Virus record (IMG/VR): IMGVR_UViG_3300006918_000003
Span: 1 to 51,512 of that record
Strand: one strand, 5' to 3'
Origin: a virus
Lineage: Duplodnaviria; Caudoviricetes
Length of the DNA stretch: 51,512 bases
The notes under the pieces: model-generated
The model's database searches: none
Seen by the model: only the letters and a program-made list of their open reading frames with translations
What the model was told of the DNA's origin: nothing
Shown: positions 1 through 51,512 of the stretch, one piece after another
How positions within the stretch are numbered: position 1 is the first letter of the stretch
How the letters are laid out: every line of letters begins with the position of its first letter
Position numbers and translations under genes: made by a program

Positions 1-66
1 GTCAGAGTGTGGCTAGTGGGTTACTTAACCCATATTATTATTAACTTATACTAAGGAGTATAGATC

Positions 67-684
67 ATGGCTACTAAAGACAAAACTGTTGAGGTCAAAG
101 GCGTAACGATCATTGCCGATAAAGTATTTGACGCCACGTTGAAAAGGATCAGCAAGAACGCAGAGGATTTGTCGCAAGACTTGCATATTGCTGGTCTCTA
201 TTGCATCAATCAAGCCAATCAATTCAACAATGCTGATAAAGCGCAACGTTTAATTGAGGCGATTGGTAACAAACAAGATATTCGCCGTGTAGCAAGATGG
301 ATGCAAACGTTTGGCAAAATCGGCGTGAAGAATAATCTTCTTGTCTTTAAGAAGAGGAAAGACATTACGCCAGCCAACGCGGATGGATGGTTGAAAAAGG
401 CAGATGCTACTCCCTATTGGGAATTGACACCACAGCCTAAGTTAGAAGTAACATTTGACTATCTGGCAATGCTGAATTCCATTCTGAATAGGGCAGCTAA
501 CAAGCCCAAATTGGAAGAGGAAGGGAAGACGGTTCATGAAAAAAATGTAGCGGTATTGGAGGAAATCAAGGGAATTATTCTTGCCCACACTCCAAAAGAG
601 GATCAAGACGAGATAAAGGAAAAAGCCGCGAACATTGCAAATCGCACCAAGTCTTTCACTGAACCGGCGGCAATGCGTCAATAA
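67..684 (+). CDS. Early hypothetical protein (205 aa), first gene of the early arm
   Basis: Long ORF with strong RBS (TAAGGAG, 52-58). It loosely resembles conserved early proteins of podoviruses; function unknown. Confidence 0.75.
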   Translation: MATKDKTVEVKGVTIIADKVFDATLKRISKNAEDLSQDLHIAGLYCINQANQFNNADKAQRLIEAIGNKQDIRRVARWMQTFGKIGVKNNLLVFKKRKDITPANADGWLKKADATPYWELTPQPKLEVTFDYLAMLNSILNRAANKPKLEEEGKTVHEKNVAVLEEIKGIILAHTPKEDQDEIKEKAANIANRTKSFTEPAAMRQ

Positions 685-689
685 TCCGG

Positions 690-742
690 TAAGAGTCAAT
701 ACAATAGGGATTCGTAAGAGTCCCTATTAATATGGATTCTTT
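690..742 (+). promoter_or_regulatory. Long hairpin, putative RNase III processing site
   Basis: Inner stem AATAGGGATTC-GTAA-GAGTCCCTATT (one G-U pair, GNRA loop), extended by AAGAGTCAATA/TATGGATTCTT. Intergenic, with no clear U-tract after the inner stem. Confidence 0.6.
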
Positions 743-766
743 AACTAGTAATAAGGAGTTTACTCT

Positions 767-850
767 ATGCTTGAAATTATTCTTATTGGTTTTTCTGGTT
801 TTATACTGGTAGTTATATTCATTATGTTAGTGGATATATTATCCAAGTAA
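767..850 (+). CDS. 27-aa single-pass membrane peptide (not in ORF track)
   Basis: AAGGAG RBS at 753-758; translates MLEIILIGFSGFILVVIFIMLVDILSK. Confidence 0.65.
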   Translation: MLEIILIGFSGFILVVIFIMLVDILSK

Positions 851-875
851 GAGTTTTTTAATAGAGGAGTACAGG

Positions 876-1232
876 ATGGTTATAAAGGTCGGTCAGACGT
901 GGAAGCATAAGACGCTCAACAGATATATTGAAATTGTGGACGGGGGAAATCTCTTTTACTTTGATGGAAAAGTAGAGAATAAATTCCTTATAAAATATAA
1001 TGGTATGTTGCATACTGTTAAATATAATCTAATCGAAAACAATTTCCTCTTATTTCAAGAAATGAAAATATCTGCGGGTGTTAAAAAGCATGGGGATACA
1101 TGGGCAGCAGCAGTGTATCCAACCTTAAACTTATTCTTTCAACATATTGAAACCGCACAGCGAGATTATGAAATTATGATTAATCATGGTAAGTGGAAGA
1201 AATGGCTGAAGGAAAAAAATTATAGGAGATAA
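876..1232 (+). CDS. Hypothetical early protein
   Basis: GAGGAG RBS; N-terminal VGQTWKHK motif suggests a small beta-barrel. Confidence 0.7.
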   Translation: MVIKVGQTWKHKTLNRYIEIVDGGNLFYFDGKVENKFLIKYNGMLHTVKYNLIENNFLLFQEMKISAGVKKHGDTWAAAVYPTLNLFFQHIETAQRDYEIMINHGKWKKWLKEKNYRR

Positions 1233-1234
1233 TC

Positions 1235-1450
1235 ATGGCAACAATGGCAGCTAAGGGCCAAATATGGAAATCTTCTCATGGTGTTCCATATGAGGTAAAG
1301 ATATTGGATGTAAACGACGAACATCAAACCATAAAAATTCAATACATCCTTGAAAAAAGGAATCCATGCCTGACAATTTATCTTGATGTTTTTTATGGTT
1401 TTTTTGAATATGTAAAAGACGAAGACAAACCCACTGACGAGCCTCAATAA
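1235..1450 (+). CDS. Hypothetical early protein; 3' end overlaps the hammerhead ribozyme
   Basis: AGGAG RBS; KGQIWKS motif; the stop codon lies in the ribozyme stem II loop. Confidence 0.7.
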   Translation: MATMAAKGQIWKSSHGVPYEVKILDVNDEHQTIKIQYILEKRNPCLTIYLDVFYGFFEYVKDEDKPTDEPQ

Positions 1451-1500
1451 GAGGCGAAACGGCATAACTTGGCGGGTTATGCTGTATGGGTTATTTTATT
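1428..1500 (+). ncRNA. Hammerhead ribozyme, type I
   Basis: Stem I AACCCA(1428-33)/TGGGTT(1487-92); core CTGACGA(1434-40); stem II GCCTC-AATAA-GAGGC(1441-55); GAAA(1456-59); stem III ACGGCATAAC/GTTATGCTGT; cleavage triplet GTA(1484-86). Loop II AATAA is complementary to TTATT(1496-1500). Confidence 0.92.
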
Positions 1501-1525
1501 TAATATTTATTCGGAGCGAATAAAA

Positions 1526-1744
1526 ATGTGTAAAAAAGTATTTGTGCAACATGAGCCACGTTATGACAGAAATAATGACGTTATTGGAGTCTACAAACGT
1601 AGACATGGGCACGTCATACAGGATGTAACACAAGAATATATTCATCGTGATTCTTTCGGACGCCATGTAATCCGCACATCTTCTGGTGATACATGGTCGG
1701 TCATGCCCGTGCACAATGATAAATACCAGTTTGTAACTGTTTAA
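1526..1744 (+). CDS. Hypothetical early protein
   Basis: ATG 1526 with upstream GGAG is preferred; the ORF-track TTG start at 1469 falls inside the ribozyme. Confidence 0.65.
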   Translation: MCKKVFVQHEPRYDRNNDVIGVYKRRHGHVIQDVTQEYIHRDSFGRHVIRTSSGDTWSVMPVHNDKYQFVTV

Positions 1745-1768
1745 TAATCTGAACAGGGACAAATTTCA

Positions 1769-1930
1769 ATGGCACCTCAAGACAAAAAGAATACCGATTC
1801 AGTATTGGAAACAATTTCTATACTTGTACATTCGTCTACATTGACGAATCAGTACAAACTAAAAAGAATAAAAGAAATTGTTGGAACAACAAAGGTAAGA
1901 GTCTTTAACAAACAAGAAAAAGTATCTTAA
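1769..1930 (+). CDS. 53-aa hypothetical protein (not in ORF track)
   Basis: Open frame MAPQDKKNTDSVLETISILVHSS...EKVS fills the gap between neighbours; AGGGA upstream. Confidence 0.5.
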   Translation: MAPQDKKNTDSVLETISILVHSSTLTNQYKLKRIKEIVGTTKVRVFNKQEKVS

Positions 1931-1945
1931 CAAAGGGAGTTGTAA

Positions 1946-2158
1946 ATGTTTCACGCATTTGTTTTCCATCAAGACCCCACTAGCAAAAAATATGTGGCAC
2001 GGAGAACTGGCGCGTCAACACAAGACCTTTCAACTGCAATTAGAATGGTCGAACGTGCCAAGAAAGAGGGATATGTTATTCTCTTAGGCCGAAAGAGACC
2101 TGTATGGAATAATGTAGAAAGAACAACCAAGCAACAATCAGCATTAAGTAATAGATAA
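1946..2158 (+). CDS. Hypothetical early protein
   Basis: GGGAG RBS; 70-aa ORF. Confidence 0.65.
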   Translation: MFHAFVFHQDPTSKKYVARRTGASTQDLSTAIRMVERAKKEGYVILLGRKRPVWNNVERTTKQQSALSNR

Positions 2159-2167
2159 CTCTAACTG

Positions 2168-2239
2168 TTAGTAATATAGAGTTATCAACAAGCATATTAG
2201 AAATAGTATGCTTGCTGGCTAATTTTGGCCTATTACTAA
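2168..2239 (+). promoter_or_regulatory. Long hairpin, putative RNase III processing site
   Basis: Inner stem CAAGCATATT/AGTATGCTTG, middle AGAGTTATCA/TGGCTAATTTT, outer TTAGTAATA/TATTACTAA; intergenic. Confidence 0.55.
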
Positions 2240-2251
2240 TAAGGTTTTAAA

Positions 2252-2437
2252 ATGAAAGTGTTACAAGTCAAGGGAACAAATCTCATTGATGTTTTTATTG
2301 GAGAGGGTTGGTACGGGCACAGCCGTTACCGGAAAGTGGTAAGCAAGGTAACAAAGAAGATCATCTATGTTTATGTTAGTGGTACAAAACTAAACATGTT
2401 TCAATTGAAAGAACTGTACACGAAGGTTAAGAAATGA
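2252..2437 (+). CDS. Hypothetical protein
   Basis: TAAGG RBS; 61-aa ORF coupled to the next gene by ATGA overlap. Confidence 0.65.
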   Translation: MKVLQVKGTNLIDVFIGEGWYGHSRYRKVVSKVTKKIIYVYVSGTKLNMFQLKELYTKVKK

Positions 2438-2649
2438 GAGTAGATTTACCTTTGCCCCCTAAGCCTACCCATTTTATGATTGGAAAGGTTTATCGGCACC
2501 GTGTTTCACATAGAGTTTATCTTCGTACAAATGATGGTAGTCTCGTTGACCTTGAGACAGGGTATATATTCATTTGTTCTACATCAGATCACAATATGGA
2601 TAATTATGAAGATGTAACAGATCAAGTAGTATTGACCAATTCAAAATAA
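2434..2649 (+). CDS. Hypothetical protein, apparent paralogue of 3280-3525
   Basis: Shares GxVY...Y...G...(E/K)DVT pattern with 3280-3525. Confidence 0.65.
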   Translation: MRVDLPLPPKPTHFMIGKVYRHRVSHRVYLRTNDGSLVDLETGYIFICSTSDHNMDNYEDVTDQVVLTNSK

Positions 2650-2656
2650 GGATAAC

Positions 2657-3283
2657 ATGAAACACAATCCATATGAGTTTTATGACTCATCATGTACTGA
2701 TCGCGGATTTGATGATTATCTCCTATTAGGCGGTGGTACGGATATAAATCCTGCCATCTATGGAGAGAAAGATCATGGATATTGCCAACACCCGCACAAG
2801 ACCCGCGACACAGTCAATATAAAAATGATTAATAAATACGTAGAGATGGGGAAACCTATCTTTGGTATTTGTCGTGGGTTTCAACTGCTTGATGCTGTTT
2901 TTGGCGGTAAGTTGATTCAGCATACAGTCGGTCATACGTCATATGCAAAGGTGTATGTAATTAATGATGAATCTGAACCAATTCCATTTGGTCATCCAGA
3001 AGTATTTATGTCATATGATAATTGTCGTAGTTGCCATCATCAAATGGTGGACTTAGATCATACCAACGGGAAGTTACTTGGTTGGTCTAAATATGAGGTT
3101 TTGTGCTCATTACCGGATGGTGGGGTTGAAGGGAGAAATATTGTCCCTCAAATACTTTATTGGCCTGACAAGAAAGCCCTTGCCGTCCAGTTTCATCCTG
3201 AGTGGCATAAAAAAGATCACCCCATGAATGAACATCTTCGTGGCCTCCTTAAAAACCTTCTTGGATTGGAGAATGTTCTATGA
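2657..3283 (+). CDS. Class I glutamine amidotransferase-like protein (peptidase C26 / gamma-glutamyl hydrolase type)
   Basis: LLGGGTDINP, GICRGFQ nucleophile elbow and QFHPE give the Cys-His-Glu triad. Confidence 0.9.
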   Translation: MKHNPYEFYDSSCTDRGFDDYLLLGGGTDINPAIYGEKDHGYCQHPHKTRDTVNIKMINKYVEMGKPIFGICRGFQLLDAVFGGKLIQHTVGHTSYAKVYVINDESEPIPFGHPEVFMSYDNCRSCHHQMVDLDHTNGKLLGWSKYEVLCSLPDGGVEGRNIVPQILYWPDKKALAVQFHPEWHKKDHPMNEHLRGLLKNLLGLENVL

Positions 3284-3525
3284 AAGTTAAGATAGTAGAT
3301 AAACCAAAAAACTCTCATGTTAACCCCACATTACTAATGGGACATGTTTATCAAAATCTCGATAGCAAAGAATTTTATTTTTCGGGATGTACCTCACATG
3401 GTTTGGTTAAGCATATCGTTTTGTTTCAAATATCCAGCGGCACAAGATGGAACGATGAGGGTGGATTTGGGAACGGTAGGTTCAAAGATGTAACTAGCGA
3501 TGCAACTTTTGTGGTGGAAGTGTAA
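3280..3525 (+). CDS. Hypothetical protein, apparent paralogue of 2434-2649
   Basis: ATGA overlap with upstream gene; GHVYQ...KDVT. Confidence 0.65.
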   Translation: MKVKIVDKPKNSHVNPTLLMGHVYQNLDSKEFYFSGCTSHGLVKHIVLFQISSGTRWNDEGGFGNGRFKDVTSDATFVVEV

Positions 3526-3529
3526 AAAC

Positions 3530-4456
3530 ATGGCACAAATGATTTCAATTGGTACAGATGCAGAAATATTTGCAGTAAATAATATTGGCCGTGCCATCGC
3601 CCTTTGTGGAAAGATTGGTGGCACTAAAGAACAACCCTTGCAAATCAAGGGACTTCCTCAAGGTTTCTGTGTACAGGAAGATAATGTCTCTGTTGAATTC
3701 AATATTCCTCCAGCGGGGAGTCTAATTGACTGGAATAGATACATCAGGGATGCATTAAGGGAAGTAAGTGTCATGTTGCATAGCATGAGGCTTTATTTCT
3801 CAAAGGATGCTGCTATTTCCTTTGGAAAGGATCAGCTTCTACATCCCAATGCATTAGTCTTTGGCTGTGAGCCTGATTACAATGCATGGACAAAGATGGA
3901 AAATGAAAAGCCTCAATGTGATGATCCCACATTACGCACAGCCGGTGGTCATATTCATGTGGGTACACGGGGTAACATGATTCAATGCGTGAACATGATG
4001 GATTTTTATCTTGGAGTTCCGTCGGTCATCCTCGATAACTCTCCCACAAGTGTCCGCCGTCGTAAACTGTACGGTAAAGCAGGGGCCATGAGGCCAAAAC
4101 CTTATGGCTTTGAGTATAGGGTTCTCAGTAATTTCTGGATTTTTACTGAAGAGTTGCGTAAGTGGGTTTATGACAATACAGCCCTTGCAATTGGGAGTGA
4201 GGAGGCCAAACTCTCTGCTACGTTGGCCGCAAAGATACAGCAATGTATTAATGAGGGCGATGTTAATTTAGCTAAGGATATTGTAGCTAAAAATCATATC
4301 CCAATGCCAAATGATGTAGCGAAAAAGCTGGCTGCCCCCAGTTGGGAAAAACATGCAGCTAAGGTAATGTCAACTGGTGCTGGATTCAATATTGATCCTA
4401 TGGACTTGCAAGCATTTCTTACTGGAATAGGTAATCATGACACAAACGGTGCTTGA
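3530..4456 (+). CDS. phiEco32-like COOH.NH2 ligase type 2
   Basis: IGTDAEIF, QEDNVSVEFNIPPA, FGCEPDYNAW, RTAGGHIHVG, LYGKAGAMRPKPYGFEYRVLSNFW. ATG 3530 preferred over 3500. Confidence 0.88.
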   Translation: MAQMISIGTDAEIFAVNNIGRAIALCGKIGGTKEQPLQIKGLPQGFCVQEDNVSVEFNIPPAGSLIDWNRYIRDALREVSVMLHSMRLYFSKDAAISFGKDQLLHPNALVFGCEPDYNAWTKMENEKPQCDDPTLRTAGGHIHVGTRGNMIQCVNMMDFYLGVPSVILDNSPTSVRRRKLYGKAGAMRPKPYGFEYRVLSNFWIFTEELRKWVYDNTALAIGSEEAKLSATLAAKIQQCINEGDVNLAKDIVAKNHIPMPNDVAKKLAAPSWEKHAAKVMSTGAGFNIDPMDLQAFLTGIGNHDTNGA

Positions 4457-5000
4457 TTCATTAGCAGAAACCCTTCATTTAAATCACCCTGCCTTAAGTA
4501 CTCAATTTAAATTAGGTGAATGTCGTCACAAGTTGGAAGGAACATTCATCTTCTTTGACAAAGAACTTATTCAGGTTGTAACCTTGAATAATAATGGGCT
4601 TGAGTTTACAAAAGAAGGGGACAATTCATCTGGTTTCATAGGATTGGGTATTAGGCTTCCACAAGGAAGTAAATTCTCCCTCTTTAATATGGATTCAGGA
4701 GTATATCGATTCAATGGTGTCCCAATCTGCTTCACACGCAGGGCCAAGAAGCAATATAAGAAATCCTTCTATCCTGAAGCATACAATATAACCTCACCTA
4801 GTGGGGATTGGGGTGAGAATACACATTTGAATTTCTATCAACTCCCTAAAATGCAAGAACTCACTTTCTATAGATATGGTGACTCTATCTATTACAGGAG
4901 TTTTTGTATTGCAGATGTTTTTAAGGGGAAGTTAAGAGTAGCAGGGGCATTTAAAAATGAGATTGAGAACGCAATAAGATATGGAATCATTACCATTTAG
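4437..5000 (+). CDS. Hypothetical protein within the ligase cluster
   Basis: 187-aa ORF overlapping both neighbours. Confidence 0.7.
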   Translation: MTQTVLDSLAETLHLNHPALSTQFKLGECRHKLEGTFIFFDKELIQVVTLNNNGLEFTKEGDNSSGFIGLGIRLPQGSKFSLFNMDSGVYRFNGVPICFTRRAKKQYKKSFYPEAYNITSPSGDWGENTHLNFYQLPKMQELTFYRYGDSIYYRSFCIADVFKGKLRVAGAFKNEIENAIRYGIITI

Positions 5001-5841
5001 TAATCGTGTTCTATACCCAAAACTCAAGACTTATGATGGGTTAATGGGTAAAATAAAACTTGCCTCTCCTTTCATTTACCTCGGAGTAGAGGTAGAGGCA
5101 GAGAATGTTAGTCATTTTTACAGTCAATACAGCATCCCCGGATCATGGAGGATAGTAGAGGACGGCTCATTAAAGGTTCATGGATCAGAGTATGTAACTG
5201 TCCCTATTAAATTTAAATATATTGAAATGGAATTGCGTAGATTGTTTGATGCCATACCAAAGGCAGAATTCTCTCCACGTACTTCAATTCATATCCATGT
5301 TAATTCTAGGGACTTCACAGATCAAGAATTATTCAGATTCTTAGTGTTATATCTGATCTTTGAAAGAAATCTGTATAAATTTGCAGGGGATAGATGGTTA
5401 AATAACTTCTGTGTTCCAATCCATAGCTCACCGGGAAATATAGGGACAATACTAAGGCATTGTCATGGAAATGTTCTCTCTAATATTTCTTGGTGCAAAT
5501 ACTATGGCCTTAATCTTCTTCCTTTATTGGGGGAAGAGGGATCAAGTTGCCGGTATGGTACGATTGAGTTCCGTCATATGATAGGGAATAATGACGTAGA
5601 GTACATTATGAATTGGTGTAACCTTATCCTTAGCCTTAAGCTGGCGGCTAAGAGTTGTACCAATGAGTTCTTAATGTCTTCATTATTAATGAATGAAACT
5701 ACGTCACTAGCCTTCATTGACTTGATATTTAAAGACTGGGCTACTCATATAGCATCGATGCCTATGGCATCACAGATGATAGAAGAGTCGTCTTTAGCAA
5801 CTAAGATTTATTTGGCTCAAGCAGGAATACTAAGTAATTAA
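4981..5841 (+). CDS. Putative amidoligase (COOH-NH2 ligase, Amidoligase_2-like)
   Basis: GVEVE, EDGSL, RTSIHIHVN, KYYGLNL and GTIEFRH motifs. Confidence 0.85.
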   Translation: MESLPFSNRVLYPKLKTYDGLMGKIKLASPFIYLGVEVEAENVSHFYSQYSIPGSWRIVEDGSLKVHGSEYVTVPIKFKYIEMELRRLFDAIPKAEFSPRTSIHIHVNSRDFTDQELFRFLVLYLIFERNLYKFAGDRWLNNFCVPIHSSPGNIGTILRHCHGNVLSNISWCKYYGLNLLPLLGEEGSSCRYGTIEFRHMIGNNDVEYIMNWCNLILSLKLAAKSCTNEFLMSSLLMNETTSLAFIDLIFKDWATHIASMPMASQMIEESSLATKIYLAQAGILSN

Positions 5842-5857
5842 GGAATAAAAATATAAA

Positions 5858-7006
5858 ATGTGTGGAATCGTTGGTGTTATCTCGAAGCGTAAGAATGGTT
5901 TGTTCCATTCAGATATTGACATCTTTACTGATCTATTGTTTGCCGATCAACTCCGTGGTGCGCATGGGACAGGGATGTTTTATGATGTAGATGGAGTCGG
6001 TCATGCTTTTAAAGGGCCGATGCCTTCTAGTTCATTCCTTCGGAGTGAGAAGATTGGGCCTGTTTTTAATACAGTGGTACAAAAGTCTAATTTCCTTATT
6101 GGACATAACCGCCACGCAACTAAAGGGGGTGTTAGTTTTGATAGTACACACCCTTTTATTGAAGGTGAAACTGTACTAATTCACAATGGGACTCTACCAA
6201 GCCATAAGCATATAAAAGATGTTGAGGTGGATAGTCATGCCATCTGCCATTCAATCAATGAGATTGGTCACATTGAAACCCTGAAGAAGATTGATGGGGC
6301 CTTCGCATTGGTATGGTTTGATGGAAACACAAAGAAACTCCACTTCATCCGTAATACTGAAAGGCCATTACATATAGTTGAAACCGATGACTTAATTGTA
6401 ATGTCCTCTGAAGCAGGGCTGGTTGAGTGGATATTGAAGAGGAAACTAGTAAATAAGGTGCAACCTACTGTTTCCTGTGAAGTGGGTCATCTTTATACCT
6501 ATGATATCCATACACATCTTCTTTCGAATGAAAAGGTAGAGATTAAGCCCAAGTCTTATACGGGTGGGAAATTTTATGGGGCCAATTGGGATGCATACTT
6601 TCCCGCTGATTCCACAAAGAAAAGGCCTACTACCTATACCCCACCACCTGTTAATAATACTAGGTATCATAGTTCTTATTTTGTTGATGCAAGGGTAGGG
6701 GATACGATTATATTCTCTCCTGTTGATCTTCAACAGAATGGGAAGACATGGGTATTGAGTGGTTTGGGGGATACATTGATCTATAACACTGTGCATGTTG
6801 AACAGATTCAGAAGGAAGTTCAATTGACAGTTAGGTTCTTTAACCCACACGAAGAGCAATTGCGTAATTTATTGGACTATGCCCAATGCCGTGCTCAGAT
6901 TATCCAAATAGTATGGAAGGGTAATAATAAATCTGTAGTAGTTAAAGATGTTCAGCCTGTAATTGAGGGACTTCCAGTACCGACGCCGGTGGCAACTGTT
7001 CAATGA
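5858..7006 (+). CDS. Class II (Ntn) glutamine amidotransferase with C-terminal extension
   Basis: N-terminal MCGIVG nucleophile; RG, GHNRHATKG, HPF, HNG, VDS, DGAFALVW and RNTERPL motifs. Confidence 0.92.
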   Translation: MCGIVGVISKRKNGLFHSDIDIFTDLLFADQLRGAHGTGMFYDVDGVGHAFKGPMPSSSFLRSEKIGPVFNTVVQKSNFLIGHNRHATKGGVSFDSTHPFIEGETVLIHNGTLPSHKHIKDVEVDSHAICHSINEIGHIETLKKIDGAFALVWFDGNTKKLHFIRNTERPLHIVETDDLIVMSSEAGLVEWILKRKLVNKVQPTVSCEVGHLYTYDIHTHLLSNEKVEIKPKSYTGGKFYGANWDAYFPADSTKKRPTTYTPPPVNNTRYHSSYFVDARVGDTIIFSPVDLQQNGKTWVLSGLGDTLIYNTVHVEQIQKEVQLTVRFFNPHEEQLRNLLDYAQCRAQIIQIVWKGNNKSVVVKDVQPVIEGLPVPTPVATVQ

Positions 7007-7728
7007 AAACAATAATTGTATCTCCATTATGTACCGCAGATTCCGCTAAAGACCTAGCCAATAGGTTAGGTATCCAGTGGGTAGAAAAAGCAGATAATAT
7101 AACATGGGGTGACACCTTCCGAGTCATTAATTGGGGGTGTTCTAGACTAAAAGCTGAGAACATTATCCTTAATGATCCCCGTGCAGTTCGCCGAAGTTTG
7201 AATAAGTTACGTACATTTGAACTACTTTCCGATAAAGTTAAGATGCCCACCATGACTCTTGATAAGGAAGAAGCAAAACAATGGGCAATGGATGGACGAA
7301 AGGTGGTAGTTCGTAATAGAGTTAAGGGATGCAAGAGTCAAGGGATTACTATAACTAAGGATACCCATGACATAGCCATTCTCCCTGCTAAATTTTATAC
7401 TCGATTTATTGCAAATTGTACTGAATATCGGGTAAATGTTTATAAGGGTAAGGTACTCACTGTTTATCGTAAGGAACCTTGTGGTAATGATTTTCGATTC
7501 AAGATTCAGCTTGGGCCTCTCATTGAAGCCACATATGATGAGACTTTAAAGGACTTCATCAATAATGTGGATGAGCATATCAAGTTGGATACGTATGGAT
7601 TGGATATGCTTCATACCCCTAAAGGAAAATGGTTTCTATTGGAAGTGAATTCCGCCCCAATATTGTTCCCAATAACATATAAGAGATTAGCTAAAGCAAT
7701 CAAACAGGATTTATTTGAAAATGAGTGA
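7003..7728 (+). CDS. ATP-grasp ligase (RimK-like)
   Basis: NKLRTF, EYRVNV, YGLDML and LLEVNSAP motifs. Confidence 0.85.
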   Translation: MKTIIVSPLCTADSAKDLANRLGIQWVEKADNITWGDTFRVINWGCSRLKAENIILNDPRAVRRSLNKLRTFELLSDKVKMPTMTLDKEEAKQWAMDGRKVVVRNRVKGCKSQGITITKDTHDIAILPAKFYTRFIANCTEYRVNVYKGKVLTVYRKEPCGNDFRFKIQLGPLIEATYDETLKDFINNVDEHIKLDTYGLDMLHTPKGKWFLLEVNSAPILFPITYKRLAKAIKQDLFENE

Positions 7729-8434
7729 TGTTGTCAAACTAGGTACATTTAAAAATGAATATGAATTAAACGAGATTTTCCAATCAGTTGCTATTCAATT
7801 TGCCTTCGTCGATGATAAGTATGAGCAAATACATCAACCGGGAAAATGTCGTGACTTTCTTGGTGATATTCCTTGGTCACGTTATACTGGTAAAAAAGTC
7901 TCTATTTATGGGTTACAGTATGACTATTCTAAGAATCCATATAACACCGAGTTAGTCAGACTCTCATTGAAGTTTCCAAATAAGGGGACACAAGAAAACT
8001 TTATCAAGCATTTTTCTTATCTGACTGATAGGGAAAGGGCATATAATATTCCCGAATCTAAATGGTTCTATACGGATCAAGAGAATACTCTCATAGTTGA
8101 GGGAGACAAGTGCTGGCAAGGGTGTACATGGAAGATTAGCCTTTATACTTTCTATCTAAAGGTTATGTCCTACGATGACGTTGAGAATCTTCAAAGGCCT
8201 GAGTTGTCTTATAAAGAAAAGCTGACACCTGAAGCTGAATCAAAGCTCTTAGCAGACGTAACATCTGATTTTAATCCGATGGCAGAACATCTCTCAACAA
8301 ATCATAATAGTTCTGGATTTGTATCCACCCTTGATTGTTATATACATCGAAAGATGTATGCAACACAGGGTTATGATAAACACTACCCTACGGCGTGGGC
8401 TGTTGCTAAAAGGGTATTTGGAGATATGTGGTGA
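7715..8434 (+). CDS. Hypothetical protein at the end of the ligase cluster
   Basis: 239-aa ORF; ATG at 7721 is a possible start. Confidence 0.7.
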   Translation: MKMSDVVKLGTFKNEYELNEIFQSVAIQFAFVDDKYEQIHQPGKCRDFLGDIPWSRYTGKKVSIYGLQYDYSKNPYNTELVRLSLKFPNKGTQENFIKHFSYLTDRERAYNIPESKWFYTDQENTLIVEGDKCWQGCTWKISLYTFYLKVMSYDDVENLQRPELSYKEKLTPEAESKLLADVTSDFNPMAEHLSTNHNSSGFVSTLDCYIHRKMYATQGYDKHYPTAWAVAKRVFGDMW

Positions 8435-8661
8435 GATGCCTCTCTTGTAATACAGTTCTAACAGACTTTGAGGCCACTAGGAAATTTGCAGACTCTAATA
8501 CATATATGGATTTATGTGGTAGGTGCTCTGATACTAGTGATCTTTCAGGTATAGAAGTAATTGTACGTCCTGATTTGATTACAGAAGAAGCTATTGAAAT
8601 TCAGGATGATTATATTGGTGATGAAGAAGGGGATAAGTATTATGACGATTACACGGGTTGA
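8428..8661 (+). CDS. Small zinc-ribbon protein with acidic tail
   Basis: CLSC...CGRC; D/E-rich C-terminus. Confidence 0.65.
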   Translation: MVRCLSCNTVLTDFEATRKFADSNTYMDLCGRCSDTSDLSGIEVIVRPDLITEEAIEIQDDYIGDEEGDKYYDDYTG

Positions 8662-8971
8662 TGGTAAGCATGTGCATCACGATCTAATTGTTGAATGGGC
8701 TAAAGACCCCACTAAACAAGTACAAGTGATGGGGCCTTATGCAGAGACATTTCAAGATTGTCCTGATACTCCTCAATGGAATCCTAATCTATCTTATAGA
8801 TTTAAACCTAAACTTATTAAAGTAATTTATCGTGAATATCTGTATAGATACTCTGATAGCACTTATTATTTAAAAACTGTAAATTTAGGTACATCAGAGA
8901 CATCCATAAAAAACATGGTAGGGTTTGTTAAATGGATGAGTGACTGGAAGACAGTTGAAATTGAACTATGA
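8642..8971 (+). CDS. Hypothetical protein
   Basis: ATG 8642 with AGGGG RBS preferred over the track start at 8594. Confidence 0.6.
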   Translation: MTITRVDGKHVHHDLIVEWAKDPTKQVQVMGPYAETFQDCPDTPQWNPNLSYRFKPKLIKVIYREYLYRYSDSTYYLKTVNLGTSETSIKNMVGFVKWMSDWKTVEIEL

Positions 8972-9720
8972 CCTCTCATGTTGTTAAGAAAGAACGATGT
9001 CCTGAGTGTGCTAAACTAGGTAAAGATACTAAAGGAGACAATCTTGTATCATATTCTGATGGACATAGCTATTGCTTCGGGTGCGGCTTCACAGTTAATA
9101 GTGATTCCGTCAAGCTTAGTAATTTTATGGATAGTCATAAGCAACAGGCCATTGTAAAGCATCAAGTATTCTTACCAACTGACTGTACATTTGAATACCC
9201 TAATGTAGCATTGGATTGGGTCGGTCAGTATGATATACGTACAGGACTTCTTCTTCGTAATAGGGTAATGTGGTCTCCTTCTAAGGAAAGACTTATATTC
9301 CCTATTATTGGAGGAGAGGATAATTACCTTGCTTATGCAGGTAGGAACTTTAATCTTTCTGATGATAAGCCTAAGTGGGTGGCTTATGGTGATCTTAAGA
9401 ATGTCTACAATGTATTAGGAGGGACTGGATATGATCCCTTAGTGTTATGTGAAGATATTGTTAGTGCCATTAAGTTATCCACTATAACTCAATCAATGCC
9501 TATATTTGGTAGTCACATAGGTATTGAAAGGTGGAAGAGACTGTCTAAGATCATGTATAAAGGCCAACAGTGCATTATTTGGCTTGACCCTGATATGAGG
9601 GCTAAGGCAGTTAAAGAAAGTGCATTGGGAGCCTCCATAGGCTTAAATACAAGGGTTATATTTAGTGACAAAGACCCAAAGGAACATAGCTATGATGAAA
9701 TCAAAGATATACTTACTTAG
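8968..9720 (+). CDS. DNA primase (zinc-binding + TOPRIM), stand-alone
   Basis: CPEC...YSDGHSYCFGC zinc ribbon (T7 gp4-like); LCEDIVSA and WLDPD TOPRIM motifs; KDPK. Confidence 0.88.
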   Translation: MTSHVVKKERCPECAKLGKDTKGDNLVSYSDGHSYCFGCGFTVNSDSVKLSNFMDSHKQQAIVKHQVFLPTDCTFEYPNVALDWVGQYDIRTGLLLRNRVMWSPSKERLIFPIIGGEDNYLAYAGRNFNLSDDKPKWVAYGDLKNVYNVLGGTGYDPLVLCEDIVSAIKLSTITQSMPIFGSHIGIERWKRLSKIMYKGQQCIIWLDPDMRAKAVKESALGASIGLNTRVIFSDKDPKEHSYDEIKDILT

Positions 9721-9859
9721 AGAGTGGGATTGTAAGTGGATGTACCACACTATAAAAGGATTCACTTATAGTGAAGAGGTAGCTAAAGAGTGGAAGTTTC
9801 ATGATGGTCAAGAAGAATATAGAGATTATGAAGAAATAGAGGAAATAACAGTTGGATGA
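9692..9859 (+). CDS. Hypothetical protein
   Basis: ATG 9692 after AAGGA. Confidence 0.55.
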   Translation: MMKSKIYLLREWDCKWMYHTIKGFTYSEEVAKEWKFHDGQEEYRDYEEIEEITVG

Positions 9860-10190
9860 TTTTCATTCTAAATTATATTTAGAAGCTCATGTTACAATTG
9901 ATCCTATCTTTGATTCTAGACTTAAGAAAGCTAGGTACTTAGCAAAGCTATATGGATTTAAAGTAGCTGAGTTACTAATGAAAAAGAGAAAAGAAGATAC
10001 TCCTGAAAGATCAAAGTATGATACTTTTATGACTGGACATGGTACTAGTTTTGCTGATTTAAAGATTAGGACTGCGGGTTTAATTCAAGCCCTACAAAAA
10101 CATAATTTTGTTGTCCGTCGATATAAAATCGAAGATACTATCCTTGATTCAAGATCAAATGATATTTTTGGATTATTGCAAGGGAAATAA
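9852..10190 (+). CDS. Hypothetical phage protein
   Basis: GAGG RBS, TTG start; EAHVTIDP...RYKIED. Confidence 0.65.
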   Translation: MDDFHSKLYLEAHVTIDPIFDSRLKKARYLAKLYGFKVAELLMKKRKEDTPERSKYDTFMTGHGTSFADLKIRTAGLIQALQKHNFVVRRYKIEDTILDSRSNDIFGLLQGK

Positions 10191-10194
10191 TAAA

Positions 10195-10395
10195 ATGAAA
10201 TTATATGATTTTATTGAAGCACTAATTAAATTAGAACAACAAGGACATGCAGAACTAGATGTTTATTATCGTCATAGTTCTAGTGGAGATTGTGGGGGAG
10301 TGAATAGTGTGTCTATAACTGAAGAATGTGATCCAGAAACCGGGCCATTTGATACAACATCACCATACATTTCTATTTCTGTAGGTGGAAACTGA
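10195..10395 (+). CDS. Hypothetical protein
   Basis: ATG 10195 after AAGGGA preferred over the track start at 10108. Confidence 0.6.
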   Translation: MKLYDFIEALIKLEQQGHAELDVYYRHSSSGDCGGVNSVSITEECDPETGPFDTTSPYISISVGGN

Positions 10396-10397
10396 GA

Positions 10398-10793
10398 ATG
10401 AGCTATAAGCAAATATTTGTGTTTGGTTCTAACCTAGCCGGTATTCATGGGGCCGGAGCAGCAGCAACAGCATTGAAGCATCATGGTGCAATAATGGGAC
10501 AAGGGATAGGAAGACAAGGAATGTCGTATGGCATTCCCACTAAGGATGAGAATCTAGTTGTCCTTCCTCTTTATCAAATTAGGGGGTATATTGATGAGTT
10601 CATCCAATATGCTAATTCCCTTCCTCATCAACCATTCTATGTAACAAAGGTAGGATGTGGATTGGCTGGCTATCACAATTGGGAAGTGGCCCCTATGTTT
10701 AAGTATGCTCCTTCTAATTGTATGCTCCATGAGGAATGGAAACATATCATTAATCAACTGGATACTTATTCAAAAGAGTTGACAGAGGGTTAA
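10398..10793 (+). CDS. Conserved phage protein with probable macrodomain-like fold
   Basis: IFVFGSNLAGIHGAGAA, YGIPTK and VTKVGCGLAG resemble the Gly-rich phosphate-binding loops of macrodomains. Confidence 0.65.
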   Translation: MSYKQIFVFGSNLAGIHGAGAAATALKHHGAIMGQGIGRQGMSYGIPTKDENLVVLPLYQIRGYIDEFIQYANSLPHQPFYVTKVGCGLAGYHNWEVAPMFKYAPSNCMLHEEWKHIINQLDTYSKELTEG

Positions 10794-10807
10794 TAAACCT
10801 GTATAAT
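10779..10807 (+). promoter_or_regulatory. Sigma70-type promoter (perfect consensus)
   Basis: TTGACA(10779-84)-17 nt-TATAAT(10802-07). Confidence 0.9.
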
Positions 10808-10861
10808 ATTAAGACCCCGTCAGGGATGAAGTATATAATATAATTAATATTAATATGTGTA

Positions 10862-11341
10862 ATGTCCAGAAAGAAATATTTTACTGAAGAAGAAAGAAAA
10901 GAGAATAAAAGAAAAGCAAATTATCTTCGCTACCAAAATAATAAAGAAGATACTCTAGCAAAATCAGCATTATGGAAAAAGAATAATCCAGAACTATGCT
11001 TAGTAACCCGTGCTAAGAATAGCTCAAAGAAAAGAGGTATAGAATTTGATTTGAAGGTTGGAGACTTTACCATACCTAAATACTGTCCTTATATTGGGAT
11101 GGAATTGACATATACTATTGGAGAGGGAAAGAAGGACTCTAATATGTCAATTGATCGGATTAAAAATTCGGTTGGCTACATTCCAAGTAACGTACAGATT
11201 ATTTCTAATTTAGCTAATCAAATGAAGTCAAAGGCAACCGAAGAGGAATTGATTTCTTTTGCAAAAGGAGTTCTCAGGATACATGCTGGAATTGATTGTG
11301 ATAAAGTATCTTCTGAGTGTGGAGAATTACGTCAAGTATAG
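10862..11341 (+). CDS. HNH/His-Me finger homing-type endonuclease
   Basis: AKNSSKKRGIEFDL, CPYIG and SIDRIKNSVGYIPSNVQIISNLANQMK. Confidence 0.8.
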   Translation: MSRKKYFTEEERKENKRKANYLRYQNNKEDTLAKSALWKKNNPELCLVTRAKNSSKKRGIEFDLKVGDFTIPKYCPYIGMELTYTIGEGKKDSNMSIDRIKNSVGYIPSNVQIISNLANQMKSKATEEELISFAKGVLRIHAGIDCDKVSSECGELRQV

Positions 11342-12476
11342 ACACTACATAAAGATAAAAGATAATAAAGAATTAGAAAGACTATATGATATTTTAGATC
11401 ATATGATGGCTACGTATAAACGTAGTGTTTCCTTCTCAGAGTATAAACTAACTGTTCTTCAAAGTGATCCTAATCTTGATTATTGGATGGAACGGTTAGA
11501 TGAATCTGATATAGGGGAAGATGTTCTTTCTGATCTTATAAAGAAAATACAAGAGAAACAATGGTCTCATGACCTAGCCCTTATTTCTATTGATGTAACA
11601 GAAGGGCGTAAGGATATTGATTCTATCTTGGATCATGTTAATAAGATAGAACAGAAGGTGGAAGTAGATGAGACCACATTCATAACGGATGATCTAGAGG
11701 AATTATATGAATCAACCGTCGCTTCACCCGGACTCAGATGGAGACTGGAGGTTCTTAATAAATCTCTTGGATCACTTAGAAAAGGTGATTTCGGGTTTTT
11801 GTTTGCTCGGCCTGAAACCGGAAAGACTACTTTTCTTGCATCAGAGGTTAGCTATTTTGCAGGGCAAGCTAATGGCCCAATCTTGTGGTTTAACAATGAA
11901 GAACAAGGAAACAAGGTAAAGGTACGTCTTTATCAGGCTGCATTAGGTTGTGACCTTGCCACTCTTTACTCTAATCGAAAGGCTTCTCATGAGAAATATT
12001 TAGCCCTTACAAAGGGCAATATTAAACTATACGATAATGCTTCTGTCCACAAGAGACAAGTAGAGCGTATAGTTAAAGAGATGAATCCATCTCTAATTCT
12101 CTTCGATCAGATAGATAAGATTAAAGGCTTCGATAATGATAGAGAAGACCTTCGGTTAGGGGCAATTTATATATGGGCTAGAGAACTAGCAAAGACCTAT
12201 TGCCCTACTATTGGTGTCTGCCAAGCTGATGTATCTGGTGAGGGCAAGAAATGGCTCACAATGGATAATGTCGCCAATGCTAAGACAAGCAAACAAGCAG
12301 AGGCAGATTGGATTCTAGGTATTGGTGCTGTGCATGATAATGGCCTTGAACATGTAAGGTATCTCCATCTTTCTAAGAATAAATTAGCTGGTGATCCTGA
12401 TAGTGATCCCACTATGAGGCATGGAAAGATGGAAGTACAAATCCTTCCAGACATTGCACGTTATAAGGAGTTTTAA
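11283..12476 (+). CDS. DnaB-like (SF4) replicative helicase
   Basis: Walker A ARPETGKTT, NNEE, ILFDQIDK, CQA, EADWILGIG, KNK. ATG 11283 preferred over TTG 11259. Confidence 0.9.
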   Translation: MLELIVIKYLLSVENYVKYRHYIKIKDNKELERLYDILDHMMATYKRSVSFSEYKLTVLQSDPNLDYWMERLDESDIGEDVLSDLIKKIQEKQWSHDLALISIDVTEGRKDIDSILDHVNKIEQKVEVDETTFITDDLEELYESTVASPGLRWRLEVLNKSLGSLRKGDFGFLFARPETGKTTFLASEVSYFAGQANGPILWFNNEEQGNKVKVRLYQAALGCDLATLYSNRKASHEKYLALTKGNIKLYDNASVHKRQVERIVKEMNPSLILFDQIDKIKGFDNDREDLRLGAIYIWARELAKTYCPTIGVCQADVSGEGKKWLTMDNVANAKTSKQAEADWILGIGAVHDNGLEHVRYLHLSKNKLAGDPDSDPTMRHGKMEVQILPDIARYKEF

Positions 12477-12477
12477 T

Positions 12478-12645
12478 ATGAATTGTATAAATTGTAAATT
12501 CTCTGAAGAAGTAACACTTGGGGATGGATATTCATACCATGAATGTCATATAGTCTTACCTATCAGTAAGAGTAATCCAGAGGTTATCTATTTTCCTGAT
12601 ACAGATGGGTGTGATTTAGGACAACCAAAATATGTCAAAAAATAA
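12478..12645 (+). CDS. Small Cys-rich hypothetical protein
   Basis: TAAGGAG RBS; MNCINCKF...C...C. Confidence 0.6.
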   Translation: MNCINCKFSEEVTLGDGYSYHECHIVLPISKSNPEVIYFPDTDGCDLGQPKYVKK

Positions 12646-12787
12646 CTCTGAGTGTGAATTAGATTATTTATATACGATTGATTGTCCCAATATGAAAGCG
12701 GTTCAAACAGAAAGTTGGGACTATGAGATGTATAAATGTGAGGTGTGTGGAAAATATCTAACAGCCTATTATGAGGATATGAAATGA
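12632..12787 (+). CDS. 51-aa Cys-containing protein (not in ORF track)
   Basis: MSKNNSECELDYLYTIDCPNM...YKCEVCGK...; AGGA RBS; ATGA overlap with the next gene. Confidence 0.55.
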   Translation: MSKNNSECELDYLYTIDCPNMKAVQTESWDYEMYKCEVCGKYLTAYYEDMK

Positions 12788-13173
12788 ATGTGGCAATTGT
12801 AGCCCCAGCAAGGGGCTTTGTATATGACGATTTTATTAGGGCTATTAATAGTTCTGGTTTTACAATAACATCTTTCTTTATATCAGATGTAGATAAACAA
12901 TTAGTATCTTATGCTAAGAAGTTTATAGTTGACTCATTGACCCCCATTGCCCTGAAATGTCTATCGTTCTCTCCTCCCGTTGATGCGGGGGCAGAAATGA
13001 TGGGATGGCCTAATAGGAATCCACGTGAGACATTAGAATTGATGTCAAAATCAGACGCAATTATTGCCCTTTGGGATGGGGAATCAAAGAGGGTTGCATC
13101 AGTTGTTAACACAGCAAACAAGATAGGGCGTAAGATTTTTATTTATAATAAAGAGGAGAATGATGATGATTAA
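12784..13173 (+). CDS. Degenerate SLOG-family (YspA/DUF2493-like) protein
   Basis: C-terminal DAIIALWDGESK...IFIY aligns by eye with 19849-20244, but the GSR and SGxAxGxD motifs are lost. Confidence 0.6.
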   Translation: MNVAIVAPARGFVYDDFIRAINSSGFTITSFFISDVDKQLVSYAKKFIVDSLTPIALKCLSFSPPVDAGAEMMGWPNRNPRETLELMSKSDAIIALWDGESKRVASVVNTANKIGRKIFIYNKEENDDD

Positions 13174-13468
13174 ATTCATTTTGAAGTGTTTTGCTATAGG
13201 GATGGTCATTGCCTTCCTATTCATAGTAACAAGTGTACAGGCTGCTGTATATTGTTATCCTCATGGAATGAATACTGTTTGCTTCACGGATGATGGACGG
13301 TCATTTACCAATGGCGATTCTCGTCAAAGTGTGGCAAATCCTAATCTTATTATTATTCCTCCAATGATGCCTCCATATCCTTATCCTCCACGTCCTCAAA
13401 GGATAGTACCTGAGCAGGATTTTGGAGAATGCACATTAGCCCTAGGTTGTATTAAGGATAGACGATAA
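13160..13468 (+). CDS. Putative exported Pro-rich protein
   Basis: Basic-hydrophobic N-terminus ending VQA|A; PPMMPPYPYPPRP segment; Cys pairs. Confidence 0.6.
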   Translation: MMMIKFILKCFAIGMVIAFLFIVTSVQAAVYCYPHGMNTVCFTDDGRSFTNGDSRQSVANPNLIIIPPMMPPYPYPPRPQRIVPEQDFGECTLALGCIKDRR

Positions 13469-13662
13469 TGAAATTTGATTGTGGTGAAACAAGGGAAGAA
13501 AGGATACTACGGCTTTCTAATTGGCATAAAAGGTTTACTTTCTTTCCAACAAAGATAGCAAACCATGATTGCAGATGGTTAGAATGGATTGAGAGAAAGG
13601 GGGAGATTAATTCTTCTTATGATGGCCCCTATTGGGTATGGGAATATAGGGCCATTAAATGA
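13468..13662 (+). CDS. Hypothetical protein
   Basis: 64-aa Trp-rich ORF, translationally coupled. Confidence 0.6.
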   Translation: MKFDCGETREERILRLSNWHKRFTFFPTKIANHDCRWLEWIERKGEINSSYDGPYWVWEYRAIK

Positions 13663-14384
13663 GAATAAATGTATTAGATCATGGATTTGTTAAGCTTCGT
13701 AATATCTCCGGCCCTACTCGACGTAGAGACGCAGAATATGATGCTTCTGATGTTGATCCAGCAAATGTGGCTAGAAAGTCATTTAATCAGATGGATTCAG
13801 GTAGGACAGATGAAGATGAATTCAGATTAAATAACTATCTGATGAGGAATTGGCATACAACACCATTTGAGCACACCGTTGTATGGCTTGAAATGAAGTT
13901 GCCAATCTTCGTAGCAAGACAATACATTAGACACAGAACATCTTCTGTTGATGAGGTCTCTGCAAGGTATGTACAGTTGCCTTCTGAATGGTATATCCCC
14001 AAACTTGAAAATGTCTTATTTCAATCTAAAGATAAGAAACAAGGGGGAAGGGCAGTTGATCTAAATACAGAAATTGTTGCAGCAAGTCGATTTATAGATA
14101 GTCTAAATGACCAATGTCATGTGAGTTATAAACTCTATTTGGAATCCTTGGCTGATGGGATTGCAATGGAACAAGCCCGTATGCTTCTTCACTTGAACCA
14201 TTACACTCATTGGATTTGGAAGCAAGACCTTCATAATCTTATGAATCTATTAGCACGTAGGATTCATCCCCATGCTCAATATGAATCTAGGGTTTATGCT
14301 CAGGCTATCATTAATCTTCTTACACCCCATATTCCGAATCTAATGGAATTATTCCATAAATATAGGAGGTTCGACGGTGAATGA
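13659..14384 (+). CDS. thyX: FAD-dependent thymidylate synthase
   Basis: VLDHGFVKL, HTTPFEH, PIFVARQ, RHRTSSVDEVSARY (RHR-x7-S-x-R) and HAQYE. Confidence 0.95.
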   Translation: MRINVLDHGFVKLRNISGPTRRRDAEYDASDVDPANVARKSFNQMDSGRTDEDEFRLNNYLMRNWHTTPFEHTVVWLEMKLPIFVARQYIRHRTSSVDEVSARYVQLPSEWYIPKLENVLFQSKDKKQGGRAVDLNTEIVAASRFIDSLNDQCHVSYKLYLESLADGIAMEQARMLLHLNHYTHWIWKQDLHNLMNLLARRIHPHAQYESRVYAQAIINLLTPHIPNLMELFHKYRRFDGE

Positions 14385-15592
14385 AATATGCCATATTGGA
14401 TTTAGAAACAACAATCTCTAACTCAGGTAATCCATTTGACCAGACTAATAAGATTGTATGTGGAGGAATCCTACATGGAGGAGAGATAAAATCTATTATA
14501 GATTATGATCTTGGTACTAATTGGGATACCATTCGTAAATATAAAGATGTTTTAAACTCTTCTCTTGTTGTTGGATTTAATCTTAAATTTGATCTTAATT
14601 GGCTCAGACGATATGGACTTGACTACTCCAATATACGGATATGGGATTGCCAGTTAGCTAAGTTCTTAATGAGTAACCAAGAGCATAAATACCCTAGCCT
14701 TGATGAGACTCTTGAGGAGTATGGTTATCCCCCTAAACTAGATGTAGTAAAGACAGAATATTGGGAGAAGGGAATTGACACAGATCAAGTTCCACGGCCT
14801 CTATTATCTGAATATCTACATATTGATTTGATTAGAACAGAGCAGGTGTTTAAACATCAACTCCAGTTATTTAAGACACAGCAATATAAACATCTATATA
14901 GTTTATTCCGACTTCAATGTCAAGACCTATTGGCGTTAGCTGACATAGAATATAATGGTGTTTATTTTAATTCAAAAGGGGCTAGGGAAAAGGCCAATGA
15001 AATACACAAAGAACAGGAAGAGATACTTAGGGACATACGAAAGTTCTTTGATGATGTTCCTTTCTCTCTTACCAGTGATCTTCATCTATCTACTCTGCTT
15101 TATGGTGGGGTTATTCTTGAAGAAACTACAATCCCTGTGGGATTATATAAAACAGGGGCTAGGGCTGGGCAAGTAAAGTATAAGAATTCATTCATACCTT
15201 ATAAATGCCCTAGACTAGTTGACCCATTGAAGGGAACAGAAGTTAGGACAGAGGTATCCAAGAAGGAACTTAAATTAATTGATGATGGAATACTCACTGA
15301 ACCAAGGCAATATTGGTCAGTGAATGAAGATACACTTAAGCAACTAAAGGTCAAGGGAGAAGGGAAGAAGATTGTAGGTCTTATCATGAGGTACAATAAG
15401 CTTGATAAGCTACGCTCTACATACCTAGAAGGTTGGCCTAAGCTGATTGATGAAATGAATTGGGAAGAGAATATTCTGCACAGTCAATTGAATCAAACTT
15501 TTGTTGTTACGGGTAGGCTGTCCTCTTCTAAACCCAATGGACAGAATGCTGATAAATTAACTAAACTTTATTGTGAGAGTAGATATGAGTAA
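14381..15592 (+). CDS. Family A DNA polymerase, N-terminal part (3'-5' exonuclease, thumb, start of palm)
   Basis: DLETT (ExoI), GFNLKFD (ExoII), YLHID (ExoIII), TGRLSSSKPNGQN; ends just before motif A. Confidence 0.9.
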   Translation: MKYAILDLETTISNSGNPFDQTNKIVCGGILHGGEIKSIIDYDLGTNWDTIRKYKDVLNSSLVVGFNLKFDLNWLRRYGLDYSNIRIWDCQLAKFLMSNQEHKYPSLDETLEEYGYPPKLDVVKTEYWEKGIDTDQVPRPLLSEYLHIDLIRTEQVFKHQLQLFKTQQYKHLYSLFRLQCQDLLALADIEYNGVYFNSKGAREKANEIHKEQEEILRDIRKFFDDVPFSLTSDLHLSTLLYGGVILEETTIPVGLYKTGARAGQVKYKNSFIPYKCPRLVDPLKGTEVRTEVSKKELKLIDDGILTEPRQYWSVNEDTLKQLKVKGEGKKIVGLIMRYNKLDKLRSTYLEGWPKLIDEMNWEENILHSQLNQTFVVTGRLSSSKPNGQNADKLTKLYCESRYE

Positions 15593-15743
15593 ATATAGAG
15601 TCAGACAAGATGCTTGGGGTGATTGGTTAATAGAGAAAAGGGTGTACTTATTTTTTTGGAATCTTGTGCGTGACGTGGGTAAAGATGAAAATAGAGCTAT
15701 AGAGATCATAGCCCTTATGAAGAAAGAGCCTATTTATTTCTGA
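15585..15743 (+). CDS. 52-aa hypothetical protein between the polymerase halves (not in ORF track)
   Basis: MSKYRVRQDAWGDWLIEKRVYLFFW...; overlaps the polymerase-N stop codon. Confidence 0.6.
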   Translation: MSKYRVRQDAWGDWLIEKRVYLFFWNLVRDVGKDENRAIEIIALMKKEPIYF

Positions 15744-15765
15744 AGATAGCTAAGTAGGAGTATAT

Positions 15766-15960
15766 ATGGATAGTTATGATATATTCTATAAATTAGCAAA
15801 ATTTGCAGGTGTCCCTTTAGATGAGATTCCAAGTAGGGCTGAATTACATACTGAGACATGTAATTGTGATCTAAGGACTAAGTTAGTGGGGGATGGATGC
15901 CAACACTGTAATCCTGAACTAAATGAAAAATTTATAAAGGACAATGATGAGTGCCTATAA
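15766..15960 (+). CDS. Small Cys-rich hypothetical protein between the polymerase halves
   Basis: AGGAG RBS; CNC...GDGCQHCNP. Confidence 0.65.
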   Translation: MDSYDIFYKLAKFAGVPLDEIPSRAELHTETCNCDLRTKLVGDGCQHCNPELNEKFIKDNDECL

Positions 15961-16691
15961 TACAATGTGATGCCAAAGGATTAGAAATTTATTGTGGAGC
16001 ATACTTAAGTCAAGATAAAGTATTGATGCAGGAGCTAATAGCTGGACTTGACATTCATGGGATTAACCAAAGAGAGATATTAAATCTTGGTAGCCATGAG
16101 GAAGGACGCCTTATAGCAAAGATATTTATCTTTAGACTTATGTATGGTGGTAGTGCATATTCATACGCACATGATTCTGACTTTATGGGGGTGTCCACTT
16201 CAGAGAAATTCTGGCAAAAGATCATAGATAATTTCTATGAGAAGTACAAAGGATTTAGAGATTGGCATACTCAAATACTACGACAAGCGACACAGCAAGG
16301 TTATCTTATTATGCCTACTGGTAGAAGATATAACTTTAGCCTGAAGCGTAATTTTCGTGGTGAATTAGAGGCTCCTCAGACTATCATTAAGAACTATCCA
16401 GTTCAAGGATTAGGGGCTGATGTAATGTCCGTAGCAAGGGTCTCATGTAATAGGAGATGGAGAAATCAAGGCGTTAATGGTATTCTTATTAATACAGTTC
16501 ATGATAGTATTGTGGGGGACATTCAGCAGACTGAGGTTGAAAAAGCCGCATTACTTTTTCATGGCGTCTTTGATTCTCTGCCTACTAACTTCGAGCGTGT
16601 GTTTGGGGTGGAATTCAATCTGCCACTAAGATGTGAAGTAAAGGTTGGGCCAAATATGATGGAGATGGAAGAATATAAATTAGCTGCATAA
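15951..16691 (+). CDS. Family A DNA polymerase, C-terminal catalytic part
   Basis: Motif A DAKGLE, motif B RLIAKIFIFRLMYG, NYPVQG, motif C VHDS; GTG start with TAAAGGA upstream. Confidence 0.92.
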   Translation: MPIIQCDAKGLEIYCGAYLSQDKVLMQELIAGLDIHGINQREILNLGSHEEGRLIAKIFIFRLMYGGSAYSYAHDSDFMGVSTSEKFWQKIIDNFYEKYKGFRDWHTQILRQATQQGYLIMPTGRRYNFSLKRNFRGELEAPQTIIKNYPVQGLGADVMSVARVSCNRRWRNQGVNGILINTVHDSIVGDIQQTEVEKAALLFHGVFDSLPTNFERVFGVEFNLPLRCEVKVGPNMMEMEEYKLAA

Positions 16692-16704
16692 ATTATAATT
16701 ATAA

Positions 16705-17061
16705 ATGAAAAATATTAATTTCGCTTTTAAACAAGACGGTGGCTTAACTTTAGAATGGCAACAAGATGGAAGTAGAGTTGGATACATTCGTCTACATAAG
16801 GGAGAAGCACCCGGCCCTGTTACCCATTCACTAGTTGTAGAATTATATTCAGATAAAACATTTGAATTTAAAATGATGAAGAAGGAGTATGAGCATTCTG
16901 AGCCATTCCGTGAAAAACTGATGGACATCACACGATGGTTGCGGGAGCAAGGATATACAGGAGGAGATTGGTATCGGTTCAACGAAGAACGATTAAAGAA
17001 AGTAAAGATACCAGAGAATTACCTCACGACGAGTGTAGCTAATGAAGATACCCCTAAGTGA
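16705..17061 (+). CDS. Hypothetical protein
   Basis: 118-aa ORF. Confidence 0.65.
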   Translation: MKNINFAFKQDGGLTLEWQQDGSRVGYIRLHKGEAPGPVTHSLVVELYSDKTFEFKMMKKEYEHSEPFREKLMDITRWLREQGYTGGDWYRFNEERLKKVKIPENYLTTSVANEDTPK

Positions 17062-17542
17062 ATATGAGCATATTCATAATGAAATAAAAGAAGGTAAAAC
17101 ATATAAAGAAATTGCAGATAGATATAGTGTATCTGCTGAGAGGATTAGGCAGATAGGTGTGCAAACTAGGGTAAGTCATAGTGGACATGACGCTCGACGT
17201 AGAAGTAAATATAATGAAATTCTAAGGAACATAAACGAAGAGAGTAAGGAATTATTTTATCATGCTGGATATGATCCTTATGATATTTTAGAGGAATGTT
17301 TAATCCTCTACGATGTGAAGAGACGTTATTTCAGGGCATCACAAACAAAGTTTGATGTAGATTTCACAGATATTATCTGGCATAGGTTTTGTCCTTTTTC
17401 CGGAGAAGAGATGGATTACTTTGCAGAGCGTTCTTCTCCCACTGCCCCCATTATTTCTGTCATTGATAAAACAGGAGGATATGTGAAAGAAAATGTACAT
17501 ACTAAGATAAAATTTATGAAATCAAGTTATTATGTGGTATAA
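17042..17542 (+). CDS. HTH protein fused to a degenerate HNH-like domain
   Basis: GKTYKEIADRYSVSAERIRQI (sigma region 4-like HTH); FDVDF...CPFSG...IISVIDKTGGYVKENV. Confidence 0.65.
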   Translation: MKIPLSEYEHIHNEIKEGKTYKEIADRYSVSAERIRQIGVQTRVSHSGHDARRRSKYNEILRNINEESKELFYHAGYDPYDILEECLILYDVKRRYFRASQTKFDVDFTDIIWHRFCPFSGEEMDYFAERSSPTAPIISVIDKTGGYVKENVHTKIKFMKSSYYVV

Positions 17543-17543
17543 T
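17515..17543 (+). promoter_or_regulatory. Extended -10 sigma70-type promoter for the SSB/nuclease/RNR block
   Basis: TGTGGTATAAT (TG-n-TATAAT, -10 at 17538-43); weak -35. Confidence 0.7.
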
Positions 17544-17564
17544 ATATGTATAAGGAGATAAATA

Positions 17565-18098
17565 ATGAATATCAATGGTAAAGTTATAGAAATTGCTCAT
17601 GACCAGACTATCGCTAAGAATGGTGGTGGTTCTTATAGGGGCACTCGAATCACATATCGTGACGCAGATGGCGCATTGAAAGAAAAAGCCATTCATGTTA
17701 ATGCTCTTAAGTTTAATCCCGTTCTTAATAATCAACTAAAAGAGATTAAGAATGGAGATGACATTACAATTGTGATGGAAAAGGAAGGAGAGTTTTGGAA
17801 TGTTAAATCAGTTCATAAGGGCGGTATGGAACCTGCTCCAGTTCAAAATGGAAATGGTAAAGCTGCAAACGCTTCTCCTCGTAGCACCTATGAAACACCA
17901 GAAGAACGAGCAAAGAAACAAGTCTTAATTGTACGACAATCTTCTGTAACAAGTGCTATTGCTTTCTCAGCCACTCAGAAAACACCACTTAATATTGATG
18001 ATGTTCTAGGTATAGCTGAGAGAATTAGTGCTTTTGTATTTGACACTGAGTTCGATGATGGTTCACTTGAAACAATGCCAAATGACCCTATTGATTAA
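17565..18098 (+). CDS. Putative single-stranded DNA-binding protein
   Basis: OB-fold-like beta-rich N-terminus, IVRQSS motif, acidic C-terminal tail; lies between polymerase and exonuclease; strong RBS. Confidence 0.6.
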   Translation: MNINGKVIEIAHDQTIAKNGGGSYRGTRITYRDADGALKEKAIHVNALKFNPVLNNQLKEIKNGDDITIVMEKEGEFWNVKSVHKGGMEPAPVQNGNGKAANASPRSTYETPEERAKKQVLIVRQSSVTSAIAFSATQKTPLNIDDVLGIAERISAFVFDTEFDDGSLETMPNDPID

Positions 18099-18119
18099 TT
18101 ATTAATAAGGAGGGAAGAC

Positions 18120-18812
18120 ATGACAACTGCTCTTATTGATGGTGATCTGGTTGCCTATATTAGTGCTGCGTCATGTACAGAAGACGACCCACAGCACATT
18201 GCTTTAATCAGGGTAGAGGATAGATTAAGAAAAATAATTGATTATGTAAAGTGTACTTCCTACAGAATCTTCGTATCAGGTGGGAATAACTTTAGATATG
18301 AACTCTATCCTGATTATAAGGCTAATCGGACTTCTCCTGATCCCAAGCATAGACAAGCCTGTCATCAGTTTATTATTGATGAATGGAAGGGTGAGGAGAC
18401 AGATGGATTTGAAGCTGACGATGCTTTGGGGTGCTATCAAACAGATGATACCATTATCTGTTCTTTAGATAAAGACCTTCGGATGATTCCCGGAAAACAC
18501 TTCTCATGGGAAATAACCAGAAAGGGAGCTATTATTAGAGAGCCAGAATTTGCAGAAGTAGATTATATGACTGGAATAAAACATTTCTACAAGCAAATGA
18601 TAATTGGTGATACATCAGACAATATCTTCGGTATAGATGGGCTTGGTAAGGCTAAAGCCGCAAAACTGATTGATCCACTATCCACTGAGAAAGATATGTA
18701 TGATTTGGTAGCATCCCTTTACAATGATGAAGCACGTTTTACAATGAATGCGGATTGTCTCTGGATTTGGAGAATGTTAGGAATCACTTATTCATTGAGG
18801 GGGCTATGTTGA
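18120..18812 (+). CDS. 5'-3' exonuclease (T7 gp6-like flap nuclease)
   Basis: LIDGD, YKANR, EADD, DKDL and GDTSDNIFGIDGLG. Confidence 0.92.
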   Translation: MTTALIDGDLVAYISAASCTEDDPQHIALIRVEDRLRKIIDYVKCTSYRIFVSGGNNFRYELYPDYKANRTSPDPKHRQACHQFIIDEWKGEETDGFEADDALGCYQTDDTIICSLDKDLRMIPGKHFSWEITRKGAIIREPEFAEVDYMTGIKHFYKQMIIGDTSDNIFGIDGLGKAKAAKLIDPLSTEKDMYDLVASLYNDEARFTMNADCLWIWRMLGITYSLRGLC

Positions 18813-18868
18813 GTTTTTTAGCTGGATTTCTTCTTGGTATTGCAGTTGGATTAATAGCCAATCAATAA
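18806..18868 (+). CDS. 20-aa hydrophobic peptide (not in ORF track)
   Basis: GAGGGG RBS; MLSFLAGFLLGIAVGLIANQ with tandem GxxxG. Confidence 0.5.
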   Translation: MLSFLAGFLLGIAVGLIANQ

Positions 18869-18908
18869 TTCAAATTAATGACTTGGACTGAAGTGGATTA
18901 AATAAAAA

Positions 18909-19523
18909 ATAAATATTCTAATTGCTTGTGAAGAATCTGGAACAGTTAGAGAGGCATTCCGAAAAAAAGGACATAATACCATTAGTTGTGATTTATATCC
19001 ATCACTAATTAATGGCCCTCATTATCAAGGGAATGTATTAGATATTATAAATGATGGATGGGATTTAATGATTGCCCATCCTCCATGCACTTTTTTAGCC
19101 CGCTCAGCAGCTAGGTGGATTTACGATGATAGATACCCTAATAGAGTTCAAGATCAAAACAAAGCTATTGAGTTCGTTATAAAGTTATATGAATCTAGTA
19201 TTCCTATGGTGGTTATTGAGAATCCAATAGGAATCCTTTCAACTAAGTGGAAAAAACCAGATCAAATAATACACCCTTGGATGTTTGGAGATGCTGCAAG
19301 TAAGGCAACTTGTTTATGGTTAAAAAACTTACCTAAACTAAATCCTACTAGTATAGTTTCCCCTGAGATTCATACTACGAAGTTAGGGAAAAAATATGAT
19401 AAATGGTGGTTTGATACTTGTAGAATTCAAAATCTTGAGGAAAGAAGAAGGGTTCGTAGTAAAACATTTGATGGGATTGCCTATGCAATGGCAGAGCAAT
19501 GGGGTGGACTGAGGAACGATTAA
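18909..19523 (+). CDS. Putative C5 DNA cytosine methyltransferase-like protein; non-canonical ATA start or pseudogene
   Basis: Frame is open from ATA 18909: (I)NILIACEESGTVREAF...SCDL...DLMIAHPPCT...IENP...KATCLWL...RSKTFDGIAYAMAEQW. In-frame TAA at 18903. Confidence 0.7.
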   Translation: MNILIACEESGTVREAFRKKGHNTISCDLYPSLINGPHYQGNVLDIINDGWDLMIAHPPCTFLARSAARWIYDDRYPNRVQDQNKAIEFVIKLYESSIPMVVIENPIGILSTKWKKPDQIIHPWMFGDAASKATCLWLKNLPKLNPTSIVSPEIHTTKLGKKYDKWWFDTCRIQNLEERRRVRSKTFDGIAYAMAEQWGGLRND

Positions 19524-19852
19524 GAAGTTTTATTATCAGCACGATTCGATCTGGGATGAGGAGATACCCTCCTAAATATCAATCACTAGATGACGCAAAG
19601 GTAGGAAAGCGTGTAAATCCTAAATCAGGTCGATCTGCTGTTTTTTATAAGTGCAACGGTTGCGGCGAAGACTTCGTAAAGAAAGATGTACAGGTAGATC
19701 ATATTGATCCTGTCGTTGATCCTAAGTTAGGCTTTCAAGGATGGGATGAATATATCAAAAGAATGTTCTGCCCTGCATCGAATTTACAAGTGCTTTGCCG
19801 CACTTGCCATTCTAAGAAAACAACAATTGAACGTGCTGCAAGGAAGAAATGA
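19499..19852 (+). CDS. HNH endonuclease
   Basis: CNGC...VDHIDPV...NLQVLCRTCHSKKT. Confidence 0.85.
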   Translation: MGWTEERLRSFIISTIRSGMRRYPPKYQSLDDAKVGKRVNPKSGRSAVFYKCNGCGEDFVKKDVQVDHIDPVVDPKLGFQGWDEYIKRMFCPASNLQVLCRTCHSKKTTIERAARKK

Positions 19853-20244
19853 AAACAATTATTGCAGGTAGTCGATTAGCAAATAAGGGGCATACTATTA
19901 GGGGAATTCAACTTTGTCCTTGGAATATTACCCATGTTGTCTCTGGATTTGCAAAAGGCCCTGATACATTTGGACTTGAATGGGCTAAAGAAACTGGTCT
20001 TCCTAGATCAATATATCCAGCCGATTGGAATCAATATGGTAGGGCTGCCGGACATATTCGTAATCGGATTATGGCTGAGAATGCAGAAGCTCTAGTTGCT
20101 ATATGGGATGGTAAAAGTGCTGGAACTAAGGGAATGATATTTGAGGCTGAGAAAAGAGGGTTGAAAATCTTTATTTATAACTATAAGGTAAAGGTCGGTC
20201 TTGTAAGTAAGGAGCAGGAGTCCAATGAAAACACTCCTTCTTGA
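19849..20244 (+). CDS. SLOG-family protein (YspA/DUF2493-like)
   Basis: IIAGSR, VVSGFAKGPD, ADWNQYGRAAGHIRNRIM and WDGKSAGT. Confidence 0.85.
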   Translation: MKTIIAGSRLANKGHTIRGIQLCPWNITHVVSGFAKGPDTFGLEWAKETGLPRSIYPADWNQYGRAAGHIRNRIMAENAEALVAIWDGKSAGTKGMIFEAEKRGLKIFIYNYKVKVGLVSKEQESNENTPS

Positions 20245-20965
20245 TATTGAAACAGCCCCTAATACAGCATATGTATGGGGTTTGTTTAAAGAGACAATAC
20301 CTCTTCAACGACTTATAGAAAGCCGATACATTCTATGTTGGGCTGCTAAGTGGTTAGGAGAGCAAGAAGTGTTCTTCGATAGTATTCAAGAAGACAAAGA
20401 CCCACGAAGGATGTTATCAACTATCCATGCCTTATTGGATGAGTCGGATACAGTTATACACTATAATGGGACTAGCTTTGATATACCAACACTCAATAAA
20501 GAGTTCTTGACAAGTGGGTTTGATCCACCTTCCCCATACAAGCAGATAGATTTACTTAGGGTAGTAAGACAGCAATTTAAGTTTACATCTAATAAATTAG
20601 ACCACGTATCTAAAGAGCTTGAGTTAACTAATAAGATAGATCATATTGGGTTTGAGCTTTGGGTTCGCTGTATGAATGGCGACCCAGAAGCATGGCGAAT
20701 GATGAAGGATTACAATATTGGTGATTTATATCCATTAGAGGAATTGTACTACAAAATCCGGCCTTGGATTAAGAATCATCCGAACTATTCTCTTTTTTCT
20801 AATAGTGGCATTGTTTGCCATAATTGTGGCAGTAAGCATTGGCATAGCCGGGGAACGCATAGGACTCAAGCCGCTGTTTACCAGAGATACCAATGTCAAG
20901 ACTGTGGGACATGGTTTAGAGGAATTAAGAATGAAGGAACCCGGCAAGTTGCTTCAGTGGGATGA
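20225..20965 (+). CDS. DEDD/RNase H-like 3'-5' exonuclease with C-terminal zinc ribbon
   Basis: LDIET, HYNGTSFD, KLD, YNIGD; CHNC...CQDC. Confidence 0.82.
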   Translation: MKTLLLDIETAPNTAYVWGLFKETIPLQRLIESRYILCWAAKWLGEQEVFFDSIQEDKDPRRMLSTIHALLDESDTVIHYNGTSFDIPTLNKEFLTSGFDPPSPYKQIDLLRVVRQQFKFTSNKLDHVSKELELTNKIDHIGFELWVRCMNGDPEAWRMMKDYNIGDLYPLEELYYKIRPWIKNHPNYSLFSNSGIVCHNCGSKHWHSRGTHRTQAAVYQRYQCQDCGTWFRGIKNEGTRQVASVG

Positions 20966-21176
20966 TCTAACCCTACCCCCTATAAATTTATGGAATGCAC
21001 CAATGCTAACGTCAGCGGAAGTTAGAGAGAAATTAAAAAAATTACCAGAGATTGATCTTCTGGAAATACTAGAAATTACATCAGAAGAATTGGTAGATAG
21101 GTTTGATGATAAGATAGAAGAGAAAGAAGAATATTTTATCTCAGACCTAGATGAGGAGACATGGGAAGATGACTAA
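20931..21176 (+). CDS. Small acidic helical protein
   Basis: ATG 20931 with GAGGA RBS (alternative ATG 21003); LLEILEITSEELVDRF. Confidence 0.6.
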   Translation: MKEPGKLLQWDDLTLPPINLWNAPMLTSAEVREKLKKLPEIDLLEILEITSEELVDRFDDKIEEKEEYFISDLDEETWEDD

Positions 21177-21360
21177 ATTTAGAGTTATAAAAAGATTAGA
21201 CCCTTATGCTGATTACGATAGTCAGTCAGATTTAATTCTTGAATTTCAAAATAATGAAATGCAATGGGAGCATATTTGTGTCTTTGAAACCAAGAAACAA
21301 GCAAAAGAATTTGCTGAGAAGTTTGCTGCGGGGTATGAAGAGGAGATTTTCTCTATATGA
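21169..21360 (+). CDS. Hypothetical protein
   Basis: ATG 21169 overlaps the upstream stop; coupled to the RNR gene. Confidence 0.55.
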   Translation: MTKFRVIKRLDPYADYDSQSDLILEFQNNEMQWEHICVFETKKQAKEFAEKFAAGYEEEIFSI

Positions 21361-23306
21361 GTCTCCCGACAGCATATCAAGACATTATCCATTTATCCCG
21401 CTATGCGAGGTATTTGGATTATGAACAACGTAGAGAGACATGGGAAGAAACAGTAGATAGATTCATGGGGTATATGTCCTATAGATTGGATAACATCCCC
21501 AATTTGGACTACGGCTTTCTAAGTGAAGTACGCAGTGCAATATTAAACTTAGAAGTTATGCCTTCCATGCGATTACTAATGACTTCGGGAGAGGCTGTTG
21601 AAAAAGATAATATTTGTGCTTACAATTGTGCTTATGTGGCTATTAATAACAAAAGGGCATTCAGTGAAGCACTTTATATTCTGCTAAATGGAACCGGCGT
21701 TGGTTTCTCTTGTGAACGTCAGGAGGTCGCAAAGCTTCCAGCAATTCCTAGTGAACTAAAAGAAACAGGAGATGTAATTGTTGTTGCTGACAGTAAGCTC
21801 GGATGGGCAAAAGCATACAAGAAGTTGTTGTCATCATTGTGGGAAGGTGATCTTCCGTCATTCGACTTTAGTAAAGTACGACCAGCGGGGAGTCGTCTCA
21901 AAACTTTTGGAGGAAGGGCGTCAGGGCCACAGCCTTTGCTCAATCTTTTCCTCTTCACCATTGACATCTTCAAGAAGGCAGCGGGAAGAAAGCTTACAAG
22001 TATAGAAGTACATGATATTATCTGCATGATTGCAGAGATAGTAGTGGTGGGTGGAGTTCGTCGTAGTGCCTTGATTAGTCTCTCTAACCTAACTGATCGC
22101 AGAATGCGTGAAGCCAAGATAGGGGAATGGTGGAGGGATAATAAGCAACGGGCTTTAGCCAATAACAGTGTATGTTATACGGAGAAGCCGGATGTTGAAA
22201 CTTTCATGGAAGAGTGGGTCTCTCTCATCAAATCCAAATCTGGTGAGCGAGGAATTTTTAATAGGGTTGCTGCACAAAATCAAGCCGCTAAGTGGGAAAG
22301 ACGTGATAGAAATCTCAGTTACGGGTGCAACCCATGCTCAGAAATTATCCTCCGCGATAAGCAGTTCTGTAACCTTACAGAAGTTGTTGTCAGAAAAGAA
22401 GATAGTTTTGACGACCTAAAACGTAAGATTAAGATTGCTACCATTATTGGGACATATCAATCTACTCTAACTGACTTCCAATTCCTTAGTGAAGAATGGA
22501 AGAAGAATACAGAAGAGGAAAGATTGTTAGGTGTTTCTCTAACTGGTATTATGGATCATCCATTTCTTAATGGATCAATAGAAAGTATTAAGTATCCAAA
22601 TAGGGATTATCCTATCTACCTAGATCAAGCCCTAGAAGAACTAAGACAACATGCAAGGGAAGTAAATGAGGAATTTGCTAACAAGCTTGGGGTTTCTCCC
22701 TCTGTGGCTATTACTTGTACAAAACCAAGTGGAACAGTCAGTCAGTTGGTGGATAGTGCAAGTGGGATTCATGCTCGGCATAATCCTTATTATATTCGAC
22801 GCATTAGAATGGATAAGAAAGACCCGATCTACCACTACCTCAAAGACAAAGGATTGTGGGTAGAGGATGATGTAAGGGTTCCTGATTCTACTGCGGTATT
22901 TGCCTTCCCCATGAAGGCCCCTGATGGAGCAGTTTGTAGGAATGATATGACAGCCATTGAGCAATTGAATCTATGGCTAATCTATCAAAGGCATTGGTGT
23001 GAACATAAGCCTTCTGTAACTGTTTCTGTTAAGGATCATGAGTGGCCTGAAGTTGGTGCATGGGTATGGAAACATTTTGATGAAGTATCAGGAATTTCAT
23101 TCCTTCCCTTCTCAGATCATACATATCAACAGGCTCCATATGAGGATTTAACTAAGGAACAATATGAGGAGTTACTAAATAAATACCCTGCTACTATTGA
23201 CTGGAGTGGATTACGTGAAACAACCGATAACACAGAAGGAAGTCAAACCCTTGCCTGTGTCGGCCCCGATGGGTGTGAAATCAATTACGTGCCTACAGGT
23301 CTGTAA
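21357..23306 (+). CDS. nrdJ: Class II adenosylcobalamin-dependent ribonucleotide reductase (monomeric type)
   Basis: YNCAY, GTGVGFS, LKTFGGRASGP, VVGGVRRSA, NPCSEI, KPSGT, C-terminal ACVGPDGC; no beta-subunit gene in the window. Confidence 0.9.
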   Translation: MSLPTAYQDIIHLSRYARYLDYEQRRETWEETVDRFMGYMSYRLDNIPNLDYGFLSEVRSAILNLEVMPSMRLLMTSGEAVEKDNICAYNCAYVAINNKRAFSEALYILLNGTGVGFSCERQEVAKLPAIPSELKETGDVIVVADSKLGWAKAYKKLLSSLWEGDLPSFDFSKVRPAGSRLKTFGGRASGPQPLLNLFLFTIDIFKKAAGRKLTSIEVHDIICMIAEIVVVGGVRRSALISLSNLTDRRMREAKIGEWWRDNKQRALANNSVCYTEKPDVETFMEEWVSLIKSKSGERGIFNRVAAQNQAAKWERRDRNLSYGCNPCSEIILRDKQFCNLTEVVVRKEDSFDDLKRKIKIATIIGTYQSTLTDFQFLSEEWKKNTEEERLLGVSLTGIMDHPFLNGSIESIKYPNRDYPIYLDQALEELRQHAREVNEEFANKLGVSPSVAITCTKPSGTVSQLVDSASGIHARHNPYYIRRIRMDKKDPIYHYLKDKGLWVEDDVRVPDSTAVFAFPMKAPDGAVCRNDMTAIEQLNLWLIYQRHWCEHKPSVTVSVKDHEWPEVGAWVWKHFDEVSGISFLPFSDHTYQQAPYEDLTKEQYEELLNKYPATIDWSGLRETTDNTEGSQTLACVGPDGCEINYVPTGL

Positions 23307-23397
23307 GTTAGGACGACTCCCAGATGGTACAGATTATTGTATGGGATGTAGTAGGACAATGAAGGAGATAAGACAAAAATATGAATCAAGAACTTAA
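23269..23397 (+). CDS. DUF1289-like small Cys protein
   Basis: CLQVC...YCMGCSRTMKEI; overlaps the RNR 3' end. Confidence 0.6.
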   Translation: MGVKSITCLQVCKLGRLPDGTDYCMGCSRTMKEIRQKYESRT

Positions 23398-23578
23398 AAC
23401 AATATTGGATAACATAGTGGCTGATCTAAGAAGTCAAGGCCATGATCCATTAAATAGGCCAATTGTTTTCATGTGGAGTTATCCAGATGAAGACCTTAAA
23501 TATACATTGGTTATTCAGGAGAAAGAAGAAGAAGAGAATGAGGAAGACCACGGATACGTTGATGAGGCTTTACATTAA
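23381..23578 (+). CDS. Hypothetical acidic protein
   Basis: 65-aa ORF; AAGGAG upstream. Confidence 0.6.
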   Translation: MNQELKTILDNIVADLRSQGHDPLNRPIVFMWSYPDEDLKYTLVIQEKEEEENEEDHGYVDEALH

Positions 23579-23850
23579 TGGAACCAAAGGAAGTTAGTGT
23601 ACTTGAAGAAGCACAAGCTATTATTTATGGGGATCGTGAGCAAACATATGGCTCTCCTGCTAAGAACTTGAACCGTATTGCAAACCTATGGAATGCATAT
23701 ATAGGAACGACTGGTCTTACTGCTGTTGATGTTTGTAATATGATGTGTCTTTTAAAGATAGCGAGACTAGTCAACCAACCAGATCATCGGGATAGTATTG
23801 TGGATGTGGCTGGCTATGCAGCATTAATGTATAGGATACAGGAAGAGTAA
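23578..23850 (+). CDS. DUF6378-like all-helical protein (nucleotide-pyrophosphohydrolase-like)
   Basis: GDREQTYGSP, RIANLW, LLKIAR and HRDSIVDVAGYAAL. Confidence 0.75.
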   Translation: MEPKEVSVLEEAQAIIYGDREQTYGSPAKNLNRIANLWNAYIGTTGLTAVDVCNMMCLLKIARLVNQPDHRDSIVDVAGYAALMYRIQEE

Positions 23851-23851
23851 C

Positions 23852-23887
23852 AAAAAGAAGCCCCTCTTTAATCGGAGGGGCTTTTTA
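23852..23887. terminator. Bidirectional intrinsic terminator between the convergent arms
   Basis: AAAAAG-AAGCCCCTCT-TTAATC-GGAGGGGCTT-TTT, with A-tract and T-tract flanks. Confidence 0.92.
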
Positions 23888-23890
23888 CGT

Positions 23891-24160
23891 TTAATGCTTT
23901 GGATGCTCTCGCAGGTAATCATCAATCTTGTTTATCTTCTCGCATAAGGGGTGTATTGTCTCTTTCAAATCCTGTCGAATAGATGAAACAAAATCTTTAA
24001 AGTCCTCTTTCTTTGTGTAGTTCTCCGCTAAGTTAAGTTTCAGTTGTTCCACCTGTTCCTTTACCTCCTTGTGCTGATCCCATATTAATTTAACAAACCA
24101 TAATACAATCCCAAATATGGCATAGACTACATATCCAATTACTTCTAAAAATTCCCCCAT
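23891..24160 (-). CDS. Membrane-anchored coiled-coil protein, holin candidate
   Basis: N-terminal TM helix followed by a charged heptad region. Confidence 0.5.
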   Translation of the reverse strand: MGEFLEVIGYVVYAIFGIVLWFVKLIWDQHKEVKEQVEQLKLNLAENYTKKEDFKDFVSSIRQDLKETIHPLCEKINKIDDYLREHPKH

Positions 24161-26415
24161 TACATATTCCCCAAAGCCGCTAGAATTTGGCTTGGTCTCA
24201 GGTTTCTCCCCTCCGCTTTAGCCATTCCATATATCAAGTCTGCTTTAACAGATGGATTGGTTAAATCGAGTGTAGTATCTGGATCAAGTCCACTATGTTT
24301 TACGATAGTGGCAACATAATCTTTCTTACTTGCACTACCCTTTTCATTCTCATTATTCCACAAACCTGCAATATCACTTACAGTCTTTAATGCTTTCCCT
24401 GTAGTTTTACCTGTGAAGTAACGATCCAATTGGGTGGAGGCAGCCCTAATACCCTCTTCTACATTATCAAATGATTGGAACTTCCCAACCTTACCGGGAA
24501 TGGTAAGATTAAGAGGATTCGTGGCATTTGGTTTCCCCTCTGCTTGTGTTTCCTTTGGTGCAACTATATCTTTCAATACATCATATTGAGGGTATAATAT
24601 CTCTGCTGCTTTTTTAGTATCTACGCCGCTTAGATTGCTAAAGGCCCGCAGTCCTTCATTAATACGAATCCCATACTTCTTAAGTAGAAGATCAGTATCA
24701 GTTGGATTTGAAGTTTGGATATTTAATCTACCATCTGGAAGAACTGACATTTTAACTTCAGTCCCTTTCCCTGAAACAGCAGCTAGGTCTTTCTTAAAAC
24801 CACCTAGAGTTAGCTGCATGTACTCCTCTAGATTCTCACTTGCCTTCCCACGTGCAACATCTGACAATCCTTTAAAGCCTTCTTTATTATTTTGATTACC
24901 AATGGCTTTAACAAAGCTATCATAGAATTGAAACTTATCCCCTGTCTCACTAAATTTAGGGGACTTAGTATCAGCCCATATAGTCTCAATAGTTTGACTA
25001 AGAAGACTGGAACTAGATGGATCACCTTGAGCAGCATTGCCCGCTAATAGATCGACTGCCCCGGATACCAGATTCCGTCCCCTACCATCCCGAATTGTAT
25101 AATCAGTACCCAATCCGTTTGAAACACCAGAGAGAAGATTTCCAAGAGTGTCCTGTATGTTAGCCATCATTTTAGGGTTAGACTCAATTAATCTAGGGGC
25201 ACCATGAGTACTCAATAGTTGAGTCATAATCTTAAGAGCTTCAGGGCTTACCATCTTTGATACTCTTTGATAATCAAGATTCCTAATCATATTAGATTGA
25301 TTCTCTAGGAATTTAACTTGATCTTCCTTAGTTGCAAACTTCTCAAGAGTAGTTAGATTGGCATCTACCTGTTTACTTGCATAATCTAATTGATCCTTGA
25401 CACCAGTTATATGCATAAGAGGCCCAGCCCTTTCCGCTAGGCTTCTTTTTAATCCATCAGCCATTTGTCTAGCTAATGTCATTACATCAGTTTTATCCTC
25501 TGGATTACGTAGAACACCAATCAGAATGTCGTTATATTGATTGACCAATCCATTAATAGCATGGATTCCATTCGGCCCACGAATGAATTCAGCAGCCTGT
25601 AATTTCTCAGAGTTGTTTTGGTATTCAGTTAATCTAGCAACTGCCTCTGCACCAAACTTCTCTTTCTGTACAATTGCATTCTGTTCTTCAGCAAATGCTA
25701 GATCAAACTCCCCTGTACTAGTATAACGATGGGGGATATTATTTTCCTTAGAGATTTGCATAGCAGATTCAATTCTCTTTTGGAATTGTTTCTCTGCTGA
25801 TAGTCCCGCTTGTTTCTCAGCATCAACTAGTGATTCTATTCCAGACAAACCAAGAACCTTCTTGGAATGGGCAAGAATCTCATTGTACATATGAGGGTTA
25901 CGATTGATAGCTTCTCTCGTAACAGCTAATGTACGTTGTGCAAATTCATCAGGAGTCATTACCCCTTGATCGCTTGCCTTACGAAGGGTTGTCATCCTAT
26001 CACGGTATTGAGTCTCTATTGCATTTACATCTTCGATAGAAGCCCCATCCCCTAGCTTACTCCAAAGAGATTGAGAAGTCCGTTCAAGAGTGGCAGCATC
26101 AATAGTGGCGTCAGCAATGATTTGGGGATTCTTCTTACTTTCCATGTAAGCATCAATTTCAGACTCTTGTGCTTTCTCTAGGTCAGCTAAAGCGAATCCT
26201 TCTTTAACTTCTTGTCCCAATTTAATGGCAGCACCAGCAGCAATCCCTGCTCCTTGAGCACCAATGGCTATAGCTTGTGCCCCTATACCTTCACTCCTAT
26301 CTACTACGCCTTGAGTAGCGAAGCTGGCGTGGGATACATTAGGGGCAGACATACCCGTTACTTCTGATCCGAATTGCCCCGGAGTCCGTTGCTGTCTAAT
26401 ACGATCAACTGCCAT
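24160..26415 (-). CDS. Internal virion (ejection) protein with C-terminal lysozyme-like domain
   Basis: Helical body; C-terminal NPLNL...FQSFDNVEEGIRA...LDRY...YVATIVKHSG...MAKAEG pattern. Confidence 0.7.
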   Translation of the reverse strand: MAVDRIRQQRTPGQFGSEVTGMSAPNVSHASFATQGVVDRSEGIGAQAIAIGAQGAGIAAGAAIKLGQEVKEGFALADLEKAQESEIDAYMESKKNPQIIADATIDAATLERTSQSLWSKLGDGASIEDVNAIETQYRDRMTTLRKASDQGVMTPDEFAQRTLAVTREAINRNPHMYNEILAHSKKVLGLSGIESLVDAEKQAGLSAEKQFQKRIESAMQISKENNIPHRYTSTGEFDLAFAEEQNAIVQKEKFGAEAVARLTEYQNNSEKLQAAEFIRGPNGIHAINGLVNQYNDILIGVLRNPEDKTDVMTLARQMADGLKRSLAERAGPLMHITGVKDQLDYASKQVDANLTTLEKFATKEDQVKFLENQSNMIRNLDYQRVSKMVSPEALKIMTQLLSTHGAPRLIESNPKMMANIQDTLGNLLSGVSNGLGTDYTIRDGRGRNLVSGAVDLLAGNAAQGDPSSSSLLSQTIETIWADTKSPKFSETGDKFQFYDSFVKAIGNQNNKEGFKGLSDVARGKASENLEEYMQLTLGGFKKDLAAVSGKGTEVKMSVLPDGRLNIQTSNPTDTDLLLKKYGIRINEGLRAFSNLSGVDTKKAAEILYPQYDVLKDIVAPKETQAEGKPNATNPLNLTIPGKVGKFQSFDNVEEGIRAASTQLDRYFTGKTTGKALKTVSDIAGLWNNENEKGSASKKDYVATIVKHSGLDPDTTLDLTNPSVKADLIYGMAKAEGRNLRPSQILAALGNM

Positions 26416-29400
26416 TATAGTTTACCTTCTTCAAGCAATTTAACAAACTCTTGTGTCTTAGGGTCTTGTGACCTTTTCAATATATCCAACATCTTCATAT
26501 TAGATTCGGTTTGTTTATCTGAATGGTGTTTCCAAATATCTGCAAGGATAGATTGTTTTAATGTTTTATAGCTTCTACGATCTAATTCTAATACGTGATT
26601 AATAACATCAAGTCTATCTTGCTTATTGAAATGTCGTTCAGACAAGAGAGACATAAATGCATTAAGTCTCGAATAGTATATTTCTGATTCTTGTTCTCCA
26701 ATCTTACCTCTGATATTCATTAACCCTTTATGAATATCTTGAGCCATCTCTTTCTTATTAGCCTCTCTATCTCCCATTATGGCAAGCTGCTCATAGGCAT
26801 CTATTTCTTTCTGAGATTGACTCCCAAGGAACATCTTTCCATAGGCTTCAGCTAATGAGTATTGCTCACCCAATCTATTCCCATTAGATGTAACCTTATC
26901 CCTCATCCCTAGAATTAATAGACCTTGAGAATAGTTATTAAAGCCAGAGGCTAACTCAGCAGCTTCTAATGCAGCTTCATTAAAAGACTGTTCATTAATG
27001 TCTCTAGTTACAAACCATCCTTGCATTTGATCCACTGCCTTACCAAATGAACTAGCAAGGCTAAAGGCTGGATAGCGTGGGCTGGAAGAAGGCTTATCAT
27101 CTAATAGTTTAACAGTCTCAGCAGCAAAATCCCAATAAGGTAAGAAGCCCTCTGAGTACGGAGTTAGACTCTTAGATATAGCTAGATTAGATGGAGTGTC
27201 AGGATCAATCAGAGTGGCTATAAGGTTATTAGCCGTATAATCTACCACACCCCTCTTAATCATTTCAGCATTCTTCTTTACTTCTTCATCTTCTGATTGT
27301 TCAACAAAGTGATATATAGCAGCCCCACCGGGAATGCCATACTTAGCTCCATACAAGGTTGCACGGACAGCAGCTAATCTAGCCCGTTGGAACGGAGTCA
27401 TCATTGTTGCATTGTCTTGAAGAATATTCATCAATAGCTTCTGACTAATAGCAGCAAACTGGAAGAAGACAGATAGGGTTCCTTCTTGGTAAGGAAGGTT
27501 TCCTGACTTATCCATGACACCCGCCAGCCTCTTAGCTTCAGCAGCAATGATTTCTTTATTCTCTTTAGTGCTCCATTTCTTACCCGGATTCTGTTGCTTC
27601 CATAACTCTTTAGCTTGTAGGTATAAACCAATTCTATTAGTCAATTCAGCAGCGTCGAATCCTACAGCACGGCTGATACGAATTGGAGCCTTAGCAACGT
27701 TCTCAATATCCTTAAAGGCTTTCTCAGGAGTGTTCTCAACAAGGTTTCTATCAACCTCTTTAAACATCCCATGTACTAGAACATTCAAGTCAATAGACTC
27801 TAATAGTCCTGAGTCTTTAATAGCCTTTATGGTTTCAGCAAACTCTTCAGGAGACAGTCCAGAAGATTGTCTAGTCATACCAGTTATAATATTAGAGAAA
27901 GGCTTTAGTAGGTTAGCCTCTCCTGATAAAGCAAGGCGTATAGCCAGCATTTCCTTAAACATTGGTAATGCTGTATGTGGATTAATGGCATACATTTCCA
28001 TCAACTGTGCTGGCTGAATAATCCATTGACGAATAGGATTCAAATGGATATAGGCAGCAGTCGTTGCCATCTTTGCAGCTTTGACTGGAAGATTACCTTT
28101 ATCCCCTATCTTACGAATACCATCAGCAGGTATCCTAACCTTCTCTAAGAGGTCAGCTATATTATGAAGATGGGTTTTCCATAGATGATCCCCTAATGTT
28201 TCATATACCTTTTGTTTACTGTAGAATTCGAACAGTCTTTGAGCAGTTTGGAAACGGACATTGTCCTCTTTAGACATATTTCTAAGAGGCTTAATGTCTG
28301 TCTTATACTGAGGGAATTCTCCCTTCTCTAAGAAGTCAGGGAATGACCTAGTGAAGCTTGACCTAAATGTATTTTCCCATTCACGGAATGCTCCAATCCT
28401 AGAGAGATTTTGTGCAAGTTTAATAGCCGTGACAAGCCTATCTTCAATACGGACTTCTCCCGTAGAAGACTTAAGACGCTCTCCTCTTTTCTTAGATTGT
28501 CTAAACATCTCAGTATGAACTTGATAGTCAGTAATGACCCTACCAAATGTATTGGTACGATCAGGACGAATCTTAACTGTCCATTCAGGATGGTTGGCTT
28601 GTGCTTGATCTATTAATGCATTAGCTTCTCTTTCAGTTCTAGTGGCCGCAACAGTGCGGGAATAATTACGTAGCTTATTAGGGTCTTTAATCTCAACTCC
28701 ATTGACTGTCATCTTATTGGGGATAACATCAACGAAGAAGTTCTCTTTAACTAGTCTAGGAGAATACCCCGGAACTCTAGGAAGGACTTCTGTAGGAAGC
28801 ATGTCAAGTTTAACATCACCTTCAATCAATCCGAATTCATAGACAGCCCCATCATTCTCAACCTTATTACCTAGCCGAACGATCTGTGAGGCATTCTGTT
28901 CAATCTCTTGTGGATCGAACTTAACAGGTTTGTTATAGTAATAACTCCATATCTCTTTAATACCATCATAGTCTTTAGGAGATACTTTATCTGAGGCAGG
29001 GCCGAGGTATTGTCCTTCTTTGGTATATACTCCTTTATGACCATCATTAACTAGACGATGACGATACTCCCTATTCATGAAGGCATACGAATAATGTTGC
29101 ATCCTTCTCCAATAGGTATGAGTTTCGAATAGATCATCTACTTGTCTTTTAGATAGATGAGGAAAGTAAGAGCTTATTTCTGCTTTAGAAAAAGCTTCTT
29201 TACCAATTCCTTCAGCCTCGTCAATGAGATGATTAAGCTCTCTACCATGCTTAGTCCCTGCAACATGCTCGTCAAAAGCTTTAATAAATGCATCTTCTAA
29301 CCTTGTTCCCCTTTCAATTGCCCTCATTGCTCCCCGCTCTACTGCATCAGGGAAACGACCAGCATGGAATAACCAGTTCCCTAAAGAGGAACGAGCAAGC

Positions 29401-31514
29401 CCATCTGCTTTTACTCCTAGAATAGATGTTTGGATACTATCAGGCCCGAAGGTACTAATAGCAGCATCATCATATACCTTCTTCCAATCCCATGTAACAG
29501 CAAAGCTGCCATCGGCCCGTTTGATTATACCAGCCGTGCCTCTTTCTTCTTCGGGGAGTTTTTGTATATATTTATTAAGATTGTCCAATCCTACTTGAGC
29601 ATCTGTTAATGTAAGAAAGCCAGAGGCAGAATTAGGGCCAAAGGCCATCTTCCCTTCAGAGATAAAATCAGTGAAGTTAGTTACACTATTAGACTGTTGA
29701 TAATGAAGTCCTGTAATCTCTTGTGTAGCTTGATATATACGTGCAGCATCGTCGTCACGCTTAGAAGCGTCAACGATATTAGGATCATAACGGAAGTCAT
29801 CAAACAACTCTTTCATTGAGTTGTCTAAGGATTGGATAGACTTCGATAGATCAGGATGTACCTTGTTTAATGATTCATCAAATGCTTTAGGTAAGACCCA
29901 ATCATTAATTATACTTCCTTTATCTGTACCAAGAGCCTCAGCAATAACCCCTGATGGCTCTTTAATTGCAGCAACACCTAGTGTCTCCGCCATTTTAGGA
30001 TTTGCGGCGGCAGTTACTTGAGCAGGACTTCCCGGAATAATAAAGGTGGTATCAATCTGCTCATCCCGTTGGGGAACAGATTTAAGGCCATCTAAAAGAG
30101 CTTTTGCTTGCTCTCTCAAAGCCCAAGACTTATCTTTCCAATTATCAGATTTCCAAAGACCATCCTTTGCTTCTTTCTCTATTTTCTGTGCTTGACGTAT
30201 AAGAGCATTTGCTTCTTTTCTAATTTCCCCATTGCTTCTTACTTGAGAAATTCCTATATCAGATAGGACTTTTTCATGTCGTTCTTCAGGGGTAAGTTTA
30301 GCATCAGCTTTAGCACGGGATTCTGCCGTGCCAGCCTCACCATTCCTACCCACAAACATAGTGTCTGTAAACCTAGTTTCATTAGATTTATCTTGTAAGA
30401 GTAGAGGTTTAGGAGGAGCTAATTGGGCTAGAGGAGCTTCAATATTAGCCCCCTCTCCTATCTTAGATTGGAATTCTGTAGGGGCAGCTTTACGTCCAAA
30501 GACAGCCCCAATCAATGCACCAAATACAGCATTGACTGTCATGTTTTTAGGATCAAGTTGTTGCTGGCGCAATTCAGGATAGGCTTCTAATATCTGATTC
30601 TGGATATTAGTATCTAGCTCACCTATAGTAACTGCCCCGGCTCCATTAAAGATCATTGCCTTTAATAGACTACCAGCTTTAAAGATAGGCAAGGCAAAGT
30701 CTGCTGAAGTCATTCCAGCAGATGCCATAGATGCATTTAATCTATCTTCAGCAGCTACATTTTCTTGTCCTAACTCAGCAAATTTAGAGGCACCTTGTAA
30801 TGCGCCGCCAACAGCAGCAGTACCAAAGATTGCAGCAAGAGGGCCACCAGCAAATGCAGCAGGTAAAGCCCCACCAATAAGCCCCACCGCTTGACCGACC
30901 CCTGCACTGATAGGATTAGCAGAAGCCAGTTTCTTATACTCTTCATGTCCTGTCTTATATTCCTCGTCAGATACAAGGCCGAGAGTATTCCCTACTCCCT
31001 CATACAGATGGCTTATCCCACCTAGAAAAGACTTTAGGTGGGATACATTATTTTTAATATCATGATTACGTCTTTCTATTTCCATTTGAGCACGACGATT
31101 CTGTAGGTTATCTACAACCCAATCTTGTGCCCGTTGCTGAAAGACAGTATCATTCAGATCGTCATTAGAAGCTGCCTTCTGTATATACCTCTCTTTAAGG
31201 GAAGTAGGTACGAAACCATTCAGAGAATAAGAACGTAATACCGCTTTCTTAGTGTTATGGTCAATTGTGGTATCTCCAATGATACCTTCTATAGCTTGAC
31301 GATTACCTTCATTCTGTTCTTGATCCCATTGATGTTTGACATTGTTGACGAACTCAGAATCACCATTGGATTCTAAGTCCATCTTAATTTTCATATAGTC
31401 TTCTATGGGGTTTTCTTTAGACGCAGCAGCAGCATAGAAGGCTTGTTCACTAGCCTCTTTAGGAGAAGGGAGAGGTTTCTCTTCCTCAATGGGTGGTACA
31501 ATAAAATTATCCAT
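26415..31514 (-). CDS. Large internal virion (ejection) protein, 1699 aa
   Basis: Size, helical composition, Gly/Ala hydrophobic segments and position after the tail genes. Confidence 0.7.
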   Translation of the reverse strand: MDNFIVPPIEEEKPLPSPKEASEQAFYAAAASKENPIEDYMKIKMDLESNGDSEFVNNVKHQWDQEQNEGNRQAIEGIIGDTTIDHNTKKAVLRSYSLNGFVPTSLKERYIQKAASNDDLNDTVFQQRAQDWVVDNLQNRRAQMEIERRNHDIKNNVSHLKSFLGGISHLYEGVGNTLGLVSDEEYKTGHEEYKKLASANPISAGVGQAVGLIGGALPAAFAGGPLAAIFGTAAVGGALQGASKFAELGQENVAAEDRLNASMASAGMTSADFALPIFKAGSLLKAMIFNGAGAVTIGELDTNIQNQILEAYPELRQQQLDPKNMTVNAVFGALIGAVFGRKAAPTEFQSKIGEGANIEAPLAQLAPPKPLLLQDKSNETRFTDTMFVGRNGEAGTAESRAKADAKLTPEERHEKVLSDIGISQVRSNGEIRKEANALIRQAQKIEKEAKDGLWKSDNWKDKSWALREQAKALLDGLKSVPQRDEQIDTTFIIPGSPAQVTAAANPKMAETLGVAAIKEPSGVIAEALGTDKGSIINDWVLPKAFDESLNKVHPDLSKSIQSLDNSMKELFDDFRYDPNIVDASKRDDDAARIYQATQEITGLHYQQSNSVTNFTDFISEGKMAFGPNSASGFLTLTDAQVGLDNLNKYIQKLPEEERGTAGIIKRADGSFAVTWDWKKVYDDAAISTFGPDSIQTSILGVKADGLARSSLGNWLFHAGRFPDAVERGAMRAIERGTRLEDAFIKAFDEHVAGTKHGRELNHLIDEAEGIGKEAFSKAEISSYFPHLSKRQVDDLFETHTYWRRMQHYSYAFMNREYRHRLVNDGHKGVYTKEGQYLGPASDKVSPKDYDGIKEIWSYYYNKPVKFDPQEIEQNASQIVRLGNKVENDGAVYEFGLIEGDVKLDMLPTEVLPRVPGYSPRLVKENFFVDVIPNKMTVNGVEIKDPNKLRNYSRTVAATRTEREANALIDQAQANHPEWTVKIRPDRTNTFGRVITDYQVHTEMFRQSKKRGERLKSSTGEVRIEDRLVTAIKLAQNLSRIGAFREWENTFRSSFTRSFPDFLEKGEFPQYKTDIKPLRNMSKEDNVRFQTAQRLFEFYSKQKVYETLGDHLWKTHLHNIADLLEKVRIPADGIRKIGDKGNLPVKAAKMATTAAYIHLNPIRQWIIQPAQLMEMYAINPHTALPMFKEMLAIRLALSGEANLLKPFSNIITGMTRQSSGLSPEEFAETIKAIKDSGLLESIDLNVLVHGMFKEVDRNLVENTPEKAFKDIENVAKAPIRISRAVGFDAAELTNRIGLYLQAKELWKQQNPGKKWSTKENKEIIAAEAKRLAGVMDKSGNLPYQEGTLSVFFQFAAISQKLLMNILQDNATMMTPFQRARLAAVRATLYGAKYGIPGGAAIYHFVEQSEDEEVKKNAEMIKRGVVDYTANNLIATLIDPDTPSNLAISKSLTPYSEGFLPYWDFAAETVKLLDDKPSSSPRYPAFSLASSFGKAVDQMQGWFVTRDINEQSFNEAALEAAELASGFNNYSQGLLILGMRDKVTSNGNRLGEQYSLAEAYGKMFLGSQSQKEIDAYEQLAIMGDREANKKEMAQDIHKGLMNIRGKIGEQESEIYYSRLNAFMSLLSERHFNKQDRLDVINHVLELDRRSYKTLKQSILADIWKHHSDKQTESNMKMLDILKRSQDPKTQEFVKLLEEGKL

Positions 31515-32062
31515 TAACCAAATATAGACTTATGTGTATTCCCACCAGCCCACGATGTAGCTCCTGATTTAGCTCCACCAGCGAACTCACCTACGGCTCC
31601 TGCTACATGGCCTACAGCACCAAAGATTGATTGCCACATCTGGCCCTTAGCACCAGCATTGAAGAAATCTGCTTGAGCGTCAGCCTCGCGTTGATTAGAA
31701 GCACTCAATTGTTCAGCAAAGGAAGACATGGAACCAAGCGTCCCAAGGTTATATCCCAATTGAGATTGGATACTAGACGTTGCACCTGATACACCACTGG
31801 AACCACCAGTGACCCCAATGCCAGCATTACCAGCACCAGCTATAACTTGTGCTCTACGTATCCTAGCCTCTCTTACTTGGCCTACACGTTCACGCTGATT
31901 CAATACAGCTTGCCGTGCCCTCTCAATCCTATTCTGTTCTTGTTGGGCTGCAACTTGTCGTTGAACAGCTTTCTTCTGTTTGTTGGCAGCAGATATACCC
32001 ATAACGGTGCTACCAATAGAAGCCCCGATTCCAACTAATCCGGCAACGACGGCTATAGGCAT
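31514..32062 (-). CDS. Small internal virion/ejection protein (T7 gp14-like role)
   Basis: Hydrophobic Gly/Ala N-terminus, Gln/Arg-rich helix and synteny. Confidence 0.65.
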   Translation of the reverse strand: MPIAVVAGLVGIGASIGSTVMGISAANKQKKAVQRQVAAQQEQNRIERARQAVLNQRERVGQVREARIRRAQVIAGAGNAGIGVTGGSSGVSGATSSIQSQLGYNLGTLGSMSSFAEQLSASNQREADAQADFFNAGAKGQMWQSIFGAVGHVAGAVGEFAGGAKSGATSWAGGNTHKSIFG

Positions 32063-32451
32063 TTTACTTCCTCTCTAGTGATTCCATATATATCTTGATC
32101 TATCATTACACTATTAAGAAGAAAGCTATGTTTCAATGTCCCTTCATAAGACATAACAGACTTAGCCAATCTAATAGCGAGTCTATTATTAGTAGGGATC
32201 ATTACCATTAGCTTCTCTAATTTAACCATGTCATTAAAAATAAACTTTAATCCTTCTTCACATATCCCTTTCATCTGTCCCTTTAGAGACTTATCGATGT
32301 TAGACATATGCAATTCATACAGATGTTCTGAGTGCGGAATTAGGATAAATTGTCCTAGTATCAGATTACCTTTCTTTAAGAACATCTTAATAGTAGGAAT
32401 CTTTGCTCCTTCTTCAGCACTCACTGTATATAAGTTAGACACTACTCCCAC
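32053..32451 (-). CDS. GNAT-fold acetyltransferase-like morphogenesis protein
   Basis: NNRLAIRLAKSVMSYEGTLK...DIYGI resembles the RimJ/RimL C-terminal motif; position equivalent to T7 gp13. Confidence 0.65.
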   Translation of the reverse strand: MGVVSNLYTVSAEEGAKIPTIKMFLKKGNLILGQFILIPHSEHLYELHMSNIDKSLKGQMKGICEEGLKFIFNDMVKLEKLMVMIPTNNRLAIRLAKSVMSYEGTLKHSFLLNSVMIDQDIYGITREEVKCL

Positions 32452-34849
32452 CAGTTAATGATACAGCCCAACCAAGAATACGCATATCCTTTCCAGACTC
32501 AGACTGAATCTTAAGGGATAGGGCTTTACCTGAACCTCTTAATTTATTCTTTGTTACAATGACCCCTTCACCATAATCAAAATCATCAGCAGCACCAGAG
32601 GGAATATAGTTTCTCTTTAATCTATATGCTTGGAACTGTGTTCCCCATTTACCACTGTTAGCTGATGTGGCCCAATTCCATTGTGCCTGTACTAAACATG
32701 AAGAAGGATTATCACTTTGTAGATTACCATCAGCATCTAATGAGAATCCATCCTCTGTTCTTTCTAAACACATAATAAGGTAAGGGACTTGTTTACGTCT
32801 GAGAATGTCCCCAAACAATTCATACCCTGTTATAATATAGCTAGAGAAGTCCACTCCAACTGCATCAACGGATCGCCAATCCATAAAGGTGTCATCAATG
32901 TATTGTCCTAGTGTGAAGTAGGTTCCATTCATAGTCAGGAAACTAAACTGACTACTACGATTACTAAATACATTTGACGTTACGTTGACAGCATCCGTAC
33001 CAACCATTACGGCATCTGTCCCTACATATACAGGATCATCTGCCTCTGCTGATACATATTTAGGTAGTTCTACATAATCACATATATAAGGGGAAGAAGC
33101 TGTGTGCTCTCCTATCGTGTTTAGGTAGAATGACTTCAATGTAAAGTCTAAGACTAATTCCCTATTGTAATGATTTATATAATTAGTATAACCATATTCA
33201 GAATCATCATTGTATAACCAGCGAATCCTATTCTCTTGCTCATCATAGAATCCTCTAACATTATCCCTAGTGGTACTGGTCAATGAATTGTAGAGGGATT
33301 GTATGGTTTGTATGGTTATATTCTCAGCCTGATAGCGACCACTAATAGGGTCTTGGGTAAGGACGAATATACCAGCTTTAGACCAATAGGCTACACCCTG
33401 ATTGAATTCTACAATGGAGCGTACAGATTCCGTACCAACGGAACTGATCTTAGATACTTGATAAGAGGTTGCATTAAATCCCCCTGTATCTCCAAAGACT
33501 TCCCACACCCCATTCTGAGCAAAGACAATAAGAGAAGTCCTAGTAGATAGGAGTTTAACTATCTTTGTAACTTCTGGTATTTGTATTGTGCCACCATCAG
33601 TGGCTACAATCTCATTTATCTCAGGGTTAGTGGGGTCAGCTTCTTGATAGCATTTACCTAATACGTCTTTCGCTGTGGCTACTTGAGAAAAGAATATATA
33701 GCTAGAATAGTTAGGAGACTTCTCATCACCATTAACAATGACAGATTCAATACCAGAGTAGAATACTCGTCCAGCAAAGGACGCTATGGTTGTTATACGA
33801 TTCTGTTCAGAGTCAGCCGGTAGGGATGTTATACCTGTTAACGCTTGACGAGAAGAACCACGATCAAATGCATCAATAGTAAAGGCGCCCTTGGGGGCTT
33901 CTACTTTATATATAGAGTTCTTCTTAAGGGACTCAGGATCATACTTCTCAAAGTCAGCACTTGATACATCACCTACTTTACCTAAAGTCCAGACGTCACA
34001 GTTGCTAGGATATACACCTATAGTAGTTTTAGTACATTCAATAGCCCCAACAGATACTGGGGTACTAGCAGTGACAATCTCTTCTACTTTAATCCAAGTA
34101 CCAGTAGGGGCAGTGCCTAGTCCTATTAGCCCCATGATAGTTGCTGCAGCAGCGGCTTGTCCCGGCTGCACTAACATCCAAGTGCTAGTTGTCTTTATAG
34201 TATCAGTGGAAGTGGTTCCACATTTAGATGTAATAGACGGACTCCACCCTTGATTAACTAGGTTATAGTTATGCTCAGGGGTTAATGTTACAGGGCGAAC
34301 GTCCACTGCAATAGAGTCCACTACACCCCATATATCTCTAACCTGAATAGGTATAATCTCACTCGATACAGTTTGAGTGGCTTTAGTATAAGAGAGTAGT
34401 ATTGGATACTCAAGATCGGCAGAAACTATTACTAGTTTGTTATTTACAATAGCAGTCTCTATTTCGCTATTGGCTAATCCAGATATAGTTAGACCTGCCC
34501 CTGCATTAAGGAGATGACTAGAAGGGGAAGTAGAAAGGAGATTAATAAACCAGAGTGTATTGTAGACACGAATGACTCCAATACTGACAGATGTATCTCC
34601 GTCAGGAGAGGGCCACTTGTGATGAGAAACTCTAGTAGAAGAAAGGATACTAGAATTAAAGCCAGTTGAGGTTAGGGCATAACCCAACTCATAATCAAGA
34701 CCTAGCCTTCTTGATACTTTTCCATTACGTTCTAGAATTAGATTGTCTAATTCAATTGCAGCGTTTTCCGGGAACGACAAAGAAGAGGCTTCAGTTATAA
34801 GCCCCTTCGTAAAGTTATTGTACTGTTTTTCCGACTTAACGCTTGGCAT
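32435..34849 (-). CDS. Tail nozzle / tail tubular protein B
   Basis: 804-aa beta-rich protein; NFTKGLITEAS, FAGRVFYSG, KLRGSGKALSL; synteny. Confidence 0.8.
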   Translation of the reverse strand: MPSVKSEKQYNNFTKGLITEASSLSFPENAAIELDNLILERNGKVSRRLGLDYELGYALTSTGFNSSILSSTRVSHHKWPSPDGDTSVSIGVIRVYNTLWFINLLSTSPSSHLLNAGAGLTISGLANSEIETAIVNNKLVIVSADLEYPILLSYTKATQTVSSEIIPIQVRDIWGVVDSIAVDVRPVTLTPEHNYNLVNQGWSPSITSKCGTTSTDTIKTTSTWMLVQPGQAAAAATIMGLIGLGTAPTGTWIKVEEIVTASTPVSVGAIECTKTTIGVYPSNCDVWTLGKVGDVSSADFEKYDPESLKKNSIYKVEAPKGAFTIDAFDRGSSRQALTGITSLPADSEQNRITTIASFAGRVFYSGIESVIVNGDEKSPNYSSYIFFSQVATAKDVLGKCYQEADPTNPEINEIVATDGGTIQIPEVTKIVKLLSTRTSLIVFAQNGVWEVFGDTGGFNATSYQVSKISSVGTESVRSIVEFNQGVAYWSKAGIFVLTQDPISGRYQAENITIQTIQSLYNSLTSTTRDNVRGFYDEQENRIRWLYNDDSEYGYTNYINHYNRELVLDFTLKSFYLNTIGEHTASSPYICDYVELPKYVSAEADDPVYVGTDAVMVGTDAVNVTSNVFSNRSSQFSFLTMNGTYFTLGQYIDDTFMDWRSVDAVGVDFSSYIITGYELFGDILRRKQVPYLIMCLERTEDGFSLDADGNLQSDNPSSCLVQAQWNWATSANSGKWGTQFQAYRLKRNYIPSGAADDFDYGEGVIVTKNKLRGSGKALSLKIQSESGKDMRILGWAVSLTGGSSV

Positions 34850-35036
34850 TCTCTTTGGGCTTTGTCCGTTCTAGGTATCTTGCTAAAGCTACTTTTGCTG
34901 CTCTCTCATCCATGAAGATTCCTGATAAGTCTTCTGGGAGTTCACCACCGGGAACGAATTGGAACTTATATGCTGTATGTCTTCGATCAGGGATTAATTG
35001 AATTGTCTTGCCACCATGTGTCTTAGCTTCTATCAT
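34836..35036 (-). CDS. Small hypothetical protein between tail genes
   Basis: 66-aa ORF overlapping both neighbours; GGELPEDLSGIF. Confidence 0.65.
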   Translation of the reverse strand: MIEAKTHGGKTIQLIPDRRHTAYKFQFVPGGELPEDLSGIFMDERAAKVALARYLERTKPKENAKR

Positions 35037-35785
35037 ACTTTCCTTCCATAGTTAGGTAAGGTTACTCCCCCTTGTAATCTCCAAGCCTCTTGACTCATAC
35101 GCCTACGTTGAGTTACAGAATGCTGCTCAGCCTTTGGATTAGGAGCTTGTTTAAGGACAACAAAAGCAACAGATTTTGCTTCATTGAGTAGATAACTAAA
35201 AGATTGCACAGGGAGGTCAGGGGTGAAGCTATCTTCCATTGTCCATGTAGGATAGAGCTTCCCATAACCTTGTGTCTTACTTTCTTGTAGTGTATTGTCT
35301 ACAACCGAATCATAGGAATCAAAGATTACATGTTCATTATCAAATGATGTATAATAAGTGGGGGCTACATCATTTAGAATGTTAAGAGTTACATCCGAGT
35401 CATCTGTGACACTAAGAACATTACTTGCATCGCTATGTCTAGTGTCTAACAGCCTCATGAAATCTTCAGGAGTCTTATAAGTTATATTGATAAACTTATC
35501 ATAGGTGTTACCTGATTCTTTCTTGTTGTACTTAATATAATTGAGCTTTATAACATTGTCTGGAAGCCTCATATGTGTAGGCTTATTAGCATCACCAGAA
35601 GGCTCTAATTGAAAGAACTGATTTAGATGAGGCCAGTCCTTCCCGTCAATTATATTGAAGTATGTCGTCTTAACAATCTGGGCTACCTGTAAGGATTCAA
35701 CAGTATCAGAGATACTATTAACCTCATCAGAATCTAAGTCTGACAAGATATCTTGTACAATCTCTAATAAAGACATTGAAGCCAT
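35033..35785 (-). CDS. Tail adaptor / tail tubular protein A
   Basis: LLEIVQDILSDLDSDEVNSI N-terminus; size and synteny. Confidence 0.78.
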   Translation of the reverse strand: MASMSLLEIVQDILSDLDSDEVNSISDTVESLQVAQIVKTTYFNIIDGKDWPHLNQFFQLEPSGDANKPTHMRLPDNVIKLNYIKYNKKESGNTYDKFINITYKTPEDFMRLLDTRHSDASNVLSVTDDSDVTLNILNDVAPTYYTSFDNEHVIFDSYDSVVDNTLQESKTQGYGKLYPTWTMEDSFTPDLPVQSFSYLLNEAKSVAFVVLKQAPNPKAEQHSVTQRRRMSQEAWRLQGGVTLPNYGRKV

Positions 35786-36345
35786 TATTGAATCCCCAAA
35801 CCAGATAGACCAAGGAAATAGTTGTAAGTTAGAACATCACCACTAGCCCCATCATTTCTTATGTAGATTTCGAAGTAATCGTTTTGGGTTGCTAGTACAT
35901 CAGCAAAAGTAACTAGGTTTGCCTTGGTTGCAGTAATAGTTGATATTTGTCCTTCCGATGAAGCAACAATTGCACCATTCTTATAGATGGCAATGCGAAT
36001 ATCCCTATTAGCACCAGAAGCTTGGCTAATAAATAAATTAGCAGTGATTCGAACTGGCTTAGTTGTAGTGCCAGTATATGTAAGCCGACCTGTGGTGGCT
36101 TCTGTAACCTCACGGGGGAATCCACTAGCTGTGGTTGTGGGGGCTACTTTAGTATAAGAAGAGGGATAAGATGTAGTAAGTGGAGCGGCTATATTAGAAA
36201 AGATAACTGATCCACGTGGATCAATAATATGCCAAGTACCACTTCCAGCACCATTAGCAGCATACACTTGACCTAACGTAGCACTCTCTACCCCTTTAGG
36301 CTCATGTATATCTGGATCAGTAATTGCAGAATGTTGTATTGCCAT
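35785..36345 (-). CDS. Virion structural protein (short fibre/head appendage-like)
   Basis: HEPKG N-terminal motif and C-terminal beta-sandwich (AIYKNG...NDYFEIY). Confidence 0.6.
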   Translation of the reverse strand: MAIQHSAITDPDIHEPKGVESATLGQVYAANGAGSGTWHIIDPRGSVIFSNIAAPLTTSYPSSYTKVAPTTTASGFPREVTEATTGRLTYTGTTTKPVRITANLFISQASGANRDIRIAIYKNGAIVASSEGQISTITATKANLVTFADVLATQNDYFEIYIRNDGASGDVLTYNYFLGLSGLGIQ

Positions 36346-36355
36346 TTATTATTCC

Positions 36356-36392
36356 AATAAAAAGGGGAGCAGGAGCGCCAGCCCACTCCCCT
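36356..36392 (-). terminator. Intrinsic terminator after the capsid genes
   Basis: Minus strand AGGGGAGTGGG-CTGGCGCT-CCTGCTCCCCT followed by TTTTATT. Confidence 0.82.
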
Positions 36393-36409
36393 AGCCACCT
36401 AAAAACTAA

Positions 36410-36907
36410 TTACATTCCTTGCTTGATGTACTCTACGATCATGCGGGCTTTACCAGCAGTAAGATCAGCAGTTGTCGGAGTTACAACCAATTCACCCGCA
36501 GACGTACCAATTGTCTTACCTACCAATGCACCAGCCGTACCACTAGCACCATCGATAATTGCACCTGCTACCGCAATGGCCGTTTGAGTTGCTTGGGCTG
36601 CTGTAATCAAACCATCATCATCAATGGCTGTACCATCCGATTTCTGCAAACCAACCGTAAGATCGGTAAGAGTAGAAGTAGAGGTAAACGCAGTGATGAT
36701 TTGCAACTTAGCACTAAGAATAGTTGCATTGGCCGGGATTACATATTCCAAACCATTCGTACTAGCATCAGGGAGATTATCATAATCAAATGTCCATACA
36801 ACCGTTTTGATTACGGAATTAGCAATATCTCCACCGTACTTCTGTTCAATCTCACGGGGGCCATAATGATTAAGAACCCCACGAATTGCTTGATTTTCAA
36901 AAGACAT
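36410..36907 (-). CDS. Capsid decoration/minor capsid protein
   Basis: Directly follows the MCP before the terminator; Ala/Gly/Thr-rich beta protein. Confidence 0.65.
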   Translation of the reverse strand: MSFENQAIRGVLNHYGPREIEQKYGGDIANSVIKTVVWTFDYDNLPDASTNGLEYVIPANATILSAKLQIITAFTSTSTLTDLTVGLQKSDGTAIDDDGLITAAQATQTAIAVAGAIIDGASGTAGALVGKTIGTSAGELVVTPTTADLTAGKARMIVEYIKQGM

Positions 36908-36922
36908 AATTATAATTCCTTA

Positions 36923-37918
36923 TTAGTAAGTGAGACTTGTGGTGAAGACAACACCAACCGTATCCGTACGTTGCAAACCCATACCAAAGCGAGAAGTTAC
37001 TTGGAAGTTATCACGCCGATTCTCATGATCCCTCCAACCTTCTGTCTTAGGCTGACGCCTCCAAGCGTGCATGACAGGCTTCACATTGTCATCAGCAACA
37101 CACATGAAGATGTTAGCAACGTCACCAATTTCTGCCGTATCATTAGCCAGACCATAGGACGAAGCATTCAATGCCTCAGTAGCCGTCTTGGTGGGCAAGA
37201 AGTTAGAAGTCCAGATATCCCAACCAAAGATATTCTTAATGAACTTATGCTCACGCACAAAGCCCTCATTTACGATACCGTCGAACATGGGGTTATTACT
37301 TACATTGACCAAGTTCGTCAAGCTATTAATGGTAGCTTCGACAATAGGATCAACAATAGCAATACGGCCACCAGCAGGGACGCCAGCCTTATCAAACGAG
37401 AGTTTCATAGCAATGAAGTCACTCAACGTCATGATCCGATTGGATGCACCCGAACCACCAGCTACCCAACGATGAGGGCGACCATTGACCAAATTCACAT
37501 TAGCCAAAGTTTGACCCGAACCAGACTCCGAAGCAGCAATAGCCAAGAAGCGAGACTCATGATGAGTACCCAATGCACGTGTAGATTCTACACCACGCAT
37601 ACTCATGAGAGTTTCAATCTGAGAACCATCCTCACGAAGGTCGTCAGTTACACTCCAAGCATCACCCACATAGTCAGTGATTGTCAGAGTGATCGTACCG
37701 GAATCAATTTGATTGAAGGCCAGAGGGGTTTCTTCTTCAGCCTCTTGAATCGTTACCGTACCAACTGTTTTAATGTTAAGCGTCGAACCTTTTCCAAAGT
37801 CCGATACATCGCGCCACATACCTTCCGGGAGGGAATAGGTTTGCAGATTGTCCAGAATGAACTGACTATATTGTTGTGCTTCAATAAAGGCAGTTGTATT
37901 GCCAAGGTTTTGAGACAT
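36923..37918 (-). CDS. Major capsid protein
   Basis: 331 aa after the scaffold; TAAAGGA RBS; FIEAQQYS, FGWDIWTSN; synteny. Confidence 0.88.
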   Translation of the reverse strand: MSQNLGNTTAFIEAQQYSQFILDNLQTYSLPEGMWRDVSDFGKGSTLNIKTVGTVTIQEAEEETPLAFNQIDSGTITLTITDYVGDAWSVTDDLREDGSQIETLMSMRGVESTRALGTHHESRFLAIAASESGSGQTLANVNLVNGRPHRWVAGGSGASNRIMTLSDFIAMKLSFDKAGVPAGGRIAIVDPIVEATINSLTNLVNVSNNPMFDGIVNEGFVREHKFIKNIFGWDIWTSNFLPTKTATEALNASSYGLANDTAEIGDVANIFMCVADDNVKPVMHAWRRQPKTEGWRDHENRRDNFQVTSRFGMGLQRTDTVGVVFTTSLTY

Positions 37919-37934
37919 GATATTCCTTTAAGAG

Positions 37935-38642
37935 TTAAGTATTTTCCAATGATTTTTTAACTTTCTCTCCTGCTTTCCTCCAAGCATCTACTACATCACG
38001 TGTACTAGAGCCTTGGACTTTTGCAGAAAGATCAGTATTAGGTTGACCACCTATTGCATTTGGATTAACATCACTTCTAATTTTACCCGGTACATTTGGG
38101 GTAGAAGGTTTGTCAATACCAGCGAGTCTAAGAACCGCCGCAGGAGAAGTAGCCGCCAATCTATTTAGTTCTTGTACAGATAATCCTGCATCCTGTGCTA
38201 CTTTATTATATTGAACTTCAGCTTTATCACCGAATAGTTCTCTAAATGTGAATACAACTTTACCTGTATTAAGACTTGCTGCTTGTTGCTTTTCTTTTTG
38301 GCTTATTACTTTTTCTACGAGTTGTACTACAGTGTCTTGGTTTAGCCCATCTGTAGGAGTGGTCTCTCCTTGAGGAATACCAGACTTAAGTTCATCCAGA
38401 AGTTCTTGGGTAGTGCGTCTTTTCTCCAAATCAGACCTAAGAGTAGCTAGTTCTTCTTCTAACTTAGAGATATGTTTATATTGATGCGGCACAGCCGCTA
38501 ACGCCTTCTCTACCGTTGCGTACTTCTTACCCTCTCCTACCAATTCAGCTAGTTCGGGTGGAATAGTTGATGTTGGGGTTTGGGGTACTACAGCCGGTGG
38601 CGCTTGGTCAGCTTCACCATTAAAAATTGTTTGCTCAGACAT
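37935..38642 (-). CDS. Capsid scaffolding protein
   Basis: Coiled-coil with VGEGKKY motif, between portal and MCP. Confidence 0.8.
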   Translation of the reverse strand: MSEQTIFNGEADQAPPAVVPQTPTSTIPPELAELVGEGKKYATVEKALAAVPHQYKHISKLEEELATLRSDLEKRRTTQELLDELKSGIPQGETTPTDGLNQDTVVQLVEKVISQKEKQQAASLNTGKVVFTFRELFGDKAEVQYNKVAQDAGLSVQELNRLAATSPAAVLRLAGIDKPSTPNVPGKIRSDVNPNAIGGQPNTDLSAKVQGSSTRDVVDAWRKAGEKVKKSLENT

Positions 38643-38866
38643 TATTTCCCTTGGTCAGGTATGAAATCTAAAATCTTATCAGCGAGTTTTAAGCTACCCA
38701 ATAGGAAGGCTTGTCGTTCAGACCATGCAGGGGAATCAAATGACTCATCTGCAATCATCTTCCTATGGATTAAAGCCACTTCCTTACTAATGTAATTCTT
38801 AAGTATTAATAGAGCTTCTTCTTTAGATATATTAGAAGCTTCCTTTGACTTCAATGAATTTAACAT
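38642..38866 (-). CDS. Small hypothetical protein between portal and scaffold
   Basis: 74-aa ORF; FDSPAWSERQAFLLG. Confidence 0.65.
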   Translation of the reverse strand: MLNSLKSKEASNISKEEALLILKNYISKEVALIHRKMIADESFDSPAWSERQAFLLGSLKLADKILDFIPDQGK

Positions 38867-38868
38867 AT

Positions 38869-38897
38869 ATTATATCATAATATCACTTGAAAAGCAA
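38869..38897 (-). promoter_or_regulatory. Sigma70-type late promoter for scaffold/capsid genes
   Basis: Minus strand TTGCTT-17 nt-TATAAT with extended TG-n (ATGATATAAT). Confidence 0.75.
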
Positions 38898-38900
38898 CGT

Positions 38901-40679
38901 CTATTGTGGTATAGGGCCACCACCAAACATATCTTCCTCAACTGGTGTTGCTTCTTCAGTCTCTAAGGTACGAGATACTTGGTTCATTAGACGTTGAGTT
39001 TCTGCTTGTTCCATTACTGCTACATTCTCTTTAATGATTTGGAACTTAGAGAATCCCATTGCTTCCTCAATCAGTTTAGCCAGTGACTTAGAAGATGTAT
39101 GAGGTGCAATGACTTGTCCGATAGGACTGTTATATACTCCCATTAGGTTTTGAATCAACTGTGCCCTAGCAGCATAATGACGTGATCCCATTGGACGCAG
39201 CTTTCCTTTGGCAGTGATATCTTCTTTAGTGATACTAATAAAGTCACTCACACCAAGGTCATCATCCATTACACGAATAACATCCCCTGTATTAAGATTC
39301 CTACGGGAGACCTCAAGCATTAAGTTTACAACCTTCTCAATAAACTGTATCTCAAACTTATTGGTTTTATGATGAAAGATACGGGCAGCAGCATTATCTA
39401 ATTGCTGTACTTCAAAGGCTGTCTTCTCTCCCGGAGTCCTAACACCCATAGCTTGTTTAGGAGCACCAGCCATTTCCTCCATGAGAGCCATTAGATTGGC
39501 TATCTCATTGTTAACTTGAAAGGCAGCAGGGTTAGGAGGAAGAAGAGATACATCACCATCTTCAGGAATATGAATGGTAACTCCCGGTGCCCATGTGAAT
39601 GGTTCTACTTCACCCTTCAATCCAATAGGGGGCAGAATAGTTAAGTCAAGGGCGTCAGCCTTAAGGTTCTCTAAGTGGTCTAGACGATATTGCATACCCA
39701 CTAGATTATCCAATGGCCCCATACCATACAGATTGTCGGGCCTATCCCTCCAACCTACATGGGCCTTGGTATCTTTACCTATCCAACTAGGATTGGCAAT
39801 GTTTCTAATAACAAAGGCACGATCAACAATAGTAATGATCCTATTCTCATAGAGTTCATCACTATTTGTATCGTAGTAATCCCCTTCAAATTCTATTATC
39901 TCTACCAGACCTGATCCATAGTATTCTGAAAGAGAACCAAAGCCATCAGCAGTGAATCCTTCAGCCTTATTAACATCTTCCATTCTGAAAGAGGTCATAG
40001 ACTTCCGAAGACTAATACTCTTATTAAATACAGCCTCATCAAACTGAAGATCAGGACGACTTCTTATTTCTTTTTTAAGCTCTCCTATACTCTTGAGATA
40101 ACGTGTAAATTTAGGAGACTCTTCGAAGGAAGGGGCAGCAGGATTAAATACTATATCATATGGGGATTGCCTTACCAGCTTAGGCCCAATGTAGTTAATG
40201 GTTTCTTCACCTGTATTAGGATCAACAGTAACATCATAAATCCATTGCACTTCCCCTATAGCATTCCCATAGTCAATGAAGTCATATAAGCATTGGGATA
40301 CAGTCTCTCTAAAACCAGACAGACGGCATTTATTCTTTATGTATGCTGTGATAGCTAGACGTTTCTTTTTAGATACAGAGTCAGCATCATCACCATCCCA
40401 GATAAGCCAGTCTTCATTAGGGAACAGGGCATCCATATAGTTAGCATGGAGATTATCCCTGATCTGAGTTATCTTAGGTAAGGTAGTCTTATTCTTCCAC
40501 GGAAGACTACTATTGGTGGTTGTGGTAGTATCGGTGGCGAAGATATAATTACGTAACTCTTTCCACTCAGCCTCTTTCTCCAATCGCTGTATTCTCCAAC
40601 GATCATAAAGATGCACAAGCTGACGTGCTAGGTTATCCGCACCAATAACATTGCGGATTGCAGCTACTTTACCAGACAT
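38901..40679 (-). CDS. Portal protein
   Basis: 592 aa after TerL; LPWKNKT, DNLYGMGPLDNLVG, RTPGEKTAFEV. Confidence 0.88.
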   Translation of the reverse strand: MSGKVAAIRNVIGADNLARQLVHLYDRWRIQRLEKEAEWKELRNYIFATDTTTTTNSSLPWKNKTTLPKITQIRDNLHANYMDALFPNEDWLIWDGDDADSVSKKKRLAITAYIKNKCRLSGFRETVSQCLYDFIDYGNAIGEVQWIYDVTVDPNTGEETINYIGPKLVRQSPYDIVFNPAAPSFEESPKFTRYLKSIGELKKEIRSRPDLQFDEAVFNKSISLRKSMTSFRMEDVNKAEGFTADGFGSLSEYYGSGLVEIIEFEGDYYDTNSDELYENRIITIVDRAFVIRNIANPSWIGKDTKAHVGWRDRPDNLYGMGPLDNLVGMQYRLDHLENLKADALDLTILPPIGLKGEVEPFTWAPGVTIHIPEDGDVSLLPPNPAAFQVNNEIANLMALMEEMAGAPKQAMGVRTPGEKTAFEVQQLDNAAARIFHHKTNKFEIQFIEKVVNLMLEVSRRNLNTGDVIRVMDDDLGVSDFISITKEDITAKGKLRPMGSRHYAARAQLIQNLMGVYNSPIGQVIAPHTSSKSLAKLIEEAMGFSKFQIIKENVAVMEQAETQRLMNQVSRTLETEEATPVEEDMFGGGPIPQ

Positions 40680-42211
40680 TATATAATGCCTCCAAATCTA
40701 GGATGGGACTTAATATTTGATACCATGCTTTGTGAACTCCATTGTTTCGGTATAACTGAAATGCTTATAGCGTTAGCTAGTGCATCTTTAATATCATCAT
40801 GTGGTGGTCTACGCATAACTAATTCTTCTTCTAGGGATTGGCAGTTGCCTCCACGATAATGCCATACTTGCTGGTTGTCGTACTTTGGTTCTAGGATGGC
40901 AGCTATACGTTCTTCTTTAGCCCCCTCATGACGACTTGGGTTGTATTCATCAATACTGAGAGAAAGGCCATTTGGTTTAATATAACTCTCCTTCAGTTCC
41001 CCTACGATAGTGCGCTGTGCCACAGTAATCTCAGCCCTGATCTTTCTAAAGTTCCACTTCTGTTGGGCAGCTACGATATGGTTGTAGTATTCAACAATCC
41101 TATCTGTTTTGAAGCGATCTATATCAAGCACATAATAGTTACCTCCACCATCAACTCCAATTGTGACCAATGCAGTATAGTCAGCTTTTTTGCTAAGAGA
41201 AAAGGCGAAGTCAATAGCAGCATATATGTTTAGTTTACGTCCTTTAATGTACCATGTACCCTCTTCCTGCTTAAGTAGATTCCTTTCATAGTATTGGAAT
41301 TTATTGGCATCTATTGGTGCATTATCAGAGCTATTAGGATTGTTATAATATTGAGAGTAATACTGAGTGGTATCAACATATTTAGCTTTGATTCTTGCCA
41401 GTATTTTTGCATCAAATCCGAATAGAGCACCGTCTTGACGTTGCATACGAGGCCATAGAAATTCACCATCCGTTTCCACAACTCTTTGGAATACATCATA
41501 AACAGGGCTTTCATCTACAATCTCACCTTCATCATTGAATACAGATTCCTTCATTAGAAGGAGAGTATTATATAAATCTCTAGGATCGTATCTAGTTCCG
41601 AATACAGCTTCCTGTGCACCGGGATTCTCAATAGAGGCAAGCTGCGAATATAGAGCAGCTACTTTATCCCTACCTTCGTCTGTGTATGCATTTGTAGGAA
41701 CAACCAAGTCATCTAGAATAACTTTAGATGCATGGAATCCAGTGGTACTTCCGGTAATACCAGTTGCCTTAACTGTGGCATCACGGATACCCTCTTTCTT
41801 ACGAATAGGGTGATCCACACAGATTTCTTCTACAGCCCACTTCTCCCTCTTGCCTTCTTCAGGATGAATCATATCAGGCCAATAGCGCCTGTAGATTGGG
41901 CTATCTATAACCTGTTTGATTTGATATAATTGCTTCTCTGCTAATGGGGACGTGGCAGAAACATATAGAATAGTTTCAGATGGATCACGTGTAATCCACC
42001 AAGCTGCTAGATAAGCAGCAATTTTACTCTTCATATGTCCACGCGGAAGAAGGACAAGTTTATTATCCTTGCCTTCTATCCTAGTGAGCCATTGGGCTAG
42101 TTCGACATGAATAGACCCCATGAGAAGATATGGGGCTATTAGCCTAATAAAGAATACAAAGTCTTGTTCGGCTTGTATCCTTATTAGGTCTTTAGTATTA
42201 TTCATCGTCAA
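40679..42211 (-). CDS. terL: Terminase large subunit
   Basis: Walker A LPRGHMKS, Walker B ILDDLV, GTRY coupling motif, nuclease AIDFA and HDDIKDA. Confidence 0.92.
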   Translation of the reverse strand: MTMNNTKDLIRIQAEQDFVFFIRLIAPYLLMGSIHVELAQWLTRIEGKDNKLVLLPRGHMKSKIAAYLAAWWITRDPSETILYVSATSPLAEKQLYQIKQVIDSPIYRRYWPDMIHPEEGKREKWAVEEICVDHPIRKKEGIRDATVKATGITGSTTGFHASKVILDDLVVPTNAYTDEGRDKVAALYSQLASIENPGAQEAVFGTRYDPRDLYNTLLLMKESVFNDEGEIVDESPVYDVFQRVVETDGEFLWPRMQRQDGALFGFDAKILARIKAKYVDTTQYYSQYYNNPNSSDNAPIDANKFQYYERNLLKQEEGTWYIKGRKLNIYAAIDFAFSLSKKADYTALVTIGVDGGGNYYVLDIDRFKTDRIVEYYNHIVAAQQKWNFRKIRAEITVAQRTIVGELKESYIKPNGLSLSIDEYNPSRHEGAKEERIAAILEPKYDNQQVWHYRGGNCQSLEEELVMRRPPHDDIKDALANAISISVIPKQWSSQSMVSNIKSHPRFGGII

Positions 42212-42668
42212 GTTCTTTATCTACCCACTCTTTTACTGAGTCGAGTCCTTCACGGTCTTCGTCGCCTTCTTCAACGAGGCCTCTAACTGCAATTCTAAAT
42301 CCGTCAATCTCTCGCTCAACGATGGGCCAGTCGATTGTGGTTGTCTCGCCACCTCCGGTACATGTTTGAGGGGCTGCGGGCAAGCTGCGGCTACTGGTAA
42401 TCTGACGGCGCATCCTGTCATTATCAGACTGCAACTTAGCAATAGTAGTGCGCAGAGTTTCATCTACCTTCTCCTTATTATCCTTACTCTCTTTATCTTC
42501 TTTCTTCGTATCTTTCTCTTGGGCTTCTCCTACAATTTCTACACCCTTAAGAGATACTTCAGCTAATTCTAATTCAGTAGAGATTATCTTGGTATATACC
42601 CCTAGCCCTACCGTCAACAGAATCAAAGCTACACATAGCCAATGGATCGGATCAAAGTTCACCTTCAC
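42198..42668 (-). CDS. Rz: Inner-membrane spanin (Rz-like)
   Basis: N-terminal TM plus coiled coil, directly after the endolysin. Confidence 0.8.
   Translation of the reverse strand: MKVNFDPIHWLCVALILLTVGLGVYTKIISTELELAEVSLKGVEIVGEAQEKDTKKEDKESKDNKEKVDETLRTTIAKLQSDNDRMRRQITSSRSLPAAPQTCTGGGETTTIDWPIVEREIDGFRIAVRGLVEEGDEDREGLDSVKEWVDKELDDE
42233..42463 (-). CDS. Rz1: Outer-membrane lipoprotein spanin (Rz1-like), embedded in Rz
   Basis: Alternate frame fully inside Rz; signal peptide MKLCALLLLSCSLIMTG-C; Pro-rich mature part. Confidence 0.78.
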   Translation of the reverse strand: MKLCALLLLSCSLIMTGCAVRLPVAAACPQPLKHVPEVARQPQSTGPSLSERLTDLELQLEASLKKATKTVKDSTQ

Positions 42669-43122
42669 CCTCCTTAATGGCTGCTAAACAACCATCTCTT
42701 TCTTTCTCTCTCCTTCCTCTTAGTTCAGGGTTTTTAAGCCATCCCATCATGGCATTACAGGCTTCTTTATTCTTTCCTTGATTCAGAAGTTTAACTGTCT
42801 CTGATCGACAGTATCCAGCTACTCCTATGTTATATCCAAAGTGTACATGCCAGTCATACTCCTTTTGATACATTTCTACATTATCTCCAATACACTTCTT
42901 CATTCCTGCTGCATGTTTATTTTCTGCACTTTCAAGAAGACGTACTAGAGCTTTTTGAGGGGTTGTCTTATCTCCCGGTTTTACATTTTCTGTCTCTCCA
43001 TATCCTATAGTAGGGACTCCTACAGTATCTAAATAGGTTGTGAGGCGAAGCCCTTCGGAAGCGGCCAGCATAACAAGGCCAGCCGCTCCAAATCTAATAT
43101 ACTTAACAGGGATACGTGGCAT
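42652..43122 (-). CDS. Endolysin, GH24 lysozyme (possibly SAR type)
   Basis: E-x8-D-x5-T triad (EGLRLTTYLDTVGVPT); YNIG; weakly hydrophobic Gly/Ala N-terminus. Confidence 0.9.
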   Translation of the reverse strand: MPRIPVKYIRFGAAGLVMLAASEGLRLTTYLDTVGVPTIGYGETENVKPGDKTTPQKALVRLLESAENKHAAGMKKCIGDNVEMYQKEYDWHVHFGYNIGVAGYCRSETVKLLNQGKNKEACNAMMGWLKNPELRGRREKERDGCLAAIKEGEGEL

Positions 43123-43415
43123 TAGAAGATTAACTTCATCAAGCCAAAGGCAAGGTGTGCAGCTTGTATAACATCACCAATAACAAGCAAGGACAACCCG
43201 AAGCCTACAGCGATTGGCATAGACCATTTAGAAGCAGCCCAACGGACTAGCCACGGATCAATTGCTTTCTCTCCCACATTTAGATATTCTTGAATCTTCT
43301 GCAAACCTTGATTAGCAAATAACTTTGCTTCATCAAGACTAGTAGCATTAATAACACGGCTCAATACATCTTTTACATTTCCTACTACACTGGTTACACT
43401 CATTTTAAACTCCAA
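43122..43415 (-). CDS. Membrane protein, holin/antiholin candidate
   Basis: C-terminal hydrophobic segments; immediately upstream of the endolysin. Confidence 0.5.
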   Translation of the reverse strand: MEFKMSVTSVVGNVKDVLSRVINATSLDEAKLFANQGLQKIQEYLNVGEKAIDPWLVRWAASKWSMPIAVGFGLSLLVIGDVIQAAHLAFGLMKLIF

Positions 43416-43665
43416 TTAAAAAGGTTATCATTACTCCAACTACAGCACCCAACAGACTAAATCCTATATCCTTATTAAATAAGACTAATCGGTTGTGTTG
43501 ATACCACTCTCTCCCACAAGCAACCCCATAAGGAATTAGTATTGCAATGGGAATGGCCCACGGGTATAGTCTCCCTACCAAACATAGAAAAGCCAAGAAT
43601 GCACAATAAGTTATGTGCAATGACTGGTCTACTAACTCTTTATTATTAGTATAAAACTCACTCAT
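43405..43665 (-). CDS. Small multi-pass membrane protein, holin candidate
   Basis: About three hydrophobic segments in 86 aa. Confidence 0.5.
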   Translation of the reverse strand: MSEFYTNNKELVDQSLHITYCAFLAFLCLVGRLYPWAIPIAILIPYGVACGREWYQHNRLVLFNKDIGFSLLGAVVGVMITFLIGV

Positions 43666-44069
43666 AGTGTATTGGCTAAGACAAATAAAGCATCTACTTC
43701 TTCATGTGATAATGCTAACTCAATTCGAAGGGCCTCTACTAAGGGGTAGTCTCTTCGTACTCTCAGGCTGTATTCCCAATCTATCCTTGCAGCCTCTCCT
43801 TCCGCCCCTACTAATCCATTAATATAATCATTGGCATGTTGTAGGTGCCCCGATTGTAGAAGAGCTTTTCTTGCTTGGGCCATTTGAACATCAGTTGGTA
43901 CAACAACTTTTGTCGTCAATGCTACCTTCGCAGCATCTATTTGTGCCTTAGTTGGCTTAGGCTGATTGTATGACCAATCTTTTATATAAGGGCCAGTACC
44001 ATCATCCCTAAGAGAGAACTGAGAATCCAGAATACTAGGATAAATATGTTTAATAGCTTCGTATAACAT
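43662..44069 (-). CDS. Tail-fibre assembly/chaperone-like protein (XkdW-like N-terminus)
   Basis: AIKHIYP...LRDDGTGPYIKDW...PKPT; QARKAL...WEYS...VDALF; follows the fibre gene. Confidence 0.6.
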   Translation of the reverse strand: MLYEAIKHIYPSILDSQFSLRDDGTGPYIKDWSYNQPKPTKAQIDAAKVALTTKVVVPTDVQMAQARKALLQSGHLQHANDYINGLVGAEGEAARIDWEYSLRVRRDYPLVEALRIELALSHEEVDALFVLANTL

Positions 44070-45100
44070 TATGGCTTCCTAATAAGAGCACCAGACATAA
44101 ATGCAGAGGTTACGCTTACTGTTGTTCCTGTTGCATATACATATAACTCTACATAATCAGTAGAGCCATTAAGATAAATAATAGTCGAGATGACAGGAGC
44201 AAAGCAATCGACGTTAGCCGCCGCCGCTGCATTCAATTGTGATCCCCGCTTCTCTGTAACTCCATTTTTATATACAGCCACATAACCTACTAGGAGAGGG
44301 AATCCTATTAAATTTACCATCCCGTTTATTTGGTAATAACCAGCAACAGTTGGGGTGAACCTGTTTGTTGAAAAGTTTGAATCAGTATCAAATTCCTCAC
44401 CTCCAATCGTAACCTTCGTAAGTACAGCAGATGAAAGTGATTGGGATGTAGTAGAATTTGCTCCGAAAGAAGGGCCATAGGATAATCCTAAAGCTGTTCT
44501 TGCTCCTTCTGCGGTAGTCGAACCGTGACCCCCACTAGCAATCGCAATAGGAGTTGTAAATGTTTTAACCCCAGAGATACTTTCATCCCCTGTGGTAGAA
44601 ACAGCCCCAATAACACTCCTAGCATCTGCTGCGCTGGCAGTAGCTAATAGCCCTTGCATAAAGCTGGTACTCTCAACCCAAGAAGCAACTGATCCATTTG
44701 TAGTAAGTAGATAATAAGCCTTACCAGTTTGGGTGGGCAGGGATGCAGACGAGGCTACAACTTGCCATTTTCCGGCAGATAGATCAGTTGCAAATGTCCC
44801 AGAAGTATGGGCTTCAATACAGATATAAGACGAGTTACTATTCTCAACTGTATCCCCCACAGTATATGCAGTAGCAGTTATCCACGGGCCTTCCCAATTA
44901 AAGCCAGAAACAGTAATAGGATTGGCTAGGTTGAGAATCATATTACCATTCATATCCAAATTAGCATTCATATGATTTGGAGATGCCCCATTACGGGATA
45001 TGGTGTTTTCAAATGCCTCTTCTATTGTAGTGTTATTAGCATTAATAGCACTAGCAGAAGCAAATCCAGAAGTGATATCATTCAGTGTAACTTTTGACAT
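44069..45100 (-). CDS. Tail fibre protein with CBM5/12-like module and C1q/TNF-like tip
   Basis: WITATAYTVGDTV...YICIEAHTS...W; C-terminal RFTPTVAGYYQIN...LNGSTDYVELYV. Confidence 0.72.
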   Translation of the reverse strand: MSKVTLNDITSGFASASAINANNTTIEEAFENTISRNGASPNHMNANLDMNGNMILNLANPITVSGFNWEGPWITATAYTVGDTVENSNSSYICIEAHTSGTFATDLSAGKWQVVASSASLPTQTGKAYYLLTTNGSVASWVESTSFMQGLLATASAADARSVIGAVSTTGDESISGVKTFTTPIAIASGGHGSTTAEGARTALGLSYGPSFGANSTTSQSLSSAVLTKVTIGGEEFDTDSNFSTNRFTPTVAGYYQINGMVNLIGFPLLVGYVAVYKNGVTEKRGSQLNAAAAANVDCFAPVISTIIYLNGSTDYVELYVYATGTTVSVTSAFMSGALIRKP

Positions 45101-45363
45101 TATCTAGCCTCTCTCTTTTTTCGTAATGCTTCTTTACGTAAGTTCGCCTTAGCAGAGATTACCCTAACATTCTTTTTACTATTAGAGCCTCCTTCTGTTA
45201 GAGGCTTAATATGATCGGCTTGTCTAGAATCACCTACCTTTAATCCAGCTTCTTTCCTAGCCTTATTACGTTCAGCCCTATCCTTAGCACGACCGGGCTT
45301 ATGCTTGTGTTCCCATTCGAGTTCTTTCTTATAATCTCGTTTTCCATTCTTCATGAAAGGCAT
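45100..45363 (-). CDS. Small basic HNH endonuclease
   Basis: DHIKPLTEGGSNSKKNVRVISAKAN. Confidence 0.78.
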   Translation of the reverse strand: MPFMKNGKRDYKKELEWEHKHKPGRAKDRAERNKARKEAGLKVGDSRQADHIKPLTEGGSNSKKNVRVISAKANLRKEALRKKREAR

Positions 45364-46553
45364 TACTGTCCTGCTCCTGTAAGTGAAATCCTTGAACTGA
45401 TTGTGACAATAACAGTGTTCGATTCTATTGGGGCACTCCCACTAAAACTAACTTGTCCTATAGGCAACTGAATATGACTCTTTATTAGTTTACTACTACC
45501 TGTAAAGTCTATTCCACCTGTAGGGGTGATAATGTAGGATATGGCTCCTGAGAGGGAGGCTGTGCCGCTCAATATGAAGCCTCCAGAAGCCCCGATTACT
45601 TTGCTCTTGATAGGTAGGGCTTCCCCACTAAAATTAATGCCTCCTAGAGGCTGTAGGAGCTTCTCCTTAATCATATTACTACTTCCTGATAATGTTACAT
45701 TTCCAGAAGGTAATATAATCTTATTCTTTATTGATACAGCAGTTCCACTAAAGTTTATAACTCCTGCGGGTAGGAATACTTTAGTCTTTATAACAGGGGC
45801 TAATCCTGATAAAGCTAACTGTCCACTAGGATTTATTGTATAACTACTAATGGCAGTTGAGGTAGACCATAACCTCCTATCAATCCTCTCTAATGCAAGT
45901 TGAGTTGGGGGAGAGTAACGAAATGGTTTAGTCCCTGTGGGTGTCCATTTAGAGGCTCCAATGGAGTCCCGTGTATTGTAATCTAAATCAAGATAGTGCA
46001 TTAATGCATCTGGGCGTATTGTCCTTGGATCAATTCCACGTTGTAATGCATAGAATTGGGCATCAGTAAGTATAGTTCTCCATACAACTAATTGGGCGAA
46101 AAGCCCATCCCAACCCCGTATAGCATCAGATGCCCTGTTGCCGAGGCACCACGCTGCTGATGATGTGGGCCAAGCCATTTCAGGCCCATCTCTTGTTACC
46201 CCACCACCTGATGTAAGCTTCTCGCCTGATTGGTAGACAGTCGGCGTATTTGAAGAAGAGGTTGTATCAACAGAAAATCCGGTCGGATGCCATCCTCCTG
46301 AAGCGGGTCGTGCCCATCTATATCGTGTATCAGCGGCAGAGTTTAAACCTAGTGCATAAGTGGATGCTGTATTAGGATTGTTATTGAAGAAGAGGAAGCT
46401 CCCCCTGTCAAAGATACGCCCTAACCCACCACCGCCCTCACCATTCCTATTAATCCAGATGTGAAAACTGAGTTGGGTAGGGAGTGCCTCTGATGGCCCT
46501 GTCACTCTATCAGAAGAGCCAGACCCTTTAACTGATCCAAATCCTAATGACAT
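45363..46553 (-). CDS. LamG/concanavalin A-like domain protein with ~20-aa repeats
   Basis: SFHIWI, GRIFDR, WCLGNR...WDGLFAQLVVWRTILT; seven PxGxxxxSG repeats in the C-terminal part. Confidence 0.65.
   Translation of the reverse strand: MSLGFGSVKGSGSSDRVTGPSEALPTQLSFHIWINRNGEGGGGLGRIFDRGSFLFFNNNPNTASTYALGLNSAADTRYRWARPASGGWHPTGFSVDTTSSSNTPTVYQSGEKLTSGGGVTRDGPEMAWPTSSAAWCLGNRASDAIRGWDGLFAQLVVWRTILTDAQFYALQRGIDPRTIRPDALMHYLDLDYNTRDSIGASKWTPTGTKPFRYSPPTQLALERIDRRLWSTSTAISSYTINPSGQLALSGLAPVIKTKVFLPAGVINFSGTAVSIKNKIILPSGNVTLSGSSNMIKEKLLQPLGGINFSGEALPIKSKVIGASGGFILSGTASLSGAISYIITPTGGIDFTGSSKLIKSHIQLPIGQVSFSGSAPIESNTVIVTISSRISLTGAGQ
45417..45842 (-). repeat. Seven degenerate ~60-nt coding repeats
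   Basis: For example TKVFLPAGVINFSGTAVSIK / NKIILPSGNVTLSGSSNMIK / EKLLQPLGGINFSGEALPIK. Confidence 0.75.
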
Positions 46554-47069
46554 TTATACAGATTGCCTTTGAATTCGATAATAATGGAAGTAATGATTTC
46601 CTGCTGTCGAATCGAGTGCCGCTACCGAATCATGGGTAACAAATAAACCCCAATACGGGGGAAGAACCCATCCAAATCGTTGTGCTATACTAGTGGGAGG
46701 CATAAATAAATTCCTGCCTGTAGTAGCATCCGTGGTAGCAGACCATAGATAGAGTAGTGAAGATATTGCAACATTCTCTGACGTCATCGTTTTAGCTGCG
46801 TCAGTTCCAGTAATACTGTCAGGATAGGTAGGGACTCCACTAGCTACCTTTACAGGAGCATAGACATAAACAGATACAGTCTTAGAGGCTGTAGGAGTGG
46901 TGCCAAGCTTTATGACTCCACTCACCATATGGTCTAGGTCTACGTTAGTAGTATTATCAACAGCGGTAGATGCCCTACCCGCCCAAGCAGTAGAAGATGC
47001 TAGAGAGGATATATCACATGTAATAGCAACTGAGTCTGTTGCTGGATACTTTATCTTAAAGTCAGCCAT
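46554..47069 (-). CDS. Putative virion structural protein
   Basis: Ala/Thr/Ser-rich beta protein in the structural block. Confidence 0.55.
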   Translation of the reverse strand: MADFKIKYPATDSVAITCDISSLASSTAWAGRASTAVDNTTNVDLDHMVSGVIKLGTTPTASKTVSVYVYAPVKVASGVPTYPDSITGTDAAKTMTSENVAISSLLYLWSATTDATTGRNLFMPPTSIAQRFGWVLPPYWGLFVTHDSVAALDSTAGNHYFHYYRIQRQSV

Positions 47070-47374
47070 TAGACCGCCTGTGCAAAGACATTCACCGCTG
47101 AATTTACAGCATTCTGTACTGTAGTATCATCAGCCGTTAATATTTGAGTAAGAGTAAATGTTCGATTCTGAGCTAACACAGGCCAAAGCATCTTCTGTCC
47201 TGCTACAGTAGGATCAGCAAATACTGTCTTCGCCCATGCTAGGCGATTTACGTGATTAGTAGTGGTATCAGCTTCTAACATTACAGTTGTAGCTGCGACT
47301 ACAGTTGCTACCCTAACCTTATTGATTAGGGTTTCATTCTCAGCCGCAGTCAATAACTCAGCATAAGTAGCCAT
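47069..47374 (-). CDS. Putative virion-associated protein
   Basis: 101-aa ORF, translationally coupled. Confidence 0.55.
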   Translation of the reverse strand: MATYAELLTAAENETLINKVRVATVVAATTVMLEADTTTNHVNRLAWAKTVFADPTVAGQKMLWPVLAQNRTFTLTQILTADDTTVQNAVNSAVNVFAQAV

Positions 47375-47375
47375 A

Positions 47376-47777
47376 TTAATCCGCCGATAGAGTTGGGGTT
47401 ATCTTTACGTTGTCTCCATTGTTTGCTATTGTAAAAGGAGCCGAAGCATCTCGCTCAGCATAAAGGAGAATCCCAGAAACAGCTTGTACAACGTAGTAAC
47501 CGTAAATACTATTACTAGTAGCCCCACCATTATGAGTAAAAGTTTGCTGAGAACCGTACGTAATTGACCCACTAGCTGCTGCTCCCCAAGAAGCCCCGGC
47601 CAATGCAATTGCAGCATATCCAGAGAAGGTGGCTTCTGTATATGTAGCTGCTGTATCTGTTTCAGCAGGAGTTGTGTTAGATTGAAATAGTTTAAGTGAA
47701 AGGTTCTGGGGAGCAGTCTTGTTAACAATCATCTCCAATATCAGATTCTCACCTACATCCGGAACTAATAGAGCCAT
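47376..47777 (-). CDS. Putative virion structural (tail-fibre-associated) protein
   Basis: LKLFQSNTTPAETDT...ATFSGYA...IYGYYV...NGDNVKITP pattern. Confidence 0.6.
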   Translation of the reverse strand: MALLVPDVGENLILEMIVNKTAPQNLSLKLFQSNTTPAETDTAATYTEATFSGYAAIALAGASWGAAASGSITYGSQQTFTHNGGATSNSIYGYYVVQAVSGILLYAERDASAPFTIANNGDNVKITPTLSAD

Positions 47778-48058
47778 TAGAAATACCCCAAGTTAGCTGC
47801 AACTTCTTTAGTAATTTTTCTACGGAAGATAGGAATCTCATTAAATTTAGCTTGACGCAGAGAAACTGTAGGGTATATCTTACTAGCAACAGTAAGCCCC
47901 TTCTCATCTGTCAAATGTACTTCAGATTCAACTCCAAGTTTAAAGATAATGCCTATTCCGTCTGGGGACATGACCCACATGTTATTACGCCAATTCAGAA
48001 GCTCAAGAGGGACATTATCTTTCTTAGGGGCTTCTTTTCCTTTAAACCATCCAAACAT
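47777..48058 (-). CDS. Hypothetical protein
   Basis: ATG 48058 with GAGGA RBS preferred over TTG 48070. Confidence 0.6.
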   Translation of the reverse strand: MFGWFKGKEAPKKDNVPLELLNWRNNMWVMSPDGIGIIFKLGVESEVHLTDEKGLTVASKIYPTVSLRQAKFNEIPIFRRKITKEVAANLGYF

Positions 48059-48059
48059 A

Positions 48060-48395
48060 TTATTCCTCAATATAAGTAATCATTACACCAGTTGCAGTAG
48101 CAACTGAGAGATTAATATTCAATGCCTCTCCTACTTCTGTATTAAACCATCCATACGAATTATATGGAAGGACGAACCCACCGTTTGCTCCTAGTGGCAT
48201 AGTTGCCCCTATTTGGGTTGCACCACTAAGGAACTTAATGTCATTTGACAGCTTAGAAATAACAGCTAGAGAAAGGACATTAATCTGTTTCCCTGTAACT
48301 GCTGGTACTACCTGATTACTACCAAGTGTACTAGTGTCCAGTGAGACATTCTTTACAGGGATATTAGGTATATCCATTACACTACGTTGAGCCAT
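48060..48395 (-). CDS. Putative structural beta-sandwich protein
   Basis: AAGGAAGG RBS; 111 aa. Confidence 0.55.
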   Translation of the reverse strand: MAQRSVMDIPNIPVKNVSLDTSTLGSNQVVPAVTGKQINVLSLAVISKLSNDIKFLSGATQIGATMPLGANGGFVLPYNSYGWFNTEVGEALNINLSVATATGVMITYIEE

Positions 48396-48403
48396 ACCTT
48401 CCT

Positions 48404-49624
48404 TTATATTATAATTAGACCTGTGTTTGTATAACAGGCGAGTCTTCCATCACTCAGCATAGAGACTGATTGGAATGATCCATTCAGCAATAGGTTTCTT
48501 ACTTCTTCTCTATACCCCATAGCCTCGCTTAGGTTAATCCCCATTGTGGTATGGTCGTATTGATAGTAGATCGTTCTGGAGATTCCTTTAGAAGCCTGAA
48601 TAACCATACTACGTGCAATGAACTTCTTAGAATCATATCCAGTCATTGCCGAGATTTCAGGGCTTAATGGAGCACTTTCTGTGTCCCATGTCTCTTTAGA
48701 AGAAACTCCGGCTGTAGTTTTAGCAGCATCTACCCTATCAATTATACCCGGAAGATTTGTGATATGATTGCCTGATATATACATATGCACGGCAACAATA
48801 TCTACCCAATCCTTCATAGTTCCAGTGGCTCCGTCGCTAGCTGCCATCATACTTGTGAAGTAAGTCTCAGCACTACCACCAGCCGAAGAAGACCATGATA
48901 CTAATGGAGGAGATAAAACCTTAGCCGTAGGGTCAATAGCCTTAATCGTCTGATTTGCACGACGAACCATTTCTGACAGTTTGGCGTGAGTTCCTGAGAA
49001 GAAGAAGGCAGTACCAGTAGTTCCAGTCGGCCCTGTCCCATTACTGTTTAAATTTGGTTCATTCCATACCTCGTAATACTTAATCTTACCAAGATAACGA
49101 GTTGCAATCTTAGCACAGTATCTATCCCAATGTGCCATGTCTAAGGGCTCGGCTTGAATCCCAAGATTGTATGGGCCAAATATCCCTTCTTCAGATTGCC
49201 TTGCTGATGCCCAAGTTGGAGTACCAAATAGGGTGAATACTATATCTCTTCCTGCGATATGGTGGGCATCTACCCATTCATCTATTGTATCAAAATCCCA
49301 TACATTATTACTTGTTTCTATATATTGCCAACGGCCTTTACCATCCTTTATGTCATGAGAACGAGCAGTTCCAAATGAAACCCCTATCGGATTACTATCA
49401 TTGTCTCGTTGATAGACATGCATCCCAAAGAAGTTTGGAAGAACCCTTACTTGTGTAGAAGATAGGACTGTTACAGGTAGATTAGGTATAGCAAGTACGT
49501 TAGCGTCTAGTGAGGAGAAGTCCTCATCTACACAGAAGGTAGCTCTTGATCCAACAAAGTGACCCCCATAATGCTTTGTGGGGTATGTGGATGCTCTACC
49601 ATTAGCAATAACATAATCAGTCAT
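48404..49624 (-). CDS. Clan GH-A glycoside hydrolase (GH39/GH5-like), putative polysaccharide depolymerase
   Basis: FFGMH, GTPTWAS, YYEVWNEPN (acid/base Glu), VAVHMY, WDTES (nucleophile Glu). ATG 49624 overlapping the upstream stop preferred over 49654. Confidence 0.8.
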   Translation of the reverse strand: MTDYVIANGRASTYPTKHYGGHFVGSRATFCVDEDFSSLDANVLAIPNLPVTVLSSTQVRVLPNFFGMHVYQRDNDSNPIGVSFGTARSHDIKDGKGRWQYIETSNNVWDFDTIDEWVDAHHIAGRDIVFTLFGTPTWASARQSEEGIFGPYNLGIQAEPLDMAHWDRYCAKIATRYLGKIKYYEVWNEPNLNSNGTGPTGTTGTAFFFSGTHAKLSEMVRRANQTIKAIDPTAKVLSPPLVSWSSSAGGSAETYFTSMMAASDGATGTMKDWVDIVAVHMYISGNHITNLPGIIDRVDAAKTTAGVSSKETWDTESAPLSPEISAMTGYDSKKFIARSMVIQASKGISRTIYYQYDHTTMGINLSEAMGYREEVRNLLLNGSFQSVSMLSDGRLACYTNTGLIII

Positions 49625-50207
49625 TGCCGGGGTAGTACCAAACAGAATAGCCAATTAAGGTTATTGTTTCACTTGCAACTAGTGCTTCCCATCTAGCCGG
49701 GAAATCAATTACTACATCTTGTGATGTATCTTGTGCTTGGTCTGTAAGGCGAGAGGCTGCACCATACGTAGTATGATTATGAATCGCCTGTGCACTTAAG
49801 CTATTCTTATTTGCTATCTCAACTAGATACTTTGCCCCTAGAAGAGTAGTCACTGTTGCAGAAGATATCTGATTCCCACCCCAATTAATTGTAAGGCGTT
49901 TGTTATTAGCTGATCCTGTATATGACCAGTCTACCACAATACGCAATACACCATTGGTTCCCATTAGCCCACCGGGAACTGTGACAGATGCAAGGGCTAC
50001 ATAATCTGTGTCAACAACAGCCCCTACGCCATTTGTAGATTCCCTTGTGACGGGAGAGTATGATTGTGAAACAAGAAATGGAATCTTTAAGGTAGAGCCA
50101 GTGGGCGATACGAGTCCTTGTACTTGTCCTGTTTCAGTCTCTTCAAAGACAGCAACAGAGTCTAGACCCCCATCACCCAATCTATCATTAATTGATTTCG
50201 TTGCCAT
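49617..50207 (-). CDS. Putative virion structural protein
   Basis: AAAGGA RBS; beta-rich; VPGGLMGTNGVLRI. Confidence 0.55.
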   Translation of the reverse strand: MATKSINDRLGDGGLDSVAVFEETETGQVQGLVSPTGSTLKIPFLVSQSYSPVTRESTNGVGAVVDTDYVALASVTVPGGLMGTNGVLRIVVDWSYTGSANNKRLTINWGGNQISSATVTTLLGAKYLVEIANKNSLSAQAIHNHTTYGAASRLTDQAQDTSQDVVIDFPARWEALVASETITLIGYSVWYYPGND

Positions 50208-50209
50208 TA

Positions 50210-50740
50210 TTATCCTTTAGCTATACGAAGACCCATACGTTCTATATCAGATTCTAATTCTCTATCTAGACCAGCAGCTATTTTCTTTTCACGTTCTACT
50301 TCATCCTTCGATGGTCTTCCACGCTTACTTGTATAACCTGCCTCTGCGAGGTATTTGGAGGCATTAGCTCCTGCGGCGTTTGGCTCTTTGGCTGTTCGCA
50401 TGAGGAGTCGTATGGCATTAGCCTTATTCTTGATTTCGAGTTCGTTTCTCCATTCAGCAAATATGGAGCGAAGCCCACTATTATTAAGCTTAACCCAATG
50501 ATCCCATGACCCAAAACACGCAGTGGCGAACTCATATTCAAATCCCGGTATATGATCGTAGGAGAAGTATATCTTCTTCAATGAAGGATAGAGTACTCCA
50601 TCAACAACAACGTCCTCATCTTTCCAAGACCATAAGGGTTGAAGTTCAGGGGAAGGTCTCTCAATGAATAGACTATAGGTGCGATAACGCCCTAGATGGT
50701 CTTTCAATTGATTTGTAGTATTCTCAGGTACATTCAACAT
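50210..50740 (-). CDS. terS: Terminase small subunit (putative)
   Basis: EYEFA...GSWDHW, ASKYL, KRGRPSK; first large gene of the late arm. Confidence 0.65.
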   Translation of the reverse strand: MLNVPENTTNQLKDHLGRYRTYSLFIERPSPELQPLWSWKDEDVVVDGVLYPSLKKIYFSYDHIPGFEYEFATACFGSWDHWVKLNNSGLRSIFAEWRNELEIKNKANAIRLLMRTAKEPNAAGANASKYLAEAGYTSKRGRPSKDEVEREKKIAAGLDRELESDIERMGLRIAKG

Positions 50741-50743
50741 AAC

Positions 50744-50821
50744 TTACCTTTCGGCTGGGCCGGGAGTTATCCACCATTCACCAGTTCCGGGAGTCCATTT
50801 CCATTTGCCGGGAATCATCAT
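50744..50821 (-). CDS. 25-aa Trp/Pro/Gly-rich peptide (not in ORF track)
   Basis: MMIPGKWKWTPGTGEWWITPGPAER; its end (AAGG-TAA) supplies the terS RBS. Confidence 0.4.
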   Translation of the reverse strand: MMIPGKWKWTPGTGEWWITPGPAER

Positions 50822-50991
50822 TATATTTTTCTCAGAAGATTTACATCGTATTCGTTCTTTCAGAAGAATACTCTGTTATTTGCAGTCTTCAAACAGAAGA
50901 CACACTATGCCTCGTTATAAACATAATGTTCTTGTTTGTTTTCTTTCTTTTTATTTATTCTTTAATTTCATAATATTTACTAAACAAGAAT

Positions 50992-51020
50992 ATTATACCA
51001 TATTTTTACTTGTTTTACAA
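50992..51020 (-). promoter_or_regulatory. Sigma70-type promoter for the late arm
   Basis: Minus strand TTGTAA-17 nt-TATAAT with extended TG-n (ATGGTATAAT). Confidence 0.8.
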
Positions 51021-51029
51021 TGTAGAATA

Positions 51030-51445
51030 TGATATACCCTATGCTCACAGCTTCTTATGTGAGCTGTCTATCAGCGAACATAGTATATTAGTTCTATACG
51101 GTGTCTTCTATCTATAGTGCTATAGCTCGATTATAGATATTTCTATGAGAAAATGTATAGTTGTAATGCACTATAAAATCAATACCCCTATCCCCCTATG
51201 ACCCCATTGACTATTAATTAATAATATAAATATAAATAATAACTATTATCATTAGCATTGGCTATTAATAATGATTATGATTATCATTAGCATTATTATT
51301 AGTTGTATCAATTCCATTACCATTCATTCACCTATAGAAGATATAGCTATACGCTTATGACTATTAAGTCTTAGCATTACGGTGTGGTTTGTACTACGCA
51401 TGCATGAATACGAGACTAGTTAGTACGGCATTAGTCATAATGCCC
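51030..51445. other. Non-coding AT-rich region between divergent promoters; likely genome termini/origin
   Basis: No credible ORFs; TTATCATTAGCATT x2 (51246, 51281), CCCCTA/CCCCAT triplet, repeated TATAG, and hairpins at 51043-64 and 51427-44. Confidence 0.55.
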
Positions 51446-51484
51446 TTACAAGTAATTCTTGTAGCCATTACAAGTAATTCTTGT
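51446..51484. repeat. Tandem 17-bp palindromic repeats (operator-like)
   Basis: TTACAAGTAATTCTTGT at 51446-62 and 51468-84; 22-bp period; ACAAG-n5-CTTGT dyad. Confidence 0.8.
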
Positions 51485-51485
51485 C

Positions 51486-51512
51486 TTGACAAGGTCGGTC
51501 AATAGGAGTATA
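51486..51512 (+). promoter_or_regulatory. Early sigma70-type promoter spanning the window junction
   Basis: TTGACA(51486-91)-17 nt-TATA(51509-12), completed by GT at positions 1-2 to give TATAGT. Confidence 0.7.

Follow-up and report, generated by a model that had tools for sequence, protein, structure and literature searches.

A predicted hammerhead ribozyme and T7-like RNase III-type hairpins at gene boundaries in the early arm of a Zobellviridae-like podophage

Introduction

Hammerhead ribozymes of phages and prophages have been proposed, in the part of Perreault et al. (2011; PMC3088659) drawn on here, to divide long transcripts of phages into mRNAs the length of a gene or an operon; the same part places the hammerhead of the haloviruses HF1/HF2 13 nt before an early-gene start, with a 5′ end mapped at the cut. 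What the thousands of hammerheads in phages and bacteria do biologically is an open question according to reviews, as excerpted from PMC6765202. A preprint (10.1101/2020.07.22.216051) puts forward, in the section relied on here, the idea that the 5′-hydroxyl of a leader ribozyme slows 5′-end-dependent mRNA decay. RNase III signals form a second class of comparison. In the sections of PMC1540722 used here, the target site of such a signal is separated from the loop by no fewer than 11 bp, and R1.1 has a "distal box" consisting of a U-A/U•G apex. The review PMC3867540, in its relevant excerpt, describes the distal box as lacking conservation between substrates and between species; on that ground, a shared apex is treated here as suggestive, not diagnostic. 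The locus described below carries elements resembling both classes, and a sequence-only reading had proposed that its early mRNA is cut into blocks by ribozyme and RNase III together.

Results

Phage and early gene arm

The window, that is, the whole stretch of 51,512 nt analyzed (IMG/VR record IMGVR_UViG_3300006918_000003, positions 1 to 51,512), represents a 51.5-kb Zobellviridae-like podophage from soil. The candidate promoter and the genes that frame the elements are as follows.

51486..51512, plus strand: candidate early sigma-70 promoter, read across the joined contig ends
67..684, plus strand: gp1, conserved early protein (phrog_1448) that opens the early arm
767..850, plus strand: gp2, ORF of a 27-aa hydrophobic peptide, with an AAGGAG ribosome site
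1235..1450, plus strand: gp4, 71 aa, with a UAA stop at 1448-1450
1526..1744, plus strand: gp5, 72 aa, downstream of the hammerhead, with a GGAG ribosome site at 1513-1516
2252..2437, plus strand: gp8, 61 aa, downstream of module B

The candidate promoter combines a -35 hexamer TTGACA (51486-51491), a 17-nt spacer and a -10 element that starts at 51509-51512 and is completed to TATAGT by window bases 1-2 if the contig ends are joined, an assumption for a record classed as "linear" and 100% complete. The region 50000-51512 is enriched in promoter-like sites (13 versus 6.0 ± 2.3 expected). Homologues of gp1 are present in 5 of the 12 genomes examined, and homologues of gp8 occur in G001 (the closest near-complete relative), MW202697 and G014. 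The gp5 homologue of G001 lies at 9906-10127 and shares 38% identity, and gp2 gave no match in the protein family search. Phage RNA polymerase, RNase III, RNA ligase and kinase were searched for among the window proteins, and none was found. Megablast of positions 1-6000 returned no match among GenBank phages, gp1 as query returned none among metagenome contigs, and gp1, gp4 and the ligase as queries revealed no close relatives among viral contigs. A search for RNA runs covering positions 1-5000 gave none.

Three structured elements in the early arm

Spacers are scarce in this tightly packed gene arm, and each structured element occupies one of them (685-766, 1451-1525 and 2159-2251). The elements, together with a further hairpin that overlaps the third, are listed below.

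690..746, plus strand: hairpin A, predicted T7-like RNase III-type processing signal
1428..1492, plus strand: type I hammerhead ribozyme of three helices, with canonical core and GUA cleavage triplet
2154..2186, plus strand: hairpin C, 10 bp with a 13-nt loop, just upstream of the module B stem
2174..2240, plus strand: hairpin B module, predicted T7-type signal, 83% match to G001

Fold and spacer position agree with the sequence-only reading, which had placed three structured elements at gene boundaries. In a GC-corrected stability scan of 10,293 50-nt segments on the transcribed strands, the three elements rank 1st, 5th and 8th. Their centers lie at 716, 1460 and 2201, and the spacing of about 740 nt noted in that reading is numerically correct but, with three points only, carries no weight. 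A tandem duplication as the source of this spacing was rejected (best E between the two blocks, 0.24 by blastp and 0.21 by blastn). Through their G•U pairs, the plus-strand folds of the hairpins are more stable than the minus-strand folds, and the leaders predicted after cleavage measure 33-39 nt at all sites. An Rfam search of the window revealed no other ribozyme at gathering level or at E ≤ 5.

The hammerhead at the gp4/gp5 junction

The hammerhead is built from a 6-bp stem I (1428-1433/1487-1492), which is open, a 5-bp stem II (1441-1445/1451-1455) and a 12-bp stem III (1459-1470/1474-1485), arranged around the core segments CUGACGA (1434-1440) and GAA (1456-1458), in which all positions are canonical. 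The core-closing pairs 10.1-11.1, 15.1-16.1 and 1.1-2.1 are intact, and G1484, U1485 and A1486 form the NUH triplet; cleavage is predicted to separate A1486 from U1487. The MFE fold is the exact three-way junction, at -28.1 kcal/mol and z -4.98, and none of 200 shuffles was as stable. A hammerhead descriptor gave a single match in the window, and 300 dinucleotide shuffles gave seven loose matches, none as good. Model R1, which derives from 26 type I hammerheads of other phage loci with the window sequence left out, scores the element at 40.4 bits (E 5.6e-9) as the sole match in 183 kb; 15 of its seed loci were found by a pattern sharing the stem II letters of the window.

The last 23 nt of gp4 lie inside the ribozyme, and the gp4 UAA stop is positioned in loop II. 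The layout has counterparts among the 26 R1 seeds: the upstream ORF ends within or abutting the ribozyme in 17 of them, and in most the next start follows the ribozyme by 17-41 nt, a distance of 34 nt here. A stop in loop II differs from the arrangement in 11 of the 26, where the core UGA itself is the stop codon. Alignments of Perreault et al. might already contain close relatives of this hammerhead. Considered by itself, it is nothing unusual for a phage.

That the motif is inactive or arose by chance, with the gp4/gp5 junction simply read through, would fit the singleton status of the hammerhead. No hammerhead was found in 34 capsid relatives (positive control included) or in three GenBank relatives, its exact core is absent among the metagenome contigs searched, and the contigs of three DNA runs yielded no variant covering it. 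In Rfam it falls below the gathering score (RAGATH-1-hammerhead 23.9, cut-off 56.3; HH9 13.8 bits, cut-off 52). Its 5′ half would be covered by ribosomes translating gp4. As a candidate tertiary contact between the stem I region and loop II, a 5-bp A/U pseudoknot of loop II with the 3′ tail could form, but it does not stand out from chance, 303 of 500 shuffled tails doing as well. Against a chance origin stand the absence of an equally good match in all 300 shuffles, the fully canonical core, the R1 E value, and an architecture and placement that match the 26 other phage hammerheads, and we regard that explanation as highly improbable.

Architecture of hairpins A, B and C

Hairpin A consists of an 11-bp upper stem (703-713/718-728) capped by a GUAA loop (714-717), a middle segment (699-701/731-733) and a lower stem (691-697/735-741), together forming a 7+3+11 = 21-bp helix over 691-741 with small interruptions. 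The fold of 686-745 reaches -22.8 kcal/mol (z -5.96; minus strand -16.9), a stability that none of 200 shuffles equalled, and the gp2 start (767) follows the hairpin after 20 nt. In module B, the 11-bp upper stem (2189-2199/2204-2214) carries a GAAA loop (2200-2203) and is flanked by a 5′ box (2177-2186) and by a conserved tail (2217-2230), which forms either a 5-bp hairpin or, by pairing with the 5′ box, a lower stem. Hairpin C uses the 5′ box of module B as its 3′ arm and therefore competes with the 6-7-bp lower stem of the module, as does the tail hairpin. The gp8 ribosome site follows the module at a distance of about 12 nt. The 5′ box was rejected as a promoter, having no -35 at the proper distance, and a sigma-70 promoter at 2225-2253 was judged not useful, its -10 overlapping the gp8 start codon.

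RNase III signals have a helix of about two turns, frequently broken at the target site by a bulge or an internal loop. Set against this geometry, hairpin A presents a two-turn interrupted helix of 21 bp, and module B presents 11 bp plus the competing lower stem. Both upper stems supply the at least 11 bp between target and loop. Additionally, R1.1-type distal-box pairs U-A/U•G are located near the helix top in both, formed by U711•G720 and U712-A719 in hairpin A and by U2197•G2206 and U2198-A2205 in module B. By analogy with T7, cuts are predicted near U733/G734 and near U2216/G2217, respectively.

A covarying hairpin family in related phages

Hairpins A and B belong to a covarying family represented in at least five related phage genomes. 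In the alignment of seven sequences, pairing in the 10-pair upper stem is complete (100%), both partners vary in seven of the pairs, and the apex A-U, U•G, U-A under the loop is invariant in 7 of 7 members. Covariation amounts to 0.714 versus 0.218 ± 0.051, a value reached by 0 of 500 shuffles, figures that are inflated by the gathering of members with structure-aware tools. The upper stems of the relatives span 10-15 bp, and the small tail hairpin (helix 2) covaries in the same alignment. Module B and G001 9830-9883 share 83% identity over 54 nt; compensatory changes occur in the stem, and the tail is nearly invariant. The family module is always placed 10-20 nt ahead of a ribosome site, and gp8-like genes lie downstream of it in G019 and G010. 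This conserved motif is uncatalogued, with no Rfam match. Its apex alone is non-specific: in 12 genomes the apex descriptor gave 14 matches versus a shuffle mean of 6.5 and maximum of 14, and only its long-stem matches were used; the 12-nt apex motif occurs twice in the window, a count reached by 40 of 100 shuffles.

Resemblance to T7 RNase III sites

RNase III site features are absent from the T7 GenBank records, and the T7 coordinates used here are those reportedly given by Dunn and Studier (1983). Ten sites were considered and three were dropped, R3.8 and R13 for lacking the shared architecture and R6.5 for a wrong position, leaving seven T7 RNase III sites as the only basis of model R3. 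The model recovers an eighth T7 site outside its seeds. In the ranking over the window, module B is first (25.0 bits, E 0.0028) and hairpin A second (20.6 bits, E 0.036), modest scores with a rough E calibration that default filters leave unreported. In 12 genomes totalling 541 kb, the three best matches to R3 are all members of the hairpin family, and 13 unrelated phage loci yield no match. In addition, T7 R1.1 has the same apex as the family, with a natural GCAA loop.

The slot after gp1 bears on a different role for the hairpins. A stable hairpin occupies it in all five genomes with a gp1 homologue; in G014 this is a canonical terminator featuring nine consecutive U, in MW202697 the hairpin is flagged as terminator-like, and in both G001 and MW202697 a U-rich tail comes after the stem. 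Stable tetraloop hairpins are common between phage cistrons. Such observations favor a scheme with a real hammerhead in which A and B act as leaky intrinsic terminators, as attenuators or as simple 3′-exonuclease barriers and so grade expression along the early operon. However, the tails of A and B contain 3-4 U in their first 9 nt with no U-run straight after the stem, and the terminator scan flagged neither hairpin. The clear terminators of this phage, with G+C-rich stems and T-runs at 23855-23886 and 36363-36392, differ in appearance. A terminator role would further leave unexplained why the A-U/U•G/U-A apex never varies, why there are lower stems and why the T7 model ranks these hairpins first and second, and we consider it unlikely, although with enough in its favor to be kept in view.

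The apex and tail can also be read as binding determinants, making the hairpins a site for a phage or host RNA-binding protein (translational repressor or antiterminator, for example) or the marker of a single-strand-specific RNase E-type site in the tail, not an RNase III signal. Sites recognized by proteins typically show such an apex, invariant and with a wobble pair, and the consistent distance of 10-20 nt to the ribosome site would suit such a protein. RNase E prefers A/U-rich sequence adjoining a stable hairpin, a description that the nearly invariant A/U-rich tail at 2217-2230 fits, and covariation of the tail hairpin points the same way. Hairpin A, however, lacks a tail of this type, the early proteins gave no family matches and offer no candidate binding protein, and the resemblance to T7 sites spans both stems. 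Protein binding or RNase E targeting is, in our estimate, improbable compared with RNase III-type processing.

Interchange of hammerhead and hairpin in G001

In G001, the 5′ leader of the gp5 homologue contains a B-type family hairpin, placed in the slot that the hammerhead occupies here. The sequence-only reading had suggested comparing related genomes for hammerhead/hairpin interchange at the same boundary, and the outcome is positive in G001, the sole relative in which the comparison is possible. The interchange rests on one genome pair, gp5 homologues having been found in 1 of 34 relatives and at one IMG/VR locus. Occupation of the same slot suggests that the hammerhead and the hairpin may do the same job. 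Derivation of the hammerhead from a B-type module was rejected (a 15/20 local match, reached by 704 of 2000 shuffles), and near-coincident cut sites in alignment A7 therefore carry no weight; derivation from the hairpin in the G001 slot was likewise rejected, its local match being reached by 964 of 2000 shuffles.

Discussion

Proposed mechanism

The best explanation, to which we give about even chances, is that the early arm is punctuated by two T7-type RNase III hairpins and a hammerhead acting as interchangeable separators of cistrons. It draws on the motifs and their structures, the conservation and covariation of the family, the T7 resemblance and the slot equivalence in one relative; from these we infer actual cutting of either element and all downstream consequences. 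Under this explanation, the first 2.3 kb of an early arm transcribed by the host polymerase would carry three cis-acting RNA processing elements, each situated within the 5′ leader of the following gene. Host RNase III would cut A and B 3′ of the helix interruption, near 733/734 and 2216/2217. The upstream message would then end in the hairpin, which would protect its 3′ end, and the downstream message would begin with a 5′-phosphate. The hammerhead would cut itself after A1486, leaving stems II and III with a 2′,3′-cyclic phosphate on the upstream message and a 5′-hydroxyl on the 39-nt gp5 leader. The two types of element would be functionally equivalent. The mixed ribozyme and RNase III cutting advanced in the sequence-only reading thus gains from the canonical hammerhead, the T7-like hairpins and the G001 swap, while cleavage itself stands as a prediction from sequence.

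The difference between 5′-hydroxyl and 5′-phosphate ends may affect message stability. A further step, in which interchangeable cassettes let the phage set one end or the other and thereby program block-specific decay, host-enzyme-dependent or not, is doubtful; if it held, the phage would be independent of host RNase III at the gp5 leader. Additionally, the 5′ half of the ribozyme would lie under ribosomes finishing gp4, and cleavage could then sense upstream translation.

The swap with a T7-like site in a close relative would constitute direct comparative evidence that phage hammerheads process mRNA, and the hammerhead/hairpin pair would offer a simple swap system for measuring the effect of end chemistry. 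If the proposed mechanism is true, T7-style RNase III punctuation would extend to a phage family that uses the host polymerase throughout, and an uncatalogued conserved RNA motif would be defined.

Comparison with known systems

Hammerhead processing of phage polycistronic RNAs, with possible stability differences, is already in print in the parts of PMC3088659 and PMC6765202 considered here, and for the hammerhead half the earlier description as an "uncharacterised regulatory system" was overstated. The new part is the pairing of a hammerhead with T7-like sites. RiboJ is a ribozyme insulator of synthetic biology. Synthetic ribozyme insulators are engineered constructs, and phage use of the 5′-hydroxyl effect is an idea by analogy with them.

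With the phage and prophage hammerheads of Perreault et al. (2011), as represented in the portion of PMC3088659 at hand, the present ribozyme shares the type I fold, the canonical core, the location between small phage genes and the placement just upstream of the next ribosome site. Unlike the clusters and the class described in that portion, it is single and not part of an array, has T7-like hairpins in the neighboring slots, and overlaps the upstream ORF by 23 nt with the stop codon in loop II.

Relative to T7, the hairpins belong to a different phage family, which operates without a phage RNA polymerase or the T7 kinase. Their stems are A/U-rich, unlike those of the T7 sites, module B has a conserved tail and an alternative small hairpin, and R3 gives 20-28 bits here and in the relatives versus 43-66 bits for the sites of T7 itself. 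Like R1.1, they are two-tier hairpins in which a lower stem and an interruption are followed by an upper stem of 10-11 bp, and the apex is identical, with the closing pair, U-A, U•G and A-U stacked under a GNRA loop. Like the T7 sites, they occupy intercistronic positions in a polycistronic early RNA.

Three structured RNA elements on the early arm

The three structured RNA elements proposed in an earlier sequence-only reading are all present at the positions it named, and they occupy the first three post-leader gaps of the plus-strand gene arm, downstream of gp1:

67–684 (+): gp1, first gene of the early arm (phrog_1448)
690–746 (+): hairpin A, upstream of gp2
1428–1492 (+): hammerhead, across the 3′ end of gp4 and the leader of gp5 (1526–1744); predicted cut A1486/U1487
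2174–2240 (+): hairpin B (module B), upstream of gp8

This arm is tightly packed, with only seven gaps of at least 60 nt when ORFs of at least 45 aa are counted; an eighth, the hammerhead spacer, is hidden by a TTG-extended ORF. No cause was detected for the roughly equal spacing of the elements noted in the same reading; the blocks between them are not paralogous. A 9-mer within hairpin A (689–697 and 714–722) recurs exactly at 1895–1903 (+) inside gp6, giving three copies against 0.37 expected (three were reached in 2 of 100 shuffles); the gp6 copy is without explanation.

Genome organization and early transcription

The 51,512-bp IMG/VR virus record carries a completeness rating of 100%. 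Plus-strand genes extend from 67 to ~23,850 and comprise early functions, an amidoligase/glutamine amidotransferase cluster, primase, helicase, a split DNA polymerase, ThyX and ribonucleotide reductase, while the minus strand carries the structural and lysis genes, which extend from 50,740 to 24,160. A clear, G+C-rich bidirectional terminator (23855–23886) lies between the convergent arms, and another (36363–36392, −) lies 3′ of the major capsid gene. The capsid protein shares 74% identity with that of MW202697, an uncultured podovirus from a spring, and ~70% with those of Methylophilales phages MEP401 and MEP402, classified in Zobellviridae. The segment 2657–7728 (+) holds a phiEco32-type modification module of glutamine amidotransferase, COOH-NH2 ligase, amidoligase, GlmS-like aminotransferase and ATP-grasp-like genes, which is kept in MW202697 and in the related genome G001.

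Of 88 ORF products (28 searched against PHROGs, 60 against Pfam), none was recognized as an RNA polymerase, RNase III, RNA ligase, polynucleotide kinase or RtcB, so transcription and RNA processing must depend on the host. Once the contig ends are joined, which is an assumption, a near-consensus sigma-70 promoter (TTGACA, 17 nt, TATAGT) stands just upstream of gp1, consistent with an early polycistronic transcript beginning near base 9. Immediately upstream of it, a 17-nt unit containing a small inverted repeat occurs in two direct copies (51446–51462 and 51468–51484), and a 7-bp hairpin (16–33) falls near the 5′ end of the predicted transcript; the joined segment 51446–51512/1–33 looks like an operator-controlled early promoter. 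Additionally, a 166-aa protein encoded at 17042–17542 (+) matches Sigma-70 region 4 (E 3e-6) and is a candidate sigma-like factor of the phage, possibly serving the structural arm.

Hairpins A and B belong to a covarying family

Capsid homology identified 80 related IMG/VR loci, of which G001 is the closest near-complete genome (50,066 bp, terminal repeats, 80% capsid identity). G001 and the window are syntenic, with homologues that include gp1, gp5, gp7, gp8 and the amidotransferase. Between window positions 1–3000 and G001, the sole non-coding nucleotide match covers hairpin B together with its tail (54 nt, 83% identical), at a score reached in none of 2000 shuffles; two stem pairs differ between the copies, each changed on both sides. 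A model built from these two sequences was used to look for further copies.

Further family copies and how each was recovered
gp1 leader of G001 (second G001 copy): two-sequence model, 41.9 bits
G019 (related genome): two-sequence model, 47.3 bits
G010 (related genome): two-sequence model, 34.1 bits
Post-gp1 hairpin of G001: two-sequence model, weak match
Window hairpin A: two-sequence model, weak match
One copy in G017 (related genome): added by descriptor search

In a seven-sequence alignment, the ten pairs of the upper stem are intact in 100% of cells and seven of them have changed on both sides, with a covariation score of 0.714 against 0.218 ± 0.051 in shuffles (reached in 0 of 500), these figures being inflated because members were collected with structure-aware tools. 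Sliding the partners reduces pairing to about 40%. Directly beneath the loop-closing pair, A-U, U•G and U-A are invariant. Homology is also indicated by shared flanks, a 5′ box and the tail, which are independent of the stem. On the coding strand, all members are followed by a ribosome site at a distance of 10–20 nt. The plus-strand RNA folds are more stable than the minus-strand ones, owing to G•U pairs, and this asymmetry, together with stem letters that vary while pairing is kept, favors an element acting as RNA over a DNA operator. No Rfam family matches any member. The identification of both kinds of element, a canonical hammerhead and a new, covarying, T7-like hairpin family, is better supported than expected.

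A further hairpin in G001 (~10240–10290), whose tail resembles the one on the post-gp1 hairpin and which precedes a small hydrophobic ORF, is probably another member. Right after module B, at 2239–2323, a contig of run X1 has 343 other letters for 83 nt, a strain variant at the gp8 start.

Resemblance to T7 RNase III sites and other possible roles

A second model was seeded solely with seven RNase III sites of phage T7, at coordinates attributed to Dunn and Studier (1983); five sit at the same AU/G junction and two 5 nt past the upper stem. Applied to T7, it recovered the seven seeds and an eighth, non-seed site before gene 6.5 (18499–18581, 43.2 bits). Across 541 kb comprising the window and 11 relatives, its three best matches are family members: the gp1 leader of G001 (28.1 bits, E 0.005), the post-gp1 hairpin of G001 (22.9 bits) and the G017 copy (19.6 bits). 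With filters off, over both strands of the whole window, hairpin B ranks first (25.0 bits, E 0.0028) and hairpin A second (20.6 bits, E 0.036), followed by a match at 16.3 bits; the scores are modest and their calibration rough. No match at E ≤ 10 occurs in 13 unrelated phage loci. The top two of this independent model are nonetheless the same two hairpins that had been named as RNase III-type from sequence. By analogy with T7, RNase III would cut near 733/734 and 2216/2217, giving leaders of 33 and 35 nt.

Other roles are suggested by the slot after gp1, which holds a stable hairpin in all five genomes with a gp1 homologue. Four of these hairpins are T7-like, two of them with U-rich tails, and in the related genome G014 the hairpin forms a canonical terminator, with a run of nine U. 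Hairpin A may accordingly be a terminator or attenuator; the common denominator of the slot may be the 3′ end of the gp1 message, made by processing or termination. In module B, the A/U-rich conserved tail could serve as a target for a single-strand nuclease or for a protein, and comparison lends some support both to the tail's small hairpin and to the alternative lower stem.

A canonical type I hammerhead

Positions 1428–1492 contain all defining type I features: a CUGACGA core, a G-C-closed stem II, GAA, a stem III closed by A15.1-U16.1, a GUA triplet and an open 6-bp stem I. A loose core pattern has 10 matches in the window against 4.0 ± 2.2 expected, and helices follow the core at 1428–1492 only. 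The full descriptor finds this site alone, whereas 300 dinucleotide shuffles yield 7 loose sites, none with equally long stems. Rfam returns only sub-threshold matches (RAGATH-1-hammerhead, 23.9 versus 56.3 bits).

Scanning IMG/VR for the hammerhead core plus the window's own stem II returned 15 loci. Nearly all of them carry type I hammerheads shortly before a ribosome site, and many have several. With the window left out, 26 such hammerheads were used to build a model; it gives the window site 40.4 bits (E 5.6e-9), with part of the seeds sharing the window's stem II by construction, and has no other match in the window and three GenBank relatives. The upstream ORF ends inside the ribozyme or within 2 nt of it in 17 of 26 seeds (from L004, L015, L016 and other comparison loci): the core UGA is its stop codon in 11, and the stop abuts the ribozyme in 6 more, so the 5′ half of the ribozyme commonly lies under terminating ribosomes. 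The window hammerhead overlaps its upstream ORF by 23 nt, with the stop codon in loop II. Self-cleavage of this canonical hammerhead is predicted. Separately, an unrelated viral contig (L012, 483–560) carries a type I hammerhead-like core directly upstream of an apparent tRNA gene start.

No hammerhead was found in 34 capsid relatives (8 at ≥90% completeness; positive control run), in three GenBank relatives or in metagenome contigs; the hammerhead is a singleton.

Hammerhead and hairpin exchange at the gp5 leader in one genome pair

The earlier suggestion to compare related genomes for interchange is borne out in one genome pair. The gp5 homologue of G001 (38% identity) has a B-type hairpin immediately before it; the same leader in the window holds the hammerhead, and the window's B-type hairpin precedes gp8, as it precedes a gp8-like gene in G019 and G010. 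The two kinds of element therefore share a slot in one comparison. Searches for gp5 homologues yielded one among 34 relatives and one IMG/VR locus, both the same genome, and upstream of gp5 the window phage and G001 have non-homologous genes. Sequence kinship of the hammerhead slot with module B was also tested; similarity is not above chance.

Comparison with known systems

Cleavage at these elements would leave ends of differing chemistry. For engineered ribozymes, 5′-OH ends are described as slowing 5′-end-dependent decay (preprint 10.1101/2020.07.22.216051), and ribozyme-processed fragments have been suggested to differ in stability (PMC6765202). In the literature library searched, no description of a natural mixed hammerhead and RNase III system was found, the matches all being, judged by title and abstract, engineered guide-RNA or expression systems. 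The hammerhead alone is an already known kind of element: the role proposed for such ribozymes is to divide long phage transcripts into mRNAs of gene length, with in vitro cleavage shown for three prophage arrays (Perreault et al. 2011, PMC3088659), and the window hammerhead is an ordinary member of that class. Its combination with T7-like hairpins is a new variation on known kinds, and offers a simple experimental handle on the purpose of phage hammerheads.

E. coli RNase III substrates typically comprise two helical turns, with a minimum cut-to-tetraloop helix of 11 bp, and the U-A/U•G "distal box" of T7 R1.1 is a positive determinant of binding in which U•G is stringently required (Pertzev and Nicholson 2006, PMC1540722); neither among substrates nor among species is the box conserved (Nicholson review, PMC3867540). 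The R1.1 upper-stem apex is that of the window hairpins, namely A-U, U•G, U-A and the closing pair, with GCAA as the natural R1.1 loop. Hairpin A further shares the two-tier T7 layout (7 + 3 + 11 bp with small interruptions) and has a short 3′ flank motif in common with T7 R18.5.

Follow-up and report, generated by a model that had tools for sequence, protein, structure and literature searches.

A type I hammerhead ribozyme, predicted from sequence and fold, at a small-gene junction of a Zobellviridae-like podovirus

Type I hammerhead ribozymes at the gene junctions of phages have been described since 2011 (PMC3088659). The available part of that study reports that they flank phage and prophage genes and cleave both in vitro and in E. 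coli, and the accessible text of a later paper places them beside small non-conserved open reading frames (ORFs) (PMC6155905). According to the accessible sections of PMC13725137, DNA-encoded type I motifs typically have a longer helix III. A processing role, in which neighbouring cistrons are uncoupled, has already been proposed for phage and prophage hammerheads in the available text of PMC3088659 and PMC6765202, and the role of many hammerheads in phage genomes is still called an open question in that of PMC6155905 and PMC6765202.

Here we describe a site of this kind in a complete virus record of IMG/VR. The window, that is the whole stretch of DNA that was analysed, comprises the 51,512 bases of this record and has a GC content of 39.5%. 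The source virus is a Zobellviridae-like podovirus, with a large terminase that is 70% identical to that of the uncultured podovirus MW202697, 66% identical to those of the Methylophilales phages MEP401/402 and approximately 54% identical to those of ICP2- and Lentibacter-type Zobellviridae. A block of genes on the + strand (67-23306) contains small orphan genes and an amidotransferase/amidoligase cluster, along with genes for a helicase, a DNA polymerase and a ribonucleotide reductase and a thymidylate-synthase-like gene. The genes for terminase, portal, capsid and tail form a block on the - strand. The hammerhead lies between two small ORFs on the sense strand, close to the left end of the + strand block. 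Within the same block, positions 2657-8434 and 13659-14384 hold genes for a glutamine amidotransferase, a COOH-NH2 ligase, amidoligases and a GlmS-like aminotransferase, together with the thymidylate-synthase-like gene, a cluster that we take to resemble gene sets that in other phages are tied to hypermodified DNA bases. MW202697, the closest deposited relative, has a tRNA gene in its replication module (L001:5971-6051). A blastn search of positions 1000-2200 against deposited phages gave no match, and a search of viral contigs seeded with the proteins of the two flanking ORFs and of two larger neighbours gave no confirmed relative. We consider it probable that 1428-1492 is a genuine type I hammerhead by which a polycistronic mRNA processes itself at a small-gene junction; the catalysis, the chemistry of the ends and the consequences for the mRNA are what we infer from its likeness to described hammerheads.

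Architecture and predicted fold of the element

All parts of the element lie on the + strand, in the order 5' strand of stem I, core, stem II hairpin, GAA, stem III hairpin, cleavage site and 3' strand of stem I. The 5' strand of stem I (1428-1433) is predicted to form 6 bp with its 3' strand (1487-1492). The core CUGANGA, which runs from C3 to A9 and has C at N7, occupies 1434-1440 and aligns to the core of the covariance models R1 and R2 described below. Stem II (1441-1445 with 1451-1455, 5 bp) has the closing pair G10.1-C11.1 and is capped by a loop II of 5 nt (1446-1450). The conserved G12 A13 A14 (1456-1458) is followed by stem III (1459-1470 with 1474-1485), which starts with A15.1-U16.1 (1459/1485), comprises 12 bp including three G-U pairs and has a 3-nt loop. 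From the hammerhead consensus, cleavage is predicted at a GUA triplet, between A17 (1486) and U1.1 (1487), and GUA satisfies the NUH rule.

The hammerhead invariants are all present at 1428-1492, namely C3 U4 G5 A6 N7 G8 A9, G12 A13 A14, the pair A15.1-U16.1 and A as H17. None of the core-flanking pairs (1.1-2.1, 10.1-11.1 and 15.1-16.1) is a mispair, the helices measure 6, 5 and 12 bp, and the connectivity is that of type I, with stem I open and stems II and III capped. A sequence-only reading of this DNA had proposed a complete type I hammerhead here, with these core elements, these three stems and the GUA triplet. Its placement of each of them was correct, with stem III at 12 bp, and the proposal as a whole was borne out in every feature of sequence and structure that could be tested. 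Judged by its sequence and modelled structure, 1428-1492 is a type I hammerhead, for which catalysis would be expected.

Both the minimum free energy and the centroid structures obtained with RNAfold are exactly the hammerhead three-way junction, at -28.1 kcal/mol (z = -4.33), and none of 200 shuffles folds as well. The junction is kept in the folds predicted for 150-nt and 321-nt contexts. A descriptor composed of the core and the three closing helices, which covers type I only (types II and III were covered at Rfam gathering level, in the window and in L001 and L002), found a single site on the two strands of the 51.5-kb window. Among 1000 dinucleotide-preserving shuffles of the whole window, 24 contained a minimal site with helices of at least 4/3/3 bp and none reached 5/4/4, compared with the observed 6/5/12. 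The bare core pattern is not rare without its helices (7 matches vs 2.6 expected), and the significance of the site is therefore due to the helices rather than to the core pattern. A chance origin of the hammerhead at 1428-1492 is excluded.

The same fold could mainly serve as a transcription terminator or as an RNA-stabilising 3' structure, with the hammerhead core being incidental. A multi-helix structure of -28 kcal/mol that is directly followed by a U-rich tract (1493-1500) is in line with such a function. However, the terminator scan reports none at the site, 7 nt plus stem I lie between the strong stem III hairpin and the U tract, most members of the class described below have no U tract after stem I, and an incidental full core at a three-helix junction is excluded by the shuffles. 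We regard this explanation as highly improbable.

Outside the hammerhead itself, the 150-nt fold contains an A/U-rich hairpin at 1388-1420, 7 nt 5' of stem I, which is placed like the extra 5' hairpin of RAGATH-1 hammerheads. It is missing from the 321-nt fold and was dropped as a RAGATH-1-like feature.

A class of phage hammerheads and its distribution

Relatives of the hammerhead were sought with a pattern in which the core and the stem II of the window were fixed and loop II was free, for which approximately 8e-13 matches are expected per base searched. It matched 31 contigs of metagenomes and 9 of viruses. In eight of the nine viral matches, stems I and III close as well, neither of them being constrained by the pattern, and the ninth has a C-A mispair beside the core. 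In an alignment of 7 distinct sequences, 100% of the cells of 14 pairs are standard pairs and 5 pairs change on both sides, with stem II, as it is fixed by the search pattern, contributing no covariation information. This pairing is equalled by none of 500 shuffles, and shuffled and slid controls lie far below it.

The covariance model R1 was built from these 7 distinct sequences, one of which is the window. In viral loci it gave 35 matches with E values of no more than 1, of which many were outside its building set, and in the window it gave a single site, at 56.4 bits (next 12.2). For model R2, 19 hammerheads of other contigs were used and the window was left out; in its alignment, which was fitted to the model, pairing holds in 95.5% of the cells, and two-sided changes occur at 10 of 13 pairs. 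R2 matches the window site over its full model length with 40.3 bits (E ~1e-9; next best place in the window 12.4 bits), a score of imperfect independence because the seeds of R2 were reached via the stem II pattern of the window and via R1, which contains the window. As judged from these model scores, the site belongs to the phage type I hammerhead class that R1 and R2 define.

The Rfam hammerhead models, which had been suggested as a check on the sequence-only reading, do not recognize the site at their gathering thresholds, and a gathering-level Rfam scan of the whole 51.5-kb window gave no match of any family. In permissive mode, the best-scoring family is the RAGATH-1 hammerhead (RF03152), with 23.9 bits and an E of 0.048 at a cut-off of 56.3. 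Hammerhead_1 (RF00163) matches 1428-1478 with 14.9 bits, its gathering cut-off being 34; this 45-position model has a very short stem III and for that reason misaligns stem III of the window. By score thresholds, the site thus falls outside both RF00163 (clan CL00010) and RAGATH-1. Rfam release 15 at gathering level also recovers 0 of the 28 R2-detected hammerheads in seven loci (L003, L004, L005, L007, L008, L010 and L025), so that its miss at 1428-1492 is uninformative. A typical class member scores 25.3 and 19.2 bits with the same two families (RAGATH-1 and type I, respectively). The insensitivity of curated type I models to phage sequences leaves an annotation gap in phage genomes.

Within the class, the window is atypical in two respects, both of which count against our main reading. 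None of the 57 other class members has GUA at the site, 49 of them having GUC, and the hammerhead of the window has a model span of 63 nt compared with a class median of 55, with an unusually long stem III. The distribution among related phages also counts against it. Whole-genome scans of MW202697 and MEP401, the two closest deposited genomes, with R1 and R2 detected no hammerhead (best 10.5 bits, filters off), and neither did scans of the whole records of five further Zobellviridae, MEP402, PQ867851, PQ867842, ICP2 and Lentibacter ICBM2. As a positive control, the R1/R2 scan found 1 to 6 copies in each of five hammerhead-bearing records. Since the element is missing from 7 of 7 related phages, it is sporadic in this lineage, and because the flanking genes are orphans as well, the lineage itself yields no evidence of conservation or covariation.

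Inactive hammerhead-like RNAs have been reported by Perreault et al. in the available part of PMC3088659. The element of the window could be such an inactive or decaying motif, functionless and without useful cleavage in vivo, for example if its stems I and II made no tertiary contact with one another. The absence from all seven relatives, the site triplet and stem III that are atypical for the class, and a candidate pseudoknot that is not significant (see below) are arguments for decay. Set against these, the core is without deviation and has no mispair beside it, the GUA triplet obeys the NUH rule, and all 23 of the 23 helix pairs are intact in a genome of 39.5% GC, where decay would be quick. 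In addition, a single copy per complete phage genome is not peculiar to the window, as it is also found in G002 and G004. We judge decay to be distinctly unlikely, and retain the reading as a genuine hammerhead.

Some contigs of the class carry many copies. The 4.7-kb contig L025 has 11 R2 matches (522-4375, - strand), all on one strand and approximately one per small gene; contig L004 has 7 hammerheads within about 5 kb, and L021 is dense too. This is the known multi-hammerhead, gene-flanking arrangement, here in an unusually dense form.

A tertiary contact is needed for fast hammerhead cleavage at low Mg2+. The sequence-only reading had pointed to an activating pseudoknot of loop II with the sequence just 3' of stem I. 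A full 5-nt complement of loop II does occur in this tail, with two overlapping candidate partners at 1491-1495 and 1496-1500 (+ strand), but its presence is not significant, as such a complement arises in 51% of shuffles of the A/U-rich tail of the window and also in 17% of genomic 14-mers that are comparably A/T-rich. A loop II pseudoknot in the window is therefore plausible but unsupported. For 19 independent class members, we determined the best Watson-Crick run that the loop II region can form with the 14 nt that follow stem I; its mean is 3.58, and it reaches at least 4 in 9 of the 19. The corresponding means are 3.00 for tails of other contigs and 2.87 for shuffled tails, with 0 of 2000 trials of either reaching 3.58, and the 14 nt upstream of the ribozyme have a mean run of 2.74 with loop II. 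For the class as a whole, complementarity between loop II and the tail exceeds the controls. This agrees with the available text of PMC3088659, in which loop II is reported to have a possible Watson-Crick pseudoknot with the 3' tail in about 40% of representatives.

Overlap with the upstream gene and predicted cleavage products

The upstream ORF (1235-1450, + strand) encodes an orphan protein of 71 aa and is preceded by a Shine-Dalgarno-like AGGAG (1224-1228). Its codon usage scores 0.446 bits/codon in frame vs -0.66 and -0.77 off frame, the reference being 0.46 +/- 0.15 for 71-codon pieces of the long genes of this phage, and it looks like a real coding sequence. A search against 5.8 billion proteins matched only its own product, and no Pfam or PHROG family was found for it. 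The last seven codons (1427-1447) and the stop codon (1448-1450) fall within stem I, the core, stem II and loop II, and 23 nt of the hammerhead are coding. The hammerhead is thus overprinted on the end of this gene, as had been proposed, with the stop codon in loop II.

We located the stop codons of upstream frames in an enlarged set of 79 R2 matches, which correspond to 59 distinct sites. Frames were callable at 44 sites; the remaining 15 comprised 8 without a 60-codon open frame, 4 near a contig end and 3 with ambiguous frames. At 20 of the 44 callable sites the upstream stop is the UGA of the core, at 12 it lies within the 15 nt before C3, at 9 it lies at +11 to +17 from C3, in stem II or loop II, and at 3 the frame runs past the ribozyme. 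The stop is hence inside the ribozyme or at most 15 nt before it in 41 of 44 callable class members, at positions -15 to +17; that of the window is at +14 from C3. Stops on the core UGA are spread over 13 of 22 contigs, and examples of the class span L003-L011 and L017-L047 (e.g. L004:3316-3375, L010:5311-5362 and L021:8033-8094). Of the 19 independent hammerheads analysed first, 11 have the core UGA as the end of their longest upstream open frame, and 7 of the remaining 8 have a frame of 50 codons or more that terminates 7-9 nt before C3. Calling the frame by third-position GC, which was possible for 16, put the stop in the core in 10, shortly before stem I in 5 and deeper in the remaining one. 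Overlap of the upstream stop with the ribozyme is the rule for this class, and the window shows one of three recurrent configurations.

The reading frame of the window through the core is also used in 8 of the 9 cases with a deeper stop (L018:1099-1194; L019:6622-6674 and 6403-6455; L025:975-1031, 3110-3164, 522-589 and 2786-2832; L044:6835-6889). The proteins encoded in this frame, that of the window (1433-1441) and the 8 others, end in [T/P]-D-E followed by 0-3 residues. In this frame, the catalytic core forces the C-terminal tail, which provides a protein-level signature of an embedded hammerhead.

The position of the stop codon could also reflect a translation-gated ribozyme, an idea of the sequence-only reading that is here extended to the class, in which selection places the upstream stop within the ribozyme, ribosomes keep the core unfolded and their traffic times cleavage. 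The concentration of stops in the ribozyme or up to 15 nt before C3 (41 of 44, including 20 on the core UGA and 9 at +11 to +17) speaks for such gating, as do the 10 core stops among the 16 independent frame calls by third-position GC. Frames that enter the core stop on its UGA in 20 of 32 cases, compared with one third expected of random frames, in a sample that includes non-independent paralogues from the same contig. Gating is also physically reasonable: by established footprint geometry, ~1433-1460 would be occupied by a ribosome whose A site holds 1448-1450, which is incompatible with the fold. On the other hand, compaction alone predicts the same layout, because a frame entering the ribozyme terminates at whichever stop codon it meets first, and the core contains one, and the variation of the stop position among three configurations argues against one precise mechanism. 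Also against gating, no precedent was found: the literature searched, including the main text, as far as accessible, of PMC3088659, PMC6765202, PMC6155905 and PMC13725137, makes no mention of a stop codon inside a hammerhead, a point that may have been published elsewhere, for instance with gene contexts in the supplementary figures of PMC3088659. The class-wide overlap fits ribosome gating and plain compaction equally well, and we consider gating unlikely. If it were true, the ribosome would be the switch that licenses cleavage only when upstream translation pauses or ends, and the sequence would be dual coding, with the catalytic core dictating either the C-terminal [T/P]-D-E or the stop itself. 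Most simply, the 5' half of these hammerheads overlaps the upstream gene because the genomes are compact and the core contains a UGA.

The downstream ORF (1526-1744, + strand) encodes an orphan protein of 72 aa from ATG 1526. It scores 0.319 bits/codon in frame, and a protein-database search matched only its own product. Its open frame (1469-1744) reaches back to a TTG at 1469, which lies in stem III. ATG 1526 is preferred as the start because TTG 1469 has no ribosome-binding motif; if the TTG were used, cleavage would cut inside the downstream ORF. The leader of the predicted 3' product is A/U-rich, has a GGAG at 1513-1516 and measures 39 nt (1487-1525), close to the distance of about 40 nt from cut to next gene that had been anticipated. 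A weak, A/U-rich hairpin of 8 bp at ~1506-1524 has this GGAG in its loop and stem and folds both before and after cleavage, so that no effect of cleavage on the downstream ribosome-binding site is suggested. The other predicted product likewise conforms to expectation: in the fold of 1400-1486, the upstream fragment ends in the stem II and stem III hairpins.

In most of 19 sites of the class, the next start lies 28-34 nt after the cut when a Shine-Dalgarno motif is required. A cruder measure over 55 sites clusters at 29-35 nt and has a median of 23 nt, compared with 39 nt in the window; this median is distorted by spurious GTG/TTG starts in GC-rich DNA, and the Shine-Dalgarno version, based on 19 sites, is more trustworthy. 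The window shares the layout of the class, with a hammerhead on the sense strand at a gene junction, a stop codon in the ribozyme and a start codon tens of nucleotides past the cut.

In the reading that we prefer, that of a self-processing polycistronic mRNA, the hammerhead would be transcribed as part of an early polycistronic mRNA and fold into its three-way junction, and the RNA would cut itself constitutively between A1486 and U1487. The upstream fragment would retain the complete ORF 1235-1450 with its stop codon and carry the stem II and stem III hairpins and a 2',3'-cyclic phosphate end. The downstream fragment, beginning 39 nt ahead of the next start codon, would have a 5'-OH end and a short A/U-rich leader. 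The two small cistrons could in this way be uncoupled in stability and translation. The hammerheads of the class would generally fill the whole intergenic space, with their 5' half laid over the end of the upstream gene.

Relation to known hammerheads

The window provides a clean, single-copy hammerhead in a complete podovirus genome of 51.5 kb whose sequenced relatives are without it. Comparison with its class exposes a recurrent architecture in which the upstream stop lies in the ribozyme (on the core UGA at 20 of 44 sites) and the next start follows ~30-40 nt past the cut. This architecture, the C-terminal signature and the Rfam gap together make the idea of ribosome-gated self-cleavage directly testable.

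Other described hammerheads resemble the window in part. RAGATH-1 (RF03152) aligns with it in the core, stem I and stem III, but in its consensus stem II is vestigial and there is an additional 5' hairpin, which aligns to the window with non-standard pairs, whereas the window has a regular 5-bp stem II. Hammerhead_1 (RF00163) has the same type I topology, and its core and stem II align. The HHphage hammerhead of haloviruses HF1/HF2, as described in the available text of PMC3088659, is likewise located in an early region upstream of a start codon, and a mapped transcript 5' end lies within 3 nt of its cleavage site. It differs from the window in belonging to an archaeal virus, in its variant core, in its shorter distance to the start (13 nt, compared with 39 nt), and in its position at the head of a transcript instead of between ORFs. 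Type I ribozymes of RNA genomes with eukaryotic hosts also lie directly before ORFs, and one of them takes up the whole of a 66-nt intergenic region, its cut lying 7 nt ahead of the next start. For these ribozymes an IRES-like translational role has been proposed and no loop-loop contacts have been seen, which is unlike the setting of the window.

The closest likeness is to the type I hammerheads of bacteria, prophages and phages as the available part of PMC3088659 describes them, with which the window shares the core, the type I topology, a stem II of full length that is closed by a G-C pair, a helix III that is long and a sense-strand site between small non-conserved phage genes. It differs from them in having GUA instead of GUC, in its stem III of 12 bp, in its A/U-rich setting and in its single copy. 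By comparison with the accessible text of PMC13725137 and PMC3088659, the window site belongs with those type I hammerheads encoded in bacterial and phage DNA in which helix III is longer.
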